DNA from: Escherichia coli O157:H7
GTDB taxonomy: Bacteria; Pseudomonadota; Gammaproteobacteria; Enterobacterales; Enterobacteriaceae
Reading direction: 5' to 3' (one strand)
Assembly: GCF_013167455.1 (NCBI RefSeq)
Contig: NZ_CP038328.1
Length of the DNA stretch: 64,000 nt
Shown here: one piece after another, positions 1 through 64,000 of the stretch
Position numbering within the stretch: the first letter of the stretch is position 1
Layout of the letters: each line of letters starts with the position of its first letter
Made by a program: the position numbers and the translations under genes
The notes under the pieces: generated by a model
What the model was told of the DNA's origin: nothing
Seen by the model: the letters and a program-made list of their open reading frames with translations, nothing else
The model's database searches: none

Positions 1-266
<266 letters not shown>

Positions 267-434
267 TCAAAATGTGTGATGGAAATCTCATAATTTTGTC
301 ACTTTTTGTCAACGAATCTTTTTTGTGAGAAATCGCAGGAAGAGGTGTTTTTTTACTTGAGGAATATCTCAAAGCGAGCCATATTTGATGAGATCGATAG
401 TGACTAAATCGCTTCAGTTTCACAACTGACAGAA

Positions 435-466
435 TAAAAAAACGGCAGCTCAAGGGCTGCCGTTTT
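435..466. terminator. Bidirectional rho-independent terminator-like hairpin downstream of bamD
   Basis: Stem acggcagc (442..449) / gctgccgt (456..463), flanked by an A-run upstream and T-run downstream. Confidence 0.6.
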
Positions 467-482
467 GTGTTTCAGGTTTCTG

Positions 483-1220
483 TTATGTATTGCTGCTGTT
501 TGCGGCGATGATTTTCGCTACTTTTTCAGCTTGCGCATTCATCTGCATCTGACGGTATGCATTTTCCATCAGCGGCAGCGCATCACGCGTAGCCTGGGTA
601 TCCGGGTAGTCGCGCAACATGCCTTCTACGCGGTTAACGACGGCAACCCATGCGCCACGTTCTGTATAGTACTCGGCCACGGAGTATTCATATTTCGCCA
701 GACGATCTTTCAGGAATACCAGACGTTTGGTGGCATCGGTGGTGTACTGACTGTTTGGATAGCCGCGCACCAGTTTGGAAAAGTCACTAAACGCAGCTCG
801 TGCATGTTGAGGATCGCGATCGCTACGGTCAACGCCAAAGAACCCTTGCAGCGCACTGTCATCCAGCGCCATATTGGTCAGGCCACGCATGTACATGACA
901 TAATCGATATTCGGATGGGTCGGGTTAAGGCGAATAAAACGATCGATGGCAGCCTGCGCTAACGGCAAATCGGCGTTTTTATAGTAGGCGTAGATGAGAT
1001 CCAGCTGCACCTGCTGCGAATACGGACCAAACGGATAGCGATTATCTAACGCTTCCAGTTGCGTTATTGCCTGTCTCCAGTTACCGTCCTGCAGCTTTTG
1101 TTGTGCAGTCGCGTAAATTTCATTTGGCGGATTATCAGGTACTTCTTCCTTTGACCCCGAGCAACCCGCCAAAAACAGGCTTAGTGTGGCGGCTGCCACC
1201 AGATATTTCATGCGCGTCAT
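483..1220 (-). CDS. bamD: Outer membrane protein assembly factor BamD (TPR lipoprotein)
   Basis: 245-aa ORF with ATG start; N-terminus [22 protein letters not shown] carries a lipobox. Confidence 0.95.
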
Positions 1221-1354
1221 GACGTTTTGACTTTCCTCAAAATGTAATACGGGAGATTCTCTGTTCCTGCTCCCGGTTAAGACCAGCTACAATAGCACAC
1301 TATATTAAACGGCAAAGCCGTAAAACCCCAACGATAAACGAAGAAGCAGTATAT

Positions 1355-2335
1355 ATGGCACAACGAGTACAGCTCACTGCAACGGTGTCCGAAAACCAAC
1401 TCGGTCAACGCTTAGATCAGGCTTTGGCCGAAATGTTCCCGGATTATTCACGTTCGCGAATAAAAGAATGGATCCTCGACCAGCGCGTGCTGGTTAACGG
1501 CAAACTTTGTGATAAGCCGAAAGAAAAAGTATTGGGTGGCGAGCAGGTTGCCATCAACGCTGAGATTGAAGAAGAAGCGCGTTTTGAACCGCAGGATATC
1601 CCGCTGGATATCGTCTATGAAGATGAAGATATCATCGTCATTAATAAACCGCGCGATCTGGTGGTACATCCTGGCGCGGGTAACCCGGATGGCACGGTAC
1701 TGAATGCGTTACTTCATTACTATCCGCCCATTGCTGATGTACCGCGTGCAGGCATCGTCCATCGTCTGGATAAAGACACCACTGGCCTGATGGTTGTGGC
1801 AAAAACCGTTCCGGCTCAGACGCGTTTAGTCGAATCTTTGCAAAGGCGTGAAATTACTCGTGAGTATGAAGCGGTGGCAATTGGTCATATGACCGCTGGC
1901 GGTACAGTAGATGAACCAATCAGCCGCCACCCGACCAAACGTACTCACATGGCGGTGCATCCGATGGGCAAACCGGCGGTGACTCACTATCGCATCATGG
2001 AACACTTCCGTGTGCACACGCGTCTGCGGTTGCGTCTGGAAACTGGACGTACGCACCAGATCCGCGTGCATATGGCCCATATCACTCATCCGCTGGTGGG
2101 CGATCCGGTTTATGGTGGCCGTCCGCGCCCGCCAAAAGGTGCTTCGGAAGCGTTTATCTCCACGCTGCGTAAATTTGACCGCCAGGCGCTTCATGCAACC
2201 ATGCTGCGTCTTTATCACCCGATCTCCGGTATCGAAATGGAATGGCATGCGCCTATTCCACAAGATATGGTGGAGCTGATTGAGGTGATGCGCGCCGATT
2301 TCGAAGAGCATAAAGATGAAGTGGACTGGTTATGA
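1355..2335 (+). CDS. rluD: 23S rRNA pseudouridine synthase RluD
   Basis: 326-aa ORF with S4 domain and RluA-family catalytic motif (HRLDKDTTGL). Confidence 0.95.
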   Translation: MAQRVQLTATVSENQLGQRLDQALAEMFPDYSRSRIKEWILDQRVLVNGKLCDKPKEKVLGGEQVAINAEIEEEARFEPQDIPLDIVYEDEDIIVINKPRDLVVHPGAGNPDGTVLNALLHYYPPIADVPRAGIVHRLDKDTTGLMVVAKTVPAQTRLVESLQRREITREYEAVAIGHMTAGGTVDEPISRHPTKRTHMAVHPMGKPAVTHYRIMEHFRVHTRLRLRLETGRTHQIRVHMAHITHPLVGDPVYGGRPRPPKGASEAFISTLRKFDRQALHATMLRLYHPISGIEMEWHAPIPQDMVELIEVMRADFEEHKDEVDWL

Positions 2336-3063
2336 GTAAGCTGATTGTCCCGCAGTGGCCGCTGCCAAAAGGTGTTGCGGCCTGTAGCTCTACTCGTATC
2401 GGCGGCGTGAGCTTGCCCCCGTATGACTCGCTCAACCTCGGTGCCCATTGTGGCGATAACCCGGATCACGTTGAGGAGAATCGCAAGCGACTTTTTGCTG
2501 CGGGCAATTTGCCTTCTAAACCGGTCTGGCTTGAGCAGGTACACGGCAAAGATGTGCTTAATCTTACTGGCGAACCTTATGCCTCAAAACGAGCAGATGC
2601 CTCTTATAGCAATACGCCCGGCAGGGTTTGCGCAGTGATGACTGCCGACTGCCTCCCTGTGCTGTTTTGCAATCGAGCGGGAACGGAAGTCGCCGCCGCT
2701 CATGCTGGCTGGCGTGGACTGTGCGCAGGCGTGCTGGAAGAGACAGTTTCCTGTTTTGCTGATAATCCAGAAAATATTCTCGCCTGGTTAGGGCCGGCAA
2801 TTGGCCCACGCGCGTTTGAAGTGGGGGCGGAGGTTCGCGAGGCGTTTATGGCAGTAGACGCCGAAGCGAGTACAGCTTTCATTCAGCATGGTGATAAGTA
2901 TCTGGCGGACATTTATCAGCTTGCCCGGCAGCGTCTGGCGAACGTGGGTGTTGAGCAAATTTTCGGCGGCGACCGTTGTACATATACGGAAAATGAGACT
3001 TTCTTCTCTTATCGTCGCGACAAGACCACCGGTCGTATGGCAAGTTTCATTTGGCTGATATAA
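2332..3063 (+). CDS. yfiH: YfiH/PgeF family laccase-domain protein (purine nucleoside phosphorylase / peptidoglycan editing factor)
   Basis: 243-aa ORF; start overlaps the rluD stop in an ATGA junction. Confidence 0.9.
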   Translation: MSKLIVPQWPLPKGVAACSSTRIGGVSLPPYDSLNLGAHCGDNPDHVEENRKRLFAAGNLPSKPVWLEQVHGKDVLNLTGEPYASKRADASYSNTPGRVCAVMTADCLPVLFCNRAGTEVAAAHAGWRGLCAGVLEETVSCFADNPENILAWLGPAIGPRAFEVGAEVREAFMAVDAEASTAFIQHGDKYLADIYQLARQRLANVGVEQIFGGDRCTYTENETFFSYRRDKTTGRMASFIWLI

Positions 3064-3124
3064 CCTAAAGAATCAAGACGATCCGGTACGCGTGATTTTC
3101 TTTTCACATTAATCTGGTCAATAA

Positions 3125-3155
3125 CCTTGAATAATTGAGGGATGACCTCATTTAA
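3125..3155 (+). promoter_or_regulatory. Candidate sigma32 heat-shock promoter for clpB
   Basis: ccttgaa (3125..3131), 14-nt spacer, cctcattta (3146..3154); resembles the CTTGAAA / CCCCATnT sigma32 consensus. Not validated. Confidence 0.45.
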
Positions 3156-3192
3156 TCTCCAGTAGCAACTTTGATCCGTTATGGGAGGAGTT

Positions 3193-5766
3193 ATGCGTCT
3201 GGATCGTCTTACTAATAAATTCCAGCTTGCTCTTGCCGATGCCCAATCACTTGCACTTGGGCACGACAACCAATTTATCGAACCACTTCATTTAATGAGC
3301 GCCCTGCTGAATCAGGAAGGGGGTTCGGTTAGTCCTTTATTAACATCCGCTGGCATAAATGCTGGCCAGTTGCGCACAGATATCAATCAGGCATTAAATC
3401 GTTTACCGCAGGTTGAAGGTACTGGTGGTGATGTCCAGCCATCACAGGATCTGGTGCGCGTTCTTAATCTTTGCGACAAGCTGGCGCAAAAACGTGGTGA
3501 TAACTTTATCTCGTCAGAACTGTTCGTTCTGGCGGCACTTGAGTCTCGCGGCACGCTGGCCGACATCCTGAAAGCAGCAGGGGCGACCACCGCCAACATT
3601 ACTCAAGCGATTGAACAAATGCGTGGAGGTGAAAGCGTGAACGATCAAGGTGCTGAAGACCAACGTCAGGCTTTGAAAAAATATACCATCGACCTTACCG
3701 AACGAGCCGAACAGGGCAAACTCGATCCGGTGATTGGTCGTGATGAAGAAATTCGCCGTACCATTCAGGTGCTGCAACGTCGTACTAAAAATAACCCGGT
3801 ACTGATTGGTGAACCCGGCGTCGGTAAAACTGCCATCGTTGAAGGTCTGGCGCAGCGTATTATCAACGGCGAAGTGCCGGAAGGGTTGAAAGGCCGCCGG
3901 GTACTGGCGCTGGATATGGGCGCGCTGGTGGCTGGGGCGAAATATCGCGGTGAGTTTGAAGAACGTTTAAAAGGCGTGCTTAACGATCTTGCCAAACAGG
4001 AAGGCAACGTCATCCTGTTTATCGACGAATTACATACCATGGTCGGCGCGGGTAAAGCCGATGGCGCAATGGACGCCGGAAACATGCTGAAACCGGCGCT
4101 GGCGCGTGGTGAATTGCACTGCGTAGGTGCCACGACGCTTGACGAATATCGCCAGTACATCGAAAAAGATGCTGCGCTGGAACGTCGTTTCCAGAAAGTG
4201 TTTGTTGCCGAGCCTTCTGTTGAAGATACCATTGCGATTCTGCGTGGCCTGAAAGAACGTTACGAATTGCACCACCATGTGCAAATTACTGACCCGGCAA
4301 TTGTTGCAGCGGCGACGTTGTCTCATCGCTACATTGCTGACCGTCAGCTGCCGGATAAAGCCATCGACCTGATCGATGAAGCAGCATCCAGCATTCGTAT
4401 GCAGATTGACTCAAAACCAGAAGAACTCGACCGACTCGATCGCCGTATCATCCAGCTCAAACTGGAACAACAGGCGTTAATGAAAGAGTCTGATGAAGCC
4501 AGTAAAAAACGTCTGGATATGCTCAACGAAGAACTGAGCGACAAAGAACGTCAGTACTCCGAGTTAGAAGAAGAGTGGAAAGCAGAGAAGGCATCGCTTT
4601 CTGGTACGCAGACCATTAAAGCGGAACTGGAACAGGCGAAAATCGCTATTGAACAGGCTCGCCGTGTGGGTGACTTGGCGCGGATGTCTGAACTGCAATA
4701 CGGCAAAATCCCGGAACTGGAAAAGCAACTGGAAGCCGCAACGCAGCTCGAAGGCAAAACTATGCGTCTGTTGCGTAATAAAGTGACCGACGCCGAAATT
4801 GCTGAAGTGCTGGCGCGTTGGACGGGGATTCCGGTTTCTCGCATGATGGAAAGCGAGCGCGAAAAACTGCTGCGTATGGAGCAAGAACTGCACCATCGCG
4901 TAATTGGTCAGAACGAAGCGGTTGATGCGGTATCTAACGCTATTCGTCGTAGCCGTGCGGGGCTGGCGGATCCAAATCGCCCGATTGGTTCATTCCTGTT
5001 CCTCGGCCCAACTGGTGTGGGGAAAACAGAGCTTTGTAAGGCGCTGGCGAACTTTATGTTTGATAGCGACGAGGCGATGGTCCGTATCGATATGTCCGAG
5101 TTTATGGAGAAACACTCGGTGTCTCGTCTGGTTGGTGCGCCTCCGGGATATGTCGGTTATGAAGAAGGTGGCTACCTGACCGAAGCGGTGCGTCGTCGTC
5201 CGTATTCCGTCATCCTGCTGGATGAAGTGGAAAAAGCGCATCCGGATGTCTTCAACATTCTGTTGCAGGTACTGGATGATGGGCGTCTGACTGACGGGCA
5301 AGGGAGAACGGTCGACTTCCGTAATACGGTCGTCATTATGACCTCTAACCTCGGTTCCGATCTGATTCAGGAACGCTTCGGTGAACTGGATTATGCGCAC
5401 ATGAAAGAGCTGGTGCTCGGTGTGGTAAGCCATAACTTCCGTCCGGAGTTCATTAACCGTATCGATGAAGTGGTGGTCTTCCATCCGCTGGGCGAACAGC
5501 ACATTGCCTCGATTGCGCAGATTCAGTTGAAACGTCTGTACAAACGTCTGGAAGAACGTGGTTATGAAATCCACATTTCTGACGAGGCGCTGAAACTGCT
5601 GAGCGAGAACGGTTACGATCCAGTCTATGGTGCACGTCCTTTGAAACGTGCTATCCAGCAGCAGATCGAAAACCCGTTGGCACAGCAAATACTGTCTGGT
5701 GAATTGGTTCCGGGTAAAGTTATTCGCCTGGAAGTTAATGAAGACCGGATTGTCGCCGTCCAGTAA
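3193..5766 (+). CDS. clpB: Chaperone ClpB (Hsp100 disaggregase), 857 aa
   Basis: ATG at 3193 after a ggagg RBS; N-terminus [18 protein letters not shown]; two AAA+ modules with Walker A motifs GEPGVGKT and GPTGVGKT. Confidence 0.95.
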
Positions 5767-5771
5767 TGATA

Positions 5772-5798
5772 AAACGAGCCCTTCGGGGCTCGTTTTTG
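5772..5798 (+). terminator. Rho-independent terminator downstream of clpB
   Basis: aacgagccc-ttcg-gggctcgtt hairpin followed by a T-run. Confidence 0.7.
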
Positions 5799-5859
5799 TC
5801 TATAAGTTAGACGGAAAAGACTATATTTAAGATGTTTTGCCTGAAAAATGAGCGAACGA

Positions 5860-5915
5860 TAAAGTTTTTATATTTTTCGCTTGTCAGGCCGGAATAACTC
5901 CCTATAATGCGCCAC
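5860..5915 (+). promoter_or_regulatory. rRNA operon promoter P1 with AT-rich UP element
   Basis: -35 ttgtca (5881..5886), 16-nt spacer, -10 tataat (5903..5908), GC-rich discriminator gcgccacc; AT-rich stretch immediately upstream. Confidence 0.75.
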
Positions 5916-5994
5916 CACTGACACGGAACAACGGCAAACACGCCGCCGGGTCAGCGGGGTTCTCCTGAGAATTCCGGCAGAGAAAGCAAAAATA

Positions 5995-6035
5995 AATGCT
6001 TGACTCTGTAGCGGGAAAGCGTATCATGCACACCC
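5995..6035 (+). promoter_or_regulatory. rRNA operon promoter P2
   Basis: -35 ttgact (6000..6005), 16-nt spacer, -10 tatcat (6022..6027), then GC-rich cacaccccgcgccgctg. Confidence 0.7.
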
Positions 6036-6063
6036 CGCGCCGCTGAGAAAAAGCGAAGCGGCA

Positions 6064-6076
6064 CTGCTCTTTAACA
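6064..6076 (+). promoter_or_regulatory. boxA antitermination element in the rRNA leader
   Basis: tgctctttaacaa matches the boxA consensus; a second copy (tgctctttaaaaa) lies in the 16S-23S spacer near 7984. Confidence 0.6.
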
Positions 6077-6208
6077 ATTTATCAGACAATCTGTGTGGGC
6101 ACTCGAAGATACGGATTCTTAACGTCGCAAGACGAAAAATGAATACCAAGTCTCAAGAGTGAACACGTAATTCATTACGAAGTTTAATTCTTTGAGCATC
6201 AAACTTTT

Positions 6209-7750
<1,542 letters not shown>

Positions 7751-7835
7751 CCTTAAAGAACTGTACTTTGCAGTGCTCACACAGATTGTCTGATAGAAAG
7801 TGAAAAGCAAGGCGTCTTGCGAAGCAGACTGACAC

Positions 7836-7911
7836 GTCCCCTTCGTCTAGAGGCCCAGGACACCGCCCTTTCACGGCGGTAACAGGGGTTCGAATCCCCT
7901 AGGGGACGCCA
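7836..7911 (+). tRNA. gltW: tRNA-Glu in the 16S-23S spacer
   Basis: 76-nt GTCCCCTTCGTCTAGAGGCCCAGGACACCGCCCTTTCACGGCGGTAACAGGGGTTCGAATCCCCTAGGGGACGCCA; TTCACGG anticodon loop context; encoded CCA end. Confidence 0.95.
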
Positions 7912-8104
7912 CTTGCTGGTTTGTGAGTGAAAGTCGCCGACCTTAATATCTCAAAACTCATCTTCGGGTGATGTTTGAGATATTTGCTCTTTAAAAATCT
8001 GGATCAAGCTGAAAATTGAAACACTGAACAACGAAAGTTGTTCGTGAGTCTCTCAAATTTTCGCAACATGATGATGAATCGAAAGAAACATCTTCGGGTT
8101 GTGA

Positions 8105-11007
<2,903 letters not shown>

Positions 11008-11099
11008 ACAACGCCGAAGGTGTTTTGGCGGATGAGAGAAGATTTTCGGCCTGATACAGATTAAATCAGAACGCAGAAGCGGTCTGATAAAACAGAATT

Positions 11100-11219
11100 T
11101 GCCTGGCGGCCTTAGCGCGGTGGTCCCACCTGACCCCATGCCGAACTCAGAAGTGAAACGCCGTAGCGCCGATGGTAGTGTGGGGTCTCCCCATGCGAGA
11201 GTAGGGAACTGCCAGGCAT
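11100..11219 (+). rRNA. rrfG: 5S ribosomal RNA
   Basis: TGCCTGGCGGCC...GAACTGCCAGGCAT, 120 nt. Confidence 0.95.
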
Positions 11220-11230
11220 CAAATTAAGCG

Positions 11231-11260
11231 AAAGGCCATCCGTCAGGATGGCCTTTTTGC
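11231..11260 (+). terminator. rRNA operon rho-independent terminator
   Basis: aggccatcc-gtca-ggatggcct hairpin followed by tttttg. Confidence 0.7.
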
Positions 11261-11278
11261 GTTGGTGAAAAAAATGCC

Positions 11279-11306
11279 TGATGCGACGCTGCGCGTCTTA
11301 TACTCC
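11279..11306. repeat. Degenerate REP-like element downstream of the rRNA operon
   Basis: gcctgatgcgacgctgcgcgtcttatac matches the 5' part of the REP consensus, then diverges. Confidence 0.4.
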
Positions 11307-11539
11307 CACATATGCCAGATTCAGCAACGGATACGGTTTCCCCAACTTGCCTACTTCCATACGTGTCCTCCTTACCAGAAATTTATCCTTAAGCTCCTCA
11401 ATAACCATTTTCCTGCTAACTAAATTCATGGTTAAGGTTGCATAATGATACGTAACAAATGTATAACATTTTCTTTGCCAAAAGAAATAAACAAAAGCGA
11501 CCGACAAAAGCATCGGATTACGGCAGGAGACATAATGGC

Positions 11540-12838
11540 ATGGCTGAAAGTACTGTAACGGCAGACAGCAAACTGACAAGTAGTGATACTCGTCGCCGCA
11601 TTTGGGCGATTGTGGGGGCCTCTTCAGGTAATCTGGTCGAGTGGTTCGATTTCTATGTCTACTCGTTCTGTTCACTCTACTTTGCCCACATCTTCTTCCC
11701 TTCCGGGAACACGACGACTCAACTACTACAAACAGCAGGTGTTTTTGCTGCGGGATTCCTGATGCGCCCAATAGGCGGTTGGCTATTTGGCCGTATAGCC
11801 GATAAACATGGTCGCAAAAAATCGATGCTGCTATCGGTGTGTATGATGTGTTTCGGCTCACTGGTAATCGCCTGTTTGCCTGGTTATGAAACAATCGGTA
11901 CGTGGGCTCCGGCATTATTGCTTCTCGCGCGTTTATTTCAGGGATTATCCGTTGGCGGAGAATATGGCACCAGCGCCACCTATATGAGTGAAGTTGCCGT
12001 TGAAGGGCGCAAAGGTTTTTACGCATCATTTCAGTATGTGACGTTGATCGGCGGACAACTGCTAGCCCTACTGGTTGTCGTGGTTTTACAACACACCATG
12101 GAAGACTCTGCACTCAGAGAGTGGGGATGGCGTATTCCTTTCGCGTTAGGAGCTGTGTTAGCTGTTGTGGCGTTGTGGTTACGTCGTCAGTTAGATGAAA
12201 CTTCGCAACAAGAAACGCGCGCTTTAAAAGAAGCTGGATCTCTGAAAGGATTATGGCGCAATCGCCGTGCATTCATCATGGTTCTCGGTTTTACCGCTGC
12301 GGGCTCCCTTTGTTTCTATACCTTCACCACTTATATGCAGAAGTATCTGGTAAATACTGCGGGAATGCATGCCAACGTGGCGAGTGGCATTATGACTGCC
12401 GCATTGTTTGTATTCATGCTTATTCAACCACTCATTGGCGCGCTGTCGGATAAGATTGGTCGCCGTACCTCAATGTTATGTTTCGGTTCGCTGGCAGCCA
12501 TTTTTACCGTTCCTATTCTCTCAGCATTGCAAAACGTTTCCTCGCCTTATGCCGCTTTTGGTCTGGTGATGTGTGCCCTGCTGATAGTGAGTTTTTATAC
12601 ATCAATCAGTGGAATACTGAAGGCTGAGATGTTCCCGGCACAGGTTCGCGCATTAGGCGTTGGTCTGTCATATGCGGTCGCTAATGCTATATTTGGTGGT
12701 TCGGCGGAGTACGTAGCGTTGTCGCTGAAATCAATAGGAATGGAAACAGCCTTCTTCTGGTATGTGACCTTGATGGCCGTGGTGGCGTTTCTGGTTTCTT
12801 TGATGCTACATCGCAAAGGGAAGGGGATGCGTCTTTAG
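11540..12838 (+). CDS. kgtP: Alpha-ketoglutarate:H+ symporter (MFS)
   Basis: 432-aa ORF from ATG 11540 ([12 protein letters not shown]...); MFS motifs and multiple hydrophobic segments. Confidence 0.9.
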
Positions 12839-13158
12839 TGACGGGTCAGTTGCCAGACGGTATAGCCGGTGCTTGCACCGGCGACATCCCAGGCCAAATC
12901 CTTCCAGCTCCAGCCGCTCCCTTCGGGGCGGCTATCCCAAAACTCTTTTGACGCCCCCAAACTGACAGAGAACATCAAACCAAACATGGCACTGCGATCC
13001 CGGCTCATCCCCTGATGCTGTGAATATTCATTTCCGGCGGCGGAAAGCATCGCCGAGGCGATAAAGTGTTGAGCTTTATCCTGCCCGCTCCAGCTATCGT
13101 TAGCCATATGGCTGCATCCAGAAAGTAACAATAGCGAACAGACAAAAAGAATACGCAA
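12835..13158 (-). CDS. yfiM: Small lipoprotein YfiM
   Basis: Open frame 12835..13179; lipobox LLLLSGC. Start set at TTG (13156..13158) to give about 107 aa; start uncertain. Stop overlaps the kgtP stop by 4 nt. Confidence 0.6.
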
Positions 13159-13170
13159 AACGTGGCCTCC

Positions 13171-13198
13171 AAAAAACAAACCCCGTACAGGACGGGGT
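13171..13198 (-). terminator. Hairpin downstream of pssA (candidate terminator)
   Basis: ccccgt (13181..13186) / acgggg (13192..13197), flanked by an A-run on the plus strand (T-run on the minus strand). Confidence 0.5.
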
Positions 13199-13203
13199 TG
13201 TGA

Positions 13204-14559
13204 TTACAGGATGCGGCTAATTAATCGGTCGATGCGGATACGGCGCAAACGGCGGATGAGTTTACGAACCTTCACCGGATAATCGGCAATACTTTGCAGA
13301 TCGCGATAGTGCTTAACGATGGTGGTATGCTCGCGGATCAGCTCCAGTTCTTTCTCTCGCTGCGGCGCAAGCTCCAGTTGTGGATCGTGGATCAAAATGG
13401 CGTTTTCCAGATCCAGACGCCAGGCGCGCGGGTTCAGGTTATTACCGGTGATCAACATCCACTTATCATCAACCCACATCCCTTTTAGGTGATAGGTGTT
13501 GTCGTCATCTTTCCATAACCGAACCACTAGCTGGTCAGTATTGACGTAATACTGCAAACGGCTCAGGAAACGACGCAGATTGATCTCATAGAGATAAGGC
13601 AATGCGCCAATTATCTTGAAAGGTTCATCTTCCGGAATGTAGAAGTCGTTCGCGGTTTTATCACCAACAATAATTTCGACCTTTTTCCCTTCGCGCAGCA
13701 ACTGGATAATATTGCGCACAAGGATTGCTGGCAGGTTGAAGTATGGCGTACAGATGGTTAGTTTCTGCTCGGCACAAGGCATAAGATGGAAAATGGTCTT
13801 GTTCAACAGACTCGATTTCCCCAGCCCCACTAGCGGCGTTACGGAAAGCTGATCGTTGTCGGCATCGCCCTGGAAATGATAAGCGGCATCACGCAGCTCC
13901 TGGCGGAACAGACGAATATCGTTCTTGATTTCCGGGCTTTTTGGCCGATTAACATCATCCAGACGATTAACGCCGCGGCCATTCATAATATTCTGTGTAA
14001 CCCATTCAAACATAATGTCTGACATCTTACGGTTACGGATAAGATGATAACGGTCGTAGCGATATTTATCGTGCTGATGCAGGTAAACATCGTTCAGGCT
14101 GGCACCGCTATAAAGTACGCTATCGTCGATGATAAAGCCTTTAAAGTGCAGAACACCAAGGGCTTCACGGGTATTGATTGGAACGCCATAAACCGGAACA
14201 TCTACGCCCGGATTTTCCTGCGCCATGCGACAGTACCAGTCAGCGTTAGTGTTAGATGCCGCAGCGCCAATGCGTCCACGTTGTGCACGATGCCAGTCGA
14301 CCAGCACCCGCACATCCAGTTCCGGACGCTGCCTTTTAGCTTCATACAACGCGTTCAGAATGCCTTTGCCACCGTCATCCTGTTCGAGATACAGGGCGAC
14401 AATGCAAATGCGCTGCTTCGCGCTGGCTATTTTTTCCAGCAGCGTCTCCCGGAAGTCGGCGGGAGCGTAAAAGAAATCGACATCATCAACTGATTGAGAA
14501 ATCTTGGGTAGTTGGGCAAGGTGTTGTTGATGTTTATTACGCTTAAATTTTGACAACAT
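13204..14559 (-). CDS. pssA: Phosphatidylserine synthase (CDP-diacylglycerol--serine O-phosphatidyltransferase)
   Basis: 451 aa from ATG 14557..14559 (MLSKFKRNKHQQHLAQL...); two PLD-like HKD motif regions. Confidence 0.9.
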   Translation of the reverse strand: MLSKFKRNKHQQHLAQLPKISQSVDDVDFFYAPADFRETLLEKIASAKQRICIVALYLEQDDGGKGILNALYEAKRQRPELDVRVLVDWHRAQRGRIGAAASNTNADWYCRMAQENPGVDVPVYGVPINTREALGVLHFKGFIIDDSVLYSGASLNDVYLHQHDKYRYDRYHLIRNRKMSDIMFEWVTQNIMNGRGVNRLDDVNRPKSPEIKNDIRLFRQELRDAAYHFQGDADNDQLSVTPLVGLGKSSLLNKTIFHLMPCAEQKLTICTPYFNLPAILVRNIIQLLREGKKVEIIVGDKTANDFYIPEDEPFKIIGALPYLYEINLRRFLSRLQYYVNTDQLVVRLWKDDDNTYHLKGMWVDDKWMLITGNNLNPRAWRLDLENAILIHDPQLELAPQREKELELIREHTTIVKHYRDLQSIADYPVKVRKLIRRLRRIRIDRLISRIL

Positions 14560-14672
14560 CACAGTGCATTTCTTCTCTGTTCATTGAAGGGTCCTCTGTG
14601 CAATGCAGACGACATAAGCGTGCAATAATAACACCAGTCCCGATTAAGTGGTCAACATTTCCAGTACCTTAC

Positions 14673-17333
14673 TCATGATTCCTCGCGTTGGGCAAGATTT
14701 AGCGTAAGCCCAACGATCCCCTCTTCGAGCTGGATATCAACGTTAAACCCGAGCTTGCGGGCCAGCGCCACCATGCCACGATTGTTTGGCATCGTAATAC
14801 CATTCAGACGTTGTAGTCCGTGATCTCGCGTATAGGTAATCAACTTTTCCATTAAGCGTCGACCCAAGCCTAACCCTTTGAGATCCGAGCGAACCAGCAC
14901 GGCAAATTCGGCATCGATGTTATCAGGGTCGGAGATCGCACGCGTGACGCCGAGGATCTCTTCCGTTTGATCAATTCGTCGTACCGCTACAAACGCCATT
15001 TCCCGATCGTAGTCGATCTGCGTCATGTTGGCTAAATCTTCATGGGTAAATTCGTTGATCTCGCTAAAGTAGCGGTAATAAAGATCTTCTTTGGTGACCC
15101 GCGAAATGAATTGCTGAAGTTGTGGCTCATCTTCTGGCAAAATCGGGCGGAACAAGCAGCGTTCACCGTTTTTCAATTCTACCCATTCTTCCAGCTGATG
15201 CGGATAAGGGCGCACTGCCAGCCGACTCTCGTTATCGCCTTCAAACGGCGCGATATCCAGAGTGACATCCAGCGCGGTAAATTCACTGCCAGAAGCCAGC
15301 AAAGGATGAATATCCAGACGCTGAATTTCCGGGCAATCGACAATCAAGTTGGAAACCTGCACCAGAAGCTGGCTCAAGCCTGCAACATCCAATGGGCGTA
15401 GCGCACTGCGCGCACGAATCTTTTTACTTTTGATCCCCTGAATAACCAGATAGCGGGCCAGGTTCATATTCAGCGGCGGCAGTGCGACGACGGCTTGATC
15501 TTCAGGACGCCACTCCACACCGCCTTCACCCAGCATGATCAACGGCCCAAAAACCGGATCGTGCTCAACCACAACCCGCAACTCCTGAGCGCCAGCACGG
15601 TTAGCCATACTTTGCACCAACAGGCCGTGGACCCGCGCCTGCGGCCAGGTCATTTTTACGCGATCGAAAATAGCGTTTGCCGCTTGCTGGACTTCATTGG
15701 CTGTACGCAGGTACAGCATGACGCCCTGAACTTCCGATTTATGTGGAATATCCGGCGAACGCAATTTCAGCGCCACCGGATAACCAATCTGTTCGGCAAT
15801 ATGCACCGCTTCGGTGCTATCGCTGGCAATCCAGGTAGGGAGCGTGTTCATCCCATACGATTGCAGGATGGGCTGAACTTCATGGGTATCGAGCGACGTA
15901 GCCCCTTCGGCAATCGCCTGTTGCAACAGAAGATGCGCTTTTGCGGTATTGGAAGTCAGATTGCTGGGCAACGCCGGCGTTTCGCGTAGTTGCTTCTGAT
16001 TACGCCGGTACTCCACCATATGCATAAAAGCAGTGATGGTTCCTTCCGGGGTACGGTAGGTCGGCAGCCCGGCTTCGCTGAATAAACGTCGTGCCTCTTG
16101 CGAGGAGTGCTCGCCGCACCAGTTCGTCAGCAGAGAAACATACTTGCTGCGGGGATGATGCTTTACCGCTTCAATTAATACTTGCGCGATTTCTGTTGCG
16201 GGAGCAGCGGCGCTGGGCGAATGAATAACCATCAGCGCATCAAAATCCTGGCTGTGGAGCAGAATGTCCAGCGTTTTGACATAATGCTCGCTGCTGGCGT
16301 CATCGCGCAGATCGAGCGGGTTAGAGATTGCCACATGTCCTGGCAGTGCATCGCGCAGTTTCTGGCAGGTTTCTTCGCTTAGCGTTGCCAGCTTGCCATT
16401 GCGTGACCATAAGGCATCCAGCGCCAGCGCGGCAGGCGCAGCACCGTTGCTGATAATCATCAACCGGTCGCCACGCAGCGGGCGCATATGGCTGAGGGTT
16501 TCCACCGCCGAAAACAGCTCGTGGGTATCCTGCACCCGCAACAAACCGGCACGCTGAATCGCCGCATCCCACGCCGGATCCATTCCTGCCGTCGTGTTGA
16601 GCAGTCGCTGTGCTGCCGGGCTACGTCCGCTTTTAATCACCAGAATCGGTTTATTACGCGAGGCACTACGGGCCGCCGAAACAAAGCGTCGCGCGTCGCT
16701 TAACTGTTCGAGATAGAGCAGGATGGCGCTGGTTTTACTGTCGCGTGCCAGATAGTCAAGCAATTCATCAACGTCGATATCTAGGCTGTCGCCGAGCGCA
16801 ATAAAGTAGGAAAAGCCCATCTCACGCTGTTGCGCCCAGTCGAGGATGGTGTTGGAGACGGCAGCCGACTGTGAAATAAACGCCAGCTTGCCGCGTTTAA
16901 TCGGCACAGGCGAAAAGCTGGCATTCAGACCTTGCCAGGGAGCCAGTAAACCCAGACTGTTTGGTCCAAGCAGGCGCATGTTATGGCGCAGGGCGCAGGC
17001 GCGGAGATCTTCGTGTTGCGATGCCGGGGCGGAAAGAATAATGCAGGTTTTACAGCCTTTCTCGCCGAGCTCTTCCAGAAGAGCAAGATTACGGCTGGCA
17101 TTGGTACATAAAACCGCAAGGTCGGGTGTAAAGGGCAAGCTGGCAATATCCGGCCAGGCCAACACACCCAACACCGCTTTCCAGGCTGGCGTCACCGGGA
17201 GTACCGGTCCGTTAAAGCCTCCCGCCAGCAGGTTACGCATCATCAGGTAACCTGCGCGATTGGGTTTCATCGACGCGCCAATTACCGCTATCGATTTTGG
17301 TCGCAGTAGTGCTTCCAGTCCTCGCTGACTCAT
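14673..17333 (-). CDS. patZ: Protein lysine acetyltransferase (ADP-forming acyl-CoA synthetase-like domain fused to C-terminal GNAT)
   Basis: 886-aa ORF, ATG start; CoA-binding and ATP-grasp-like N-terminal region with a C-terminal GNAT domain. Confidence 0.9.
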   Translation of the reverse strand: MSQRGLEALLRPKSIAVIGASMKPNRAGYLMMRNLLAGGFNGPVLPVTPAWKAVLGVLAWPDIASLPFTPDLAVLCTNASRNLALLEELGEKGCKTCIILSAPASQHEDLRACALRHNMRLLGPNSLGLLAPWQGLNASFSPVPIKRGKLAFISQSAAVSNTILDWAQQREMGFSYFIALGDSLDIDVDELLDYLARDSKTSAILLYLEQLSDARRFVSAARSASRNKPILVIKSGRSPAAQRLLNTTAGMDPAWDAAIQRAGLLRVQDTHELFSAVETLSHMRPLRGDRLMIISNGAAPAALALDALWSRNGKLATLSEETCQKLRDALPGHVAISNPLDLRDDASSEHYVKTLDILLHSQDFDALMVIHSPSAAAPATEIAQVLIEAVKHHPRSKYVSLLTNWCGEHSSQEARRLFSEAGLPTYRTPEGTITAFMHMVEYRRNQKQLRETPALPSNLTSNTAKAHLLLQQAIAEGATSLDTHEVQPILQSYGMNTLPTWIASDSTEAVHIAEQIGYPVALKLRSPDIPHKSEVQGVMLYLRTANEVQQAANAIFDRVKMTWPQARVHGLLVQSMANRAGAQELRVVVEHDPVFGPLIMLGEGGVEWRPEDQAVVALPPLNMNLARYLVIQGIKSKKIRARSALRPLDVAGLSQLLVQVSNLIVDCPEIQRLDIHPLLASGSEFTALDVTLDIAPFEGDNESRLAVRPYPHQLEEWVELKNGERCLFRPILPEDEPQLQQFISRVTKEDLYYRYFSEINEFTHEDLANMTQIDYDREMAFVAVRRIDQTEEILGVTRAISDPDNIDAEFAVLVRSDLKGLGLGRRLMEKLITYTRDHGLQRLNGITMPNNRGMVALARKLGFNVDIQLEEGIVGLTLNLAQREES

Positions 17334-17364
17334 ACCGGTCTCCCGCAGAAGTGACCGAATGATT

Positions 17365-18063
17365 TTAAACGCTTTCTAACTGTTCTGCTGTGATGCTACC
17401 CAGATGTTGCGTTTTTCCTGCCAGATAGCGCGTTTTAAAGCGGGTGAAGTGCTCGCCTAACCCTGCTGCCGCCCCGGTATCGCCGGCCATATCTAACAGT
17501 GCGATGGCTACCTCGGCAGTACAATATTGGCCTTCAGCCTGGGCTTCACGCAGGCGATAGGCAGAAAGCCGGGAAAGATCGACGGAAATGACGGGAAGAT
17601 TATCCAGATACGGACTTTTACGAAACATCTTGCGAGCTTCCGGCCAGGTACCATCGAGCATGATAAACAGCGGTGGCTTACCGGCAGGTGGTGTGAAGAT
17701 CACTTCCCGTTGCTCATCAGCATACGAGGCGGGAAAGACCACCATTGGCTGATAATCCGGGTTTTGTACCAGATCCAGCAAATCCTGCGAGGGTTCGGTA
17801 CGCGACCATTGAAACGCAACGGTATCAGGCAAAATATCAGCAATCAGACGCCCGGTATTACTGGGCTTCATTGGCTCGGTGTCGAACATCAGCAAACAGA
17901 AGCGACTTTTTGCTTGTGCTGGGGTAATTGTCGAACAGAGACATAATTTCTCTGGCAAAAGACAGCGTTGGCAGCGACGAACGCGATTACCGCGGGCAAG
18001 AAAAGGACGTGTTGCGCGCGCAATACGCTCGGCGCGTAACTGGAGAACAGCGTTTTCGGTCAT
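17365..18063 (-). CDS. tapT: DTW-domain tRNA-uridine aminocarboxypropyltransferase
   Basis: Open frame to 18114; start placed at ATG 18061..18063 (MTENAVLQLRAER...) for about 232 aa; DTW motif present. Confidence 0.8.
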   Translation of the reverse strand: MTENAVLQLRAERIARATRPFLARGNRVRRCQRCLLPEKLCLCSTITPAQAKSRFCLLMFDTEPMKPSNTGRLIADILPDTVAFQWSRTEPSQDLLDLVQNPDYQPMVVFPASYADEQREVIFTPPAGKPPLFIMLDGTWPEARKMFRKSPYLDNLPVISVDLSRLSAYRLREAQAEGQYCTAEVAIALLDMAGDTGAAAGLGEHFTRFKTRYLAGKTQHLGSITAEQLESV

Positions 18064-18131
18064 AAGAGAGCGTCGAAAAAACGCCATTGTCGCAGAGGAG
18101 AAAACGGGGCACAAGATGCGCCCCGGTAAGA

Positions 18132-18551
18132 TTAAAGAGATTCGTTCAGCCAGCTATCGAACGGCGCTTTCGGTACTGCGCCATTAAGCATGTCGACAAC
18201 CTGACCGTTTTTGAAAATCATGATCGTCGGTATACTACGAATTCCAAAGCGACTGCTCAATTCACGTTCAGCTTCGGTATTCACTTTCACAAAGCGCACT
18301 TTACCGCTACGCTCTTGCGCGACATCTTCAAAAATTGGTGCGAAATTACGGCAGGGGCCGCACCACGGTGCCCAGAAGTCGATCACCACTGGTAGATCAT
18401 CTTTCAGCAATTTGTCGAGCGTTTCACCGGTCGCATTAATCACCTCTCCGTCAAACAAGTCGTGACCGCAGCGTCCGCATTTTGCCGCATCTTCGATCCG
18501 ATCGTCGGGAATGCGATTGATGGCCTGACAATGGGTACAAACGGTATTCAT
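18132..18551 (-). CDS. trxC: Thioredoxin 2 (zinc-finger N-terminal extension)
   Basis: 139 aa; N-terminal CxxC...CxxC pairs plus the WCGPC active site. Confidence 0.9.
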
Positions 18552-18757
18552 AACTAACCTCGGGATGAGTAAGGAGACTTATCGGCAACAACGCCGGTAT
18601 GTTTCTAATATGTTACATATTATCGGGGACATTGTTCCAGACAACAATCTGTTTTATTCAATAGGTATGATAGTCGCAGGCTTTGGTACGAAATCATGGC
18701 GAACCGCGCGGACTTCGGGTAATCTGCGCGCTTCGCGCAGCGCTGGTGGAGAAAAGC

Positions 18758-19795
18758 ATGAACGATGAAATGAAAGGTAAAAGCGGCAAGGTCAAAGTGA
18801 TGTATGTCCGCAGTGATGATGATTCTGATAAACGTACCCACAACCCGCGTACCGGGAAAGGGGGCGGGCGTCCAGGAAAATCTCGTGCTGACGGTGGCCG
18901 TCGCCCCGCCCGCGATGACAAACAGAGTCAGCCCCGTGACCGCAAGTGGGAAGATTCGCCGTGGCGCACGGTTTCCCGCGCGCCGGGTGATGAGACGCCG
19001 GAAAAGGCCGATCACGGTGGCATCAGTGGTAAAAGTTTTATTGATCCGGAAGTGTTGCGTCGTCAGCGTGCGGAAGAAACCCGCGTCTACGGCGAAAACG
19101 CCTGTCAGGCACTGTTCCAGAGCCGTCCGGAAGCGATTGTTCGCGCCTGGTTTATCCAGAGTGTAACGCCGCGTTTTAAAGAAGCCTTGCGCTGGATGGC
19201 AGCAAACCGCAAAGCGTACCATGTGGTAGATGAAGCGGAATTGACAAAAGCGTCAGGCACGGAACATCACGGTGGCGTTTGCTTCCTGATCAAAAAGCGT
19301 AATGGCACAACCGTGCAGCAGTGGGTAAGCCAGGCAGGCGCGCAGGATTGTGTTCTGGCACTGGAAAACGAATCTAACCCGCATAACCTGGGTGGCATGA
19401 TGCGCAGCTGCGCGCACTTTGGCGTGAAAGGTGTTGTGGTGCAGGATGCGGCACTGCTGGAGTCGGGGGCGGCTATCCGTACCGCAGAAGGCGGCGCAGA
19501 GCACGTTCAGCCGATTACTGGCGACAACATTGTTAACGTGCTGGATGATTTCCGTCAGGCGGGTTACACCGTAGTGACAACTTCCAGCGAGCAGGGTAAA
19601 CCGCTGTTCAAAACCAGTCTGCCAGCGAAAATGGTACTGGTGCTGGGTCAGGAATATGAAGGGTTACCGGATGCCGCACGCGATCCGAACGATCTGCGCG
19701 TGAAGATTGATGGTACTGGCAACGTTGCCGGGCTGAATATCTCTGTCGCAACCGGCGTTCTTCTTGGCGAATGGTGGCGTCAGAATAAAGCCTGA
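18758..19795 (+). CDS. yfiF: SpoU/TrmH-family RNA 2'-O-methyltransferase with basic N-terminal extension
   Basis: 345 aa from ATG 18758 ([14 protein letters not shown]...); Lys/Arg/Gly-rich N-terminus, SpoU methylase C-terminal domain. Confidence 0.85.
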
Positions 19796-19842
19796 TAAAT
19801 CAGCCGGGTGGCAACTCTGCCATCCGGCATTTTCCCGCAAAT

Positions 19843-20532
19843 TTACTCACTCTCTGCCGGTAATACTGGCATCCAGTCAATCGGCGTCTCGCCATGTTGT
19901 TCCAGCCACTGATTTGCCAGCACAAAATGGTTGCAGCCAAAGAATCCACGATGAGCCGAAAGCGGCGACGGATGCGGTGCTTTCAGTACATGATGGCGTT
20001 GCTTATCTATAATCGCCCCTTTCTTTTGCGCATGCGATCCCCACAACAAAAACACCACGCCTTCGCGATGCTGGTTAATCAGGCTGATCACTTTATCGGT
20101 GAAGGTTTCCCAGCCGAGGCTGGCGTGGGAATGCGCCTGACCTGCGCGTACCGTCAACACAGTATTGAGTAGCAGAACGCCCTGACGCGCCCAGCTTTCA
20201 AGATAACCATGATTAGGGCGGGTGAAGCCCGGAATAGTATTTTCCAGCTCTTTATACATATTCAGCAGTGACGGAGGAGTGGCGATTCCGGGGCGAACGG
20301 AAAATGCCAGCCCATGCGCCTGTCCCGGTCCGTGATAAGGATCCTGGCCGAGAATCACCACTTTAACGTCACCCAACTCGGTAAAGCGGAACGCGTTAAA
20401 GACATCTTTTTGTGGTGGATAGATAGTGACGCCGGACTGCCGCTCGCTGGCGACGGTCTGAAGGGTATTAAGAAAATAGGGTTGCTGCTTCTCTTCAGCC
20501 AGCACGTCATGCCAGGTTAATTCGTTAGCCAT
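19843..20532 (-). CDS. ung: Uracil-DNA glycosylase
   Basis: 229 aa; [11 protein letters not shown]...; GQDPYH catalytic motif. Confidence 0.95.
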
Positions 20533-20662
20533 CTCGCTCTCCTGCGAATCTTCAATCCGCCTAGCTTAACTGCTTCTTTCTACAGAACAAAATCATGCTC
20601 ATTTTTTAGACTTAAACGAGTGCAAAAAAATGTAAATTGGTAAAATTTCACACCCGCATAAG

Positions 20663-20729
20663 TTGATGTAAAACAATAAAATCTATTTGCGACCACACTT
20701 GATGTGTGGTTTTTATTGATTTAAATCAA
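20663..20729 (+). promoter_or_regulatory. Two FNR-type sites upstream of grcA
   Basis: ttgatgtaaaacaa (20663..20676) and ttgatttaaatcaa (20716..20729) match TTGAT-N4-ATCAA; centres about 53 bp apart. Confidence 0.5.
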
Positions 20730-20836
20730 AGATTCAAGGGTGTTTGAGGAGTATATATACACTCAAGCAACAATGGTTTTACCAATTGGCCGCGACAGGC
20801 TGAACAAATCAAATAATTTTGCCGGGGAGGCATCAC

Positions 20837-21220
20837 ATGATTACAGGTATCCAGATTACTAAAGCCGCTAACGACGATCTGCTGAACTCTTTCTGGCTGC
20901 TGGACAGCGAAAAAGGCGAAGCGCGTTGCATCGTTGCGAAAGCAGGTTATGCAGAAGACGAAGTGGTTGCAGTAAGCAAACTGGGTGACATTGAGTACCG
21001 TGAAGTTCCAGTAGAAGTGAAACCAGAAGTTCGCGTTGAAGGTGGTCAGCACCTGAACGTTAACGTTCTGCGTCGTGAAACTCTGGAAGATGCAGTTAAG
21101 CATCCGGAAAAATATCCGCAGCTGACCATCCGTGTATCCGGTTATGCAGTTCGCTTTAACTCTCTGACTCCGGAACAGCAGCGCGACGTTATCGCTCGTA
21201 CCTTTACTGAAAGCCTGTAA
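20837..21220 (+). CDS. grcA: Autonomous glycyl radical cofactor (stress-induced alternate pyruvate formate-lyase subunit)
   Basis: 127 aa from ATG 20837 ([16 protein letters not shown]...); C-terminal RVSGYAV glycyl-radical motif. Confidence 0.95.
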
Positions 21221-21240
21221 GGCTTAAGTAGCATGTTACT

Positions 21241-21275
21241 AAGCGGAAGAGGGCGACCTCTTCCGCTTTTTTTCA
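21241..21275. terminator. Bidirectional terminator between grcA and eamB
   Basis: agcggaagag...ctcttccgct hairpin followed by tttttttc. Confidence 0.65.
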
Positions 21276-21863
21276 TTAATAGAAAATGCGTACCGCGCAA
21301 TAGATCAGCAGCAGCGCCAGCACGATATTTAACTGGCGACCATACTGGCGAAACAATCGCTGAAACAGATGCCCCGCCAGCGCCCAGCACACATTACCAA
21401 ACGTCCCAATCATTGCCAGCAAAACGCTGACGCCAACTATCCAGCTTAACGCCTGTGTTTGCGGCAGAACAAATGTCGACAGTGCCGTAACACCGTACAA
21501 AATGATTTTGACGTTCACAAACTGCAAAGCAAAGCTGGCCCAAAAACTGATTGGTTTTGTCTGAAGCCCGTCTTCCTTTGTTGGACTGGTAGCGATTTTC
21601 CACGCCAGCCAGACAATATATGCCGCCCCCGCCCAACTCAACAGATGCACAGCTGCCGGGTCGATAACAGCCAGTGAAAACGAAATGCCCGCACACAGCA
21701 ACATGACGATTAAAAATCCCAGACTCATCCCTGCCAGCACGCGGGTACTCTGATGAAATCCGTGCGTTGTGGCTGAGCTAAGGGCGAGAATATTGTTCGG
21801 TCCTGGCGTCATGGCGGTAATCAGGGTGTAAGTCCAAAAAGCACTTAAAAGGGTCGGTGTCAC
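21276..21863 (-). CDS. eamB: Cysteine/O-acetylserine exporter (RhtB/LysE family)
   Basis: 195 aa, six hydrophobic segments; first codon is GTG (MTPTLLSAFWTYTLITA...). Confidence 0.85.
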   Translation of the reverse strand: MTPTLLSAFWTYTLITAMTPGPNNILALSSATTHGFHQSTRVLAGMSLGFLIVMLLCAGISFSLAVIDPAAVHLLSWAGAAYIVWLAWKIATSPTKEDGLQTKPISFWASFALQFVNVKIILYGVTALSTFVLPQTQALSWIVGVSVLLAMIGTFGNVCWALAGHLFQRLFRQYGRQLNIVLALLLIYCAVRIFY

Positions 21864-21965
21864 TTGTTATCTCCTCTGTTTTGGTAGACAGTACCCGACA
21901 CAGAATATTTAAAAAAATGAATGTTTTTACATTCTAAATTCGATATTTTCGATAGGTTTGGGGTT

Positions 21966-22847
21966 ATGGATCTGCGCCGTTTTATTACGCTTAAAACCGT
22001 GGTGGAAGAGGGTTCCTTTTTGCGAGCTTCGCAAAAATTGTGCTGTACACAATCGACGGTGACTTTTCATATTCAGCAGCTTGAGCAGGAGTTCTCGGTA
22101 CAGTTATTTGAGAAAATTGGCCGACGGATGTGCCTCACTCGCGAAGGTAAAAAGCTGCTGCCGCACATTTATGAACTCACCAGAGTGATGGATACCCTTC
22201 GTGAGGCTGCCAAAAAGGAGTCGGATCCGGACGGGGAACTACGCGTTGTTTCGGGCGAAACGTTGCTCTCTTACCGAATGCCGCAGGTGTTGCAGCGTTT
22301 TCGGCAACGCGCCCCAAAAGTGCGTTTATCGTTGCAGTCTCTGAACTGTTACGTGATCCGTGATGCGCTATTGAATGATGAGGCCGATGTCGGGGTTTTT
22401 TATCGCGTAGGGAATGATGATGCCCTGAACCGACGAGAATTGGGTGAGCAATCGCTGGTGCTGGTAGCTTCACCGCAAATTGCAGATGTCGATTTTACTG
22501 AGCCGGGAAGACATAACGCCTGTAGCTTTATTATCAACGAACCGCAATGTGTATTCCGGCAGATATTTGAGAGCACGCTGCGCCAGCGGCGGATCACGGT
22601 GGAAAACACCATTGAGCTGTTAAGCATTGAAAGTATCAAACGTTGTGTCGCGGCGAATATCGGTGTCAGTTACTTGCCCCGCTTTGCGGTGGAAAAAGAG
22701 CTTGAGAGCGGAGAATTAATTGAATTGCCTTTTGGCGAACACTCGCAGACCATTACGGCAATGTGCGCTCACCATGCCGGAAAAGCGGTTAGCCCGGCGA
22801 TGCACACTTTTATTCAGTGTGTTGAAGATTGTTTTTTGCCGGGATAA
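21966..22847 (+). CDS. yfiE: LysR-family transcriptional regulator
   Basis: 293 aa from ATG 21966 (MDLRRFITLKTVVEEGSFLRASQKL...); N-terminal wHTH, LysR substrate-binding domain; divergent from eamB. Confidence 0.8.
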   Translation: MDLRRFITLKTVVEEGSFLRASQKLCCTQSTVTFHIQQLEQEFSVQLFEKIGRRMCLTREGKKLLPHIYELTRVMDTLREAAKKESDPDGELRVVSGETLLSYRMPQVLQRFRQRAPKVRLSLQSLNCYVIRDALLNDEADVGVFYRVGNDDALNRRELGEQSLVLVASPQIADVDFTEPGRHNACSFIINEPQCVFRQIFESTLRQRRITVENTIELLSIESIKRCVAANIGVSYLPRFAVEKELESGELIELPFGEHSQTITAMCAHHAGKAVSPAMHTFIQCVEDCFLPG

Positions 22848-22879
22848 AAATAATGCCGGGCTTAAACCCGGCATTGAGA

Positions 22880-24214
22880 TTACTCTTCTGTCGTTTGCGG
22901 TGGCACGCCCGTTCCGCTTGGTTTACGGCGCTTACCAATATTTTTGGTATCGCGATGGCGTTTTTTCACCCGCGGCTTCTCTTTCTCTTTTGCTTTTTTC
23001 TTCTCGGCGCGTTTTGCCAGTACTTTCTTCGATGGCTTGCCGGTCTGCTTCTCGCTTGGTGCACGCGTTTTCGGGCGTAACTCATCAATTACGCGAGCTT
23101 TAATTGGCTCTTCAATATAGCGACCAACTTTGCCCAGCAGCAGATGGTCATGGGCTTCTACCAGCGAAATTGCGGTGCCTTTACGACCGGCGCGCGCGGT
23201 ACGTCCGATACGGTGCAAATAAGTATCGCCACTGCGCGGCATATCGAAGTTAAAGACGTGGCTGACGTCAGGAATGTCGATACCGCGCGCGGCAACATCG
23301 GTTGCAACCAGTACGTTTACGCGACCTTCGGTCAAACGTTTGATCGCTTCGTTACGCTTGCCCTGTACCATCTCACCTTCGAGATAGCAGTTGTTGATGC
23401 CCGCTTCGCGCAGCCAGTTTGCCAGCTCATGCACACGCTCACGCTTACGCACAAACACAATTGAGCGGGTCGCTTCCGGCTGTTTTAACAGATGCACCAG
23501 CAATGCGGTTTTATGTTCCAGGTCATCGGCGCGGTAATACCACTGATGAATTTTTTTGCGCTCACGGGTGGACGGATTGGCAGAAACCTCCACCGGATCT
23601 TCCAGCAGACGCTCGGCAAAGTCCTGAATCGCATCGCCTTCCAGCGTTGCCGAAAAGAGCAGGGTCTGTTTACGCCAGCGCGTTTCGCCAGCAATATGTT
23701 CGATATCCTGAGCGAAGCCCATATCCAGCATACGGTCTGCTTCGTCGAGGATCAGCGTTTCAACCGCGCGGCAATCGAAGTTCTCTTCTTTTATGTATTG
23801 CAGCAGACGTCCGGTCGTGGCGACCACGATGTCCTGATTTTCGCTGAACACTTCCGCGTGGTTCATATAGGCTACGCCGCCGGTGATGGTGGCGATATCC
23901 AGATGCGTATGTTTCGCCAGTTCGCGGGCATGATCGGCCACCTGCATCGCCAGCTCGCGAGTTGGGGTGAGGATCAAAATACGCGGCGGACCGGATTTCT
24001 TACGCGGGAAATCGAGCAGGTGCTGCAACGCTGGCAGCAGATACGCCGCCGTTTTACCGGTGCCTGTCGGCGCAGAACCGAGTACATCACGGCCATCGAG
24101 CGCAGGCGGAATGGCGGCAGCCTGAATGGCGGTCGGGCGAGTGAAACCTTTATCCTGGAGGGCTTCCAGCAGGCTTTCGTCGAGTTCAAGTTCGGAAAAA
24201 GTCGTTACAGTCAT
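22880..24214 (-). CDS. srmB: ATP-dependent DEAD-box RNA helicase SrmB
   Basis: 444 aa; motifs [25 protein letters not shown]; basic C-terminal tail. Confidence 0.95.
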
Positions 24215-24345
24215 GTTCTACCTCTGTGTGGGGCGCTGATTATAGACGTTACGGCTGCAATCTTCATCTGTTTGTATGGATATCGCTTCTCGGGTATTGT
24301 TCTCACCCGGTGCTATCGCCGTTTTTCCTGCAAGGTTTTATTTTC

Positions 24346-26699
<2,354 letters not shown>

Positions 26700-26945
26700 T
26701 TAATTTACTAAACACGGTTTGGTCAGCATAGCATCATGTTGTGCGAATAAACACCTGCTATTTTAATATTTGTTACAGTGACTAAACACGCTGACGCAGG
26801 GCGGCGAGAAAAAGAGAAGTTACTGGCTGGTGGAGGATTAGGTGGTGAAATAAAAAGGCCGTTGGGTTACTCTTCAGGCAGTTAAATGGGCATTTCTACA
26901 CAGATAATGCGATGTTCAGATTCTGTAGACTTATAATGATAGATA

Positions 26946-27101
26946 ATGATCCGTCTACAGCATGACAAACAAAAACAGATGCGTTACGGAACTTTACAAA
27001 AACGAGACACTCTAACCCTTTGCTTGCTCAAATTGCAGCTAATGGAGTGGCGTTTCGATAGCGCGTGGAAATTTGGTTTGGGGAGACTTTACCTCGGATG
27101 A
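26946..27101 (+). CDS. rseD: rpoE upstream leader ORF (51 codons), stop overlapping the rpoE start
   Basis: ATG 26946 to TGA 27099..27101; reading frame traced by hand as MIRLQHDKQKQMRYGTLQKRDTLTLCLLKLQLMEWRFDSAWKFGLGRLYLG; ATGA overlap with the rpoE ATG at 27098. Too short for the ORF track. Confidence 0.5.
   Translation: MIRLQHDKQKQMRYGTLQKRDTLTLCLLKLQLMEWRFDSAWKFGLGRLYLG
26988..27015 (+). promoter_or_regulatory. SigmaE-dependent promoter (rpoE autoregulated promoter)
   Basis: ggaactt (26988..26994), 16-nt spacer, tctaa (27011..27015); matches the sigmaE consensus. Confidence 0.6.
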
Positions 27102-27673
27102 GCGAGCAGTTAACGGACCAGGTCCTGGTTGAACGGGTCCAGAAGGGAGATCAGAAAGCCTTTAACTTACTGGTAGTGCGCTATCAGCATAAAGTGGCGA
27201 GTCTGGTTTCCCGCTATGTGCCGTCGGGTGATGTTCCCGATGTGGTACAAGAAGCTTTTATTAAAGCCTATCGTGCGCTGGATTCGTTCCGGGGAGATAG
27301 CGCTTTTTATACATGGCTGTATCGGATTGCTGTAAATACAGCGAAAAATTACCTGGTTGCTCAGGGGCGTCGTCCACCTTCCAGTGATGTGGATGCCATT
27401 GAAGCTGAAAACTTCGAAAGTGGCGGCGCGTTGAAAGAAATTTCGAACCCTGAGAACTTAATGTTGTCAGAAGAACTGAGACAGATAGTTTTCCGAACTA
27501 TTGAGTCCCTCCCGGAAGATTTACGCATGGCAATAACCTTGCGGGAGCTGGATGGCCTGAGCTATGAAGAGATAGCCGCTATCATGGATTGTCCGGTAGG
27601 TACGGTGCGTTCACGTATCTTCCGAGCGAGGGAAGCTATTGATAACAAAGTTCAACCGCTTATCAGGCGTTGA
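27098..27673 (+). CDS. rpoE: RNA polymerase sigma factor sigmaE (ECF sigma-24)
   Basis: 191 aa, MSEQLTDQVLVERVQKGDQKAF...; sigma-70 regions 2 and 4. Confidence 0.97.
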   Translation: MSEQLTDQVLVERVQKGDQKAFNLLVVRYQHKVASLVSRYVPSGDVPDVVQEAFIKAYRALDSFRGDSAFYTWLYRIAVNTAKNYLVAQGRRPPSSDVDAIEAENFESGGALKEISNPENLMLSEELRQIVFRTIESLPEDLRMAITLRELDGLSYEEIAAIMDCPVGTVRSRIFRAREAIDNKVQPLIRR

Positions 27674-27705
27674 CGATAGCGGGATACTGGATAAGGGTAT
27701 TAGGC

Positions 27706-44500: not shown

Positions 44501-45443
44501 TGTCTGGTGGGCAGAAACTACCTGGCAGATGCAGCGCCTGCGTGACAACCCGGAGTGTGCCGATCAGGAGCATCAGGCGAAATCAAACGACGCCGATCCG
44601 GGCCTGAATGTGAAACTGTCGTTTGATATCAACGAAGATGTGGCAGCACCGTATATTGCCACTGGCGCACGTCCGAAAGTTGCTGTGCTGCGTGAGCAGG
44701 GCGTGAACTCGCATGTTGAAATGGCGGCAGCTTTCCACCGTGCAGGCTTCGATGCTATCGACGTGCATATGAGCGACCTGCTGGCTGGACGCACGGGCCT
44801 GGAGGATTTCCACGCCCTGGTCGCGTGCGGTGGTTTCTCCTACGGTGATGTGCTGGGTGCCGGTGAAGGTTGGGCGAAGTCTATCCTGTTCAATGACCGT
44901 GTACGCGATGAGTTTGCAACCTTCTTCCACCGTCCGCAAACGCTGGCGCTGGGGGTATGTAACGGTTGCCAGATGATGTCTAATCTGCGTGAACTGATCC
45001 CAGGTAGTGAGTTGTGGCCACGTTTTGTGCGCAATACCTCCGATCGCTTTGAAGCGCGTTTCAGCTTGGTTGAAGTGACCCAAAGCCCGTCGCTGCTGTT
45101 GCAGGGGATGGTGGGCTCGCAAATGCCGATTGCTGTCTCTCATGGTGAAGGGCGCGTGGAAGTGCGTGATGCGGCGCATCTGGCGGCACTGGAAAGCAAA
45201 GGGCTGGTGGCACTGCGCTATGTCGATAACTTCGGCAAAGTCACTGAAACCTACCCGGCTAACCCGAACGGTTCTCCGAACGGTATTACGGCGGTCACGA
45301 CTGAAAGCGGTCGAGTCACCATTATGATGCCGCACCCGGAACGTGTTTTCCGTACTGTCAGCAACTCCTGGCATCCTGAAAACTGGGGCGAGGATGGCCC
45401 ATGGATGCGCATTTTCCGCAATGCACGTAAGCAGTTGGGGTAA
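41556..45443 (+). CDS. purL: Phosphoribosylformylglycinamidine synthase (FGAM synthase, large single-chain form)
   Basis: 1295 aa from ATG 41556 ([26 protein letters not shown]...); C-terminal glutamine amidotransferase domain (GVCNGCQ). Confidence 0.97.
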
Positions 45444-45467
45444 GCCGTCAAACTCATTGGTTTTGCA

Positions 45468-45499
45468 GCCCGGATGAGGCATTCACGCCGCATCCGGCA
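45468..45499. repeat. REP (repetitive extragenic palindromic) element
   Basis: gcccggatgaggcattcacgccgcatccggca, imperfect palindrome of REP type. Confidence 0.6.
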
Positions 45500-45518
45500 T
45501 TAAATACAACCGCTATTA

Positions 45519-45546
45519 TAAGCTCCCAACTTCGGGAGCTTTTTTG
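45519..45546 (+). terminator. Rho-independent terminator downstream of purL
   Basis: agctccc-aacttc-gggagct followed by ttttttg. Confidence 0.7.
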
Positions 45547-45642
45547 TGTCTGTAAATCACGACAATGGGTGGTTTACCGTGTCGCTTTCTGGCGACACTT
45601 AAATGATTGATTTTATTGTAATCTAATAAGTTTTTCTTAAGT

Positions 45643-45660
45643 TGTCTCTTTTTAGCGACA
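45643..45660 (+). promoter_or_regulatory. Candidate GlrR-type activator site (TGTC-N10-GACA) upstream of glmY
   Basis: tgtc-tctttttagc-gaca, about 100 nt upstream of the sigma54 promoter element. Confidence 0.4.
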
Positions 45661-45749
45661 CAGTGGCTGATTTACATTCAAATAGCGGGGAAGCCATAAA
45701 CCCCTCAAAGCAACGTATAATCAGTACGTTACCAAACTATTTTCTTTAT

Positions 45750-45766
45750 TGGCACAGTTACTGCAT
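45750..45766 (+). promoter_or_regulatory. Sigma54-type (-24/-12) promoter of glmY
   Basis: tggcac-agtta-ctgca-t matches TGGCAC-N5-TTGCA; the glmY 5' end follows about 12 nt downstream. An overlapping sigma70-like -10 (cataat) is also visible. Confidence 0.65.
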
Positions 45767-45776
45767 AATAGTAATC

Positions 45777-45960
45777 AGTGGCTCATTCACCGACTTATGT
45801 CAGCCCCTTCGGGACGTGCTACATAAAATTCGAATGACGCACAACAAGGTGCCTGCCGTCCAACTTCTGATATCAGCGTAGCTATATCAACCATCGGGCG
45901 AAACGTCGAGTTAGGCACCGCCTTATTCCATAACAAAGCCGGGTAATTCCCGGCTTTGTT
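45777..45960 (+). ncRNA. glmY: GlmY small regulatory RNA (184 nt)
   Basis: From AGTGGCTCATTCACCGACTTATGTCAGCCCCTTCGGGACG... to the terminator hairpin aaagccgggtaattcccggctttgtt; sits between purL and glrK. Confidence 0.8.
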
Positions 45961-46018
45961 GTATCTGAACTTCCCCTCGGTTAGCATCAGGCTATTCGCG
46001 TCTGACGAGAGTAACACC

Positions 46019-47446
46019 TTGAAACGCTGGCCCGTTTTTCCCCGCTCATTACGACAACTGGTAATGCTGGCATTTTTGCTGATTCTGCTGCCCCTGTTGG
46101 TGCTGGCATGGCAAGCCTGGCAAAGCCTGAATGCGCTTAGCGACCAGGCGGCGCTGGTCAACCGCACCACGCTTATCGATGCCCGGCGCAGCGAAGCAAT
46201 GACCAACGCGGCGCTGGAGATGGAGCGTAGCTACCGTCAGTATTGCGTGCTGGATGACCCTACGCTTGCGAAGGTTTATCAAAGCCAGCGCAAGCGTTAC
46301 AGCGAAATGCTCGATGCCCACGCAGGCGTACTGCCAGACGATAAACTTTACCAGGCATTGCGTCAGGACTTGAACAATCTGGCCCAACTTCAGTGCAACA
46401 ACAGTGGTCCCGATGCTGCTGCTGCCGCGCGTCTGGAAGCCTTTGCCAGTGCCAATACCGAAATGGTACAGGCCACGCGCACAGTAGTGTTCTCTCGTGG
46501 GCAGCAACTTCAGCGTGAAATCGCCGAACGTGGGCAATATTTTGGTTGGCAATCGCTGGTGCTATTTCTGGTGAGTCTGGTAATGGTACTGCTTTTCACG
46601 CGGATGATTATCGGGCCGGTGAAAAATATTGAACGGATGATCAATCGGTTGGGGGAAGGGCGTTCTCTGGGCAATAGCGTTTCGTTCAGTGGACCGAGCG
46701 AGTTACGCTCGGTTGGGCAACGTATTCTTTGGTTAAGTGAGCGCCTGTCATGGCTGGAATCCCAACGCCATCAATTTTTAAGACATTTATCTCATGAATT
46801 AAAAACGCCACTGGCGAGTATGCGCGAGGGCACTGAATTACTGGCTGATCAGGTTGTCGGGCCGCTTACGCCAGAGCAAAAAGAGGTGGTGAGCATTCTT
46901 GATAGCAGCAGCCGCAATTTGCAAAAACTGATCGAACAACTGCTTGATTACAACCGTAAACAGGCGGACAGTGCGGTGGAACTAGATAATGTTGAGTTAG
47001 CACCGCTGGTGGAGACAGTAGTTTCTGCTCATAGCCTGCCCGCACGGGCTAAAATGATGCATACCGACGTCGATCTCAAAGCAACAGCTTGCCTGGCGGA
47101 GCCAATGCTGCTGATGAGCGTACTGGATAATCTTTACTCCAATGCGGTGCACTACGGGGCTGAATCCGGTAACATTTGCCTTCGCAGCAGTTTACATGGT
47201 GCGCGGGTTTATATTGATGTCATCAATACAGGCACGCCCATTCCGCAAGAGGAACGCGCCATGATCTTCGAACCCTTTTTTCAGGGAAGCCACCAGCGAA
47301 AAGGGGCGGTGAAGGGCAGCGGTCTGGGATTAAGCATTGCCAGGGATTGTATTCGCCGTATGCAAGGGGAACTGTATCTGGTCGACGAGAGCGGGCAAGA
47401 CGTTTGTTTCCGCATTGAATTACCGTCGTCGAAAAACACGAAATAA
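46019..47446 (+). CDS. glrK: Two-component sensor histidine kinase GlrK (QseE)
   Basis: 475 aa if started at TTG 46019 (MKRWPVFPRSLRQLVMLAFLLILL...); HAMP, HisKA H-box (LSHELKTPLAS) and HATPase domains. Start inferred. Confidence 0.85.
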   Translation: MKRWPVFPRSLRQLVMLAFLLILLPLLVLAWQAWQSLNALSDQAALVNRTTLIDARRSEAMTNAALEMERSYRQYCVLDDPTLAKVYQSQRKRYSEMLDAHAGVLPDDKLYQALRQDLNNLAQLQCNNSGPDAAAAARLEAFASANTEMVQATRTVVFSRGQQLQREIAERGQYFGWQSLVLFLVSLVMVLLFTRMIIGPVKNIERMINRLGEGRSLGNSVSFSGPSELRSVGQRILWLSERLSWLESQRHQFLRHLSHELKTPLASMREGTELLADQVVGPLTPEQKEVVSILDSSSRNLQKLIEQLLDYNRKQADSAVELDNVELAPLVETVVSAHSLPARAKMMHTDVDLKATACLAEPMLLMSVLDNLYSNAVHYGAESGNICLRSSLHGARVYIDVINTGTPIPQEERAMIFEPFFQGSHQRKGAVKGSGLGLSIARDCIRRMQGELYLVDESGQDVCFRIELPSSKNTK

Positions 47447-47610
47447 TGCTAACAGCCTATCCCATCAGGCTATTTTATTTGTCAGTTCGGCCCCGGGCAG
47501 TGCTCGAAATCCTCACGTACGACATGTACGCTCCGGTTTCTCCGCGCTGTCCATGTCCAAACTGTCTGCAACAATTACGCCCACTGGGATAGGCTTTAAG
47601 TCTGGTGAAT

Positions 47611-48324
47611 ATGCGACACATTTTTCAACGATTATTGCCCCGACGGCTGTGGCTGGCAGGGCTGCCATGTCTGGCATTGCTAGGTTGCGTGCAGAATCAC
47701 AATAAGCCAGCCATTGATACGCCAGCAGAAGAAAAAATTCCGGTTTATCAACTGGCTGACTATCTTTCTACTGAATGTAGCGACATCTGGGCGCTGCAAG
47801 GTAAATCAACCGAAACCAATCCGCTTTACTGGCTGCGGGCGATGGATTGTGCTGATCGTTTAATGCCTGCGCAGTCGCGTCAGCAAGCTCGCCAATATGA
47901 CGACGGCAGCTGGCAAAATACCTTTAAACAAGGGATTTTGCTCGCCGACGCCAAAATTACGCCATATGAGCGCCGCCAGCTGGTCGCGCGTATTGAAGCG
48001 TTAAGTACCGAGATCCCGGCACAGGTTCGCCCACTGTATCAACTCTGGCGCGACGGTCAGGCGCTGCAACTGCAACTGGCGGAAGAGCGCCAACGCTACA
48101 GTAAACTCCAGCAGTCCAGCGACAGCGAGCTGGATACATTGCGCCAGCAACATCACGTTCTACAGCAGCAACTGGAACTCACCACCCGCAAGCTGGAAAA
48201 CCTGACTGATATTGAACGCCAGCTCTCGACCCGCAAACCGGCTGGAAATTTCTCGCCGGATACGCCACACGAGAGTGAAAAGCCCGCGCCATCCACCCAT
48301 GAGGTCACTCCTGATGAGCCATAA
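47611..48324 (+). CDS. qseG: Lipoprotein QseG/YfhG, accessory to the GlrK-GlrR system
   Basis: 237 aa from ATG 47611 (MRHIFQRLLPRRLWLAGLPCLALLGCVQ...); lipobox; Gln-rich coiled-coil-like C-terminus. Confidence 0.8.
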   Translation: MRHIFQRLLPRRLWLAGLPCLALLGCVQNHNKPAIDTPAEEKIPVYQLADYLSTECSDIWALQGKSTETNPLYWLRAMDCADRLMPAQSRQQARQYDDGSWQNTFKQGILLADAKITPYERRQLVARIEALSTEIPAQVRPLYQLWRDGQALQLQLAEERQRYSKLQQSSDSELDTLRQQHHVLQQQLELTTRKLENLTDIERQLSTRKPAGNFSPDTPHESEKPAPSTHEVTPDEP

Positions 48325-49648
48325 ACCTGCGCATTTATTATTGGTCGATGACGATCCGGGATTGCTGAAACTGCTTGGCCTGCGCCTGACCAGCGAAGGC
48401 TACAGCGTGGTCACGGCGGAAAGTGGCGCTGAAGGATTACGGGTACTGAATCGCGAAAAAGTAGATTTAGTCATCAGCGACCTGCGGATGGATGAAATGG
48501 ACGGTATGCAGCTGTTTGCTGAAATCCAGAAAGTGCAGCCGGGAATGCCGGTAATTATTCTTACCGCGCATGGTTCTATTCCCGATGCCGTTGCTGCAAC
48601 ACAGCAGGGCGTTTTTAGTTTCCTCACCAAGCCTGTTGATAAAGACGCGCTATATCAGGCAATTGATGATGCGCTGGAACAATCCGCGCCAGCCACCGAC
48701 GAACGCTGGCGCGAGGCGATTGTCACCCGCAGCCCGCTGATGCTGCGTTTGCTGGAACAGGCGCGGCTGGTGGCGCAATCAGACGTCAGCGTTTTGATTA
48801 ATGGCCAGAGCGGCACCGGGAAAGAGATTTTCGCCCAGGCTATCCACAACGCCAGCCCGCGCAATAGCAAACCATTTATTGCTATTAACTGTGGTGCATT
48901 GCCTGAGCAATTGCTGGAGTCGGAGCTGTTTGGTCATGCGCGTGGCGCGTTTACTGGCGCTGTCAGCAATCGCGAAGGTTTATTCCAGGCGGCGGAAGGC
49001 GGAACGCTATTTCTCGATGAGATTGGCGATATGCCTGCGCCGTTGCAGGTCAAACTGTTGCGCGTGTTGCAGGAGCGTAAAGTGCGCCCGCTGGGCAGTA
49101 ACCGCGATATTGATATCAATGTGCGGATTATTTCTGCCACTCACCGTGATCTGCCAAAAGCGATGGCGCGCGGGGAATTCCGCGAAGATCTCTATTACCG
49201 CCTCAACGTTGTCAGCCTGAAAATTCCGGCACTGGCGGAGCGCACAGAAGACATTCCGCTACTGGCAAATCACCTGTTGCGCCAGGCGGCAGAGCGACAT
49301 AAACCGTTTGTCCGCGCGTTTTCCACCGATGCGATGAAACGCCTGATGACCGCGAGCTGGCCGGGTAATGTGCGCCAGTTGGTCAACGTGATTGAACAGT
49401 GCGTGGCGCTGACCTCATCTCCGGTGATTAGCGATGCATTAGTAGAGCAGGCGCTGGAGGGTGAAAATACGGCGCTGCCAACCTTTGTTGAGGCACGTAA
49501 TCAGTTTGAACTCAACTATTTGCGTAAGCTGCTGCAAATTACCAAAGGCAACGTCACCCACGCGGCGAGAATGGCGGGGCGCAACCGGACAGAATTTTAT
49601 AAACTGCTTTCCCGACACGAGCTGGATGCAAACGATTTCAAGGAATGA
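48314..49648 (+). CDS. glrR: Sigma54-dependent response regulator GlrR (QseF)
   Basis: 444 aa from ATG 48314 ([16 protein letters not shown]...); receiver, AAA+ sigma54-interaction (GESGTGKE, GAFTGA) and C-terminal HTH domains; start overlaps qseG by 11 nt. Confidence 0.9.
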
Positions 49649-49672
49649 ATTGGCGTTATGTGTTACGTTTAG

Positions 49673-50047
<375 letters not shown>

Positions 50048-50057
50048 ACCGCGTCAA

Positions 50058-50088
50058 GGGTTGCCGGATGTTTCCATCCGGCAACATC
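50058..50088. terminator. Bidirectional terminator between convergent glnB and hmp
   Basis: ttgccggatg-tttc-catccggcaa hairpin. Confidence 0.65.
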
Positions 50089-50091
50089 AAA

Positions 50092-51282
50092 TCACAGCAC
50101 CTTATGCGGGCCAAAGCATTCGTAATGAATGTTTTCCTGCTTCACGCCCAGATCCACTAACTGTTTCGCGGCAAACTGCATGAAGCCAACCGGGCCGCAG
50201 AGATAGAACTGCATTGTCGGATCGCTGAACGCACCTTCCAGTTTGCTCAAATCCATCAGACCTTCGCTATCAAACTGACCTTTAGCGCGATCGGCTTCGC
50301 TCGGCTGACGATACCAGGTGTGCGCGGTAAAGCGCGGCAGTGACTGCCCCAGTTCCTTAACTTCATCGGCAAAGGCGTGAACATCGCCATTTTCTGCCGC
50401 ATGGAACCAGTTCACTTGTGCTGTGTGGCCTGCTTTTGCCAGCGTGTCGAGCATTGCCAGCATTGGCGTTTGACCAACACCGGCAGAGATTAACGTCACT
50501 GGTGTGTCATCTGCGACAGCCATAAAGAAATCACCTGCCGGAGCGACCAGTTTCACGACATCGCCAACATTGGCGTGATTGTGCAACCAGTTGGATACCT
50601 GCCCACCCTCTTCGCGTTTCACCGCAATACGATAGCCTTTGCCATCCGGTTTGCGAGTCAAAGAGTACTGACGAATTTCCTGATGCGGGAAACCTTCCGG
50701 CTTCAGCCAGACGCCGAGATATTGCCCCGGACGGTATTCTGCCACTGCGCCACCGTCGACCGGCTCCAGTTCGAAGCTGGTGATAAGCGCGCTGCGAGGT
50801 GTTTTAGCCACAATGCGGAAATCGCGAGTACCTTCCCAGCCACCGGCTTTGCTGGCGTTTTCGTTATAGATTTCCGCCTCGCGATTGATAAATACATTAG
50901 CCAGTACACCATAGGCTTTACCCCACGCGTCCAGCACTTCCTGCCCCGGGCTGAACATTTCGTCCAGCGTTGCCAACAGGTGTTCACCGACGATGTTGTA
51001 CTGTTCCGGTTTGATCTGGAAACTGGTGTGCTTCTGCGCGATTTTTTCTACCGCTGGCAGCAGCGCAGGCAGGTTTTCAATATTACTGGCGTAGGCGGCA
51101 ATAGCGTTAAACAGGGCTTCACGTTGATCGCCATTACGCTGGTTACTCATGTTAAAAATTTCTTTGAGTTCTGGGTTATGAGTAAACATACGGTCGTAGA
51201 AATGGGCGGTTAACTTTGGCCCCGTTTCCACCAGTAAAGGGATGGTGGCTTTTACTGTAGCGATGGTTTGAGCGTCAAGCAT
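50092..51282 (-). CDS. hmp: Flavohemoprotein (nitric oxide dioxygenase)
   Basis: 396 aa from ATG 51280..51282 ([17 protein letters not shown]...); globin domain plus FAD/NAD-binding reductase domain. Confidence 0.95.
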
Positions 51283-51302
51283 ATGGTCTTCCTTTTTTTG
51301 CA

Positions 51303-51330
51303 TCTTAATTGATGTATCTCAAATGCATCT
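51303..51330 (-). promoter_or_regulatory. NsrR-type operator overlapping the hmp promoter
   Basis: Minus strand reads agatgcatttgagatacatcaattaaga, containing an inverted repeat of NsrR-box type (AAGATGCATTT...AAATACATCTT-like), directly upstream of hmp. Confidence 0.55.
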
Positions 51331-51475
51331 TATAAAAAATAGCCCTGCAATGTAAATGGTTCTTTGGTGTTTTTCAGAAAGAATGTGATGAAGTGAAAAA
51401 TTTGCATCACAAACCTGAAAAGAAATCCGTTTCCGGTTGCAAGCTCTTTATTCTCCAAAGCCTTGCGTAGCCTGA

Positions 51476-51491
51476 AGGTAATCGTTTGCGT
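51476..51491 (+). promoter_or_regulatory. Candidate PurR box in the glyA control region
   Basis: aggtaatcgtttgcgt (reverse complement acgcaaacgattacct) resembles the PUR-box consensus. Confidence 0.45.
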
Positions 51492-51609
51492 AAATTCCTT
51501 TGTCAAGACCTGTTATCGCACAATGATTCGGTTATACTGTTCGCCGTTGTCCAACAGGACCGCCTATAAAGGCCAAAAATTTTATTGTTAGCTGAGTCAG
51601 GAGATGCGG

Positions 51610-52863
51610 ATGTTAAAGCGTGAAATGAACATTGCCGATTATGATGCCGAACTGTGGCAGGCTATGGAGCAGGAAAAAGTACGTCAGGAAGAGCACATCG
51701 AACTGATCGCCTCCGAAAACTACACCAGCCCGCGCGTAATGCAGGCGCAGGGTTCTCAGCTGACCAACAAATATGCTGAAGGTTATCCGGGCAAACGCTA
51801 CTACGGTGGTTGCGAGTATGTTGATATCGTTGAACAACTGGCGATCGATCGTGCGAAAGAACTGTTCGGCGCTGACTACGCTAACGTCCAGCCGCACTCC
51901 GGCTCCCAGGCTAACTTTGCGGTCTACACCGCGCTGCTGGAACCAGGTGATACCGTTCTGGGTATGAACCTGGCGCATGGCGGTCACCTGACTCACGGTT
52001 CTCCGGTTAACTTCTCCGGTAAACTGTACAACATTGTTCCTTACGGTATTGATGCTACCGGTCATATCGACTACGCCGATCTGGAAAAACAAGCCAAAGA
52101 ACACAAACCGAAAATGATTATCGGTGGCTTCTCTGCATATTCCGGCGTGGTGGACTGGGCGAAAATGCGTGAAATCGCTGACAGCATCGGCGCTTACCTG
52201 TTCGTTGATATGGCGCACGTTGCGGGCCTGGTTGCTGCTGGCGTCTACCCGAACCCGGTTCCTCATGCTCACGTTGTTACTACCACCACTCACAAAACCC
52301 TGGCGGGTCCGCGCGGCGGTCTGATCCTGGCGAAAGGTGGTAGCGAAGAGCTGTACAAAAAACTGAACTCTGCCGTTTTCCCTGGTGGTCAGGGCGGTCC
52401 GTTGATGCACGTAATCGCCGGTAAAGCGGTTGCTCTGAAAGAAGCGATGGAGCCTGAGTTCAAAACTTACCAGCAGCAGGTCGCTAAAAACGCTAAAGCG
52501 ATGGTAGAAGTGTTCCTGGAACGCGGCTACAAAGTGGTTTCCGGCGGTACTGATAACCATCTGTTCCTGGTTGATCTGGTCGATAAAAACCTGACCGGTA
52601 AAGAAGCAGACGCCGCTCTGGGCCGTGCTAACATCACCGTCAACAAAAACAGCGTACCGAACGATCCGAAGAGCCCGTTTGTGACCTCCGGTATTCGCGT
52701 GGGTACTCCGGCAATTACGCGTCGCGGCTTCAAAGAAGTAGAAGCGAAAGAACTGGCTGGCTGGATGTGTGACGTGCTGGACAGCATCAATGATGAAGCC
52801 GTTATCGAGCGCATCAAAGGTAAAGTTCTCGACATCTGCGCACGTTACCCGGTTTACGCATAA
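51610..52863 (+). CDS. glyA: Serine hydroxymethyltransferase
   Basis: 417 aa from ATG 51610 ([22 protein letters not shown]...); PLP-lysine motif [14 protein letters not shown]. Confidence 0.97.
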
Positions 52864-52884
52864 GCGAAACGGTTAATCTGTTGA

Positions 52885-52912
52885 AAAAGGCTTCCTTCGG
52901 GAAGCCTTTCTA
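52885..52912. terminator. Bidirectional terminator between convergent glyA and yphH
   Basis: aaaaggcttcc-ttcg-ggaagccttt hairpin. Confidence 0.7.
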
Positions 52913-52925
52913 CGTTATCGCGCCA

Positions 52926-54119
52926 TCAAATCTGTCGTAACTGCGTCTCAACATACAAATAGCCAATTCCCAGCACCTGTTGTGCGCGGCTTAATTGCCC
53001 GAAGCCAATTTGCGTCGCTTTCACGCTCGGTCCTTCGTCGCGGTCGAACGGGTTAAATCCTGTCTGGCGAATAATAGTATTAAGCCAGTGCTCACCAAAG
53101 GCACAACTGCGACCGTACAACCAAATCTGATTAATATTGAGGATGTTGAGGAAGTTATACAGACTCAAACCAATGGCATTGGCAGAGCGATCAACCCAGC
53201 TGGTGATCCACGGTTCTCCACTTTGCCAGGCAGCGATTAACTGCGCTGTAGTCAGTTTTTCAGGATCAAGCTGAGTATTAACCGGTTGTGATTTTAGCCA
53301 TACCCGCGCCTGTTTTTTTAATGCACTTAACGAGGCGACGGTTTCCAGGCAGCCGTAACGTCCACAGTCGCAGACGACGCCATCCGGATTAACGATGGTG
53401 TGACCAATCTGTCCGCTACCATACAAACTGCCGCGATAAATTTGCTCGTTAATCACGAACGACGAGCCAATGCCGTAATCAACGTTGATCACGCAGAAAT
53501 CCCGTTCCTGCGAATTATTTTGCCATTTTTCCGCCAGCGCCAGCATCACGCAGTCATTATCGACCATCACCCGAATGCCCAGCTTCTCTTCCAGCAGATA
53601 CTTCACCTCAACCGGCGTTGTCCACGGCGCTTGCGGCATGGTTTGCGACACTCCAGTCACTGGATCAACCTGACCGTGGATTGCCAGCGCCAGATTGATG
53701 GTGCGGTCCGGCCACAATTTACGGTGGCGATGCCAGCATTTTTCGATTTCGGACAGCAGCGCCTGCGGCGTCGGTGCATCAATCTGTAAATACTCAAATT
53801 CACCTTTCGGACTTAAACAAGCATTAGCAACCTGACACTCAATACTGGTGGGCGTCACGTTCAGACACAGCGTCCAGTCACCTTCCGGCGCAATCAGCCA
53901 TGTACCGCTACTATGCCCGCGCGTCTGGCTTTCATCGTCGATATTCACCACCCGTTTTTCGCTTTCCAGTTCCTGCAAAATATTACTGACTGCCGGAATC
54001 GAAATTTGCGCCAGCCGGGCCAGCGTTGATTTATTGGCGCGCTTTTGCCGGTACAGCAGTTCCAGAATCACGCATTTGTTATGGTGGCGAATCTGTTGAT
54101 TGTTAATGCAGGCTCTCAT
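52926..54119 (-). CDS. yphH: ROK-family (NagC/XylR-like) transcriptional regulator
   Basis: About 397 aa from ATG 54117..54119 (the frame opens 2 codons earlier at a GTG); N-terminal HTH, ROK sugar-kinase-like fold. Confidence 0.8.
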   Translation of the reverse strand: MRACINNQQIRHHNKCVILELLYRQKRANKSTLARLAQISIPAVSNILQELESEKRVVNIDDESQTRGHSSGTWLIAPEGDWTLCLNVTPTSIECQVANACLSPKGEFEYLQIDAPTPQALLSEIEKCWHRHRKLWPDRTINLALAIHGQVDPVTGVSQTMPQAPWTTPVEVKYLLEEKLGIRVMVDNDCVMLALAEKWQNNSQERDFCVINVDYGIGSSFVINEQIYRGSLYGSGQIGHTIVNPDGVVCDCGRYGCLETVASLSALKKQARVWLKSQPVNTQLDPEKLTTAQLIAAWQSGEPWITSWVDRSANAIGLSLYNFLNILNINQIWLYGRSCAFGEHWLNTIIRQTGFNPFDRDEGPSVKATQIGFGQLSRAQQVLGIGYLYVETQLRQI

Positions 54120-54236
54120 CTTCACTAAACCTTGTTTAGTTAATTGCGTGATTATTCCGCGAAAACATTGCCAGATTGTTCAATACACTGCCACAAATCT
54201 TTTAATTCAGTATGTCTTGTTAATATTGAGGGCACC

Positions 54237-64000: not shown

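Follow-up and report, generated by a model that had tools for sequence, protein, structure and literature searches.

The stretch of DNA analyzed here (the window; 64,000 nucleotides, or 64 kb, from Escherichia coli O157:H7) carries on its plus strand the yfiH (pgeF) gene, at 2332 to 3063 with its TAA stop codon at 3061 to 3063, followed by the chaperone gene clpB, at 3193 to 5766, which codes for a protein of 857 aa. Both genes are placed by the list of open reading frames and by the RefSeq and K-12 annotations; the mechanical ORF call for clpB begins at an in-frame ATG at 3181, and the annotated start is the ATG at 3193. The spacer between the end of the yfiH ORF and this annotated ATG spans 3064 to 3192, and its length of 129 nt agrees with the original prediction. 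A scan of the yfiH-clpB interval revealed no convincing intrinsic terminator. The locus was found in 5425 of the 5426 complete E. coli genomes.

The interval is ryfD, an sRNA gene that has already been catalogued. As annotated, this gene is 143 nt long (3071 to 3213, plus strand) and takes in the entire yfiH-clpB spacer along with the first 21 nt of clpB. The Rfam family RF02768 (Ysr155_RyfD) matches 3074 to 3212 on the plus strand with 125.3 bits (the gathering score is 42 bits) and an E value of 1e-27, covering model positions 1 to 140 of 140. The K-12 gene b4609 (2734153 to 2734295, minus strand) maps to 3071 to 3213 on the plus strand of the window with 100% identity across ryfD, and the single base by which the window strain differs from K-12, at 3258, lies outside it. 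In sequence, strand, ends, and gene context, the locus is the same as RyfD of K-12 and RF02768 and as Ysr155 of Yersinia. Full-length matches to RF02768 were also obtained in all nine of the further loci tested, from seven genera, and the yfiH-ryfD-clpB context is the same in loci of other genera. The original suggestion of a ryfD sRNA adjacent to clpB is thereby borne out exactly here, on the clpB strand. The RF02768 match and the identity to K-12 ryfD contradict the notion that the interval lacks homology to any annotated sRNA, and the published Term-seq 3′ end, together with small-RNA reads ending at it (see below), contradicts the absence of a discrete short transcript.

The sigma32 heat-shock promoter of clpB, which is said to have been reported by Squires and by Kitagawa in 1991, is nested within the body of ryfD. 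Its −35 element, CTTGAA (3126 to 3131, plus strand), and its −10 element, CCTCATTT (3146 to 3153, plus strand; 7 of 8 positions match the consensus CCCCATNT), are evident in the sequence, and published work employs it as the clpB sigma32 promoter. The original prediction had proposed a sigma32-like promoter of the form ccttgaa-N14-cctcattta, and it is indeed located at 3125 to 3154 (ccttgaa at 3125 to 3131, 14 nt, and cctcattta at 3146 to 3154) and is the known clpB promoter. Taking a sigma32 promoter to be a −35 CTTGAA(A), a spacer of 13 to 15 nt, and a −10 CCCCATNT, the site qualifies with its N14 spacer; CTTGAA-N13-15-CCNCATNT has this one match on both strands of the 64-kb window, with 0.04 expected from shuffled sequences. 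The primer extension of Squires 1991, as cited in PMC6941012, gave adjacent clpB starts, with A as the primary and G as the secondary one. We infer that these correspond to 3161 and 3162 on the plus strand, 7 to 8 nt past the −10 element, with an alternative AG at 3164 to 3165; the leader would then be about 32 nt long. The locus thus shares with the known clpB promoter the CTTGAA-N14-CCTCATTT arrangement upstream of clpB and the adjacent A/G starts. The homologue set used below was gathered by requiring the sigma32 motif, so that conservation of the promoter is circular in that set, which covers motif-bearing taxa. Both same-strand units, ryfD and the clpB heat-shock promoter, are already known; we found no statement of the nesting of the one in the other in the literature examined.

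RyfD is predicted to fold stably (MFE, −52 kcal/mol; z score, −5.6) and to be closed by a helix of about 23 bp that joins the sequence following yfiH to the beginning of the clpB coding region. The 5′ arm of this closing helix (3075 to 3098, plus strand) comprises an outer conserved part of 11 to 12 bp, AAGACGAUCCGG, and an inner, clade-variable anti-AUG part, ACGCGUGAUUU, whereas the 3′ arm (3188 to 3210, plus strand) comprises the last base of the clpB Shine-Dalgarno (SD) sequence, the AUG (3193 to 3195), and clpB codons 2 to 6 (3196 to 3210). The SD itself, GGAGG (3184 to 3188, plus strand), is separated from the annotated ATG by 4 nt, and its GGAG (3184 to 3187) is predicted to pair with an anti-SD CUCC at 3157 to 3160 on the plus strand. 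A small hairpin, UGAGG-GAUGA-CCUCA (3136 to 3150, plus strand), also lies in RyfD and overlaps the spacer and −10 element of the sigma32 promoter; it was flagged as terminator-like by the scan but is weak, and its five pairs are 99.4% paired in 108 sequences.

The closing helix is kept in 109 Enterobacterales homologues, and both the outer 11 helix pairs and the anti-SD are paired in 108 of 108 sequences. The anti-AUG sequences differ between clades, and since this inner arm proved unalignable by MAFFT, per-sequence folding and shuffling were used instead. One-sided changes in the helix are all A to G or C to U on the 5′ arm, and produce G·U pairs, which in a transcript of the opposite strand would be mismatched; these G·U-only substitutions and the Rfam and Term-seq strand all point to the plus strand, and an RNA from the minus strand is therefore rejected. 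Two-sided covariation is minimal, since the 3′ arm encodes protein and does not vary: it amounts to a compensatory AU-to-GC change at one pair in 2 sequences, and the observed score was reached by 28 of 500 shuffles.

The coding side of the helix has a corresponding signature, in that the synonymous sites of clpB codons 2 to 6 are nearly invariant. Among 114 unique sequences, these codons are CGT in 113, CTG in 114, GAT in 112, CGT in 114, and CTT in 114; free variation sets in from codon 7 on (ACC in 61 and ACT in 51), and six codons are in use for Leu20. This observation suggests that codons 2 to 6 are under constraint at the nucleotide level.

The 3′ end of RyfD is supported by published data. 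A dominant 3′ end maps by Term-seq to K-12 position 2734153, which is 3213 in the window, with three entries in the curated table covering three growth conditions and a Rho score of 1.28, and the dominant species among the abundant intracellular small-RNA reads shares this 3′ terminus. Taking an intrinsic terminator to be a GC-rich hairpin with a U-tract within 7 to 9 nt, the scan found none at this end; the helix ends at 3210, the RNA ends at 3213, and the downstream sequence is AAUAAAUUCC. With neither a U-tract nor a terminator in the scan, we reject intrinsic termination at 3213. As the end lies 3 nt beyond the helix and lacks a U-tract, it probably arises by trimming back to the helix. 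RNase III was also considered as the maker of the RyfD ends and rejected, as they lie outside the helix and not within it; the text of the RNase III target paper makes no mention of clpB, ryfD, or yfiH. We propose that the helix of about 23 bp clamps both ends of RyfD and would thereby fix and protect them.

For the 5′ end, we found a candidate sigma70 extended −10 element, TGATATAAC (3056 to 3064, plus strand), that overlaps the yfiH stop codon and has a weak putative −35-like hexamer, ATGGCA (3037 to 3042, plus strand; 4 of 6 positions), 16 nt upstream of it. The pattern TGNTATAAY occurs in just two copies in the window, one of which stops 7 nt short of the annotated 5′ end of RyfD; in an extended −10 promoter, a TGn-TATAAT-like element is expected 6 to 8 nt ahead of a primary 5′ end. 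The pattern recurs in 95 fetched loci, nearly always once per locus and next to the RyfD match, with about a quarter of loci having the weaker TGAGATAAC in place of TGATATAAC; this conservation is confounded by coding constraint, as the candidate −10 shares bases with the stop and last codons of yfiH and the −35-like hexamer lies within yfiH codons. Nearly all homologues have the same distance between the yfiH stop and the helix, and indels occur in other parts of the spacer. A sigma70 scan returned no promoter; it demands a T at position 6 of the −10 element and so cannot see TATAAC. Searches for the ryfD transcription start site gave no match in the supplements of the Cappable-seq paper, by U00096.3-based coordinate prefixes, or in those of Kim 2012, by U00096.3-based and older-assembly prefixes and by gene name.

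These features are consistent with RyfD initiating at its own sigma70 extended −10 promoter, TGATATAAC. The end at 3071 could instead be a processing site: RyfD would then have no promoter of its own, and read-through rluD-yfiH(-clpB) transcripts would be cut in A/U-rich single strands on either side of the helix and trimmed to the helix-protected core of 143 nt. The missing intrinsic terminator between yfiH and clpB and the empty sigma70 scan fit such a scheme, as do the two annotated RyfD ends, which lie 3 to 4 nt beyond the helix in A/U-rich sequence, and the 3′ end, whose lack of a U-tract and low Rho score are features that the source paper ascribes to processing. Nevertheless, we consider it unlikely: the extended −10 is spaced from the annotated 5′ end just as a promoter element should be and recurs in the 95 fetched loci, the stop-to-helix spacer keeps its length whereas indels occur elsewhere between yfiH and clpB, and the T requirement at position 6 is the sole reason that TATAAC was left out of the scan. 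Far less probable still is an origin of RyfD as a fragment of the sigma32 clpB transcript, by premature termination or by processing of the 5′ UTR. RyfD does run on the same strand as clpB and overlap its leader and start codon, and the Yersinia paper mentions attenuation or processing as a possible origin of sRNAs located over the 5′ ends of genes. However, both the annotated 5′ end (3071) and the start of the Rfam match (3074) precede the sigma32 start by about 90 nt; with a leader of about 32 nt, a product ending at 3213 would measure about 53 nt and not 143; and RyfD of Yersinia is constitutive and independent of temperature. The suggestion of a leader-derived sRNA therefore stands to the extent that RyfD overlaps the leader region, but RyfD does not derive from the heat-shock leader: its 5′ end comes about 90 nt ahead of the inferred sigma32 start.

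A transcript begun at the candidate sigma70 promoter would contain both segments that face the clpB initiation region, and computed accessibilities differ accordingly between the two kinds of RNA. The median probability of the AUG being unpaired is 0.12 in upstream-started RNA versus 0.68 in sigma32-started RNA, and the cost of opening positions −15 to +15 is 29.7 kcal/mol versus 14.1 kcal/mol, with a minimum difference of 7.7 across 109 homologues. Shuffling of the clade-variable segment raises the unpaired probability from 0.16 to 0.44, and the natural value lies below the shuffled mean in 108 of 109 sequences. The SD is predicted to be merely 26% unpaired even in the sigma32 transcript. These calculations suggest that, in cis, the helix and the CUCC:GGAG pairing would bury the SD, AUG, and codons 2 to 6 of clpB in transcripts begun upstream of the sigma32 start, so that such transcripts should be untranslatable for clpB; the sigma32-initiated mRNA alone would lack both blocking segments and be translated. 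Long-range fold-back inhibition of translation is known from the fbi element of hok mRNA and from the self-inhibitory rpoS leader. By analogy, a distant upstream segment would here too pair with the initiation region and keep it closed; in hok and rpoS, however, processing or sRNAs lift the block, whereas the relief proposed here would be an internal promoter that omits the inhibitory arm.

RyfD may act in trans as well. A nearly invariant segment, UUAAUCUCCAGUAGC (3152 to 3166, plus strand), whose columns are invariant in the homologue alignment, is predicted to be able to pair with the 5′ end of lpp mRNA. As unrestricted folding of the RyfD-lpp duplex gave unrealistically long duplexes, 20-nt windows and a background distribution were used instead; the resulting duplex has 15 bp and one bulge at −21.4 kcal/mol, a stability reached by only 3 of 18,280 background 20-mers. 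An interaction of RyfD with the lpp 5′ UTR has been reported by TRIC-seq, and on this model the segment is a strong candidate for the seed. RyfD was among the most abundant sRNAs in Salmonella ProQ coimmunoprecipitation and was termed an “abundant ProQ-associated sRNA”; an interaction with RaiZ and overexpression phenotypes have been reported, and in Yersinia, where the transcript was validated by Northern blotting, its level is independent of temperature and hfq. Like the ProQ-associated sRNAs RaiZ and SibA to SibE, RyfD is Hfq independent, highly structured, and ProQ enriched. RaiZ, however, originates from a 3′ UTR and has a terminator at its end, whereas RyfD extends over the start of a gene and its 3′ end does not resemble a terminator.

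The abundance of RyfD, its ProQ enrichment and overexpression phenotypes, its lpp and RaiZ interactions, and the strong predicted seed duplex could also mean that the helix and the codon constraint serve solely a stable, ProQ-binding sRNA that acts in trans on lpp and others, with occlusion of the clpB start being incidental and nonregulatory. We regard this restriction to trans action as rather doubtful, for it leaves unexplained both the continued pairing of the inner variable segment with the AUG region through sequence turnover and the anti-SD pairing in 108 of 108 sequences; moreover, roles in cis and in trans are not mutually exclusive. The base-paired SD and AUG in the leader of a heat-shock gene might equally recall an RNA thermometer, in which the helix would open at heat-shock temperature for clpB translation from upstream-initiated transcripts. 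Thermometers are marginally stable hairpins that occlude the SD and AUG and melt at 37 to 45°C, but the helix here is about 23 bp in an RNA with an MFE of −52 kcal/mol, its computed opening cost falls from 28.6 kcal/mol at 37°C to 26.6 kcal/mol at 42°C and amounts to 23.2 kcal/mol even at 50°C, and the nested sigma32 promoter already provides the heat response. No Rfam match to thermometer families (ROSE, fourU, and similar) was found at the locus. Given this lack of a match and the cost at 42°C, we reject the thermometer as extremely improbable.

The arrangement that we favor, and consider probable, is one of two nested units in which RyfD has its own promoter, a helix that clamps its ends, occlusion of the clpB start in cis, and lpp pairing in trans. 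As a further and more tentative model, for which the case falls somewhat short of even, the ryfD/clpB overlap may be a translation gate operated by promoter choice: upstream transcripts would be silent for clpB and yield stable RyfD, the nested sigma32 promoter, starting just past the anti-SD, would give the only translatable clpB mRNA, and the need at the RNA level would freeze the synonymous sites of clpB codons 2 to 6 across Enterobacterales. We found no description of such a gate at ryfD/clpB in the literature examined.

In itself, the locus amounts to an annotated sRNA and a textbook heat-shock promoter found again, which makes the finding an ordinary one. The nested promoter, the start-burying helix, the constraint on codons 2 to 6, and the candidate lpp seed may be useful to those who study RyfD. 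Taken together, these observations point to straightforward mutational experiments on the role of RyfD, which may be that of a regulator, of an insulator of ClpB synthesis, or of both.

The 129-nt spacer between the end of yfiH (ORF 2332-3063, +) and the annotated clpB ATG (3193, +), its length being that given in the original prediction, carries a known small RNA gene. An Rfam search matched 3074-3212 (+) to the full RF02768 model (Ysr155_RyfD) at 125.3 bits (E = 1e-27; gathering score, 42), and ryfD of K-12 MG1655 (b4609; 2734153-2734295, on the clpB strand) maps to 3071-3213, across the whole of which the window is identical to K-12. The original prediction thus placed ryfD correctly, and the gene runs on the clpB strand. 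Both the observation and its interpretation hold, but ryfD is already known: it has an annotation in K-12 and a curated family in Rfam. A 501-nt query was found in 5425 of 5426 complete E. coli genomes, and nine further loci, tested from Yersinia, Serratia, Rahnella, Hafnia, Klebsiella, Pantoea, and Chimaeribacter, each have a full-length RF02768 match next to clpB. Seven homologous loci (L006, L009, L019, L031, L039, L040, and L069) extend far enough to show a Phe_leader (pheL) match in Rfam, and all of them have one, ~3.3 to 3.6 kb from RyfD, indicating that the synteny of the pheA-to-clpB neighborhood is conserved across Enterobacterales. Elsewhere in the window, AsrC (antisense of rseC; 29261-30092, -), rncO (rnc leader; 32876-33090, +), ohsC (antitoxin sRNA; 36503-36579, -), and GlmY (45777-45924, +) were matched in Rfam above the gathering score. 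A complete rRNA operon (6209-11217; rrnG by K-12 synteny) lies just 3' of clpB, with 16S at 6209-7750, a tRNA at 7836-7908, a StyR-44 match at 7989-8097 in the spacer just ahead of 23S (8105-11007), and 5S at 11102-11217.

The plus-strand RNA is predicted to fold at -52 kcal/mol (z = -5.6), with the ends of RyfD joined in a closing helix of ~23 bp (3075-3086 with 3199-3210 and 3088-3098 with 3188-3198), so that the sequence right after yfiH pairs with the last Shine-Dalgarno (SD) base, the AUG, and codons 2 to 6 of clpB. An anti-SD CUCC (3157-3160) pairs with the bases GGAG (3184-3187) of the SD GGAGG (3184-3188, +). A mechanical ORF call from an in-frame ATG at 3181, 12 nt 5' of the annotated start, gives 861 rather than 857 aa; we place the start at 3193 because this SD and the K-12 annotation favor it.

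The sigma32 promoter of clpB has reportedly been known since 1991. The sigma32-like motif predicted earlier is present (ccttgaa at 3125-3131, 14 nt, and cctcattta at 3146-3154), and a consensus search for CTTGAA-N13-15-CCNCATNT returned it as the single site on both strands of the 64 kb, against 0.04 expected. Primer extension (Squires 1991, as relayed in PMC6941012) gave adjacent starts, A primary and G secondary, which fit A3161 and G3162, 7 to 8 nt 3' of the -10 element (last base at 3153), a mapping that we infer. Hence, the clpB heat-shock promoter sits inside ryfD, and the mRNA that it yields begins just past the anti-SD, has a leader of ~32 nt, and does not include the 5' arm of the helix. 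The suggestion that RyfD is leader derived does not hold, as RyfD begins ~90 nt upstream of that mRNA and so is not a fragment of it.

A single scan of a genome collection for the promoter motif yielded 118 loci that are genuine, all from Enterobacterales, and 2 chance matches; since the motif was required, its conservation in this set is circular, and the flanks are informative. The 11 outer helix pairs are paired in every instance across 108 distinct sequences, against 33 to 56% in slid controls. One-sided changes fall on the 5' arm and are all A to G or C to U; they give G.U pairs in the plus-strand RNA and would be A.C mismatches on the opposite strand. A genuine compensatory change (AU to GC) is seen in just two sequences, so that covariation in the formal sense is weak, the observed score being reached in 28 of 500 shuffles. 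The inner 5' arm varies by clade, yet its pairing with the AUG region is kept: when it is shuffled, the unpaired probability of positions -3 to +6 increases from 0.16 to 0.44, and 108 of 109 sequences have a natural value lower than their shuffled mean. On the 3' side, synonymous sites of clpB codons 2 to 6 (3196-3210) are almost invariant among 114 distinct Enterobacterales sequences (CGT in 113, CTG in 114, GAT in 112, and CGT and CTT in 114 each), and ATGCGYCTGGAYCGTCTTAC is matched by all 109 distinct homologues. Variation is free from codon 7 (ACC in 61, ACT in 51), the boundary coinciding with the end of the closing helix; at Leu20, six codons are in use.

For RNA begun at the RyfD 5' end (long form), the median probability that the AUG is unpaired is 0.12, versus 0.68 for RNA begun at the sigma32 site (short form); opening -15 to +15 is predicted to cost 29.7 +/- 3.5 versus 14.1 +/- 1.7 kcal/mol, the smallest difference being 7.7. 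From these models, transcripts begun upstream would be translationally silent for clpB, and only sigma32-initiated ones would be open. An RNA thermometer is unlikely, as warming from 37 to 42 C lowers the E. coli opening cost only from 28.6 to 26.6 kcal/mol.

That a discrete short transcript exists, as the original prediction supposed, is borne out by the Term-seq data of Adams et al. 2021 (PMC7815308), whose curated table of 3' ends, covering three growth conditions, has three entries for a very strong end at 2734153 (window 3213) with a Rho score of 1.28, under their threshold of 2, and by the dominant RyfD read of a small-RNA sequencing study, which ends at the same position. This end lies 3 nt beyond the helix, with AAUAAAUUCC next to it; the sequence has no U-tract, a terminator scan made no call here, and dependence on Rho is low. 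Most likely, the 3' end would be formed by trimming as far as the helix, perhaps under protection by ProQ. For the 5' end, TGATATAAC (3056-3064), an extended -10 motif whose last base is 7 nt ahead of 3071, is a candidate ryfD promoter. It is one of only two TGNTATAAY sites in the window (the second is TGATATAAT, 32216-32224, -) and recurs in 95 of the fetched loci, nearly always just once and next to the RyfD match, a conservation confounded by its overlap with the yfiH stop and last codons. The 11 nt between that stop and the helix are unchanged in length in nearly all homologues, indels falling elsewhere in the intergenic spacer. Alternatively, RyfD could be processed from a rluD-yfiH transcript reading through into the ryfD/clpB region. 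Such read-through is plausible, as the sole terminator-like call on the plus strand ahead of clpB is a weak hairpin at 3136-3150; we give this origin of RyfD a low but appreciable probability. The rluD (1355-2335) and yfiH ORFs share 4 nt (2332-2335).

RyfD may also act in trans. Segment 3152-3166 (UUAAUCUCCAGUAGC), almost invariant among the aligned homologues, can pair with lpp -38 to -23, which would be the very 5' terminus of lpp mRNA, in a predicted duplex of 15 bp with one bulge (-21.4 kcal/mol) that only 3 of 18,280 background 20-mers from the window equal. The prediction is consistent with a strong RyfD-lpp 5' UTR interaction reported by TRIC-seq in a 2025 preprint; the invariance has several possible causes because these bases also serve the sigma32 promoter/start region and the anti-SD. 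RyfD, termed an abundant ProQ-associated sRNA, counts among the most abundant sRNAs in Salmonella ProQ coimmunoprecipitates (PMC8136791) and ranks fifth among intracellular small ncRNAs by small-RNA sequencing; in Yersinia, its expression is constitutive and depends on neither hfq nor temperature (PMC3672283). It elutes in fractions of high molecular weight, with no sign of association with ribosomes, and its overexpression lowers both biofilm formation and swarming. In the available literature, we found no explanation of RyfD production or of its relation to the expression of clpB. What we infer beyond these reports, and regard as modestly new, is that the clpB heat-shock promoter is nested in ryfD, that the clpB start would be occluded by fold-back of the upstream sequence, that the synonymous sites of the first clpB codons are frozen, and that ryfD may have a promoter of its own at the end of yfiH.

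Follow-up and report, generated by a model that had tools for sequence, protein, structure and literature searches.

The window analysed here, a stretch of 64,000 nucleotides, belongs to the E. coli chromosome, as judged by sequence match to complete genomes. Its plus strand carries the heat-shock chaperone gene clpB at 3193..5766, comprising 857 codons and a stop; the ATG is located at 3193, where the RefSeq CDS start maps as well, and 5766 is the last base of the stop codon. Gene identity is based on the translation, on annotation in E. coli genomes and on the Pfam domains of the product, namely Clp_N, AAA, AAA_lid_9, AAA_2 and ClpB_D2-small. The encoded protein matches ClpB chains in PDB with E = 3e-122, and it has the N domain, two AAA modules and middle domain of a class I Hsp100 disaggregase. 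In a representative E. coli record the gene order is bamD, rluD, yfiH, clpB and 16S rRNA gene. Genome annotation of clpB carries the long product only.

The primary start occupies 3183..3195 on the plus strand. It consists of a Shine-Dalgarno sequence, GGGAGGAG (3183..3190), and the ATG at 3193..3195, and is assigned from the sequence, the RefSeq start and duplex energy. Another in-frame ATG is found at 3181, four codons upstream of the annotated one and within the primary Shine-Dalgarno region. Because a mechanical call begins at this upstream ATG, the listing of open reading frames gives 861 amino acids for clpB.

The feature under study is a second start inside the gene. Codon 149 of clpB is GTG (3637..3639, plus strand); it corresponds to nucleotide 445 of the gene, is in frame with the ATG at 3193 and is assigned as the internal initiation codon from its frame and from the literature. 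Both its position and its codon number had been proposed in an earlier sequence-only reading of this DNA, and they are confirmed. The GTG is preceded by GGAGG (3625..3629) and separated from it by a spacer of 7 bases (tgaaagc, 3630..3636); the G of GTG therefore lies 8 nt past the last Shine-Dalgarno base. Counted in this way, the distance of 8 nt given in the sequence-only reading is true. That reading was also right in recognizing ggagg, but the pairing extends further. The internal Shine-Dalgarno sequence GGAGGTGA (3625..3632, plus strand) is formed by eight contiguous bases and is the exact reverse complement of TCACCTCC (7740..7747) in the 16S tail. The whole 3' tail of 16S rRNA, TCACCTCCTTA, is located at 7740..7750 on the plus strand, as identified from its sequence and from the 16S annotation downstream of clpB, and its anti-Shine-Dalgarno bases pair with 3625..3632. 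A minor slip concerns the interval of 3630..3640 assigned earlier to the site, which takes in the spacer and the GTG and leaves the Shine-Dalgarno core outside.

The GTG begins four bases downstream of the 8-mer. The latter is built from the codons of Gly145 (GGA), Gly146 (GGT) and Glu147 (GAa), and GGA is the rarest glycine codon in clpB, used for only 3 of 63 glycines. For an elongating ribosome GTG 149 means valine; when it serves as a start, it means formylmethionine.

Translation from the two starts yields products of distinct size. The long form, ClpB95, consists of 857 amino acids with a calculated mass of 95.58 kDa. The short-isoform coding sequence (ClpB80 or ClpB-deltaN; 3637..5766, plus strand), assigned from computed mass and domain content, specifies 709 amino acids and 79.87 kDa. 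Both calculated masses agree with the names ClpB95 and ClpB80. Codons 1-148 (3193..3636, plus strand) encode the N-terminal substrate-binding domain, which is present in the long isoform only, as judged by Pfam and by the match to PDB 1khy. Clp_N matches in two stretches, the best of which covers residues 17-68, and the AAA match starts at residue 203; GTG149 falls in the gap that separates the Clp_N matches from the first AAA domain. In the crystal structure of the E. coli N domain (1khy), the chain comprises 148 residues and exactly matches residues 1-148. A start at codon 149 therefore drops the N domain and nothing else.

Strength of Shine-Dalgarno sequences was expressed as duplex energy against the 16S 3' tail of the window, and all in-frame ATG, GTG and TTG codons of clpB were scored. 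With -15.2 kcal/mol, GTG149 ranks first among the 54 NTG codons that are in frame in the gene; the primary start at ATG 3193 is weaker (-10.2 kcal/mol). When both strands of the whole window are considered, the GTG149 site is among the top 4 of 5,921 NTG sites. The 8-mer itself is found once on the plus strand of the window, and on the minus strand it has a match at 7747.

How far such a site may be expected by chance was estimated in two ways. All synonymous codings of the peptide MRGGES were enumerated and weighted by codon usage of clpB itself. The peptide yields a Shine-Dalgarno-like string with any choice of codons. The mean energy of the codings is -10.5 kcal/mol, and the probability of reaching -15.2 kcal/mol is P = 0.056. 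Further, 10 of 77 clpB homologues contain an equally strong in-frame combination of Shine-Dalgarno sequence and NTG at some other codon, so strong sites of this kind can arise by chance. These sites, with energies of -15 to -19 kcal/mol, are found in homologue loci L044, L072 and L075 (column 539), L045 (579/580), L037 and L056 (630), L064 (415), L065 (543), L035 (81) and L061 (498). Some of them recur in different taxa at one alignment column. Gly/Glu-rich peptides probably give rise to them as a by-product. Taken by itself, sequence evidence for the internal start is thus suggestive, not conclusive. In view of the chance sites in homologues and of the synonymous probability, position of the site and published experiments are the decisive evidence.

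Possible transcriptional signals upstream of and within the beginning of clpB were searched for by consensus scans. An element of sigma-32 type, CTTGAA-14 nt-CCTCATTT, is located at 3126..3153 on the plus strand. It deviates by one mismatch from the consensus CTTGAA-N12-16-CCCCATNT, and is probably the mapped sigma-32 promoter of clpB. No other sigma-32-like match with at most 2 mismatches was detected in 3064-3640, and so none lies inside the gene in this interval. No sigma-70-like promoter was detected in 3064..3700 by a consensus scan, which weak or atypical sites may escape.

We also considered the possibility that the internal start is gated by RNA structure, for instance as an RNA thermometer. 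The minimum free energy fold pairs the internal Shine-Dalgarno sequence (3625..3632) with upstream CCACCGCC (3588..3595). The 120-nt context of the internal start folds no better than shuffled sequences (z = -0.67), and the predicted unpaired probability of the stretch from the Shine-Dalgarno sequence to GTG is flat, 0.28-0.33 between 25 and 50 C. Because of these two results the pairing with CCACCGCC is unsupported, and a structure-gated or temperature-dependent start was rejected.

Conservation of the site was examined at several phylogenetic depths. A stretch of 701 bases surrounding the internal start shows 100% identity to E. coli complete genomes among the matches listed. This stretch was matched in 5425 of 5426 complete E. 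coli genomes, and every match is chromosomal and falls within annotated clpB. The 30-mer spanning Met143 to Gln152 (3619..3648) is identical in 5416 of these 5425 genomes, and the remaining nine have a mismatch somewhere in it. E. albertii, Citrobacter and Enterobacter have exactly the same Shine-Dalgarno sequence and GTG. When clpB genes of E. coli, Citrobacter and Enterobacter are compared codon by codon, codons 143-149 form a run of 7 identical codons that ends at the GTG. It is one of 6 runs of at least 7 codons in the gene, where about 2 are expected by rough arithmetic, and the longest of all, 13 codons, is located at the primary start. The 7-codon run is consistent with synonymous constraint and is not significant on its own.

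A broader survey covered 80 sampled loci, among which 74 gamma- and betaproteobacterial clpB genes have valine at alignment column 149. Were the GTG start codon broadly conserved, GTG should be enriched at this column. No such enrichment was found across the 74 genes: GTG is used in 35, and 34.6 are expected from the genes' own valine codon usage (z = 0.09). Broad conservation of the start codon was therefore rejected. Outside Enterobacteriaceae, Val149 is conserved as an amino acid and is encoded by GTG only at the rate of general codon usage; the codon is GTT in Photorhabdus and GTC in Pseudomonas, for example. Few of the 35 genes with GTG possess a strong Shine-Dalgarno sequence.

In this survey, Shine-Dalgarno pairing is stronger in genes that have GTG (Mann-Whitney p = 0.008, with one representative of Enterobacteriaceae and with kinship otherwise ignored). 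All six lineages in which the Shine-Dalgarno sequence exceeds synonymous chance (P < 0.1) have GTG, and this level is not reached by any of the 42 genes whose valine codon is not a start codon. A one-sided Fisher test on these counts, calculated by hand and ignoring phylogeny, gives approximately 0.006. In five homologue loci (L034, L040, L066, L075 and L076), the best candidate start in the linker is not at column 149 but at column 143, aligned with E. coli Met143, with ATG or GTG and energies of -10 to -14 kcal/mol. These few beta- and gammaproteobacterial lineages may have shifted the internal start to column 143.

Published experiments address the internal start. Ribosome profiling with retapamulin (Ribo-RET), which traps initiating ribosomes, was applied by Meydan et al. 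to E. coli K and B strains, and an initiation peak is present at the known internal site of clpB. The sequence-only reading had named a missing signal in initiation profiling as the result that would speak against it; the published E. coli data contain the signal. In Salmonella, chromosomally tagged clpB gives two bands (Fijalkowski et al. 2024). Replacement of GTG-445 by CTT leaves the long form only, and both bands stay when Met143 is mutated, a codon that gene-calling tools had called as a start from Salmonella Ribo-RET data (Fijalkowski et al. 2024). Tripathi et al. place the alternative start of E. coli at GUG in position 149, and papers that cite Park et al. 1993 attribute to that work the identification of GTG 149 as the codon at which internal initiation occurs in E. 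coli clpB. A "secondary Shine-Dalgarno sequence" in clpB was described by the Zolkiewski laboratory, who also reported that hetero-complexes of both isoforms disaggregate proteins better than either isoform singly. In the form without the N domain, basal ATPase activity is de-repressed.

Codon number, secondary Shine-Dalgarno sequence, product sizes and literature are all in agreement with the earlier proposal that the site matches a known internal initiation site. That both isoforms are encoded here, as was also proposed, is borne out by the computed masses and supported by the published Salmonella mutagenesis. The finding is the ClpB95/ClpB80 internal start of E. coli, which is already known and not novel.

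Taken together, these data make it almost certain that translation begins at two in-frame sites on a single heat-shock-induced clpB mRNA, giving ClpB95 and ClpB80. Most 30S subunits would bind the 5' Shine-Dalgarno sequence and start at ATG 3193, producing full-length ClpB95. Other 30S subunits would pair the 3' tail of their 16S rRNA with the internal GGAGGTGA and start at GTG 3637, producing ClpB80, which would lack only residues 1-148 with the N-terminal substrate-binding domain. Both forms would then co-assemble into mixed hexamers, in which disaggregation would proceed better than with either isoform alone. In vivo initiation, loss of the short form upon GTG mutation and cooperation of the isoforms are taken from the literature; for this strain, we infer that a single mRNA serves both starts.

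Three other explanations of the site were weighed against dual initiation. The Shine-Dalgarno-like string and the GTG might be a mere by-product of the peptide R-G-G-E-S-V, at which no initiation takes place; the 80-kDa species would then originate from proteolysis of the flexible linker, and the only effect of the motif, if any, might be a pause of elongating ribosomes at the boundary between the domains. Several of the above results agree with such a by-product: the peptide alone already gives a mean of -10.5 kcal/mol, the E. coli energy is reached by synonymous codings with P = 0.056, GTG is not enriched at Val149 across proteobacteria, and sites of like strength occur by chance in homologues. 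However, the Ribo-RET peak in E. coli reflects initiating, not elongating, ribosomes, the short product starts at the predicted codon according to the literature, and proteolysis leaves unexplained why a change of the single codon GTG to CTT abolishes the Salmonella short form. This explanation is already refuted by published mutagenesis and initiation profiling, and we give it practically no credence. Just as little weight can be given to Met143 (ATG, 3619..3621, plus strand) as the internal start in place of GTG149. It is in frame and just 6 codons upstream, ATG is superior to GTG as a start codon, and automated tools did select it from Salmonella Ribo-RET data. On the other hand, Met143 has no Shine-Dalgarno sequence upstream (-2.4 kcal/mol), the strong one being situated 3' of it, and in Salmonella the mutant in this ATG keeps both isoforms, whereas that in GTG149 loses the short one. 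Met143 was ruled out on these grounds.

It is likewise very improbable, if slightly less so, that the short form initiates at GTG149 on a shorter mRNA of its own, transcribed from a promoter within clpB, in which case the isoform ratio would be set by transcription and not by two starts competing on one mRNA. The reported shift of the ratio under stress would fit such a promoter (Chow and Baneyx 2005, as referred to by Fijalkowski et al. 2024), and in Leptospira transcript ends upstream of the internal start of clpB have been reported. Against it stand the scans described above, which revealed neither a sigma-70-like site in 3064-3700, apart from weak or atypical promoters that could escape them, nor a sigma-32-like element with at most 2 mismatches inside the gene upstream of GTG149. 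Moreover, Fijalkowski et al. 2024 place the alternative starts in known transcripts and credit translational control.

The conserved linker R-G-G-[E/Q]-x-V may represent a latent start, because codons for Gly-Gly-Glu resemble a Shine-Dalgarno sequence and valine can be encoded by GTG. Judged from sequence comparison of 80 loci, uncorrected for phylogeny, this latent start may have been optimised by synonymous choices in some lineages only. We hold it possible, with a little less than even confidence, that two-isoform ClpB is a patchy trait, repeatedly gained or lost, and not an anciently conserved start. According to this patchy reading, the start may be switched on in Enterobacteriaceae (GGA-GGT-GAA...GTG) and in a few scattered gamma- and betaproteobacteria. 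The codon survey would then qualify the published statement of Tripathi et al. that the GTG is "highly conserved". A lineage-restricted start agrees with a remark in the literature that E. coli ClpB is special in that its truncated isoform is produced efficiently. It is also in agreement with the situation in Anaplasma, whose clpB has, according to the literature, no secondary Shine-Dalgarno sequence and a single product.

Among known systems, the E. coli pair ClpB95/ClpB80 represents this very locus: GTG 149, secondary Shine-Dalgarno sequence and product sizes are all the same, and no difference was found. This dual initiation was reportedly described by Squires et al. 1991, Park et al. 1993 and Nagy et al. 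2010. The ClpB pair of Salmonella Typhimurium is produced from the orthologous gene and shares the GTG-445 start, which has been validated there by chromosomal mutation. In this different species, however, the short form is about nine-fold weaker than the long one, and the ratio changes under SPI-2-inducing conditions. Similar gene organization, that is an in-frame internal start with its own Shine-Dalgarno sequence and an N-terminally shortened isoform, is known from E. coli infB (IF2 alpha/beta) and mrcB (PBP1b). Internal starts of infB, mrcB and clpB were recovered together by Ribo-RET (Meydan et al.), although the infB and mrcB proteins are unrelated to ClpB and both the removed segment and the functional consequence differ. 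In Mycobacterium tuberculosis, Synechococcus and Leptospira, a full-length ClpB and a form of about 80 kDa without the N domain have been reported. Start codon and Shine-Dalgarno sequence need not be homologous in these organisms; for Leptospira, ATG has been proposed.

As a discovery the site counts for little; it is a textbook case of two proteins from one gene, which the sequence-only reading recognised from raw sequence. The isoform ratio tunes the disaggregase, and aggregates are reactivated better by mixed hexamers of ClpB95 and ClpB80 than by either isoform singly. What is mildly new is only the survey of codons, which suggests that the internal start is lineage-restricted. Optimisation limited to certain lineages bears on the question of why short ClpB exists.

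Several features were noted in the neighbourhood of clpB. An rRNA operon starts directly after the gene (5767..7911); its 16S gene ends at 7750, and tRNA-Glu is located at 7836..7911. No intrinsic terminator was detected by a simple scan of 5700..6300, which includes the interval from the clpB stop (5766) to the first rrn promoter. Strong sigma-70 promoter-like sites are found at 5881..5908 (TTGTCA-16-TATAAT) and 6000..6027 (TTGACT-16-TATCAT). On the other side of clpB, the stop of rluD overlaps the start of yfiH by four bases (2332..2335; open reading frames 1355..2335 and 2332..3063, respectively), suggesting translational coupling of these two genes.

What the first reader, a model, noticed from the sequence alone, without database searches (positions are those of the whole stretch)
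5800..6208. Complete rRNA operon control region upstream of the 16S gene (dual promoters, UP element, boxA)
Both P1 (ttgtca-N16-tataat) and P2 (ttgact-N16-tatcat) are intact, with an AT-rich UP element and a leader boxA. The operon (16S, tRNA-Glu, 23S, 5S) is full length. A second boxA-like copy sits in the 16S-23S spacer near 7984. This is expected biology, recorded for completeness.
Basis: partly seen in the sequence, partly recalled or inferred. Interest (0 to 1): 0.15.

Follow-up and report, generated by a model that had tools for sequence, protein, structure and literature searches.

The report
Ordinary E. coli rrnG promoter region
This is the well-known control region (two promoters plus antitermination signals) of the rrnG ribosomal RNA operon of an E. 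coli O157:H7-type chromosome, and it is ordinary apart from a harmless-looking one-base natural variant in the second promoter.

Summary
Window 5767-6208 is the spacer between clpB and the 16S gene of rrnG in an E. coli O157:H7-type chromosome (100% identical to many O157:H7 genomes).

- **P1:** TTGTCA 5881-5886, N16, TATAAT 5903-5908.
- **P2:** TTGACT 6000-6005, N16, TATCAT 6022-6027.
- **UP region:** 5857-5877, 86% A+T.
- **Leader signals:** exact boxA at 6065-6077, preceded by a boxB hairpin and followed by boxC at 6090-6099.
- **Spacer boxA:** a 12/13 copy at 7985-7997.
- **Operon:** complete, with 16S 6209-7750, tRNA-Glu 7836-7911, 23S 8105-11007 and 5S 11102-11217.

From P1 -36 to +36, and from boxA to the 16S gene, the sequence is identical to K-12 rrnG and rrnB.

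The P2 -10 hexamer TATCAT is in none of the seven K-12 operons. It is a minority allele: the exact 66-base stretch occurs in 505 of 5,418 E. coli records, and at rrnG in the three strains I checked. The operon is also a gene-conversion mosaic: its P1-P2 interval is rrnB/A/C-like, its 16S equals K-12 rrsB, and its spacer is rrnC-type.

This is already known biology of low interest.

The parts
5768..5800 (+). Intrinsic terminator of clpB (clpB stop codon at 5764-5766). It marks the upstream edge of the rrnG control region.
   Evidence: The RNA fold of 5766-5805 gives a hairpin of -20.3 kcal/mol, z = -6.15, followed by a U run. clpB is annotated as ending at the matching position in the near-identical O157 record. 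The pattern scan missed it because the maximal stem absorbs the T run.
5798..5812 (.). Fis-consensus match GTCTATAAGTTAGAC, centred at -112 from the P1 start (putative upstream Fis site).
   Evidence: It matches 10 of 11 specified positions of GNNYAWWWWWTRNNC. About 0.4 such matches are expected per 185 bases of this window, and 3 were found. It is invariant in K-12, a non-O157 E. coli and E. albertii rrnG. Binding was not tested.
5839..5853 (.). Fis-consensus match GCCTGAAAAATGAGC, centred at -71. This is where Fis site I sits at rrnB P1 (own knowledge).
   Evidence: It matches 10 of 11 consensus positions. Base 5848 is A here and G in K-12 and E. albertii. Binding was not tested.
5857..5877 (+). 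UP element position of P1 (-60 to -40), CGATAAAGTTTTTATATTTTT.
   Evidence: It is 86% A+T, against 48% for the window. It is identical in K-12 rrnG and E. albertii rrnG. The defining position of -60 to -40 is from PMC7822876.
5881..5917 (+). rrnG P1 core: -35 TTGTCA 5881-5886, 16-base spacer, -10 TATAAT 5903-5908, G+C-rich discriminator GCGCCACC 5909-5916, and inferred start A5917.
   Evidence: Promoter scan. The core is base-for-base identical to K-12 rrnG, rrnB, rrnA and rrnC P1. The start nine bases after the -10 hexamer is taken from rrnB P1 (PMC7822876) and was not measured here.
6000..6027 (+). rrnG P2 core: -35 TTGACT 6000-6005, 16-base spacer, -10 TATCAT 6022-6027.
   Evidence: Promoter scan. 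K-12 has G at 6018 and T at 6025. The exact 66-base stretch around it occurs in 505 of 5,418 E. coli records.
6039..6062 (+). boxB-like hairpin of the leader (GCCGCU...AGCGGC).
   Evidence: The fold of 6036-6066 gives -12.3 kcal/mol, z = -2.55. It is identical to K-12 rrnG and rrnB. The element order boxB-boxA-boxC after P2 is from PMC10250234.
6065..6077 (+). Leader boxA, TGCTCTTTAACAA, the NusB/NusE (S10) binding site that nucleates the rrn antitermination complex.
   Evidence: Exact match. It is invariant in all seven K-12 operons. rrnG boxA RNA binds NusB:NusE with a Kd of about 5-8 nM (PMC2800207).
6090..6099 (+). boxC, TCTGTGTGGG, lying within the 5' strand of the 16S leader-trailer helix (about 6078-6121).
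   Evidence: Exact match. The motif definition is from PMC10250234. The best leader-trailer duplex is -59.3 kcal/mol, against -28.6 +/- 4.2 for shuffled trailers.
6209..7750 (+). 16S rRNA gene (rrsG by position).
   Evidence: Rfam SSU model positions 1-1533 of 1533, 1577 bits. There are no differences from K-12 rrsB and 8 from K-12 rrsG.
7755..7798 (+). 16S trailer strand that pairs with the leader and boxC. It forms the helix that carries the RNase III site (own knowledge).
   Evidence: Duplex prediction. The reverse-complement match to boxC lies at 7776-7785.
7836..7911 (+). tRNA-Glu(UUC) gene in the 16S-23S spacer.
   Evidence: ARAGORN and Rfam tRNA.
7945..7997 (+). Spacer antitermination signal: hairpin 7945-7984 followed by the spacer boxA TGCTCTTTAAAAA at 7985-7997.
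   Evidence: The hairpin folds at -16.3 kcal/mol, z = -5.3. boxA has 1 mismatch. The stretch is identical in K-12 rrnC, and the boxA shows no difference from K-12 rrnG. A second set of elements upstream of 23S is described in PMC10250234.
8105..11007 (+). 23S rRNA gene.
   Evidence: Rfam LSU model positions 1-2925 of 2925, 2881 bits.
11102..11217 (+). 5S rRNA gene.
   Evidence: Rfam 5S, 93 bits.
11231..11259 (+). Terminator hairpin after 5S (AAAGGCCATCC-GTCA-GGATGGCCTTT, then TT).
   Evidence: The sequence was printed. The hairpin was found by the scan, which assigned it to the minus strand because the stem extension absorbs the plus-strand T run.

Best explanation
Window 5767-6208 is the promoter and leader region of the rrnG ribosomal RNA operon of an E. 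coli O157:H7-type chromosome. It should work as described for K-12 rrn operons.

- **P1** is the growth-rate-regulated promoter. The RNA polymerase alpha C-terminal domains contact the A+T-rich UP element, and Fis bound upstream helps. [quoted passage not shown]
- **P2**, about 118 bases downstream, supplies more constant, basal transcription.
- **Antitermination:** the nascent leader carries boxB, boxA and boxC. boxA recruits NusB/S10, then NusA, NusG, S4 and SuhB, to form the Rho-resistant antitermination complex. A second boxA in the 16S-23S spacer reinforces this before the 23S gene.
- **Processing:** the leader around boxC pairs with the 16S trailer to form the helix needed for 30S maturation.

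Shown here: the sequence elements, their positions, and their identity to the characterised K-12 sequences. Inferred from K-12 work: start sites, protein binding and regulation.
For: - **Synteny:** the order clpB, 16S, tRNA-Glu, 23S, 5S, kgtP matches K-12 rrnG and annotated O157 genomes.
- **Source:** the window is 99.986% identical to an O157 chromosome, and 5700-6300 is 100% identical to many O157:H7 genomes.
- **Promoters:** both were found by the consensus scan, 3 sites against 0.6 expected.
- **Identity to K-12:** P1 from -36 to +36, and everything from boxA to the 16S gene, is identical to K-12 rrnG and, but for one base at 6198, to rrnB. boxA and its flanks are invariant in all seven K-12 operons.
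- **Upstream elements:** the UP region is 86% A+T, and Fis-consensus matches lie at -71 and -112. The UP region and the -112 match are unchanged in E. albertii rrnG while bases between them vary; the -71 match keeps its flanking G and C there but differs at two inner positions.
- **Leader and spacer signals:** exact boxA and boxC; boxB and spacer hairpins.
- **Leader-trailer duplex:** -59.3 kcal/mol, against -28.6 for shuffles.
- **rRNA and tRNA genes:** full-length.
- **Literature:** the defining features of rrn P1 are from PMC7822876. The boxB-boxA-boxC arrangement and second set are from PMC10250234. rrnG boxA binding to NusB:NusE is from PMC2800207.
Against: Nothing contradicts it.

- There are no transcript or binding data for this sequence, so start sites, Fis binding and UP function rest on identity to K-12.
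- The P2 -10 hexamer is TATCAT, which none of the seven K-12 operons has. The exact strength of P2 in this strain is therefore not covered by K-12 experiments.
- The Fis matches are to a degenerate consensus.
Confidence: 0.97

Rival explanations
1. P2 is not functionally equivalent to the K-12 promoter. The T-to-C change in the -10 hexamer (TATTAT to TATCAT, base 6025), together with the G-to-A change in the spacer (6018), weakens or re-tunes rrnG P2 in this lineage. If so, 'intact dual promoters' overstates the case.
For: TATCAT is absent from all seven K-12 P2 promoters. It is also absent from the seven P2 copies found in representative genomes of Escherichia species, including E. albertii rrnG, which all read TATTAT. 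It is therefore a derived minority allele, exact in 505 of 5,418 records.
Against: - The change is at the fourth position of the hexamer. K-12 already departs from the consensus there (T instead of A), and this is the least conserved -10 position (own knowledge).
- The key positions T1, A2 and T6, the -35 hexamer and the 16-base spacing are all kept.
- The allele persists at rrnG in at least two kinds of strain with different linked upstream bases: O157, and two blood isolates of about 4.9-5.0 Mb. That argues against a strongly deleterious change.
- The spacer A at 6018 is the commoner state: K-12 rrnC, H, D and E have it, as do all seven hits in the species scan.
Confidence: 0.12
2. The motifs are chance consensus matches in an A+T-rich intergenic region and do not mark real promoters or antitermination sites.
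For: On motif counts alone, boxA with up to 2 mismatches (2 found, 1.8 expected) and boxC with up to 1 mismatch (4 found, 3.1 expected) are not enriched in the 64-kb window.
Against: The region is orthologous to, and mostly identical with, the experimentally characterised K-12 rrnG and rrnB control regions. The exact boxA and boxC copies lie in the expected order between P2 and the 16S gene, and the other boxA lies just before the 23S gene. The elements are conserved in E. albertii.
Confidence: 0.01
3. The operon is not a 'pure' rrnG but a recombinant whose parts come from other rrn operons, so comparison with K-12 rrnG alone would mislead.
For: - The P1-P2 interval 5973-5993 matches K-12 rrnB/A/C rather than K-12 rrnG.
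- The 16S gene has 0 differences from K-12 rrsB and 8 from rrsG.
- The 16S-23S spacer has the same length as K-12 rrnC and matches it at about 98-99% of aligned positions. It is 86 bases shorter before tRNA-Glu than K-12 rrnG.
- rrnB P2 of an O157:H7 strain is itself a mosaic, with its junction inside P2.
Against: This refines the main explanation rather than contradicting it. The unique upstream part (terminator, Fis matches, UP) and both flanking genes are those of rrnG. Every functional element is retained.
Confidence: 0.85

Closest known systems
E. coli K-12 MG1655 rrnG control region (clpB-rrsG spacer, NC_000913.3 about 2731158-2731599, complement)
   Same: - Same flanking genes and same terminator.
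- Same Fis-consensus matches and UP sequence.
- Identical P1, boxB, boxA, boxC and leader down to the 16S gene.
   Different: There are 13 differing alignment columns between 5848 and 6025. One lies in the -71 Fis match (5848 A/G) and one at +37 of P1 (5953). A cluster at 5973-5993 lies between P1 and P2. Two lie in P2: the spacer at 6018, and the -10 hexamer at 6025, TATCAT against TATTAT.
E. coli K-12 rrnB P1/P2, the best-studied rRNA promoters
   Same: Identical from the P1 -35 hexamer through the leader, except for 4 bases (5973, 6018, 6025 and 6198). The P1-P2 interval of the window is closer to rrnB than to K-12 rrnG.
   Different: The upstream region (UP and Fis sites) is locus-specific and differs in sequence. 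The flanking gene is murI rather than clpB. The P2 -10 hexamer is TATTAT in rrnB.
Phage lambda nut sites (boxA-boxB) and the N antitermination complex
   Same: [quoted passage not shown]
   Different: The order is boxB-boxA-boxC in rrn. No N protein is involved; S4 and SuhB take part instead. rrn boxA binds NusB:NusE about tenfold more tightly than nut boxA.

Membership tests
Enterobacterial rrn operon control region (tandem P1/P2 promoters plus nut-like leader) | Lies directly upstream of a complete 16S - spacer tRNA - 23S - 5S operon. | tested here: met
   Rfam and ARAGORN give full-length 16S, tRNA-Glu, 23S and 5S at 6209-11217.
Enterobacterial rrn operon control region (tandem P1/P2 promoters plus nut-like leader) | P1 with near-consensus hexamers and a 16-base spacer. 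| tested here: met
   TTGTCA, N16, TATAAT at 5881-5908. Identical to K-12 rrnG, B, A and C.
Enterobacterial rrn operon control region (tandem P1/P2 promoters plus nut-like leader) | G+C-rich discriminator (-8 to -1) and a start site nine bases after the -10 hexamer (PMC7822876). | tested here: inconclusive
   The discriminator GCGCCACC at 5909-5916 is present and identical to rrnB P1. The start at A5917 is inferred, because no transcript data are available.
Enterobacterial rrn operon control region (tandem P1/P2 promoters plus nut-like leader) | A+T-rich UP element at -60 to -40 that is contacted by alpha-CTD. | tested here: inconclusive
   The sequence criterion is met: 86% A+T at 5857-5877, identical in K-12 and E. 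albertii rrnG. The contact and the stimulation cannot be tested with these tools.
Enterobacterial rrn operon control region (tandem P1/P2 promoters plus nut-like leader) | Fis binding sites upstream of the UP element. | tested here: inconclusive
   Consensus matches are centred at -71 and -112 (10 of 11 each; about 0.4 expected per 185 bases). Binding was not tested. The paper mapping rrnG Fis sites (PMC100122) is not held.
Enterobacterial rrn operon control region (tandem P1/P2 promoters plus nut-like leader) | A second promoter, P2, roughly 120 bases downstream of P1. | tested here: met
   TTGACT, N16, TATCAT at 6000-6027, which is 119 bases downstream of the P1 hexamers. The -10 hexamer differs by one base from K-12.
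Enterobacterial rrn operon control region (tandem P1/P2 promoters plus nut-like leader) | boxB hairpin, boxA and boxC in that order after P2. | tested here: met
   Hairpin 6039-6062, boxA 6065-6077 exact and boxC 6090-6099 exact. The order is as in PMC10250234.
Enterobacterial rrn operon control region (tandem P1/P2 promoters plus nut-like leader) | A long leader-trailer helix that encloses the 16S rRNA. | tested here: met
   The duplex 6078-6121 with about 7755-7798 gives -59.3 kcal/mol, against -28.6 +/- 4.2 for shuffled trailers. This is a prediction, not a probing experiment.
Enterobacterial rrn operon control region (tandem P1/P2 promoters plus nut-like leader) | A second boxA set upstream of the 23S gene. 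| tested here: met
   TGCTCTTTAAAAA at 7985-7997 follows a hairpin at 7945-7984. It is identical in K-12 rrnC and rrnG.
rrnG specifically (as opposed to rrnB or another operon) | Chromosomal position between clpB and kgtP, with tRNA-Glu in the spacer. | tested here: met
   The gene order in the window's near-identical O157 record and in K-12. tRNA-Glu was found.

The most novel reading that the evidence does not exclude
The derived P2 -10 allele TATCAT is carried at rrnG by O157:H7 and some other E. coli lineages. It might measurably change basal or stationary-phase transcription of this one operon, giving lineage-specific tuning of rRNA operon usage that gene conversion maintains or spreads.
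Probability: 0.1. Interest if true: 0.2.

Novelty: already known. Interest (0 to 1): 0.06.

Why it matters
It matters little beyond correct annotation. The region is the textbook rRNA promoter and antitermination module, and confirming it anchors the window as the clpB-rrnG-kgtP locus of an O157:H7-type E. coli.

The small extras are the minority P2 -10 allele and the mosaic make-up of the operon. They illustrate concerted evolution of rrn operons by gene conversion. They could matter to anyone using K-12 promoter data to model rRNA expression in pathogenic lineages.

Tried and rejected
- **Terminator scan:** the pattern scan found no terminator in 5600-6400. The clpB terminator is real. It was missed because the maximal stem absorbs the T run, so I folded it instead. 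The same happened to the post-5S terminator, which the scan assigned to the minus strand.
- **Motif counts:** boxA and boxC are not enriched in the window on counts alone. I therefore based the argument on placement and orthology.
- **Fis site map:** the paper that maps UP and Fis contributions at all seven P1 promoters (PMC100122) is not held. The Fis site positions at rrnB are from my own knowledge.
- **Failed search:** one literature search failed on a two-letter term.
- **Small ORFs:** eight ORFs of 21-60 aa overlap the spacer. None has any support and they lie across promoter and leader elements, so I rejected them as chance.
- **Minus-strand promoter:** the promoter-like site at 5847 to 5820 matches only 9 of 12 positions. 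I treat it as chance.
- **Species scan:** the scan for P2 variants found only 7 copies, all TATTAT. Draft assemblies often lack rrn operons, so it says little about frequency outside E. coli.
- **Other O157 operons:** I did not determine the P2 alleles of the seven operons of one O157 genome beyond rrnG and rrnB.

Full report
**What the window is.** The whole 64-kb window is 99.986% identical to the chromosome of E. coli O157 strain FDAARGOS_293. Bases 5700-6300 are 100% identical to many O157:H7 genomes, where the match lies between clpB and a 16S rRNA gene. The annotated gene order around the finding is raiA, bamD, rluD, yfiH, clpB, 16S, tRNA-Glu, 23S, 5S, kgtP, yfiM, pssA. This is the order around rrnG in K-12 MG1655. 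The operon is therefore rrnG by position.

**Checking the observation.**
- **Promoters.** The consensus scan of 5600-6400 finds P1 (TTGTCA 5881-5886, 16-base spacer, TATAAT 5903-5908; 11 of 12) and P2 (TTGACT 6000-6005, 16-base spacer, TATCAT 6022-6027; 10 of 12). It also finds one weak minus-strand match. That is 3 sites against 0.6 expected from shuffles.
- **UP region.** For rrnB P1 the start lies nine bases after the -10 hexamer (PMC7822876). Applying that here puts the start at A5917 and the -60 to -40 interval at 5857-5877. That interval is 86% A+T, against 48% for the window.
- **boxA.** The leader copy is exact at 6065-6077. The only other match in the window with up to two mismatches is TGCTCTTTAAAAA at 7985-7997.
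- **Genes.** Rfam and ARAGORN give full-length 16S (6209-7750), tRNA-Glu(UUC) (7836-7911), 23S (8105-11007) and 5S (11102-11217).

**Other elements in the region.**
- clpB ends at 5766 and is followed by a strong terminator hairpin at 5768-5800 (-20.3 kcal/mol, z = -6.15).
- Two 15-base matches to the Fis consensus GNNYAWWWWWTRNNC (10 of 11 specified positions each) are centred at -112 (5798-5812) and -71 (5839-5853). About 0.4 such matches are expected per 185 bases of this window. From my own knowledge, -71 is where Fis site I lies at rrnB P1.
- After P2 come a boxB-like hairpin (6039-6062), boxA, and an exact boxC, TCTGTGTGGG, at 6090-6099. This order is the one described for rrn leaders (PMC10250234).
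- The leader from 6078 to about 6121 pairs with the 16S trailer at about 7755-7798. The predicted duplex is -59.3 kcal/mol, against -28.6 +/- 4.2 for shuffled trailers. The reverse complement of boxC is found at 7776-7785.
- The spacer boxA is preceded by its own hairpin at 7945-7984 (-16.3 kcal/mol, z = -5.3).
- A hairpin followed by a T run at 11231-11259 follows the 5S gene.

**Comparison with K-12.**
- Alignment with K-12 rrnG and rrnB, and with all seven K-12 operons, shows two blocks of identity. One runs from the P1 -35 hexamer to +36. The other runs from just after the P2 -10 hexamer to the 16S gene. In both, the window is identical to K-12 rrnG and, apart from one base at 6198, to rrnB.
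- boxA and the leader downstream of it are invariant, but for one or two bases, in all seven operons.
- The locus-specific upstream part (terminator, Fis matches, UP) matches K-12 rrnG with one change, 5848 A for G, inside the -71 Fis match.
- In E. albertii rrnG the -112 match and the UP sequence are unchanged while bases between them differ. The -71 match keeps its flanking G and C but differs at two inner positions. This pattern is expected of functional sites.

**What differs.**
- **P2 -10 hexamer.** It reads TATCAT here. K-12 has TATTAT in rrnG, B, C and A, and TAATAT in rrnH, D and E. The exact 66-base stretch around the window's P2 occurs in 505 of 5,418 matching E. coli records. Nearly all the others are one or two mismatches away.
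- **Where the allele sits.** In two non-O157 blood isolates it also lies downstream of clpB, at rrnG. Those strains have different linked bases upstream, so the allele is real and not confined to O157.
- **Ancestral state.** All seven copies found in representative genomes of Escherichia species, including E. albertii rrnG, read TATTAT. TATCAT is therefore derived. The change is at the fourth hexamer position, which already departs from consensus in K-12. The most important positions are kept, so I expect little functional effect. That is an inference.
- **P1-P2 interval.** Bases 5973-5993 resemble K-12 rrnB/A/C rather than K-12 rrnG.
- **16S gene.** It has no differences from K-12 rrsB and eight from rrsG.
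- **16S-23S spacer.** It has the same length as K-12 rrnC and matches it at about 98-99% of aligned positions. It is 86 bases shorter before tRNA-Glu than K-12 rrnG and rrnB.
- **rrnB in O157:H7 strain 4276.** Its P2 is a mosaic whose -35 hexamer and spacer are B-type. Its -10 hexamer and boxB region are H/D/E-type.

Together these are the familiar marks of gene conversion among rrn operons.

**How it works.** The anatomy supports the standard model.
- P1 is driven by UP-element contacts of the alpha C-terminal domains and by Fis. [quoted passage not shown]
- P2 gives basal transcription (own knowledge).
- boxA RNA binds NusB:S10 tightly; for rrnG boxA the Kd is about 5-8 nM (PMC2800207). This nucleates the antitermination complex with NusA, NusG, S4 and SuhB (PMC10250234). 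A second set of signals sits before the 23S gene.
- The leader-trailer helix is essential for 30S biogenesis (PMC10250234).

The sequences and their positions are shown here. Binding, start sites and regulation are inferred from identity with K-12.

**Verdict.** The finding is real, correctly interpreted and ordinary. It is an already known system, and I score interest at about 0.06. The only mildly new observation is the minority P2 -10 allele. The chance that it has a measurable regulatory effect is low, about 0.1, and the interest would be modest even if it did.

Noticed in passing
window 6018 and 6025 (P2 spacer and -10 hexamer): The P2 -10 hexamer is TATCAT, an allele absent from all seven K-12 operons. 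The exact 66-base stretch around it is in 505 of 5,418 E. coli records, and it lies at rrnG in O157 and in two non-O157 blood isolates. Species-representative Escherichia genomes all have TATTAT.
   Followed up: partly
window 5973-5993: The interval between P1 and P2 resembles K-12 rrnB/A/C rather than K-12 rrnG. This suggests gene conversion between operons.
   Followed up: partly
L011:560-905 (rrnB of O157:H7 strain 4276): rrnB P2 of this O157:H7 strain is a mosaic. Its -35 hexamer and spacer are of the B/A/C/G type. Its -10 hexamer (TAATAT) and the boxB region are of the H/D/E type, so a conversion junction lies inside the promoter.
   Followed up: no
window 7751-7835 and 6209-7750: The 16S to tRNA-Glu spacer is 85 bases, as in K-12 rrnC, whereas K-12 rrnG and rrnB have 171. 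The 16S gene is identical to K-12 rrsB and differs from rrsG at 8 positions.
   Followed up: yes
window 5848: An A/G polymorphism lies inside the -71 Fis-consensus match. A here fits the A/T-rich core of the consensus; K-12 and E. albertii have G.
   Followed up: no
window 5836-6087 (+): There is a sub-threshold Rfam match to Ysr197 ('Yersinia sRNA 197'): 77 bits against a gathering score of 167, E = 2e-18. It covers the UP element, P1, P2 and the leader up to boxA. That Rfam 'sRNA' family seems to correspond to the rrn promoter-leader region rather than to a separate sRNA.
   Followed up: no
window 7989-8097 (+): The Rfam family StyR-44 (123 bits) matches the tRNA-Glu to 23S spacer, starting inside the spacer boxA. 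It is therefore the 23S leader of the rrn transcript.
   Followed up: no
window 61188-62282 (+): yphC carries an internal stop at codon 75. It is annotated as a pseudogene in the near-identical O157 record.
   Followed up: partly
window 8510 and 9524: The window's 23S gene has one extra G at each of these two places compared with strain FDAARGOS_293. These are possibly sequencing errors in one of the two assemblies.
   Followed up: no
window 5847 to 5820 (- strand): A weak promoter-like site (TTTTCA, N16, TATAGT; 9 of 12) points towards clpB, between the two Fis-consensus matches. It is probably chance in A+T-rich DNA.
   Followed up: no
window 3074-3212, 29261-30092 (-), 32876-33090, 36503-36579 (-), 45777-45924: Other Rfam matches above threshold are RyfD upstream of clpB, AsrC (antisense to rseC), the rncO leader, ohsC (next to shoB) and GlmY. 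All are expected for this part of the E. coli chromosome.
   Followed up: no

Follow-up and report, generated by a model that had tools for sequence, protein, structure and literature searches.

A 3′-truncated y-type REP element between an rRNA operon and kgtP in Escherichia coli O157:H7

The rrfG-kgtP spacer and its REP-like sequence

REPs of E. coli are imperfect palindromes of 30–40 nt with a conserved GTAG at the foot (PMC3333891). The spacer between the 5S rRNA gene rrfG and kgtP carries what appears to be only part of such an element, which raises the question of whether this is a REP that decayed, one that was interrupted, or a chance resemblance, and whether it retains any activity. 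The DNA analyzed here (the window) is a stretch of 64,000 nt from E. coli O157:H7, in which the spacer covers positions 11260–11539 and is 100% identical to E. coli O157:H7 chromosomes. Immediately upstream is an rrn operon with 16S, tRNA, 23S, and 5S rRNA genes at 6209–11217 (Rfam). The features that the argument depends on are listed here by window position.

11102–11217, plus strand: 5S rRNA (rrfG), final gene of the rrn operon (Rfam RF00001, 93 bits; annotated as rrf in the identical O157 record)
11231–11256, plus strand: rrnG terminator hairpin with an 11-bp stem, followed by TTTTT (read from the sequence; flagged on the minus strand)
11268–11274: run of seven A on the plus strand, equivalent to a U7 run on the minus strand (sequence)
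11276–11301, plus strand: 3′-truncated y-type REP, in iREP orientation on this strand, comprising the head, the loop, and the inner 3′ arm as far as CTTAT (pattern match; orthologous full REPs in alignment A1)
11280–11297: residual inner hairpin of 6 bp, GAUGCG/CGCGUC, or alternatively GACGC/GCGTC (folding)
11298–11360, minus strand: yfiS, 20 codons plus TAA, peptide MEVGKLGKPYPLLNLAYVGV (b4783 in NC_000913.3; translations)
11298–11408, minus strand: in-frame ORF of 36 codons, putative collapsed yjaB paralogue, MVIEELKDKFLVRRTRMEVGKLGKPYPLLNLAYVGV (nucleotide and protein similarity to yjaB)
11540–12838, plus strand: kgtP, alpha-ketoglutarate permease (similarity and annotation)

The arrangement of rrn operon and kgtP is syntenic throughout Enterobacterales, with 5S rRNA upstream of kgtP in more than 20 loci. 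The distance between the two is 322 nt in E. coli. It is 730–1165 nt in Superficieibacter, Leclercia, Siccibacter, Enterobacter, and Pantoea, with additional sequence that does not resemble YjaB, and in Pectobacterium and Dickeya the 5S rRNA upstream of kgtP is duplicated in tandem. Rfam searches of the spacer at the gathering and E ≤ 1 thresholds identified no RNA family and returned weak chance matches only (RNAI and a Burkholderia sRNA). Within the operon, a StyR-44 match (123 bits) at 7989–8097 falls directly before the 23S rRNA, inside the 16S-23S spacer, as is usual in enterobacterial rrn operons.

On the plus strand, positions 11276–11301 read GCCTGATGCGACGCTGCGCGTCTTAT, identical to the first 26 nt of our y-type REP query, minus one loop base. 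The query is the reference sequence GCCTGATGCGACGCTGGCGCGTCTTATCAGGCCTACG from Durrant et al. (PMC11208160). The match to the y consensus GCCTGATGCGACGCTGGCGCGTCTTATCAGGCCTAC(G) is partial in the same way, with 26 nt present, one loop base fewer, and the last ~10 nt gone. The missing tail, CAGGCCTAC, comprises the outer 3′ arm and the CTAC/GTAG box; after CTTAT the window instead reads ACTCCCACAT, and the box is absent at 11302–11310 (ACTCCCACA). Roughly 26 of the 37 nt of a REP (~70%, about three-quarters) are thus kept, including the loop and the two inner-stem arms.

Scanning the window with the full-length REP consensus (≤3 mismatches) gave zero matches. We switched to head and tail sub-patterns, since even the two good REPs elsewhere in the window deviate in the foot box:

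45468–45499, minus strand: intact z-type REP palindrome downstream of purL, with foot box GCAG rather than GTAG (folds at −18.8 kcal/mol)
63177–63206, minus strand: intact z-type REP palindrome between the convergent genes yphB and yphA, with AAAT and no GTAG box (folds at −24.8 kcal/mol, z −6.2)

The REP-head pattern matched once in the window, compared to none of 100 dinucleotide-preserving shuffles. Sub-pattern scans of the spacer detected neither a displaced REP tail (CTTATCMGGC or CGYCTTATCMGGCCTAC) nor a second REP. The element is therefore not a BIME, which belongs to the same repeat family and consists of paired REPs with a linker, but a solitary REP, as it is in every allele of this locus that we examined; 84 of the 584 REPs of K-12 are solitary (PMC3333891). 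PGAP and NC_000913.3 contain no REP features, and the REP between yphA and yphB is likewise unannotated. Because these sources annotate no REPs at all, the lack of an annotation at 11276–11301 is uninformative.

An earlier note on this DNA, made from the sequence alone, had reported canonical REP palindromes after purL and yphB and the first half of a REP at 11279–11306, its second half replaced by unrelated sequence. Both palindromes are real z-type REPs, the second at 63177–63206 (63178–63208 in the note). The REP head also held up, with a true span of 11276–11301 and well over half of the element preserved. The tail is indeed absent; what takes its place, however, is the 3′ end of yfiS, which appears to be the relic of a yjaB paralogue (see below).

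Orthologous alleles and their insertion sequences

We compared the spacer to others in an alignment of nine orthologous or paralogous sequences (A1). In the eight sequences other than the window, a REP occupies the same position after the rrn terminator and A run, and in six of them it is complete. Five of the complete elements are in the rrnG-kgtP spacer, in EC42405, JNE25-005, ETEC4079, E. albertii, and a divergent Escherichia genome, and end in CCTAC, CTTAC, or TTAAC; the sixth is in the paralogous rrnE-yjaB flank of isolate AF3. The CCTAC box is found in EC42405, JNE25-005, E. albertii, and AF3. What follows the REP differs among alleles: in EC42405 the full element GCCGGATGCGACGCTGGCTGCATCTTATCCGTCCTAC immediately adjoins GCTCCCACAT, in JNE25-005 it is followed by a 33-nt spacer, in ETEC4079 by a different spacer, and in E. 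albertii and the divergent Escherichia genome by ~30 nt. The kgtP gene of ETEC4079 is annotated as frameshifted (a pseudogene; locus segment 651–956).

The truncated alleles of O157, K-12, and ST131 have one junction in common, GTCTTAT followed directly by ACTCCCACAT. The remnant is identical in K-12 and O157, and nearly so in ST131, which differs at REP position 4 and at one loop base. The spacer as a whole is unusually variable, with 87–100% identity across genomes, and the rrnG terminator hairpin, which can be read on the minus strand too, is kept in all alleles of A1. Outside Escherichia, REP-like palindromes are located 3′ of the rrn terminator in Citrobacter youngae, C. werkmanii, and Pseudocitrobacter faecalis.

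Since the element is complete in the outgroups and in the paralogous rrnE flank, its truncation is derived, and because the truncated allele is shorter than the full one (66 vs. 76 nt), it arose by deletion rather than by insertion. To see how common each state is, we counted alleles in 5426 complete E. coli genomes by junction-specific BLAST with coverage thresholds. The counts below are approximate and are genomes rather than independent events, and with slight overlap between classes they sum to ~102% of genomes.

Truncated, O157/K-12 type: 3710 genomes
Truncated, B2/ST131 type: 770 genomes
Full REP plus 33-nt spacer: 193 genomes
ETEC4079-type full-REP allele: at most ~530 genomes
Full REP abutting yfiS: ~7–9 genomes
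Full REP abutting yfiS, with an IS110-family insertion: 349 genomes

The two truncated types jointly account for ~83% of the 5426 genomes.

That the orthologous element is a true REP is supported independently by insertion sequences. In E. coli, REP specificity has been shown by experiment for two of these, IS1397 and IS621 (PMC1525189), and IS621 inserts at a CT core, ATCAGGCCT^AC, with the natural target ATCAGGCCTAC (PMC11208160). In 349 genomes, including the E. coli type strain ATCC 11775, the full-length REP is interrupted at ...ATCCGACCT^AC..., the CT core of the REP tail, by an element that we call IS110-family, or IS621-like, from its PGAP annotation and junction alone; these 349 occurrences may represent one old insertion. 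The REP of LF82 is split twice, by the end of an IS1397-family element in the loop (PGAP) and by an IS110-family element between ...CTTATCCGACCT and ACGCTCCCACAT, the latter target differing from the IS621 target ATCAGGCCTAC at positions 4 and 6. A single 37-nt REP in LF82 (locus segment 200–1600) thus contains two different REP-specific elements. MSB1_1A has an IS3-family element in the REP loop, between GCTGGC and GCGCGTC (segment 500–560). The orthologous full REP therefore resembles the known target sites closely, with the IS110-family insertion exactly at the CT core and that of IS1397 in the loop (PMC11208160; PMC1525189), whereas the window allele has no 11-nt IS621-type target, ATC(A/G)GGCCTAC.

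The comparison of this spacer across strains that the earlier note proposed yields complete REPs at the same position, contrary to what a diverged non-REP spacer would give. Of the two histories that it suggested, decay holds, by deletion, and interruption by an insertion does not. The IS110-family and IS1397 insertions inside the full-length alleles confirm, for this locus, what it said of REPs in general, namely that they are targets of recombination.

yfiS and its relation to yjaB

One gene, yfiS (b4783), is annotated in the orthologous spacer of NC_000913.3, and the window encodes the same 20-residue peptide, with a Shine-Dalgarno sequence, TAAGGAGG, at 11367–11374, 6 nt upstream. The REP remnant lies between rrfG and kgtP, yet positions 11298–11301 overlap the end of yfiS: the TTA within the CTTAT of the REP provides its stop codon (11298–11300), and the last base of its final sense codon is also REP-derived.

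The remainder of yfiS resembles yjaB, a peptidyl-lysine N-acetyltransferase gene beside rrnE. A stretch of 41 nt (11305–11345) is 98% identical to the 3′ end of yjaB; at the protein level, the final 21 codons correspond to YjaB residues 127–147, with 17 of the 21 amino acids identical (E 1e-10). A 13-nt match at 11400–11412 to the start region of yjaB is weak alone (E 0.017). By these similarities, the 36-codon ORF looks like a yjaB paralogue with ~110 internal codons deleted, and yfiS like the tail of that ORF. The two loci are alike in the last 21 codons, the start region, and the layout of 5S rRNA, terminator, (REP), and opposite-strand gene. They are unlike in that the ORF beside rrnG is missing those internal codons and only its last 20 codons are annotated and translated, as YfiS; with 36 in-frame codons left, a complete acetyltransferase domain (~147 aa in YjaB) cannot be encoded. 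A tblastn search of 32 loci from other Enterobacterales identified no intact yjaB-like gene between 5S rRNA and kgtP. We did not find a description of yfiS as a collapsed yjaB paralogue with a REP-derived stop codon in the searchable literature.

The rrnE flank of AF3 contains 5S rRNA, terminator, REP, and yjaB, with no yjaA between, and is 87% identical to the rrnG spacer over the terminator and REP; because the two align, we regard the rrnG and rrnE flanks as paralogous. In AF3 (locus segment 857–1424) yjaB encodes 158 aa rather than 147 and ends at the TAG within the GTAG box of the REP, so that there too the stop codon is supplied by a REP.

Conservation of the yfiS segment is uneven. At 11305–11345 the B2, JNE25-005, and E. 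albertii alleles differ at ~7–10 of the 41 positions, and the sequence to each side is far more diverged. The O157/K-12 version looks like a short gene-conversion patch from yjaB, possibly acquired through the concerted evolution of rrn operons. The ORF itself is poorly conserved: EC42405 has no ATG, a 9-nt deletion leaves ETEC4079 with 17 aa, the frame of the divergent Escherichia genome is closed by a stop after 11 aa, and the E. albertii orthologue has a weaker Shine-Dalgarno sequence and no nearby stop codon. This pattern argues against strong purifying selection on YfiS, which RiboReport lists with small ORFs that initiation-site profiling detected and western blots validated (PMC8921622).

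Folding of the remnant and competing explanations

Folding separates the remnant from full-length REPs. The remnant forms a 6-bp hairpin only, at −8.1 kcal/mol (z −1.7) on the plus strand and −8.2 kcal/mol (z −0.44) on the yfiS strand, compared to −11.2 to −17.1 kcal/mol for the orthologous full REPs and −18.8 and −24.8 kcal/mol for the window's intact REPs. The imperfect palindrome of 30–40 nt with its long bulged stem-loop cannot be formed. Binding and cleavage by TnpA(REP) require the GTAG box and a mismatch in the stem (PMC3333891), and the remnant, in which the GTAG box and bulged outer stem are missing, is predicted not to be a TnpA(REP)/RAYT substrate. By the same requirement, the REPs at 45468–45499 and 63177–63206 may be immobile copies too, as GCAG and AAAT replace GTAG there.

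On the yfiS strand, a simple terminator scan, which does not allow bulged stems, missed REP and U-run arrangements, and folding was used instead. Minus-strand folds place U6 immediately behind the full REP hairpin in E. albertii and 3 nt behind it in EC42405. A minus-strand U run directly behind the REP hairpin is a terminator-like arrangement, which we take to be a possible role of this pair in full-REP alleles. In the window the small hairpin lies 10 nt from the U7 run, so there is no intrinsic-terminator arrangement for the yfiS strand and the putative terminator-like role would be lost; further along that strand, the next hairpin is formed by the rrnG terminator read in reverse.

Compared to a y-type REP (Bachellier; Ton-Hoang et al., 2012, PMC3333891), the remnant has 26 nt of consensus head, loop, and inner 3′ arm and lies in the 3′ flank of a gene, as is typical of REPs. 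It differs in having no outer 3′ arm and no CTAC/GTAG box, in one loop base fewer, and in its 4-nt overlap with the end of yfiS. It should be filed as a REP remnant rather than as a REP, being y-type by descent but failing on both the palindrome and GTAG.

We consider it very probable that window positions 11276–11301 are an inert, deletion-truncated y-type REP whose sole lasting consequence is the yfiS stop codon. A single y-type REP would have been located just 3′ of the rrnG terminator in the Escherichia ancestor, within the 3′ flank of a gene resembling yjaB beside the rRNA operon. On the branch to most E. coli, a single small deletion (~9–10 bp when measured against the closest full-length allele, ~40 bp against E. 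albertii) would have removed the outer 3′ arm, the CTAC (GTAG) box, and the spacer behind it, so that the CTTAT inside the REP came to adjoin the final codons of the yjaB relic; the TTA of the REP would then act on the minus strand as the TAA stop of yfiS. The remnant would be inert as a REP because it has no long imperfect palindrome, no GTAG box, no IS621-type site, and no hairpin directly before the U run, and it appears to have lost the activities of a REP without a function of its own. Deriving the truncated allele from any of the full alleles by one microhomology-mediated deletion (CTTAT...CTTAT or TA...TA) requires one or two extra substitutions in every case.

The deletion could also have been non-neutral. 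It would have created the YfiS stop codon and the C-terminal residue from REP sequence, and erased an IS landing site between the rRNA operon and the kgtP promoter, and one of these effects would have driven its rise to ~83% of genomes; we regard this as unlikely. If true, yfiS would be a young gene built from a collapsed yjaB duplicate and a repeat element.

A role for the residual hairpin itself is improbable. The remnant might be kept since a small hairpin behind the yfiS stop slows termination or ribosome release, or protects the mRNA 3′ end, and the hairpin does begin ≤1 nt from the yfiS TAA. Liang, Rudd, and Deutscher reportedly found in 2015 that REPs within ~15 nt of a stop codon lower expression via ribosome stalling and trans-translation, an effect that would fit this position. 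The junction that is identical in O157, K-12, and ST131, together with the western-blot validation of YfiS (PMC8921622), is also consistent with such a role. However, on the yfiS strand the hairpin does not exceed shuffled sequence in stability (z-score as above), yfiS itself is poorly conserved, and common descent alone predicts an identical junction.

It is highly improbable that the truncated form is ancestral and that full REPs arose later, whether copied from the rrnE-yjaB flank through gene conversion or newly inserted. Over 101 nt, the JNE25-005 allele and the AF3 rrnE-yjaB flank share 93% identity, and exchange between rrn flanks therefore occurs; the 98% identity of the O157/K-12 yfiS segment to yjaB likewise has the look of a conversion patch. 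Against this order of events, a full REP with a spacer behind it occupies the locus in E. albertii as well as in the divergent Escherichia genome, REP-like palindromes lie at the same place in Citrobacter and Pseudocitrobacter, and a perfect 26-nt REP head with no tail is hard to produce except by truncation.

Interruption by an insertion, with the second half of the REP further downstream, would fit the abrupt loss of similarity after CTTAT but is extremely improbable and refuted by A1: the spacer has no REP tail, the truncated alleles are the shorter ones, and what lies beyond the break is homologous to the 3′ end of yjaB and also comes after the full REP in other alleles. Chance resemblance in a diverged non-REP spacer, for which the missing tail with nothing beyond it might speak, has a negligible probability and is refuted by the 26/26 match against 0 of 100 shuffles and by the orthologous full REPs, into which REP-specific IS elements have inserted.

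REPs, partial REPs, and insertion sequences that target REPs are all established, and the deletion-truncated element described here is a remnant of an already known kind, an ordinary genomic fossil that matters little in itself. The locus is nonetheless a compact and well-sampled case of REP turnover, with one truncated and several full alleles among 5426 genomes and two REP-specific IS families in one 37-nt element. YfiS probably stems from a yjaB paralogue that collapsed beside rrnG and took its stop codon from a REP, an origin that bears on whether YfiS is a functional gene.

Follow-up and report, generated by a model that had tools for sequence, protein, structure and literature searches.

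The paired FNR boxes upstream of grcA in Escherichia coli O157:H7 form the well-studied yfiD promoter

Described tandem-site promoters and the O157:H7 grcA locus

The closest described system is the yfiD (grcA) promoter of E. coli K-12 (Green 1998; Marshall 2001; Wyborn 2002). As reported in later papers, Green 1998 and Marshall 2001 found that FNR bound at -40.5 activates yfiD, that FNR bound at -93.5 down-regulates it despite occupancy of the proximal site, and that full anaerobiosis leaves the wild-type promoter less active than microaerobic conditions do. In an independent 2023 study carried out under strict anaerobiosis, the wild-type yfiD promoter was weak, and variants with a mutated or missing distal box ranked with the strongest promoters in that comparison. 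The yfiD promoter has also been used elsewhere as an oxygen-responsive promoter, and its product, GrcA, has a published function as a spare part for oxygen-damaged pyruvate formate-lyase.

Two further series of promoters provide a framework for comparison. In the synthetic tandem-FNR promoters of Barnard, Green and Busby 2003, as summarized in PMC11264516, activation comes from an FNR dimer located at about -41.5, whereas an upstream dimer represses transcription if placed between -85 and -95, a range that includes the natural yfiD site at -93.5. Unlike yfiD, these promoters are engineered and melR-derived. In the tandem-CRP CC(-n)CC(-61.5) series (PMC3445967), which concerns a related regulator family, the upstream dimer enhances or represses according to its position: a site at -93.5 enhances, and a site at -122.5 represses via the alpha C-terminal domain, whereas suppression of yfiD by the upstream FNR reportedly proceeds without that domain (PMC3445967).

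The orthologous grcA genes of Pasteurellaceae offer a natural comparison. Several carry two upstream FNR-type boxes, with a distance of 42–44 bp between them as opposed to 53 bp in E. coli, and their predicted core promoter combines a conserved TTGAAA -35 with a TGnTAAAAT extended -10. They lack the PdhR-box block found in E. coli, and TGTTAA (ArcA-like) repeats occur further upstream. We saw this layout in loci L045, L055, L059, L064, L069, L076, and L081, approximately 85–140 bp upstream of the ATG.

The window analyzed here is a 64-kb (64,000-nucleotide) stretch of E. coli O157:H7 DNA, in which a 304-bp intergenic region separates ung (19843-20532, minus strand) from grcA. The GrcA protein matched the NCBIfam equivalog model TIGR04365 over its full length with 234 bits (cut-off, 170), in agreement with the RefSeq annotation; the terminator of grcA itself lies at 21241-21268 and is followed by eamB and yfiE. 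The intergenic region was 100% identical to that of O157 genomes and a single copy of it was carried by 5425 of the 5426 complete E. coli genomes.

Published K-12 coordinates (x, in U00096.2) were converted to window positions as 20837 - (x - 2714471), a relation that was checked against the K-12 record. Only two of the 304 bases differed from K-12 MG1655, at 20684 (T vs C) and 20696 (C vs T); both fall in the spacer between the FNR boxes and none inside either box, and the boxes, -10, start site, PdhR box, ArcA site, and 5'UTR are identical; the window contains the same locus as that studied in K-12. Seven Escherichia sequences were also compared, namely E. albertii and six E. coli chosen along the identity ranking. 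Across this set, no base varied in either box, the -10, the PdhR box, or the leader; polymorphisms clustered in the spacer and in the stretch separating the proximal box from the -10, the spacer being the most polymorphic part of the intergenic region within E. coli. The features of the region are as follows (window coordinates).

20663-20676, unstranded: distal FNR box (FNR II), TTGATGTAAAACAA; centre 20669.5 = -93.5; one mismatch to TTGAT-N4-ATCAA
20677-20715, unstranded: inter-box spacer of 39 bp, holding the box centres 53 bp apart
20691-20714, plus strand: terminator-like hairpin in the spacer, GACCACAC TTGAT GTGTGGTT plus a T-run, from the terminator scan
20716-20729, unstranded: proximal FNR box (FNR I), TTGATTTAAATCAA; centre 20722.5 = -40.5; perfect TTGAT-N4-ATCAA, overlapping the -35 region
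20752-20757, plus strand: putative -10 region, TATATA; TATA at 20752-20755 invariant in the 30-genus alignment
20753-20784 (-10 to +22; 2714524-2714555), minus strand: predicted three-repeat ArcA site, TGGTAAAACCATTGTTGCTTGAGTGTATATAT, from the Park 2013 supplementary tables, with an ArcA ChIP peak
20763 (U00096.2 2714545), plus strand: transcription start (+1) of the literature, derived from the -10/+22 limits of the ArcA site in Park 2013 and the -40.5 of Myers 2013
20771-20787 (+9 to +25), unstranded: PdhR operator, CAATGGTTTTACCAATT, the grcA/ung box of Anzai 2020 Table 1
20786-20803 (mRNA positions of about +24 to +41), plus strand: 5'UTR stem-loop, TTGGCC GCGACA GGCTGA, from per-sequence folding z-scores
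20826-20830, plus strand: Shine-Dalgarno sequence GGAGG; GGAG invariant in the 30-genus alignment
20837-21220, plus strand: grcA (yfiD), autonomous glycyl-radical cofactor, from the ORF, RefSeq annotation, and TIGR04365; the ATG begins at 20837, not 20838

The box pair, its start site, and its conservation

The first-pass annotation had placed two TTGAT-N4-ATCAA-like sites at 20663..20676 and 20716..20729, approximately 53 bp apart upstream of grcA. Direct reading of the sequence confirmed both positions exactly, and the box centres are 53 bp apart. The proximal box was the sole perfect match to TTGAT-N4-ATCAA in the 64-kb window. When up to one mismatch was allowed, seven sites were observed in the window against 2.04 expected from shuffled sequences, and none of 100 shuffles got to seven.

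To score the boxes, we used a symmetric FNR matrix of our own, built from 61 other ChIP-bound sites at ChIP-seq peaks (Myers 2013 Table S6) with the two yfiD sites left out. With 21.35 bits out of a maximum of 21.92, the proximal box ranked first in the 64 kb; the distal box scored 16.13 bits and ranked third. The pair of FNR-type boxes upstream of grcA is thus real, and the matrix scan that had been suggested as a check of the annotation came out in its favor, with both boxes also passing the published threshold given below. Further strong matches to the FNR matrix were present elsewhere in the window, at 51309-51322 (TTGATGTATCTCAA, 16.99 bits) and 1227-1240 (TTGACTTTCCTCAA, 14.15 bits). The former is the predicted glyA/hmp intergenic site and the latter the rluD/bamD site; both are included in Myers 2013 Table S6, where they are marked as unbound in ChIP-seq.

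The boxes correspond to sites already catalogued in K-12. In the rows of Myers 2013 Table S6 that we examined, TTGATTTAAATCAA is listed at 2714579 with a PatSer score of 17.25 (ln p -16.63), the top score among those rows, and TTGTTTTACATCAA is listed at 2714632 with a score of 13.87 (ln p -12.33), the threshold of the genome-wide matrix being ln p -10.75. These two sites map exactly onto 20716-20729 and 20663-20676, respectively. Both are marked at an FNR ChIP-seq peak (2714605/2714607 in K-12), the resolution of which is too coarse to separate sites 53 bp apart. The yfiD entry of the main table of Myers 2013 describes the gene as directly FNR-activated with a site at -40.5, and three datasets list yfiD as FNR-activated. 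IHF ChIP-chip enrichment was also flagged over both FNR boxes (20663-20729) by Myers 2013; the IHF consensus WATCAANNNNTTR had zero matches in 20600-20840.

Relative to the transcription start of the literature at 20763, the box centres take the published positions of yfiD FNR I (-40.5) and FNR II (-93.5), so that the mapped start site fits the box positions noted in the annotation. A sigma-70 ChIP peak at 2714546 corresponds to approximately 20762 in the window. The base at the start site is T, which is unusual. From the position of the start site, TATATA would be the -10 hexamer, and in 62 of 63 loci (see below) 22 nt separated the proximal box from the TATA. A generic sigma-70 consensus scan of 20400-21400 returned no -35/-10 pair, as would be expected of an activator-dependent class II promoter that lacks a -35, and the result is not evidence against a promoter. 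The arrangement is that of a class II FNR-activated promoter, with a box near -41.5 of the start, an appropriately spaced -10, and no -35, and the second box 53 bp upstream, at -93.5, makes it a tandem-FNR layout of the yfiD type.

To examine the conservation of this layout, 80 grcA loci were gathered with one genome per species, of which 65, including the window, were from Enterobacterales. Under the first pairing rule, the boxes were 53 bp apart in 58 of the 65 Enterobacterales loci and 52 bp apart in four; under a rule allowing only 52- or 53-bp pairs, a pair was found in 63 of the 65, the box pair being missing in two Pantoea loci. Among the 63 loci, the proximal box was perfect in 41, and its TTGA and TCAA cores were invariant in all. 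The distal box was perfect in none (0/63), and in 57 the consensus T at position 11 was replaced by A. Over the range of genera that runs from Escherichia to Yersinia and Hafnia, the core sequences did not vary.

The distances flanking the pair behaved differently from those within it. The distal box was 56 to 146 bp from the conserved block proximal to ung, and the proximal box was 102 to 159 bp from the ATG. Because the internal distances are fixed while those on either side shift by tens of base pairs, the distal box, the 53-bp interval, the proximal box, the 22-nt interval, and the -10 constitute a rigid module that is tied to grcA and not to ung. A distance of 53 bp is approximately five helical turns, which would place the two boxes on the same face of the DNA.

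Other conserved elements were visible in the same alignments. A TGn extended -10 was present in many other genera of the 30-genus alignment, and E. coli was without it. A block common to many genera was located at approximately 20617-20650 (columns ~178-200 of alignment A1), approximately 43 bp upstream of the distal box, with the consensus GTTGAAAATTTACAAAAA. In a few species it scored as a third FNR-like box (e.g., TTGATAAAAAACAA in Pseudescherichia), and it was degenerate in E. coli; the block may bind ArcA or Fis.

Further regulatory sites and RNA hairpins in the intergenic region

Two additional regulators have sites around and downstream of the start. Among the rows of Anzai 2020 Table 1 that were examined, the grcA/ung gSELEX peak was the second strongest, and its box is given as AATTGGTaaaACCAtTg (12/14) with its centre at 2714529, corresponding to window position 20779. 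The operator CAATGGTTTTACCAATT agrees with the PdhR box pattern (A)ATTGGTnnnACCAAT(T), and binding is documented by the published gSELEX. PdhR represses yfiD, and pyruvate relieves this repression. ArcA reportedly interferes with FNR and thereby raises anaerobic expression; in the Park 2013 table entries for this site, the ArcA effect is scored as negative, with a positive effect attributed to Wyborn 2002. The PdhR/ArcA block AACAATGGTTTTACCAA was nearly invariant across genera in the 30-genus alignment.

The region also contains two potential RNA hairpins. The first, in the spacer between the FNR boxes (20691-20714), had an RNA folding energy of -12.3 kcal/mol (z = -4.3), and the spacers of 57 taxa had a mean folding z of -1.25 compared with -0.18 for a control segment, a tendency to dyad symmetry shared by other genera. 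The hairpin was weakened in K-12, HS, AF39, and E. albertii. At 20696, the O157-type C forms a perfect stem pair, whereas the K-12 base makes this a G-U/mismatch position. No mapped 3' end was present at this hairpin, for grcA or nearby coordinates, among the Term-seq entries examined (PMC7815308). An extended -10 (TGGTAAAAT, 20638-20646, plus strand) was considered as a promoter feeding the spacer hairpin and was set aside, being confined to Escherichia in the alignment.

The second hairpin, the 5'UTR stem-loop at 20786-20803, directly follows the PdhR box. Its mean z was -3.1, with z < -2 in 45 of 53 Enterobacterales loci, and it was kept as a structure formed by many different complementary stems. 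RNAalifold returned no structure for this hairpin, the variable-length loops having been aligned by MAFFT without gaps, and per-sequence folding z-scores were used in its place. An Rfam scan of 19700-22000 (E <= 1) identified zero RNA families. A processed 5' end in the yfiD leader was seen by Green 1998, according to the account in a later paper, and the 5'UTR stem-loop may be related to it.

We consider it unlikely that either the spacer hairpin or the 5'UTR stem-loop is a functional element, at the RNA or DNA level, that has yet to be described. If this were the case, the spacer hairpin could act as an insulating terminator that shields the FNR-controlled promoter from upstream read-through, and the leader hairpin could control the stability or processing of the grcA mRNA.

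Roles of the two boxes

The first-pass annotation had described a dual-site promoter and had linked it to anaerobic and acid induction of grcA. The dual-site promoter is borne out by the published FNR I and FNR II sites, and the two-FNR-site grcA promoter is already known, a textbook case that was rediscovered here from the sequence. The proposed function stood in part: the proximal box is an activating site of the FNR type, but the distal box down-regulates, and the link to acid found no support. Acid induction of yfiD is documented in the literature; no assignment of it to the FNR boxes was found in the later literature and supplementary tables on the yfiD promoter.

The model implied by that annotation is one in which both boxes act positively, with class I and class II sites forming a synergistic dual activator that gives stronger anaerobic and acid induction. 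Tandem CRP sites often act synergistically, including with the upstream site at -93.5 (PMC3445967), and both boxes here score above the FNR matrix thresholds. The published behavior of the promoter is nevertheless opposite, since the -93.5 site of yfiD is called down-regulating in several papers, a promoter with the distal site mutated or deleted is much stronger anaerobically than the wild type, and FNR sites at this distance repress in synthetic promoters. Co-activation would also hardly explain why the distal box is conserved in a suboptimal form. We therefore regard it as very improbable that both boxes are positive.

The distal box might instead serve the divergent ung promoter. It lies in the shared ung-grcA intergenic region, approximately 137 bp from the ung start codon, and the ChIP tables name the peak yfiD/ung. 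Against this, the distal box stays at a fixed distance from the proximal box of grcA but not from the ung-proximal block, and in the yfiD-related passages of the list of FNR-activated operons, yfiD alone is named and not ung. A role for the distal box at ung rather than grcA thus seems even more remote. As for the ung promoter itself, TAGCTTAAC (20561-20569, and approximately 20581-20586; minus strand) was nearly invariant across Enterobacterales, approximately 30 bp upstream of the ung start. Read on the minus strand, this block contains TAAGCT with TTGTTC 16 nt upstream, and the two are probably the ung -10 and -35.

In sequences simulated with a first-order Markov model, 0.15 sites per 64-kb window scored at or above the distal box, and two such sites within 120 bp occurred in none of 300 simulations. 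A reading of both boxes as CRP sites or as fortuitous matches, as the relatedness of the CRP and FNR motifs and the larger number of chance TTGAT/ATCAA matches in AT-rich intergenic DNA might suggest, can practically be dismissed, since both carry the FNR-type TTGA core and not the GTGA of CRP, no simulated window contained such a pair, the cores are invariant over the range of genera given above, and an FNR ChIP-seq peak covers the boxes.

The reading we hold with high confidence is that this is the well-studied E. coli grcA (yfiD) promoter, in which proximal FNR activates, distal FNR damps, and PdhR and ArcA add further inputs. At low oxygen, dimeric [4Fe-4S] FNR occupies the perfect box at -40.5 and activates RNA polymerase in the class II manner; the promoter lacks a -35 and has a -10 (putatively TATATA, 20752-20757). 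A second FNR dimer on the weaker box at -93.5, five helical turns upstream, damps this activation. The conserved suboptimality of the distal box suggests a tuned occupancy, in which low affinity would set the onset of damping. If the affinities of the boxes are ordered in this way, the distal box would fill only when active FNR is abundant, which would explain why expression peaks under microaerobic conditions, when pyruvate formate-lyase suffers oxygen damage and the GrcA spare part is needed. PdhR (+9 to +25) and ArcA (-10 to +22) add pyruvate and redox inputs to this response.

The grcA promoter is among the best-characterized FNR promoters, and its recovery here serves as a positive control for spotting regulatory architecture from sequence. 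For the Enterobacterales, the rigidity of the module together with the ever-imperfect distal box provides a small confirmation of the published model: this is the pattern expected if the low affinity of the distal box sets the oxygen level at which grcA expression is damped.

What the first reader, a model, noticed from the sequence alone, without database searches (positions are those of the whole stretch)
26946..27101. Short upstream ORF (rseD-like, 51 codons) overlapping the sigmaE promoter and translationally coupled to rpoE
A 51-codon ORF (ATG 26946 to TGA 27099..27101) ends in an ATGA overlap with the rpoE start codon. The sigmaE-dependent promoter motif (ggaactt-N16-tctaa, 26988..27015) lies inside it. 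This layout fits a leader ORF that couples rpoE translation to upstream translation.
Basis: partly seen in the sequence, partly recalled or inferred. Interest (0 to 1): 0.4.

Follow-up and report, generated by a model that had tools for sequence, protein, structure and literature searches.

The report
Known rpoE leader ORF, rseD
The 51-codon reading frame just upstream of the stress sigma-factor gene rpoE is real, but it is the already named and annotated E. coli gene rseD, so the finding is correct and not new.

Summary
There is an ATG-started ORF of 51 codons at 26946-27101. Its TGA overlaps the rpoE ATG (27098) as ATGA. GGAACTT-N16-TCTAA lies at 26988-27015, inside the ORF.

The ORF is already known. 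RefSeq annotates these exact coordinates as "rseD: rpoE leader peptide RseD" (WP_001303621.1, the same protein as in K-12 MG1655). NCBIfam NF033697 scores it at 104 bits against a cut-off of 35. The region is at least 99% identical in 5425 of 5426 complete E. coli genomes. [quoted passage not shown]

My analysis adds four caveats:
- The ATGA overlap follows from RpoE starting Met-Ser (72 of 80 gammaproteobacterial loci have it).
- The peptide shows no purifying selection. pN/pS is 0.81, against 0.63 and 0.87 in shifted frames and 0.011 for rpoE.
- The full-length ORF holds only in Escherichia, Salmonella, Citrobacter and a few other genera, and the start codon differs between them.
- The sigma-E promoter starts transcription at -75, inside rseD. 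Only transcripts from the five upstream promoters can be coupled.

Most likely the act of translating rseD matters, not the peptide. Interest is low.

The parts
26946..27101 (+). rseD, the 51-codon leader ORF of rpoE. Other in-frame ATGs lie at codon 12 (26979-26981) and codon 33 (27042-27044).
   Evidence: ORF. (PGAP annotation as rseD, WP_001303621.1). (NF033697, 104 bits against cut-off 35).
27098..27673 (+). rpoE (sigma-E, 191 aa). Its ATG overlaps the rseD TGA as ATGA.
   Evidence: (TIGR02939, 328.7 bits)..
26988..27015 (+). Sigma-E-dependent autoregulated promoter, P6 (formerly P2): -35 GGAACTT at 26988-26994, a 16-nt spacer, and -10 TCTAA at 27011-27015. The published start site at -75 corresponds to 27023, inside rseD codon 26.
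   Evidence: sequence. (GGAACTT is the sigma-E -35 motif; start sites at -381, -327, -218, -153 and -75). (the -35 is conserved in nearly all Enterobacterales loci).
26932..26937 (+). Perfect TATAAT hexamer within the block GACTTATAATGA, which is nearly invariant across Enterobacteriaceae. I infer it is the -10 of promoter P5, whose published start site at -153 corresponds to 26945, one base 5' of the rseD ATG.
   Evidence: (conservation). (start site at -153). The link between hexamer and start site is my inference.
27080..27086 (+). rpoE Shine-Dalgarno region GGGGAGA. It lies within rseD codons 45-47 (G-L-G-R) and contains one GGA, a CsrA-type motif.
   Evidence: [quoted passage not shown]
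27094..27100 (+). CGGATGA: a GGA motif overlapping the rpoE start codon. This is the likely CsrA site at the initiation codon. Further GGA motifs are at 27044-27046 and 27067-27069.
   Evidence: GGA positions. (literature).
27020..27030 (+). TTGCTTGCTCA, the 5' strand of a conserved complementarity. Bases 27023-27030 would be the extreme 5' end of the sigma-E-dependent transcript, and the stretch is also rseD codons C-L-L.
   Evidence: GCTTGCTC is exact in 25 of 31 Enterobacterales and has at most 1 mismatch in 29 of 31.
27099..27109 (+). TGAGCGAGCAG, the 3' strand of the same complementarity. It covers the UG of the rpoE AUG plus codons 2-4. The synonymous sites of codons 2-3 are invariant in 31 of 31 Enterobacterales.
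25068..26690 (-). nadB, the divergent upstream neighbour that bounds the 407-bp regulatory region.
27706..29776 (+). rseA (27706-28344), rseB (28344-29300) and rseC (29297-29776), the remainder of the operon.

Best explanation
This is rseD, the known leader ORF of the E. coli rpoE operon. On transcripts from the upstream promoters P1-P4 (start sites -381 to -218), and possibly P5 (-153), ribosomes translate the 51 codons. They pass through the sigma-E promoter sequence and through the structured rpoE initiation region, and they terminate at the UGA that overlaps the rpoE AUG. Termination places a ribosome on an opened rpoE start site, so rpoE translation rises. This is translational coupling by termination-reinitiation together with unfolding of structure. 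CsrA binds GGA motifs at the rpoE Shine-Dalgarno sequence and start codon and represses rpoE translation. Transcripts from the sigma-E-dependent promoter P6 start at -75, inside rseD, so they lack its start codon and depend on direct initiation at rpoE. The peptide sequence is probably irrelevant, and what matters is that the frame is translated. Status of each step: the ORF, the overlap, the motifs, the annotation and the conservation pattern are shown here. Translation and coupling are published by others. The unfolding mechanism and the dependence on promoter choice are my inferences.
For: Identity: PGAP annotates rseD at exactly these coordinates, and NF033697 scores 104 bits. The 181-nt region is at least 99% identical in 5425 of 5426 complete E. 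coli genomes and 100% identical to K-12 MG1655.

Literature: the operon is written rseD-rpoE-rseA-rseB-rseC with RseD as leader peptide. rseD was validated by a lacZ translational reporter and detected again by PIRT-Seq. EcoCyc lists it as a leader peptide. CsrA binds at the rpoE SD and start codon. The six start sites are given.

Peptide not under selection: pN/pS is 0.81 in the rseD frame, 0.63 and 0.87 in the shifted frames, and 0.011 for rpoE. Variable columns by codon position are 10/10/8, against 2/1/19 for rpoE.

Start region: opening the rpoE initiation region costs about 11 kcal/mol in every transcript form modelled. The GGAG of the SD ends 12 nt before the AUG.

Chance: an ATG ORF of at least 51 codons ending at this TGA arises in 0.84% of shuffles.
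Against: The primary paper could not be read here, so the size of the coupling effect comes from my memory of its abstract.

rseD has no Shine-Dalgarno sequence; the bases before its ATG are GATAGATA.

In several Enterobacteriaceae genera there is no ATG in the open frame at all (L003, L006, L010-L013). Coupling therefore cannot be a general requirement for rpoE expression.

The distance from the -35 to the ATG changes by a multiple of three in only 3 of 19 changed lineages, so the frame is not preserved.

The apparent amino-acid conservation (NGTL, GLGR, YLG) coincides with the GGAACTT -35, the SD and the rpoE start. It is explained by conservation at the nucleotide level.
Confidence: 0.9

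Rival explanations
1. RseD is a functional small protein of the envelope stress response, for example a fifth regulator of sigma-E, and its amino-acid sequence matters.
For: By my recollection the discoverers raised this possibility. The ORF is intact and annotated in every one of the 40 E. coli genomes sampled evenly down the ranking. NF033697 also matches the upstream ORFs of Salmonella (102 bits), Enterobacter sp. Ag1 (98 bits) and K. pneumoniae (59.8 bits).
Against: pN/pS is 0.81, no different from the out-of-frame controls, and there is no excess of third-position changes. The segment between the -35 and -10 diverges freely: QKRDTLTL in E. coli against RNLSALSH and RNIDTLTC elsewhere. The N-terminus and start codon differ between Escherichia and Salmonella or Citrobacter. 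The frame is broken by 1- and 2-nt indels in other genera. Pfam gives no significant domain.
Confidence: 0.05
2. The ORF is a by-product with no role. A conserved promoter and leader region happens to lack stop codons in the frame that is closed by the unavoidable ATGA.
For: ATGA follows from the Met-Ser start (72 of 80 loci). There is no coding signature, no Shine-Dalgarno sequence, and the ORF is absent or much shorter in many genera. A chance probability of 0.8% is unremarkable across a whole genome.
Against: Translation of rseD has been reported by two independent reporter methods. By my recollection of Yakhnin et al. 2017, loss of coupling lowered rpoE translation by more than half. An ATG-started ORF of at least 26 codons ends at the ATGA in about 12 of 21 Enterobacteriaceae species sampled, against about 4% expected from shuffles. 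That comparison is weakened by shared ancestry.
Confidence: 0.05
3. It is a classical attenuation leader peptide, in which ribosome stalling controls a terminator as in trpL or hisL.
For: It carries the name 'leader peptide' and EcoCyc lists it alongside trpL, hisL and others.
Against: No terminator-like site was found in 26660-27130. The peptide has no run of regulatory codons. There is no Rfam leader family match. The ORF ends on the rpoE start codon, not before a terminator.
Confidence: 0.01

Closest known systems
rseD (ORF51) of E. coli K-12, the rpoE leader peptide (Yakhnin et al. 2017; NCBIfam NF033697; WP_001303621.1)
   Same: The protein and the 181 nt of DNA are identical. So are the position, the ATGA overlap and the operon context.
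   Different: Nothing differs. The window is simply another E. coli strain, 100% identical to O157 strains.
The short ORF upstream of iraD in E. coli, translationally coupled to iraD and repressed by CsrA (Park et al. 2017, as summarised in PMC7652899)
   Same: A short upstream ORF is translationally coupled to a stress-regulator gene, and the Csr system acts on the same leader.
   Different: At iraD, CsrA represses translation of the upstream ORF and so acts through the coupling. At rpoE, the GGA motifs sit on the rpoE SD and start codon (27082, 27096). There is no GGA within about 40 nt of the rseD start, so CsrA acts directly on rpoE.
Classical attenuation leader peptides (trpL, hisL, pheL and others)
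   Same: A short ORF in the 5' leader of an operon, listed with them in EcoCyc.
   Different: There is no terminator or antiterminator and no run of regulatory codons. The ORF works, as far as is known, by translational coupling and not by transcription attenuation.

Membership tests
RseD, rpoE leader peptide (NCBIfam NF033697, equivalog) | Scores above the curated HMM cut-off of 35 bits | tested here: met
   104.2 bits, E = 3.2e-30, profile positions 1-45 aligned to residues 7-51.
RseD, rpoE leader peptide (NCBIfam NF033697, equivalog) | Lies immediately 5' of rpoE on the same strand, with its stop codon overlapping the rpoE start codon | tested here: met
   TGA at 27099-27101 overlaps ATG at 27098-27100.
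RseD, rpoE leader peptide (NCBIfam NF033697, equivalog) | Gene order: nadB (divergent), then rseD-rpoE-rseA-rseB-rseC | tested here: met
   ORF list and RefSeq annotation.
RseD, rpoE leader peptide (NCBIfam NF033697, equivalog) | Same sequence as the experimentally studied K-12 ORF51 | tested here: met
   Same protein accession, WP_001303621.1, in K-12 MG1655. The DNA is 100% identical over 26930-27110.
RseD, rpoE leader peptide (NCBIfam NF033697, equivalog) | The ORF is translated, and its translation raises rpoE translation | not testable with these tools
   Published for K-12: lacZ translational reporter and PIRT-Seq detection. The coupling result is from Yakhnin et al. 2017, recalled from memory because the paper is not held.
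Conserved protein-coding gene under purifying selection | Fewer nonsynonymous than synonymous changes, with variation concentrated at third codon positions | tested here: not met
   pN/pS is 0.81 against 0.63 and 0.87 in shifted frames. Variable columns by codon position are 10/10/8. The rpoE control gives 0.011 and 2/1/19.
Transcription-attenuation leader peptide (trpL type) | An intrinsic terminator and alternative hairpins downstream of the ORF, with regulatory codons inside it | tested here: not met
   No terminator-like sites, no Rfam leader match, and no codon run in the peptide.
CsrA-repressed coupled upstream ORF (iraD type) | CsrA GGA sites over the initiation region of the upstream ORF | tested here: not met
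   The first GGA downstream of the rseD start is at 26988, and none lies in 26900-26945. GGA motifs cluster at the rpoE SD and start codon.

The most novel reading that the evidence does not exclude
Promoter choice may set the translational yield of rpoE mRNA. Transcripts from P1-P4 carry the whole of rseD and are boosted by coupling. P5 transcripts (start site 26945, one base before the rseD AUG, which has no Shine-Dalgarno) would translate rseD in a leaderless-like manner. The autoregulated sigma-E transcripts (start site 27023) lack rseD. Their first 8 nt (CUUGCUCA) are complementary to the UG of the rpoE AUG plus codons 2-3. This complementarity is kept in about 29 of 31 Enterobacterales genera, together with invariant synonymous sites. 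If it forms, it would damp translation of the positive-feedback transcript and could also protect its 5' end.
Probability: 0.2. Interest if true: 0.4.

Novelty: already known. Interest (0 to 1): 0.08.

Why it matters
Sigma-E is essential in E. coli, and too much of it is lethal, so every layer that sets its level is of interest. This layer, the leader ORF rseD coupled to rpoE, was described in 2017 and is now routinely annotated, so the finding adds nothing new. It does show that the first-stage reader can recognise a real small regulatory ORF from sequence alone. The only possible added value lies in the side observations. The peptide is not under selection. The start codon has moved between genera. 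The position of rseD relative to the six mapped start sites implies that coupling depends on which promoter is used.

Tried and rejected
- Neither primary paper is held: Yakhnin et al. 2017 (by DOI and by PMC5686586) and Klein et al. 2016 (PMC5087721). I used secondary sources instead.
- A search for 'ORF51' together with rpoE found no paper.
- The sigma-70 promoter and terminator consensus scan of 26660-27130 found nothing. It does not model sigma-E, sigma-54 or promoters without a -35, so it says little about promoters. It does argue against attenuation.
- An Rfam scan of 26600-27400 at E-value up to 1 gave no match.
- Pfam gave only a non-significant DUF7878 hit at 12.7 bits.
- Single-sequence folding of the leader is not unusually stable (z = -0.98 and -0.60).
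- The conserved helix between the 5' end and the start codon shows no compensatory changes, because its 3' strand is invariant. Its pair probability in E. coli is only about 0.18. It remains a conserved complementarity, not a demonstrated structure.
- The word-indexed protein search found RseD only in Escherichia, Shigella and Citrobacter. That understated its spread, and fetching loci directly showed the ORF in Salmonella and shorter versions in Klebsiella and Enterobacter.

Full report
**1. The observation**

The window holds an ATG-started ORF of 51 codons on the + strand at 26946..27101. It encodes MIRLQHDKQKQMRYGTLQKRDTLTLCLLKLQLMEWRFDSAWKFGLGRLYLG.

- Its TGA (27099-27101) overlaps the ATG at 27098-27100, which opens a 191-aa ORF. 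That ORF is RpoE (TIGR02939, 328.7 bits).
- The neighbours are nadB (divergent, 25068-26690) and rseA, rseB and rseC downstream.
- In 20,000 dinucleotide-preserving shuffles of the upstream 408 nt, an ATG ORF of at least 51 codons ended at the fixed TGA in 0.84% of cases.

The ATGA overlap carries no weight of its own. RpoE begins Met-Ser(AGC), and 72 of 80 gammaproteobacterial rpoE loci fetched here read ATGA.

**2. What it is**

It is rseD.

- A 551-nt query around the ORF matched 5425 of 5426 complete E. coli genomes. RefSeq annotates the same coordinates as "rseD: rpoE leader peptide RseD".
- The K-12 MG1655 record carries the same protein accession, WP_001303621.1, and is 100% identical over 26930-27110.
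- All 5425 genomes are at least 99% identical over that stretch. All 40 records sampled evenly down the ranking carry the rseD annotation.
- The curated NCBIfam equivalog model NF033697 (leader_RseD) scores 104.2 bits against a cut-off of 35.

**3. What the literature says**

Papers held in the library support the following points.

- The operon is written rseD-rpoE-rseA-rseB-rseC, and RseD is called the rpoE leader peptide (PMC8595263; PMC9147696).
- EcoCyc lists rseD among its annotated leader peptides (bioRxiv 10.1101/2020.07.18.207399).
[quoted passage not shown] - rpoE has six promoters, with start sites at -381, -327 (P2 and P3), -218, -153 and -75. P6 is the autoregulated sigma-E promoter (PMC6358824; PMC8103513).

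The primary report is Yakhnin et al. 2017, J Bacteriol 199:e00484-17. It is not held. From my own knowledge of its abstract, it identified ORF51, showed that rpoE is translationally coupled to it, found that loss of coupling lowers rpoE translation by more than half, and renamed it rseD.

**4. Layout relative to the mapped start sites**

This section is my inference and the sequence.

- Position -75 is 27023, inside rseD codon 26. The sigma-E-dependent transcript therefore lacks the rseD start (26946) and the in-frame ATG at codon 12 (26979). Only the in-frame ATG at codon 33 (27042) remains, and it has no Shine-Dalgarno sequence.
- Position -153 is 26945, one base before the rseD ATG and 8 nt after a perfect TATAAT (26932-26937). 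That hexamer sits in the block GACTTATAATGA, which is nearly invariant across Enterobacteriaceae.
- rseD has no Shine-Dalgarno sequence; GATAGATA precedes its ATG.

Full-length rseD can therefore be translated from P1-P4 transcripts by internal initiation without a Shine-Dalgarno sequence. On P5 transcripts it could be translated in a nearly leaderless manner.

**5.

I fetched 80 rpoE loci from one genome per species, and further loci from Citrobacter, Salmonella and K. pneumoniae.

*Where the ORF is kept.* In Escherichia, Salmonella and most Citrobacter, an ORF of 51 to 54 codons is kept in the same frame, but the start codon has moved. Salmonella and Citrobacter start at the ATG inside TATAATG. 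E. coli and E. albertii have one extra base, which puts that ATG out of frame and creates the ATG at 26946. C. amalonaticus has lost both, leaving 40 codons.

*Where it is shortened or lost.* In other genera, 1- and 2-nt indels break the frame between the TGCTTGCTC block and the GAGTGG block.

| Genus or locus | ATG-started ORF ending at the ATGA |
|---|---|
| K. pneumoniae | 31 codons |
| E. asburiae | 35 codons |
| Pluralibacter | 32 codons |
| Pseudescherichia | 26 codons |
| E. cloacae | 21 codons |
| L003, L006, L010-L013 | no ATG in the open frame |

The distance from the -35 to the rpoE ATG differs from E. coli in 19 loci, and in only 3 of them by a multiple of three.

*Coding signature.* Among seven sequences from Escherichia, Citrobacter and Salmonella:

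| Measure | rseD frame | Shifted frames | rpoE control |
|---|---|---|---|
| Pooled pN/pS | 0.81 | 0.63 and 0.87 | 0.011 |
| Variable columns by codon position | 10/10/8 | not computed | 2/1/19 |

*What the conserved residues correspond to.* The conserved amino acids map onto conserved DNA or RNA elements. NGTL is the GGAACTT -35, TL is the -10, GLGR is the Shine-Dalgarno GGGGAGA, and YLG* is CCTCGGATGA. The NCBIfam model also scores the upstream ORFs of Salmonella (102 bits), Enterobacter sp. Ag1 (98), K. pneumoniae (59.8), E. asburiae (47.1), Pluralibacter (42.3) and Klebsiella sp. BIGb0407 (40.9) above its cut-off. It is largely reading a translated, nucleotide-conserved leader.

*Conclusion.* The frame is maintained in the close relatives of E. 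coli. There is no evidence that the peptide sequence is selected.

**6. How it most likely works**

- *Shown by others:* rseD is translated, and rpoE translation is partly coupled to it.
- *Shown here:* the 3' third of rseD is the rpoE initiation region. It contains the Shine-Dalgarno sequence, whose GGAG ends 12 nt before the AUG, which is rather far. It also contains GGA motifs at 27082 and 27096 that fit the reported CsrA sites. Opening positions 27080-27110 costs about 11 kcal/mol in each transcript form modelled.
- *Inferred:* ribosomes translating rseD melt this structure and terminate on the rpoE AUG, which favours reinitiation. Transcripts from the sigma-E promoter cannot use this route.

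Attenuation is unlikely. There is no terminator-like site, no Rfam family match and no run of regulatory codons.

**7. A side observation on RNA structure**

GCTTGCTC (27022-27029) is exact in 25 of 31 Enterobacterales genera and has at most one mismatch in 29 of 31.

- It is complementary to GAGCGAGC in rpoE codons 1-4. Contiguous helices of 8 to 14 bp occur at a fixed position in nearly all of these loci.
- RNAalifold places this helix in the consensus structure. On the 31-sequence alignment, 96% of cells are paired, against 32-51% when the partner strand is slid by 1 to 3 columns.
- The changes seen in the 5' strand keep the pairing (C-G to U-G, A-U to G-U).
- rpoE codons 2 and 3 are AGC and GAG in 31 of 31 loci, although downstream codons vary freely at synonymous sites.
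- There are no compensatory double changes. The helix has a pair probability of only about 0.18 in the E. coli -75 transcript.

It is therefore a conserved complementarity and not a proven structure. Outside Enterobacterales, 29 of 46 loci instead have a local GCTC-N4-GAG[CT] hairpin that encloses the AUG.

**8. Verdict**

Interest is low. The most novel reading not excluded is that promoter choice determines whether rpoE mRNA is translated through rseD coupling. That reading would include a leaderless-like rseD on P5 transcripts and a 5'-terminal helix on the sigma-E transcripts. I give it a probability of about 0.2.

Noticed in passing
window 27020-27030 with 27099-27109; alignment A2 of L002-L031 and L040: TTGCTTGCTCA, which includes the first bases of the sigma-E-dependent transcript, is complementary to TGAGCGAGCAG (the UG of the rpoE AUG plus codons 2-4). 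The pairing is kept in about 29 of 31 Enterobacterales genera, and the only changes in the 5' strand are ones that preserve pairing. There are no compensatory double changes, and the pair probability in E. coli is only about 0.18.
   Followed up: partly
window 27101-27109; L002-L031 and L040 at positions 1504-1512: rpoE codons 2 and 3 are AGC and GAG in 31 of 31 Enterobacterales, and codon 4 is CAG in 29 of 31. Codons 7-15 vary freely at synonymous sites. This points to an RNA-level constraint on the first codons.
   Followed up: partly
window 26932-26948: A perfect TATAAT, nearly invariant across Enterobacteriaceae, ends 8 nt before position 26945. That is the published P5 start site (-153) and lies one base before the rseD ATG. 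rseD has no Shine-Dalgarno sequence, so it would be nearly leaderless on P5 transcripts.
   Followed up: partly
window 26936-26948 compared with L088 (Salmonella), L082-L085 and L007 (Citrobacter), L086 (C. amalonaticus): The start codon has moved between genera. Salmonella and Citrobacter start the ORF (54 codons) at the ATG inside TATAATG. E. coli and E. albertii carry a 1-nt insertion that shifts that ATG out of frame and creates a new ATG at 26946 (51 codons). C. amalonaticus has lost both, leaving 40 codons.
   Followed up: yes
window 27706-28344 (rseA): RseA here is 212 aa. It lacks four residues (QVQE, K-12 residues 165-168) in the glutamine-rich periplasmic part, and it carries Q84E relative to K-12 MG1655 (216 aa). 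This matches the annotation of the O157-like record NZ_CP030767.1.
   Followed up: partly
L033-L081 (Vibrio, Aeromonas, Shewanella, Pseudoalteromonas, Idiomarina and others), positions 1495-1506: Outside Enterobacterales, 29 of 46 rpoE loci have GCTC-N4-GAG[CT] around the start codon. This is a small hairpin that encloses the AUG. Vibrio species with AAC as the second codon have GCTCGAATGAACGAGC, which can form a similar stem.
   Followed up: partly
proteins P0003, P0007, P0011 and P0014: Rare database variants of RseD (one or two member sequences each) are frameshifted near the 3' end. They read on into rpoE or another frame, and one (P0007) gives an RseD-RpoE fusion of 75 aa. They are probably sequencing or assembly errors.
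   Followed up: no

What the first reader, a model, noticed from the sequence alone, without database searches (positions are those of the whole stretch)
45600..45962. GlmY sRNA with sigma54-type promoter and a TGTC-N10-GACA activator-like site upstream of glrK
A 184-nt element (45777..45960) ending in a strong terminator hairpin matches the GlmY sRNA in position and sequence. It is preceded by a canonical -24/-12 element (tggcac-N5-ctgca) and a TGTC-N10-GACA palindrome at 45643..45660, compatible with activation by the adjacent GlrK/GlrR two-component system. The regulator genes and their sRNA target therefore sit together in this window.
Basis: partly seen in the sequence, partly recalled or inferred. 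Interest (0 to 1): 0.4.

Follow-up and report, generated by a model that had tools for sequence, protein, structure and literature searches.

The report
GlmY small RNA and its promoter
This is the well-studied E. coli small RNA gene glmY with its dual sigma-54/sigma-70 promoter and GlrR activator sites, sitting just upstream of the glrK-qseG-glrR regulator genes: real, correctly identified, and already known.

Summary
The finding is confirmed and already known. The window is an E. coli O157:H7-type chromosome. Positions 45777..45960 (+) match the annotated K-12 glmY gene (b4441, 184 nt) base for base except one substitution. Rfam GlmY_tke1 matches 45777..45924 at 147 bits (threshold 33). Those 148 nt equal the published length of the processed, active form.

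The sigma-54 element TTGGCACAGTTACTGCA (45749..45765) is identical to the 17-mer reported as the sigma-54 ChIP-seq site for glmY. The TGTC-N10-GACA site at 45643..45660 is real.

- There are three such sites (45547, 45580, 45643), the published GlrR sites ABS1-3. Two lie outside the reported start.
- Two perfect IHF consensus sites flank ABS3.
- The published sigma-70 -10 hexamer CATAAT overlaps the -12 element.

glrK/qseE, qseG and glrR/qseF follow directly. In 22 enterobacterial species, 21 keep the sigma-54 motif at a fixed distance, and the two RNA stem-loops show compensatory changes.

From the literature, GlmY acts as a decoy for the adaptor protein RapZ. This spares GlmZ, which activates glmS. 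Nothing here departs from the K-12 paradigm. Interest is low.

The parts
45547..45564 (.). GlrR/QseF binding site ABS1 (TGTCTGTAAATCACGACA), -230..-213 relative to the glmY start
   Evidence: Exact TGTC-N10-GACA match. Identical in K-12. Aligned block conserved in enterobacterial orthologues. Published as one of three GlrR sites, and as dispensable for promoter activity (PMC3045617).
45580..45597 (.). GlrR/QseF binding site ABS2 (TGTCGCTTTCTGGCGACA), -197..-180
   Evidence: Exact match. The best-conserved upstream block in the 22-species alignment (core GTC...GAC). Published as essential for sigma-54 promoter activity (PMC3045617).
45600..45612 (-). IHF site 1 (distal): AATCAATCATTTA on the minus strand, a perfect match to WATCARNNNNTTR
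   Evidence: The two substitutions against K-12 (45603, 45605) fall on N positions of the consensus. The block TTAA...TTGATTT is conserved across genera. The paper places two IHF-like sites flanking ABS3 and shows that site 1 is essential (PMC3045617). Assigning this exact 13-mer to 'site 1' is my inference from its position.
45643..45660 (.).
   Evidence: Exact match. Identical in K-12. Published as essential (PMC3045617).
45719..45731 (+). IHF site 2 (proximal): AATCAGTACGTTA, a perfect match to WATCARNNNNTTR
   Evidence: Identical in K-12. The ATCA....TTA block is conserved in the alignment. Its function was not individually tested in the paper.
45749..45765 (+). Sigma-54 promoter TTGGCACAGTTACTGCA (GG at 45751-2, GC at 45763-4)
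   Evidence: Identical to the 17-mer listed as the sigma-54 ChIP-seq site for glmY b4441 (PMC4591121). TGGCA-N7-TGC lies at -27/-28 in 21 of 22 enterobacterial orthologues.
45764..45769 (+). [quoted passage not shown]
   Evidence: Visible in the sequence. Published as the characterised -10 that overlaps the -12 element (PMC3045617). Present at -13 in the window and 13 orthologues (E. albertii and the Citrobacter/Enterobacter-like group), absent in the other 8 (Mixta, Erwinia, Cedecea, Pantoea, three Photorhabdus, Edwardsiella). No convincing -35 was found.
45777..45960 (+). glmY, primary transcript of 184 nt
   Evidence: Coincides exactly with K-12 b4441, 183/184 identical. Rfam model position 1 aligns to 45777.
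45777..45924 (+). GlmY core of 148 nt: stem-loops SL1 (about 45780..45842) and SL2 (about 45848..45919); the extent equals the published processed, active form
   Evidence: Rfam hit 147.1 bits. Minimum-free-energy fold. Consensus structure over 22 species: 35 pairs, 7 with compensatory changes. The lengths of 184 nt and 148 nt are stated in PMC4152352.
45932..45960 (+). Intrinsic terminator hairpin AACAAAGCCGGG-TAATT-CCCGGCTTTGTT (followed by GTATCT)
   Evidence: 12-bp stem in the fold. Retained in the 12 closest orthologues. A-U is exchanged for C-G at the pair just outside the GCCGGG/CCCGGC core in two of them.
45959..45994 (+). qseEGF (glrK) sigma-70 promoter region. Transcription start inferred at about 45994. 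Candidate -10 TAGCAT at 45982..45987.
   Evidence: [quoted passage not shown] The coordinates are my inference from the TTG start at 46019 and were not tested.
46019..47446 (+). glrK/qseE sensor histidine kinase (475 aa, TTG start)
   Evidence: RefSeq annotation of the identical O157:H7 sequence. In NCBIfam it gives only generic histidine-kinase matches, all below the equivalog cut-offs. 66-96% identical homologues sit directly downstream of glmY in other genera.
47611..48324 (+). qseG lipoprotein
   Evidence: NCBIfam equivalog NF007997, 359 bits against a cut-off of 234. Annotation.
48314..49648 (+). glrR/qseF, the sigma-54-dependent response regulator that binds ABS1-3
   Evidence: NCBIfam equivalog NF011695, 982 bits against a cut-off of 763, full length. 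Annotation.

Best explanation
Positions 45547..45960 are the glmY locus of E. coli in an O157:H7-type sequence.

Transcription.
- glmY is transcribed from 45777 by two promoters that share one start site.
- One is a sigma-54 promoter (TTGGCACAGTTACTGCA). It is activated from more than 100 bp upstream by phosphorylated GlrR/QseF bound to three TGTC-N10-GACA sites, with IHF bending the DNA in between.
- The other is a weak sigma-70 promoter whose -10 hexamer (CATAAT) overlaps the -12 element. It gives basal expression.

The RNA.
- The 184-nt transcript ends at an intrinsic terminator and is trimmed at its 3' end to 148 nt.
- That RNA has two stem-loops resembling those of GlmZ, but no complementarity to glmS.
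- It acts as a decoy that sequesters the RNase E adaptor RapZ. [quoted passage not shown]
- In EHEC the same QseEF-GlmY/GlmZ route also adjusts LEE4/LEE5 and espFU expression.

The regulator genes.
- The kinase, lipoprotein and regulator genes (glrK-qseG-glrR) lie immediately downstream and have their own sigma-70 promoter.

Basis of each step.
- Shown here: sequence identity, motifs and their positions, RNA family and structure, conservation, the gene neighbours, and the lack of glmS complementarity.
- Taken from the literature on K-12 and not tested here: GlrR and IHF binding, the dual promoter, processing, the RapZ decoy mechanism, and the absence of read-through.
For: RNA identity and structure:
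- Rfam GlmY_tke1, 147.1 bits, full model.
- Exact coincidence with K-12 b4441, 183/184 identical.
- Fold z-score -5.5 with a terminal hairpin.
- Consensus structure of SL1 and SL2 over 22 species, with 7 compensatory pairs.

Control region:
- Three clustered exact TGTC-N10-GACA sites, the only ones in 64 kb.
- The only exact TGGCAC-N5-YTGCW match in the window, identical to the sigma-54 ChIP-seq 17-mer for glmY.
- Two perfect IHF consensus sites flanking ABS3.
- TGGCA-N7-TGC at -27/-28 in 21 of 22 orthologous loci, with conserved ABS and IHF blocks.
- The 12 substitutions against K-12 between ABS1 and the start site all avoid the consensus-specified positions of every element.

Neighbours and population:
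- GlrR and QseG equivalog matches above their cut-offs.
- glrK homologues directly downstream of glmY in other genera.
- The locus is present in 5425 of 5426 complete E. coli genomes.

GlmY rather than GlmZ:
- The tail of K-12 GlmZ pairs with the glmS leader at -21.6 kcal/mol (5 of 500 shuffles do as well). The corresponding linker of the window RNA gives -8.6 kcal/mol (182 of 500 shuffles).

Published mechanism: PMC3045617, PMC4152352, PMC6075780.
Against: Nothing found contradicts it. Caveats:
- All functional steps are transferred from K-12 experiments to this O157-type sequence.
- With the start at 45777, the GG/GC dinucleotides sit at -26/-25 and -14/-13, and CATAAT at -13..-8. That is one base further upstream than the textbook positions.
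- No credible -35 hexamer was found for the sigma-70 promoter.
- The single sigma-54 pattern match is not significant by count alone (26 of 100 shuffles give at least one).
- The duplex-energy comparison is crude: it ignores intramolecular structure and the segments were chosen by hand.
Confidence: 0.97

Rival explanations
1. The RNA is the paralogue GlmZ, the base-pairing activator of glmS, rather than GlmY.
For: GlmY and GlmZ belong to the same Rfam clan (CL00011). A lower-scoring overlapping clan match was suppressed. The two RNAs share 57% identity overall, including the SL1 and SL2 cores.
Against: - The best clan member is GlmY (147 bits).
- The sequence is 183/184 identical to glmY b4441, against 57% identity to glmZ b4456. 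Similarity to GlmZ stops after SL2.
- K-12 glmZ lies between aslA and hemY, not next to glrK.
- The linker of this RNA has no better-than-random complementarity to the glmS leader, whereas the GlmZ tail does.
Confidence: 0.01
2. The region encodes a small protein (mechanical ORFs 45642..45881 on the + strand, 79 aa, and 45787..46206 on the - strand, 139 aa), and the RNA-like features are incidental.
For: Both ORFs appear in the six-frame list.
Against: - Both start with TTG.
- Neither matches any Pfam family, even at E = 0.1.
- Neither the K-12 nor the O157 record annotates a CDS there.
- Conservation across genera follows RNA stems with compensatory changes and indels in the loops, not a reading frame.
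Confidence: 0.01
3. In this strain the sigma-54 and GlrR elements are vestigial, and glmY is in practice transcribed only from the overlapping sigma-70 promoter.
For: - A sigma-70 promoter does overlap and supplies basal expression in K-12 (PMC3045617).
- E. coli glmZ has lost sigma-54 control entirely.
- One orthologue sampled here (Edwardsiella hoshinae, L116) has no recognisable sigma-54 motif or ABS.
Against: - All consensus-specified positions of ABS1-3, both IHF sites and the -24/-12 element are intact and identical to K-12, where they are functional.
- glrK, qseG and glrR are intact.
- Sigma-54 ChIP-seq gives one of the strongest signals in the table excerpt seen, at the identical 17-mer.
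- EHEC virulence regulation through QseEF and GlmY is reported in the literature (PMC6075780).
Confidence: 0.02

Closest known systems
E. coli K-12 glmY (b4441; formerly sroF/tke1) with its overlapping sigma-54/sigma-70 promoter and GlrR ABS1-3 (Reichenbach et al. 2009, as cited in the papers read here; Gopel et al. 2011, PMC3045617)
   Same: - Same position between purL and glrK.
- 183/184 identical RNA.
- Identical ABS1-3, the same sigma-54 17-mer, CATAAT and IHF site 2. IHF site 1 is identical at all consensus positions.
- Same downstream glrK-qseG-glrR-glnB genes.
   Different: - 12 substitutions in non-consensus positions of the control region.
- T instead of C at -2.
- U instead of A at RNA position 54. 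U is the state in all 21 other species sampled.
- A REP-like palindrome downstream of purL that is 17 nt longer.
- None of these touches a defined element.
GlmZ (Rfam clan CL00011), the paralogous sRNA
   Same: Homologous SL1 and SL2, which are the published RapZ-binding mimicry surface. 57% identity overall, about 63% over the first 148 nt.
   Different: - GlmZ carries a 3' tail complementary to the glmS leader; this RNA does not.
- In E. coli, GlmZ sits at a different locus (aslA-hemY) and has a sigma-70-only promoter (PMC3045617).
Other bEBP/IHF-dependent sigma-54 promoters (for example glnAp2 with NtrC, pspA with PspF) and the QseF-dependent rpoE P2 promoter
   Same: - An enhancer-type activator bound more than 100 bp upstream, IHF-assisted looping and a -24/-12 promoter.
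- rpoE P2 uses the same activator and is reported to share a start site with a sigma-70 promoter (PMC6358824).
   Different: The product here is a non-coding decoy RNA rather than an mRNA.

Membership tests
GlmY sRNA (Rfam RF00128 GlmY_tke1) | Covariance-model score at or above the curated gathering threshold, over the full model | tested here: met
   147.1 bits against 33; model positions 1-163 of 163; E = 8e-33.
GlmY sRNA (Rfam RF00128 GlmY_tke1) | Two stem-loops (SL1, SL2) supported by covariation, followed by a terminator hairpin | tested here: met
   The minimum-free-energy fold matches the Rfam consensus structure. RNAalifold on 22 species gives 35 pairs, 7 with compensatory changes.
GlmY sRNA (Rfam RF00128 GlmY_tke1) | Orthology to the experimentally characterised gene, and conserved synteny immediately upstream of glrK/qseE | tested here: met
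   183/184 identical to b4441 with the same ends. glrK starts 58 nt after the 3' end. glrK homologues lie downstream of glmY in other genera.
GlmY sRNA (Rfam RF00128 GlmY_tke1) | No complementarity to the glmS leader, which distinguishes it from GlmZ | tested here: met
   Linker duplex -8.6 kcal/mol, reached by 182 of 500 shuffles. GlmZ tail -21.6 kcal/mol, reached by 5 of 500. This is a rough calculation. It agrees with PMC4152352.
GlmY sRNA (Rfam RF00128 GlmY_tke1) | 3' processing to about 148 nt, RapZ binding and stabilisation of GlmZ | not testable with these tools
   Known for K-12 (PMC4152352). Here only the coincidence that the Rfam hit spans exactly 148 nt can be noted.
GlrR/QseF-activated sigma-54 promoter | -24 GG and -12 GC elements with canonical spacing, at the right distance from the start site | tested here: met
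   TGGCAC-N5-CTGCA at 45750..45765; GG and GC are 12 bp apart; start 12-13 nt downstream of the GC. Identical to the ChIP-seq 17-mer for glmY.
GlrR/QseF-activated sigma-54 promoter | Upstream activator sites TGTC-N10-GACA (three, more than 100 bp upstream) | tested here: met
   Three exact sites at -230, -197 and -134, the only ones in the window. They match the published description.
GlrR/QseF-activated sigma-54 promoter | IHF sites (WATCARNNNNTTR) flanking ABS3 | tested here: met
   Perfect matches at 45600..45612 (-) and 45719..45731 (+). The window-wide count is not above chance (6 found, 4.1 expected), so position and conservation carry the argument.
GlrR/QseF-activated sigma-54 promoter | Cognate enhancer-binding protein present | tested here: met
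   GlrR equivalog NF011695, 982 bits against a cut-off of 763, encoded at 48314..49648.
GlrR/QseF-activated sigma-54 promoter | Dependence of transcription on rpoN, glrR, glrK, qseG and IHF | not testable with these tools
   Shown for K-12 in PMC3045617 and PMC6075780.

The most novel reading that the evidence does not exclude
The O157:H7-lineage substitutions might quantitatively retune GlrR/IHF-dependent glmY expression in EHEC. They comprise 12 substitutions between ABS1 and the start site, including six in the ABS2-ABS3 spacer around IHF site 1, four in the ABS3-IHF2 spacer and T for C at -2. In EHEC, GlmY/GlmZ also control LEE4/LEE5 and espFU. My evidence does not exclude this. However, every substitution avoids consensus-specified positions, so an effect, if any, would come through DNA bending or spacing context.
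Probability: 0.05. Interest if true: 0.25.

Novelty: already known. Interest (0 to 1): 0.08.

Why it matters
It matters as a correct annotation rather than as a discovery.
- GlmY is the decoy RNA at the top of the GlmY/GlmZ/RapZ circuit, which keeps glucosamine-6-phosphate, and hence cell-envelope synthesis, in balance.
- In EHEC the same circuit links QseEF signalling to virulence gene expression.
- The locus is a textbook case of two perfectly overlapping promoters for different sigma factors.
- One practical point: every PGAP-annotated RefSeq record I looked at (the O157:H7 record in full, and the feature column of all other listed hits) shows nothing at this position. A reader working from such annotations would see an empty 575-bp intergenic gap where a well-characterised regulatory RNA and its enhancer lie.

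Tried and rejected
- The simple sigma-70/terminator scan of 45400..46100 found no sigma-70 promoter and only the purL terminator. It missed the weak published sigma-70 promoter, which has no good -35, and the glmY terminator, whose T-run is interrupted. It was uninformative, not contradictory.
- The genome-contig scan with GCTCATTCA-N(30-60)-TCGAATGA was too loose. About two dozen real Enterobacterales loci were recovered by BLAST filtering. The species sample is therefore arbitrary, not exhaustive.
- The first duplex calculation with full-length RNAs gave meaningless, very long duplexes and paired the GC-rich glmY terminator with the glmU 3' hairpin. I replaced it with a restricted calculation.
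- I looked for the second GlrR-dependent promoter (rpoE P2) in the nadB-rpoE spacer. Two TGT-N12-ACA matches turned up, but no TGGC-N8-TGCW motif. rpoE is not mentioned in the main text of the ChIP-seq paper. I dropped this.
- Protein-coding and GlmZ readings were considered and rejected (see the rival explanations).

Full report
**Origin of the window.** A 591-bp query covering the purL-glrK spacer is 100% identical to E. coli O157:H7 chromosomes. It is present in 5425 of 5426 complete E. coli genomes, always on the chromosome. Relative to K-12 MG1655 the window is in reverse-complement orientation. The gene order is mltF (-), purL, [spacer], glrK/qseE, qseG, glrR, glnB, hmp (-).

**Checking the observation.**
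- *RNA.* Rfam GlmY_tke1 (RF00128) matches 45777..45924 on the + strand over the whole model, at 147.1 bits against a gathering score of 33.
- *Ends.* The K-12 record annotates ncRNA glmY (b4441) at 2691157..2691340. In a pairwise alignment this maps exactly to 45777..45960, with one substitution at 45830.
- *Fold.* The RNA folds to -64.2 kcal/mol. Shuffles average -44.2 (z = -5.5). It forms two long stem-loops and a terminal hairpin with a 12-bp stem (45932..45960).
- *Promoter.* TGGCAC-N5-CTGCA is at 45750..45765. It is the only exact match to that pattern in the window.
- *Palindrome.* TGTC-N10-GACA at 45643..45660 is real.

- *Two more GlrR-type sites.* The window holds exactly three TGTC-N10-GACA sites, all packed within 114 bp: 45547..45564, 45580..45597 and 45643..45660 (0.58 expected per window). 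Relative to the start at 45777 they begin at -230, -197 and -134. Gopel et al. 2011 (PMC3045617) state that GlrR binds three TGTCN10GACA motifs more than 100 bp upstream of glmY. They report ABS2 and ABS3 as essential and ABS1 as dispensable. The finding's start coordinate (45600) therefore cuts the enhancer in half.
- *IHF sites.* The same paper describes two IHF-like sites (WATCARNNNNTTR) flanking ABS3 and shows that IHF and site 1 are essential for the sigma-54 promoter. The window has perfect consensus matches at 45600..45612 (- strand) and 45719..45731 (+ strand), on either side of ABS3.
- *Sigma-70 promoter.* The published -10 hexamer CATAAT, which overlaps the -12 element, is at 45764..45769.
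- *ChIP-seq site.* The 17-mer TTGGCACAGTTACTGCA (45749..45765) is letter for letter the motif listed for glmY in the E. coli sigma-54 ChIP-seq study (PMC4591121). The value given there (200) is among the highest in the table excerpt I saw.

**Differences from K-12.**
- Within the RNA there is one difference. Position 54 is U in the window and A in K-12. U is the state in all 21 other species sampled, so K-12 is the odd one.
- Between ABS1 and the start site there are 12 substitutions. Two fall on N positions of IHF site 1. The other ten lie outside every defined element, including T for C at -2.
- No consensus-specified base of ABS1-3, the IHF sites, the -24/-12 element or CATAAT is changed.
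- Downstream of purL, the window has a complete REP-like palindrome where K-12 lacks 17 nt.

**Neighbouring genes.**
- Translation of 48314..49648 matches the NCBIfam GlrR equivalog at 982 bits (cut-off 763).
- Translation of 47611..48324 matches the QseG equivalog at 359 bits (cut-off 234).
- Translation of 49709..50047 is PII/GlnB.
- The 46019..47446 product (TTG start) is a histidine kinase with no dedicated equivalog model. RefSeq names the identical protein QseE/GlrK.
- According to PMC6075780, qseEGF has its own weak sigma-70 promoter immediately downstream of glmY, starting 25 bp before the qseE start codon. That places the start at about 45994 by my inference. Read-through from glmY is reported as virtually absent, and the operon is not autoregulated.

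**Related sequences.** One pattern scan of representative genomes was noisy. BLAST filtering recovered glmY followed by a glrK homologue in Escherichia albertii, Citrobacter, Enterobacter, Pluralibacter, Superficieibacter, Phytobacter, Cedecea, Mixta, Erwinia, Pantoea, Photorhabdus, Yersinia and Edwardsiella.
- TGGCA-N7-TGC sits at -27 or -28 in 21 of the 22 sequences.
- Blocks corresponding to ABS1, ABS2, IHF1, ABS3 and IHF2 align across genera.
- CATAAT at -13 is present in the window and 13 orthologues (E. albertii and the Citrobacter/Enterobacter-like group). It is absent in the other eight (Mixta, Erwinia, Cedecea, Pantoea, three Photorhabdus, Edwardsiella). This reproduces the grouping published in PMC3045617.
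- RNAalifold on the 22 RNAs recovers SL1 and SL2 with 35 pairs, 7 of which have compensatory double changes.

**GlmY or GlmZ.**
- K-12 glmZ lies between aslA and hemY.
- It is 57% identical to the window RNA, and the similarity ends after SL2.
- In a restricted duplex calculation, the GlmZ 3' tail pairs with the glmS leader (UUGUUGUC...ACAGACCUG against CAGGUUGACCGACAACG) at -21.6 kcal/mol. Only 5 of 500 shuffles do as well.
- The corresponding linker of the window RNA gives -8.6 kcal/mol, which is no better than shuffles (182 of 500).
- This fits the published statement that GlmY lacks complementarity to glmS and acts indirectly (PMC4152352).

**Mechanism (from the literature, not tested here).**
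1. The kinase GlrK/QseE, with the lipoprotein QseG, phosphorylates GlrR/QseF.
2. Phosphorylated GlrR binds ABS1-3. IHF bends the DNA, and GlrR activates sigma-54 RNA polymerase at the -24/-12 promoter.
3. Sigma-70 polymerase uses the overlapping promoter and the same start site for basal expression.
4. The 184-nt transcript is trimmed to 148 nt, which is exactly the span of the Rfam hit.
5. This RNA accumulates when glucosamine-6-phosphate is scarce. It sequesters RapZ and so protects GlmZ from RNase E.
6. GlmZ, with Hfq, then opens the glmS ribosome-binding site (PMC4152352).
7. In EHEC the same cascade modulates LEE4/LEE5 and espFU (PMC6075780).

**Rivals.**
- *Protein-coding reading.* The two mechanical ORFs over the region have no Pfam match and are not annotated anywhere. 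Rejected.
- *GlmZ reading.* Rejected on the grounds given above.
- *Vestigial sigma-54 control.* Very unlikely, because every defining base is intact and identical to the functional K-12 locus.

**Verdict.** The feature is already known in full detail. Interest is low (0.08). The only open reading is a possible quantitative effect of the O157-lineage spacer substitutions, which I rate at about 5%.

Noticed in passing
L116 (Edwardsiella hoshinae NBRC 105699), about 2150..2610, - strand: The glmY orthologue directly upstream of a glrK homologue has no TGGCA-N7-TGC motif and no TGTC-N10-GACA or TGT-N12-ACA site within 260 bp. The purL 3' end lies unusually close to it. It was the only one of 22 species sampled without the sigma-54/GlrR architecture, whereas PMC3045617 describes the sigma-54 promoter as conserved in all species it examined.
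   Followed up: partly
L013 (Escherichia albertii), 9693..9952: The three blocks that align to ABS1-3 all end in GACG instead of GACA, and the third also starts AGTC. No exact TGTC-N10-GACA or TGT-N12-ACA site exists, although the inner GTC...GAC palindromes and the sigma-54 motif are kept.
   Followed up: partly
window 26697..26714 and 26771..26788 (nadB-rpoE spacer): Two TGT-N12-ACA matches lie upstream of rpoE (about 27098..27673). rpoE is the second published QseF/GlrR target (sigma-54 promoter rpoE P2), so both known GlrR targets lie in this window, about 18 kb apart. I found no TGGC-N8-TGCW motif in that spacer.
   Followed up: partly
window 45469..45506: A REP-like palindrome (GCCCGGATGAGGCATTCACGCCGCATCCGGC) sits between the purL stop and the purL terminator. 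It is complete here, but K-12 lacks 17 nt of it. This accounts for much of the divergence from K-12 at the 5' end of this spacer.
   Followed up: partly
window 45777..45960; RefSeq records H1-H37: Every PGAP-annotated RefSeq hit I saw lists no feature over glmY. The 426-bp query gave 'none' for all 25 listed records, and the O157:H7 PV15-279 feature table has nothing between purL and qseE. Only the separately fetched K-12 MG1655 record carries the ncRNA annotation.
   Followed up: partly
window 45830: GlmY position 54 is U here and in all 21 other enterobacterial sequences aligned, but A in K-12 MG1655. The laboratory reference carries the derived state. The position is unpaired in the predicted fold.
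   Followed up: partly
window 60437..60452 (+): TGGCATTTTTGCTGCA, a good sigma-54-like -24/-12 motif, lies inside the ORF 60157..61155 (+). It is not listed in the main-text table of the sigma-54 ChIP-seq paper; the supplements were not checked.
   Followed up: partly
window 3074..3212, 6209..11217, 29261..30092 (-), 32876..33090, 36503..36579 (-): Other Rfam gathering-level hits in the window: RyfD, a complete rRNA operon (16S, one tRNA, StyR-44, 23S, 5S), AsrC antisense to rseC, the rncO leader, and the OhsC antitoxin RNA.
   Followed up: no
window 45520..45546: The purL terminator hairpin (AAGCTCCCAACTTCGGGAGCTTTTTT) ends right at ABS1: the TGTC half-site starts at 45547. The glmY enhancer therefore begins immediately after the upstream gene's terminator.
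   Followed up: no

What the first reader, a model, noticed from the sequence alone, without database searches (positions are those of the whole stretch)
47447..47610. 11-nt perfect inverted repeat flanking the glrK-qseG spacer
agcctatccca (47454..47464) and its exact reverse complement tgggataggct (47585..47595) bracket about 120 nt between the glrK stop and the qseG start. This could form a long-range stem in the polycistronic mRNA affecting qseG translation, or be a remnant of a small palindromic element.
Basis: seen in the sequence. Interest (0 to 1): 0.25.

Follow-up and report, generated by a model that had tools for sequence, protein, structure and literature searches.

The report
Ends of a small mobile repeat
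The 11-base inverted repeat is the two ends of a 144-bp non-coding mobile repeat that jumped in between glrK and qseG in the ancestor of E. coli; this is ordinary, but the hairpin tip of this repeat family turns out to be conserved in very distant bacteria.

Summary
It is not a locus-specific regulatory stem. The arms are the terminal inverted repeats of a 144-bp palindromic, non-coding mobile element (47453-47596). The element is flanked by a TAA target duplication. Salmonella, Citrobacter, Klebsiella and two Escherichia-like relatives have only about 17-25 nt at this position, and one reads ...AATGCTAAGTCTGG..., the exact empty site. The element is present in 5425 of 5426 complete E. coli genomes. 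Paralogues lie at pheM-pheS, pyrH-frr, ycbX-rlmL and ffh-rpsP, and on plasmids and prophages. Size and copy number fit the old "RSA/BEE95" enterobacterial repeat. Within E. coli the arms mutate without compensation, so the perfect 11-mer is a feature of only some lineages, O157 among them. The operon mRNA can still fold the element into a hairpin of about -60 kcal/mol, but a role in qseG control is unproven. One result was unexpected: the roughly 58-nt tip of the hairpin, with covarying stems, recurs in Bacillus rRNA spacers, Rickettsia, Chlorobi, Planctomycetes, CPR bacteria and Xanthomonas (sRNA sX9). Its function is unknown.

The parts
47444..47446 (+). glrK (qseE) stop codon TAA. The A of this stop overlaps an ATG (47446-47448).
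47450..47452 (.). Left copy of the target-site duplication (TAA; TA is equally possible).
   Evidence: The empty site in L139 reads GCTAAGTC. The filled site reads GC-TAA-[element]-TAA-GTC.
47453..47596 (.). 144-bp palindromic non-autonomous mobile element (MITE; probable RSA/BEE95 repeat).
   Evidence: It is absent from Salmonella, C. koseri, K. oxytoca and two Escherichia-like relatives. Paralogues exist elsewhere. It is present in 5425 of 5426 E. coli genomes.
47454..47464 (+).
   Evidence: family consensus (T)TAGAGCCTATCCCA
47585..47595 (+).
47597..47599 (.). Right copy of the target-site duplication (TAA).
47467..47582 (.). Inner long hairpin (AGGCTATTTTA...TTACGCC). This is the part shared with copies that lack the outer terminal repeats (prophage copies; Yersinia and beta-proteobacterial copies).
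47495..47552 (-). Widely conserved tip module. On the minus strand it reads 5'-..AACC-GGA-GCGUAC-loop-GUACGU-GA-GG-A-UU..-3'. The covariance model R1 matches at 79.6 bits, E = 3.7e-20, and this is the only copy in the window.
47511..47536 (+). 26-nt core CCTCACGTAC-GACAT-GTACGCTCCGG, used as the search pattern.
47515..47581 (+). Sub-threshold match to Rfam sX9 (Xanthomonas sRNA), covering the tip and the right arm.
   Evidence: 31.4 bits against a gathering score of 44, E = 2.4e-4
47454..47481 (+). Local end hairpin AGCCU/AGGCU followed by AUUUUAUUUG. A consensus scan flags it as terminator-like, but it is weak (5 base pairs, 8-nt loop).
47446..47592 (+). 48-codon ORF that starts at the ATG overlapping the glrK stop and ends inside the right terminal repeat. 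It is probably not a gene.
   Evidence: In Escherichia sp. E4930 a 1-nt deletion puts the corresponding start in a different frame (my reading of the sequences aligned).
47611..48324 (+). qseG coding sequence. Its ATG and the preceding CTGGTGAAT are the same as in relatives that lack the element.

Best explanation
The two 11-nt arms are the terminal inverted repeats of a 144-bp non-autonomous palindromic mobile element (a MITE). It is most probably a member of the enterobacterial RSA/BEE95 repeat family.

Shown: the element inserted at a TAA in the ancestral 17-nt glrK-qseG spacer and duplicated that TAA. This happened in the lineage leading to E. coli and at least one cryptic Escherichia clade. 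The element is now fixed in E. coli.

Inferred: it was mobilised in trans by a transposase that makes 3-bp T-A/T-A duplications, which is the behaviour of IS5-type transposases. It now drifts roughly like silent sites.

Inferred: because it sits inside the glrK-qseG-glrR transcription unit, the mRNA carries a long imperfect hairpin of about -60 kcal/mol whose 3' foot ends 15 nt before the qseG ATG. The insertion also pushed apart two cistrons that were almost touching. Any change in the relative expression of glrK and qseG-glrR is therefore a by-product of the insertion, not a purpose-built switch.
For: Repeat family. The spacer matches a median of 2 (megablast) or 5 (blastn) places per E. coli genome, with a maximum of 8. 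Identified paralogues lie at pheM-pheS, ycbX-rlmL, pyrH-frr and ffh-rpsP. Other copies occur in Klebsiella, Citrobacter, Salmonella, Pantoea, Yersinia and Serratia, and on conjugative plasmids.

Insertion. Salmonella, C. koseri and K. oxytoca have 17-25 nt here, and the covariance model finds nothing in those loci. The Escherichia-like locus L139 reads GAAATAATGCTAAGTCTGGTGAATATG, and E. coli reads the same with [CAGCC...GGCTT]TAA added after the TAA.

Target duplication. I read the same 3-bp TAA or TTA direct repeat at the ends of most enterobacterial copies and of the Syntrophus copies I inspected in the listings. I did not tabulate this.

No transposase. No protein family recurs beside the copies.

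Fixation. The element is in 5425 of 5426 genomes.

Drift. The arms and even the core (CCTCAC to CTTCAC in K-12 and EC958) change without compensation, while the flanks shown are invariant. Between K-12 and O157 the element differs at 2.67%, against 7.35% and 2.52% at third codon positions of glrK and qseG.

Hairpin. The fold is -59.7 kcal/mol, z = -4.4.

Family name. RSA is listed as 150/151 bp with 6 copies in K-12 (PMC5172473). [quoted passage not shown]
Against: No RSA consensus sequence or coordinates were available, so the name rests only on size, copy number and description. The current K-12 record has no repeat feature here.

No autonomous element with the same ends was found, and the search for one covered only the fetched loci.

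Complete fixation in the species, and the retention of other copies at the same locus across genera with compensatory changes (ffh-rpsP), leave room for some copies being useful.

The element diverges no faster than silent sites, so weak constraint cannot be excluded.

No expression data for this spacer were examined.
Confidence: 0.8

Rival explanations
1. Domesticated RNA element. The inserted hairpin now acts in the operon mRNA as a processing or stability determinant, as shown for ERIC repeats in Yersinia. It would set the ratio of GlrK to QseG and GlrR, or replace the ancestral close coupling of the two cistrons.
For: The hairpin is stable and ends 15 nt before the qseG ATG. The element is fixed in 5425 of 5426 genomes. 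Members of the family sit inside many operons without splitting them: pyrH-frr, pheM-pheS, malG-malF, xylA-xylB and dnaN-recF. A homologous Xanthomonas element yields a 75-nt RNA seen on Northern blots, with more reads in the untreated library (17) than in the library enriched for primary transcripts (2), which fits a processing product (PMC3300014). Proteomics cited in PMC6075780 found 11 QseG and 36 QseF molecules per cell while QseE was not detected. In relatives without the element, an ATG overlapping the glrK stop is in frame with qseG, so the insertion changed the coupling geometry.
Against: Arm and core positions mutate without compensation among E. coli strains. Divergence is in the range of silent sites. 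Orientation relative to flanking genes shows no strong bias in the family: 24 to 17 in enterobacteria. There is no direct expression evidence for this locus.
Confidence: 0.2
2. Locus-specific regulatory stem. The two 11-mers evolved in place to pair across the spacer and control qseG translation.
For: The complementarity is perfect and the predicted fold is stable.
Against: Both arms arrived together as the ends of an insertion. The same arms occur at unrelated loci. They are not conserved as a pair within E. coli. The stem does not cover the qseG ATG or the GGTG just before it.
Confidence: 0.04
3. An independent gene inside the spacer: either a small RNA like sX9, or the 48-codon ORF that starts at the ATG overlapping the glrK stop.
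For: There is a sub-threshold sX9 match. The ORF 47446-47592 has a TAATG overlap with glrK.
Against: No promoter-like site lies on the plus strand of the element. The sX9 score of 31.4 is below the gathering score of 44. In Escherichia sp. E4930 a 1-nt deletion changes the reading frame, so the peptide is not conserved (my reading). A second plus-strand frame also runs open across the whole element (ORF 47337-47705), and the plus strand is 59% C+T, so long ORFs are expected by chance.
Confidence: 0.04
4. Internal terminator or attenuator. The left-end hairpin plus U-run (47454-47481), or the whole hairpin, stops part of the transcription after glrK.
For: The consensus scan flags AGCCUAUCCCAUCAGGCU + AUUUUAUUUG, and a similar site on the other strand. 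The GGCTATTTTA stretch is invariant in the five copies aligned.
Against: The stem has only 5 pairs and an 8-nt loop, and the large hairpin has no U-tail. qseEGF is treated as one operon, and QseG and QseF are detected at higher levels than QseE (PMC6075780). Family members lie inside essential operons, upstream of frr, pheS and recF.
Confidence: 0.05

Closest known systems
RSA (also called BEE95) enterobacterial intergenic repeats
   Same: Both are dispersed intergenic elements of enterobacteria. RSA is listed as 150/151 bp with 6 copies in K-12 (PMC5172473). Here the element is 144 bp, or 150 bp with both target duplications, and occurs at a median of 5 and up to 8 places per E. coli genome.
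   Different: No RSA consensus or coordinates could be obtained, so identity is inferred and not shown. The literature I could read describes nothing about target duplication, structure or distribution outside enterobacteria.
ERIC/IRU repeats
   Same: Both are imperfect palindromes of about 127-150 bp found in enterobacterial intergenic regions, often inside operons, in either orientation, and transcribed as long RNA hairpins. ERIC copies in Yersinia change mRNA stability (as summarised in PMC2267715).
   Different: From my own recollection of the ERIC consensus, which was not tested here, the sequences are unrelated. ERIC has more copies in E. coli (19-21) than this family.
IS5-type / 'Tourist-like' MITEs (3-bp T-A/T-A target duplication)
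   Same: Both are short, have terminal inverted repeats, lack a transposase, have several copies, and carry a 3-bp TAA/TTA direct duplication at the ends. Nested insertions occur (L036).
   Different: No parent insertion sequence with matching ends was found. In this family the most conserved part is the middle of the element, not the ends, which is the opposite of what is expected for a deletion derivative of an insertion sequence.
Xanthomonas sRNA sX9 (Rfam RF02228)
   Same: The sX9 consensus AUGUACCACUCGUACACUCCGGUUCCUCCGCGCCGUCC aligns with the tip and right arm of the E. coli element. sX9 is a 75-nt RNA detected by Northern blot (PMC3300014).
   Different: The score is below the family threshold. 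The Rfam model covers only half of the hairpin and treats it as a Xanthomonas gene, not as part of a repeat family.
Rickettsia palindromic elements (RPE) and other hairpin repeats (REP/BIME, Correia, YPAL)
   Same: All are small palindromic repeats scattered in bacterial genomes. Copies of the present tip module do occur in Rickettsia and Rickettsiaceae genomes (L029, L046, L047, L091).
   Different: I did not test whether the Rickettsia copies belong to a named RPE family. The published YPAL/RU-2 and RU-3 sequences (PMC2759123) are unrelated.

Membership tests
MITE (miniature inverted-repeat transposable element) | Short (under about 300 bp), with terminal inverted repeats | tested here: met
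   144 bp. The ends are perfect over 11/11 nt and 88% complementary over 16 nt. The same ends occur in paralogues.
MITE (miniature inverted-repeat transposable element) | Target-site duplication, shown by comparison with an empty site | tested here: met
   GCTAAGTC in L139 against GC-TAA-[144 bp]-TAA-GTC in E. coli. I read TAA/TTA duplications at most other copies in the listings.
MITE (miniature inverted-repeat transposable element) | Several dispersed copies and no transposase gene | tested here: met
   Median 5 places per genome. No protein family recurs next to the copies.
MITE (miniature inverted-repeat transposable element) | A related autonomous element with the same ends | tested here: inconclusive
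   No isolated ends that flank a transposase were seen, but only the fetched loci were examined. No whole-collection search was possible.
RSA / BEE95 repeat | About 150 bp, about 6 copies in E. coli K-12, dispersed in enterobacterial intergenic regions | tested here: met
   144-150 bp. Between 3 and 8 places per genome. K-12 carries the copy. Reference values come from PMC5172473 and from the title cited in PMC3751351.
RSA / BEE95 repeat | Sequence identity to the published RSA consensus or coordinates | not testable with these tools
   The original descriptions are not in the library, and the current K-12 record lists no repeat feature here.
Rfam sX9 (RF02228) | Score at or above the gathering threshold of 44 bits | tested here: not met
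   31.4 bits in the window and 26 bits in two other loci.
Intrinsic (rho-independent) terminator | GC-rich stem-loop followed directly by a U-run | tested here: inconclusive
   Only a weak 5-bp end hairpin with AUUUUAUUUG is flagged. The main hairpin has no U-tail.
Structured RNA or single-strand module (the conserved tip) | Base pairs kept through compensatory changes | tested here: met
   In helix P2, 124 cells have changes on both sides, against 47 +/- 5 in shuffles (0 of 500) and at most 38 in slid controls. In helix P1, C-G changes to U-A in two Chlorobiales copies. This is also expected for any DNA palindrome, so it does not prove an RNA function.

The most novel reading that the evidence does not exclude
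The middle of this element is not filler. It may be a deeply conserved, structured single-strand module, most likely RNA.

The module is a hairpin tip that reads 5'-AACC-GGA-GCGUAC-loop-GUACGU-GA-GG-A-UU-3', with a covarying lower stem and purine-rich internal loops. Further from the tip there is a conserved hairpin base, GCGUAGCGAGCG...CGCGCAGUAGCC. Different lineages have wrapped this module in their own terminal repeats and mobilised it.

It occurs from E. coli to Bacillus (where it abuts the 5' end of 23S rRNA in the spacer), Rickettsia, Syntrophus, Chlorobi, Planctomycetes, Cyanobacteria, Coriobacteriia and CPR bacteria. If this reading is right, it would be a widespread, unrecognised class of mobile structured RNA whose tip binds a universal cellular partner, for example an RNase or a ribosome-related factor. 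Rfam holds only a fragment of it, as the Xanthomonas sRNA sX9.
Probability: 0.3. Interest if true: 0.7.

Novelty: already known. Interest (0 to 1): 0.4.

Why it matters
For the glrK-qseG-glrR (qseEGF) system, the point is practical. E. coli differs from Salmonella, Citrobacter and Klebsiella by a 147-bp insertion that carries a strong hairpin between the kinase gene and the gene for its essential lipoprotein partner. Deletion constructs, operon fusions and cross-species comparisons of qseG expression should take this into account.

For genome biology, the family is a neglected enterobacterial repeat, and it has a feature that ordinary MITEs lack. Its centre, not its ends, is conserved, and this conservation holds across bacterial phyla with compensatory base changes. 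If that centre is a functional RNA module, the family offers an easily testable case of a structured RNA that spreads as a transposable element.

Tried and rejected
1. Known RNA families. Rfam searches of the window and of 24 related loci found only sub-threshold sX9 matches at the element.

2. A transposase or other protein associated with the element. All-against-all comparison of ORFs within 2.5 kb of 120 copies gave only clusters of orthologous neighbours.

3. An internal promoter. No plus-strand sigma-70-like site lies in the element.

4. A small protein. I rejected the 48-codon ORF because the frame is not conserved and another plus-strand frame is also open.

5. Orientation bias relative to genes. 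The bias is weak: 24 to 17 in enterobacteria and 11 to 4 elsewhere. A rough check of the five E. coli copies against replication direction, made by hand from remembered K-12 map positions, gave 3 to 2.

6. Strand asymmetry of folding. It is clear outside enterobacteria, where the strand reading CCGGAGCGUAC folds better in 42 of 46 copies. It is absent in enterobacteria, at 40 of 81. It therefore says nothing about this copy.

7. Ribozyme, K-turn, CsrA-site, boxA and sarcin-ricin-loop resemblances. I considered these by eye. None fitted in register, and none was tested further.

8. Literature searches for the core sequence, for RSA and for BEE95. These returned only a table entry and a cited title. 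Systematic surveys of stem-loop repeats did not report this family in E. coli (PMC2267715).

9. A search for isolated element ends that might flank an autonomous element. It found only a nested insertion.

Full report
**Observation**

The window comes from an E. coli O157:H7-like chromosome, since the spacer is 100% identical to O157:H7 records. The local gene order is purL, glmY sRNA (45777-45924, Rfam 147 bits), glrK/qseE (stop at 47444-47446), a 164-nt spacer, qseG (ATG at 47611), glrR/qseF, glnB and hmp.

AGCCTATCCCA at 47454-47464 and TGGGATAGGCT at 47585-47595 are exact reverse complements 120 nt apart. The complementarity extends to 16 nt at 88%.

An 11-mer inverted repeat alone is weak evidence. 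Dinucleotide shuffles of the window give 4.0 +/- 2.5 such pairs within 200 nt, and the window holds 27, most of them terminators or known RNAs. However, the whole stretch 47440-47620 folds at -59.7 kcal/mol with z = -4.4.

**What it is**

The spacer is not unique sequence. Megablast finds it at a median of 2 places per complete E. coli genome, and blastn at a median of 5 and a maximum of 8.

Copies that I fetched lie at these positions:
- between the pheM attenuator and pheS;
- between ycbX and rlmL;
- between pyrH and frr;
- directly after the ffh stop, upstream of rpsP;
- in other genera, between malG and malF (Pantoea), xylA and xylB (Yersinia), galS and mglB (Salmonella), and dnaN and recF (Pluralibacter, Serratia, Erwinia);
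- on many conjugative plasmids, at the 3' end of an RND pump gene;
- in enterobacterial prophage contigs.

Alignments give the consensus ends (T)TAGAGCCTATCCCATTAGGCTATTTTA ... ACGCCTACTGGGATAGGCTCTA(A).

**Insertion and target duplication**

I retrieved the qseG locus of relatives through QseG homologues. Salmonella enterica, Citrobacter koseri and Klebsiella oxytoca have about 17-25 nt between the glrK stop and the qseG ATG. Two Escherichia-like contigs, with QseG 89% and 78% identical, are the same. Escherichia sp. E4930 has the element.

Locus L139 reads GAAATAATGCTAAGTCTGGTGAATATG. E. coli reads GAAATAATGC-TAA-[CAGCC...GGCTT]-TAA-GTCTGGTGAATATG. This gives a 144-bp element (47453-47596) flanked by a duplicated TAA (47450-47452 and 47597-47599). 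A TA duplication with a 145-bp element is an equally valid parse.

A covariance model of the element's centre finds one copy in the window (79.6 bits, with the next best at 9.9 bits) and nothing in the empty-site loci.

I read the same 3-bp TAA or TTA direct repeat at the ends of most enterobacterial copies, for example L021, L094, L095, L112, L118, L119 and L156, and of the Syntrophus copies, in the listings. I did not tabulate these. From general knowledge, a 3-bp T-A/T-A duplication is what IS5-type (Harbinger/Tourist-like) transposases produce.

No protein family recurs next to the copies. A search for isolated ends in the fetched loci showed only a nested insertion. The element is therefore non-autonomous and its mobiliser is unknown.

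**Name**

A table of E. coli K-12 repeats lists RSA at 150/151 bp with 6 copies (PMC5172473). [quoted passage not shown]

Size, copy number and description fit, but I could not obtain an RSA sequence or coordinates. The current K-12 record shows no repeat feature in this spacer. I therefore treat RSA as the probable name, not a proven one.

Systematic surveys of stem-loop repeats did not report this family in E. coli (PMC2267715). The published YPAL/RU-2 and RU-3 sequences are unrelated (PMC2759123).

**Is this copy functional?**

The element is in 5425 of 5426 complete E. coli genomes. Among six alleles, about 18 positions inside the element vary while the roughly 45 flanking bases shown are invariant. 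The changes include:
- the left arm in K-12 (C to T, which gives a G.U pair in RNA);
- the left arm in EC958 (a C.A mismatch);
- the right arm in KK19-02 and in W;
- the otherwise universal core in K-12 and EC958 (CCTCAC to CTTCAC).

None of these changes is compensated, so the perfect 11/11 pairing is a property of only some lineages (O157 and Escherichia sp. E4930 among the six compared), not of the species.

Between K-12 and O157 the element differs at 2.67%. Third codon positions differ at 7.35% in glrK and 2.52% in qseG. This is compatible with neutrality or weak constraint.

No plus-strand promoter-like site is present. A weak terminator-like end hairpin (AGCCU/AGGCU followed by AUUUUAUUUG) is flagged.

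The 48-codon ORF that starts at the ATG overlapping the glrK stop is unlikely to be a gene. In E4930 a 1-nt deletion shifts its frame, and a second plus-strand frame also runs open across the element (ORF 47337-47705), so long ORFs are expected by chance.

In relatives without the element, that same ATG is in frame with the qseG ATG six codons downstream, and a gene caller used it as the start. The insertion thus separated two cistrons that were almost or actually overlapping.

The published work I read treats qseEGF as one operon. It mentions only a hypothetical internal promoter in the qseE-qseG spacer, and cites 11 QseG and 36 QseF molecules per cell with QseE undetected (PMC6075780).

My best reading is a fixed passenger whose hairpin in the mRNA may incidentally affect the operon. 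A domesticated role in mRNA processing or stability remains possible, and I give it about 0.2.

**The unexpected part**

I scanned one genome per species for the 26-nt centre, CCTCACGTAC-N3-5-GTACGC-NN-CGG. By my own estimate, about 6 chance hits are expected in 298 Gb.

About 40% of the copies are outside Enterobacterales. They include a Syntrophus genome (at least 12 copies), Chlorobiales (at least 5), Candidatus Scalindua (3), Bacillus and Cytobacillus, Rickettsia and Rickettsiaceae, Patescibacteria, Coriobacteriia, Cyanobacteria, Eubacteriales, Puniceicoccaceae, Bdellovibrionales, Rhizobiales, Devosia, Burkholderiales, Rhodoferax and Microbulbifer.

These copies are not contamination. Each lineage has its own arms and base composition, with GC ranging from 0.31 to 0.69.

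Positions that the pattern did not force are still conserved outside enterobacteria:
- AAT before the core, at 60-82%;
- TT after the core, at 60-76%;
- NN = TC in 31 of 46 copies.

Every copy sits at the tip of a long hairpin, with typical energies of -45 to -85 kcal/mol against -20 to -50 for shuffles.

On an alignment of 123 distinct copies the consensus on the strand reading CCGGAG... has, from base to tip:
- a lower stem P2;
- an internal loop GGA/GA with a bulged A;
- a stem P1 (GCGUAC/GUACGU);
- a 3-5-nt loop.

P2 covaries. There are 124 double-change cells, against 47 +/- 5 in shuffles (0 of 500) and at most 38 in slid controls. At one pair the counts are AU 39, CG 29, UA 15 and GC 10.

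Copies found only by the covariance model show a compensatory C-G to U-A change in P1.

Further from the tip, other motifs recur across phyla: CAAGG opposite AACGAAG, and a hairpin base GCGUAGCGAGCG...CGCGCAGUAGCC.

Outside enterobacteria the CCGGAG strand folds better in 42 of 46 copies. In enterobacteria there is no asymmetry, at 40 of 81.

In Bacilli all five copies lie in rRNA operons with the CCGGAG strand in the rRNA transcript. In two species the hairpin directly abuts the mature 5' end of 23S rRNA.

Rfam holds only a fragment of this. The Xanthomonas sRNA sX9 model aligns to the tip and the right arm at 31.4 bits, below its threshold of 44. sX9 is a 75-nt RNA seen on Northern blots, with more reads in the untreated library than in the library enriched for primary transcripts, which fits a processing product (PMC3300014). 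It is among the most frequently annotated sRNAs in bacterial genomes (PMC9029176).

I could not identify what the conserved tip does. The resemblances I considered by eye (K-turn, CsrA sites, Shine-Dalgarno-like GGAG/GAGG, boxA, ribozyme cores) did not fit.

Covariation is also expected for any DNA palindrome, so it does not prove an RNA function. The strand asymmetry outside enterobacteria, the sense orientation in Bacillus rRNA precursors and the sX9 transcript are what point to RNA.

**Verdict**

The finding is real and is explained. It is the pair of terminal repeats of a known kind of small mobile repeat, inserted in the E. coli lineage. As a claim about qseG regulation it is unsupported, and on that basis it is of low interest.

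The overall score is raised because following the element outward showed that its centre is a structured module shared across bacterial phyla. To my knowledge, and in the literature available here, this has not been described. That part needs a full-collection search and experiments before it can be called new.

Noticed in passing
window 47495-47552 (minus strand); loci L015-L130: The roughly 58-nt tip of the element is conserved, with covarying stems, in many bacterial phyla: Syntrophus, Chlorobi, Planctomycetes, Bacilli, Rickettsia, CPR bacteria, Cyanobacteria and Coriobacteriia. Each lineage has its own outer arms.
   Followed up: partly
L108 about 985-1104; L109 about 5358-5479; L130 452-509; L042/L043 about 384-503 and 1180-1235: In Bacilli every copy found lies in an rRNA operon with the CCGGAGCGUAC strand in the rRNA transcript. 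In L108 and L109 the hairpin directly abuts the mature 5' end of 23S rRNA. In B. fonticola it follows 5S rRNA and a Bacillaceae-1 RNA.
   Followed up: partly
L011, L051, L052, L081-L083, L087, L089; Salmonella L132 2001-2213 and L133 2001-2209: A longer variant of about 210 bp carries an insert of about 57 nt (..GCTGGCATTTTGAACGC..TTAGAGCGGCCC..GAGCGAAGCGAGTAAAAT) next to the core. The short motif AAAAT occurs on both sides of the insert, which suggests a nested insertion or a partial duplication.
   Followed up: no
window 47446-47448 and 47611; L139 about 300-340: In relatives without the element, an ATG that overlaps the glrK stop (TAATG) is in frame with the qseG ATG six codons downstream. 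glrK and qseG may therefore have been translationally coupled before the insertion.
   Followed up: partly
L174 about 460-700; L024, L027, L059, L063: The copy directly after the ffh stop, upstream of rpsP, is kept at the same locus in E. coli (5301 of 5426 genomes), E. albertii, Enterobacter and Citrobacter. It shows compensatory changes in its stems, which suggests constraint at that locus.
   Followed up: partly
L004 2501-2643; L010 1501-1639, and about 60 similar plasmids: An identical copy sits at the 3' end of an RND efflux permease gene, next to an acyltransferase gene and pagP, on conjugative plasmids of Klebsiella, Citrobacter and Enterobacter. These plasmids are a likely vehicle for spread.
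   Followed up: no
L143-L173 (viral contigs): 31 prophage or viral contigs carry the core. Most are enterobacterial and hold only the inner hairpin (ATTAGGCTATTTTA...ACGCCTAAT), without the outer terminal repeats, just after a GC-rich terminator-like hairpin.
   Followed up: no
L036 6443-6770: In the Syntrophus genome, one subfamily copy (TACCAATTCTAATTC ends) is nested inside a copy of the other subfamily (TTCCATTTCTCAATC ends).
   Followed up: no
window 20635/20777, 23191/23281, 37332/37423: Three other perfect 11-nt inverted-repeat pairs with 80-130 nt between the arms. No Rfam family at gathering score covers them. The pairs at 32909/32992 and at 36474-36543 fall in rncO and ohsC respectively.
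   Followed up: no
window 3074-3212, 6209-11217, 29261-30092, 32876-33090, 36503-36579: Context from Rfam: RyfD, a complete rRNA operon (16S, tRNA, StyR-44 just upstream of 23S, 23S, 5S), AsrC antisense to rseC, the rncO RNase III autoregulatory site, and OhsC.
   Followed up: no
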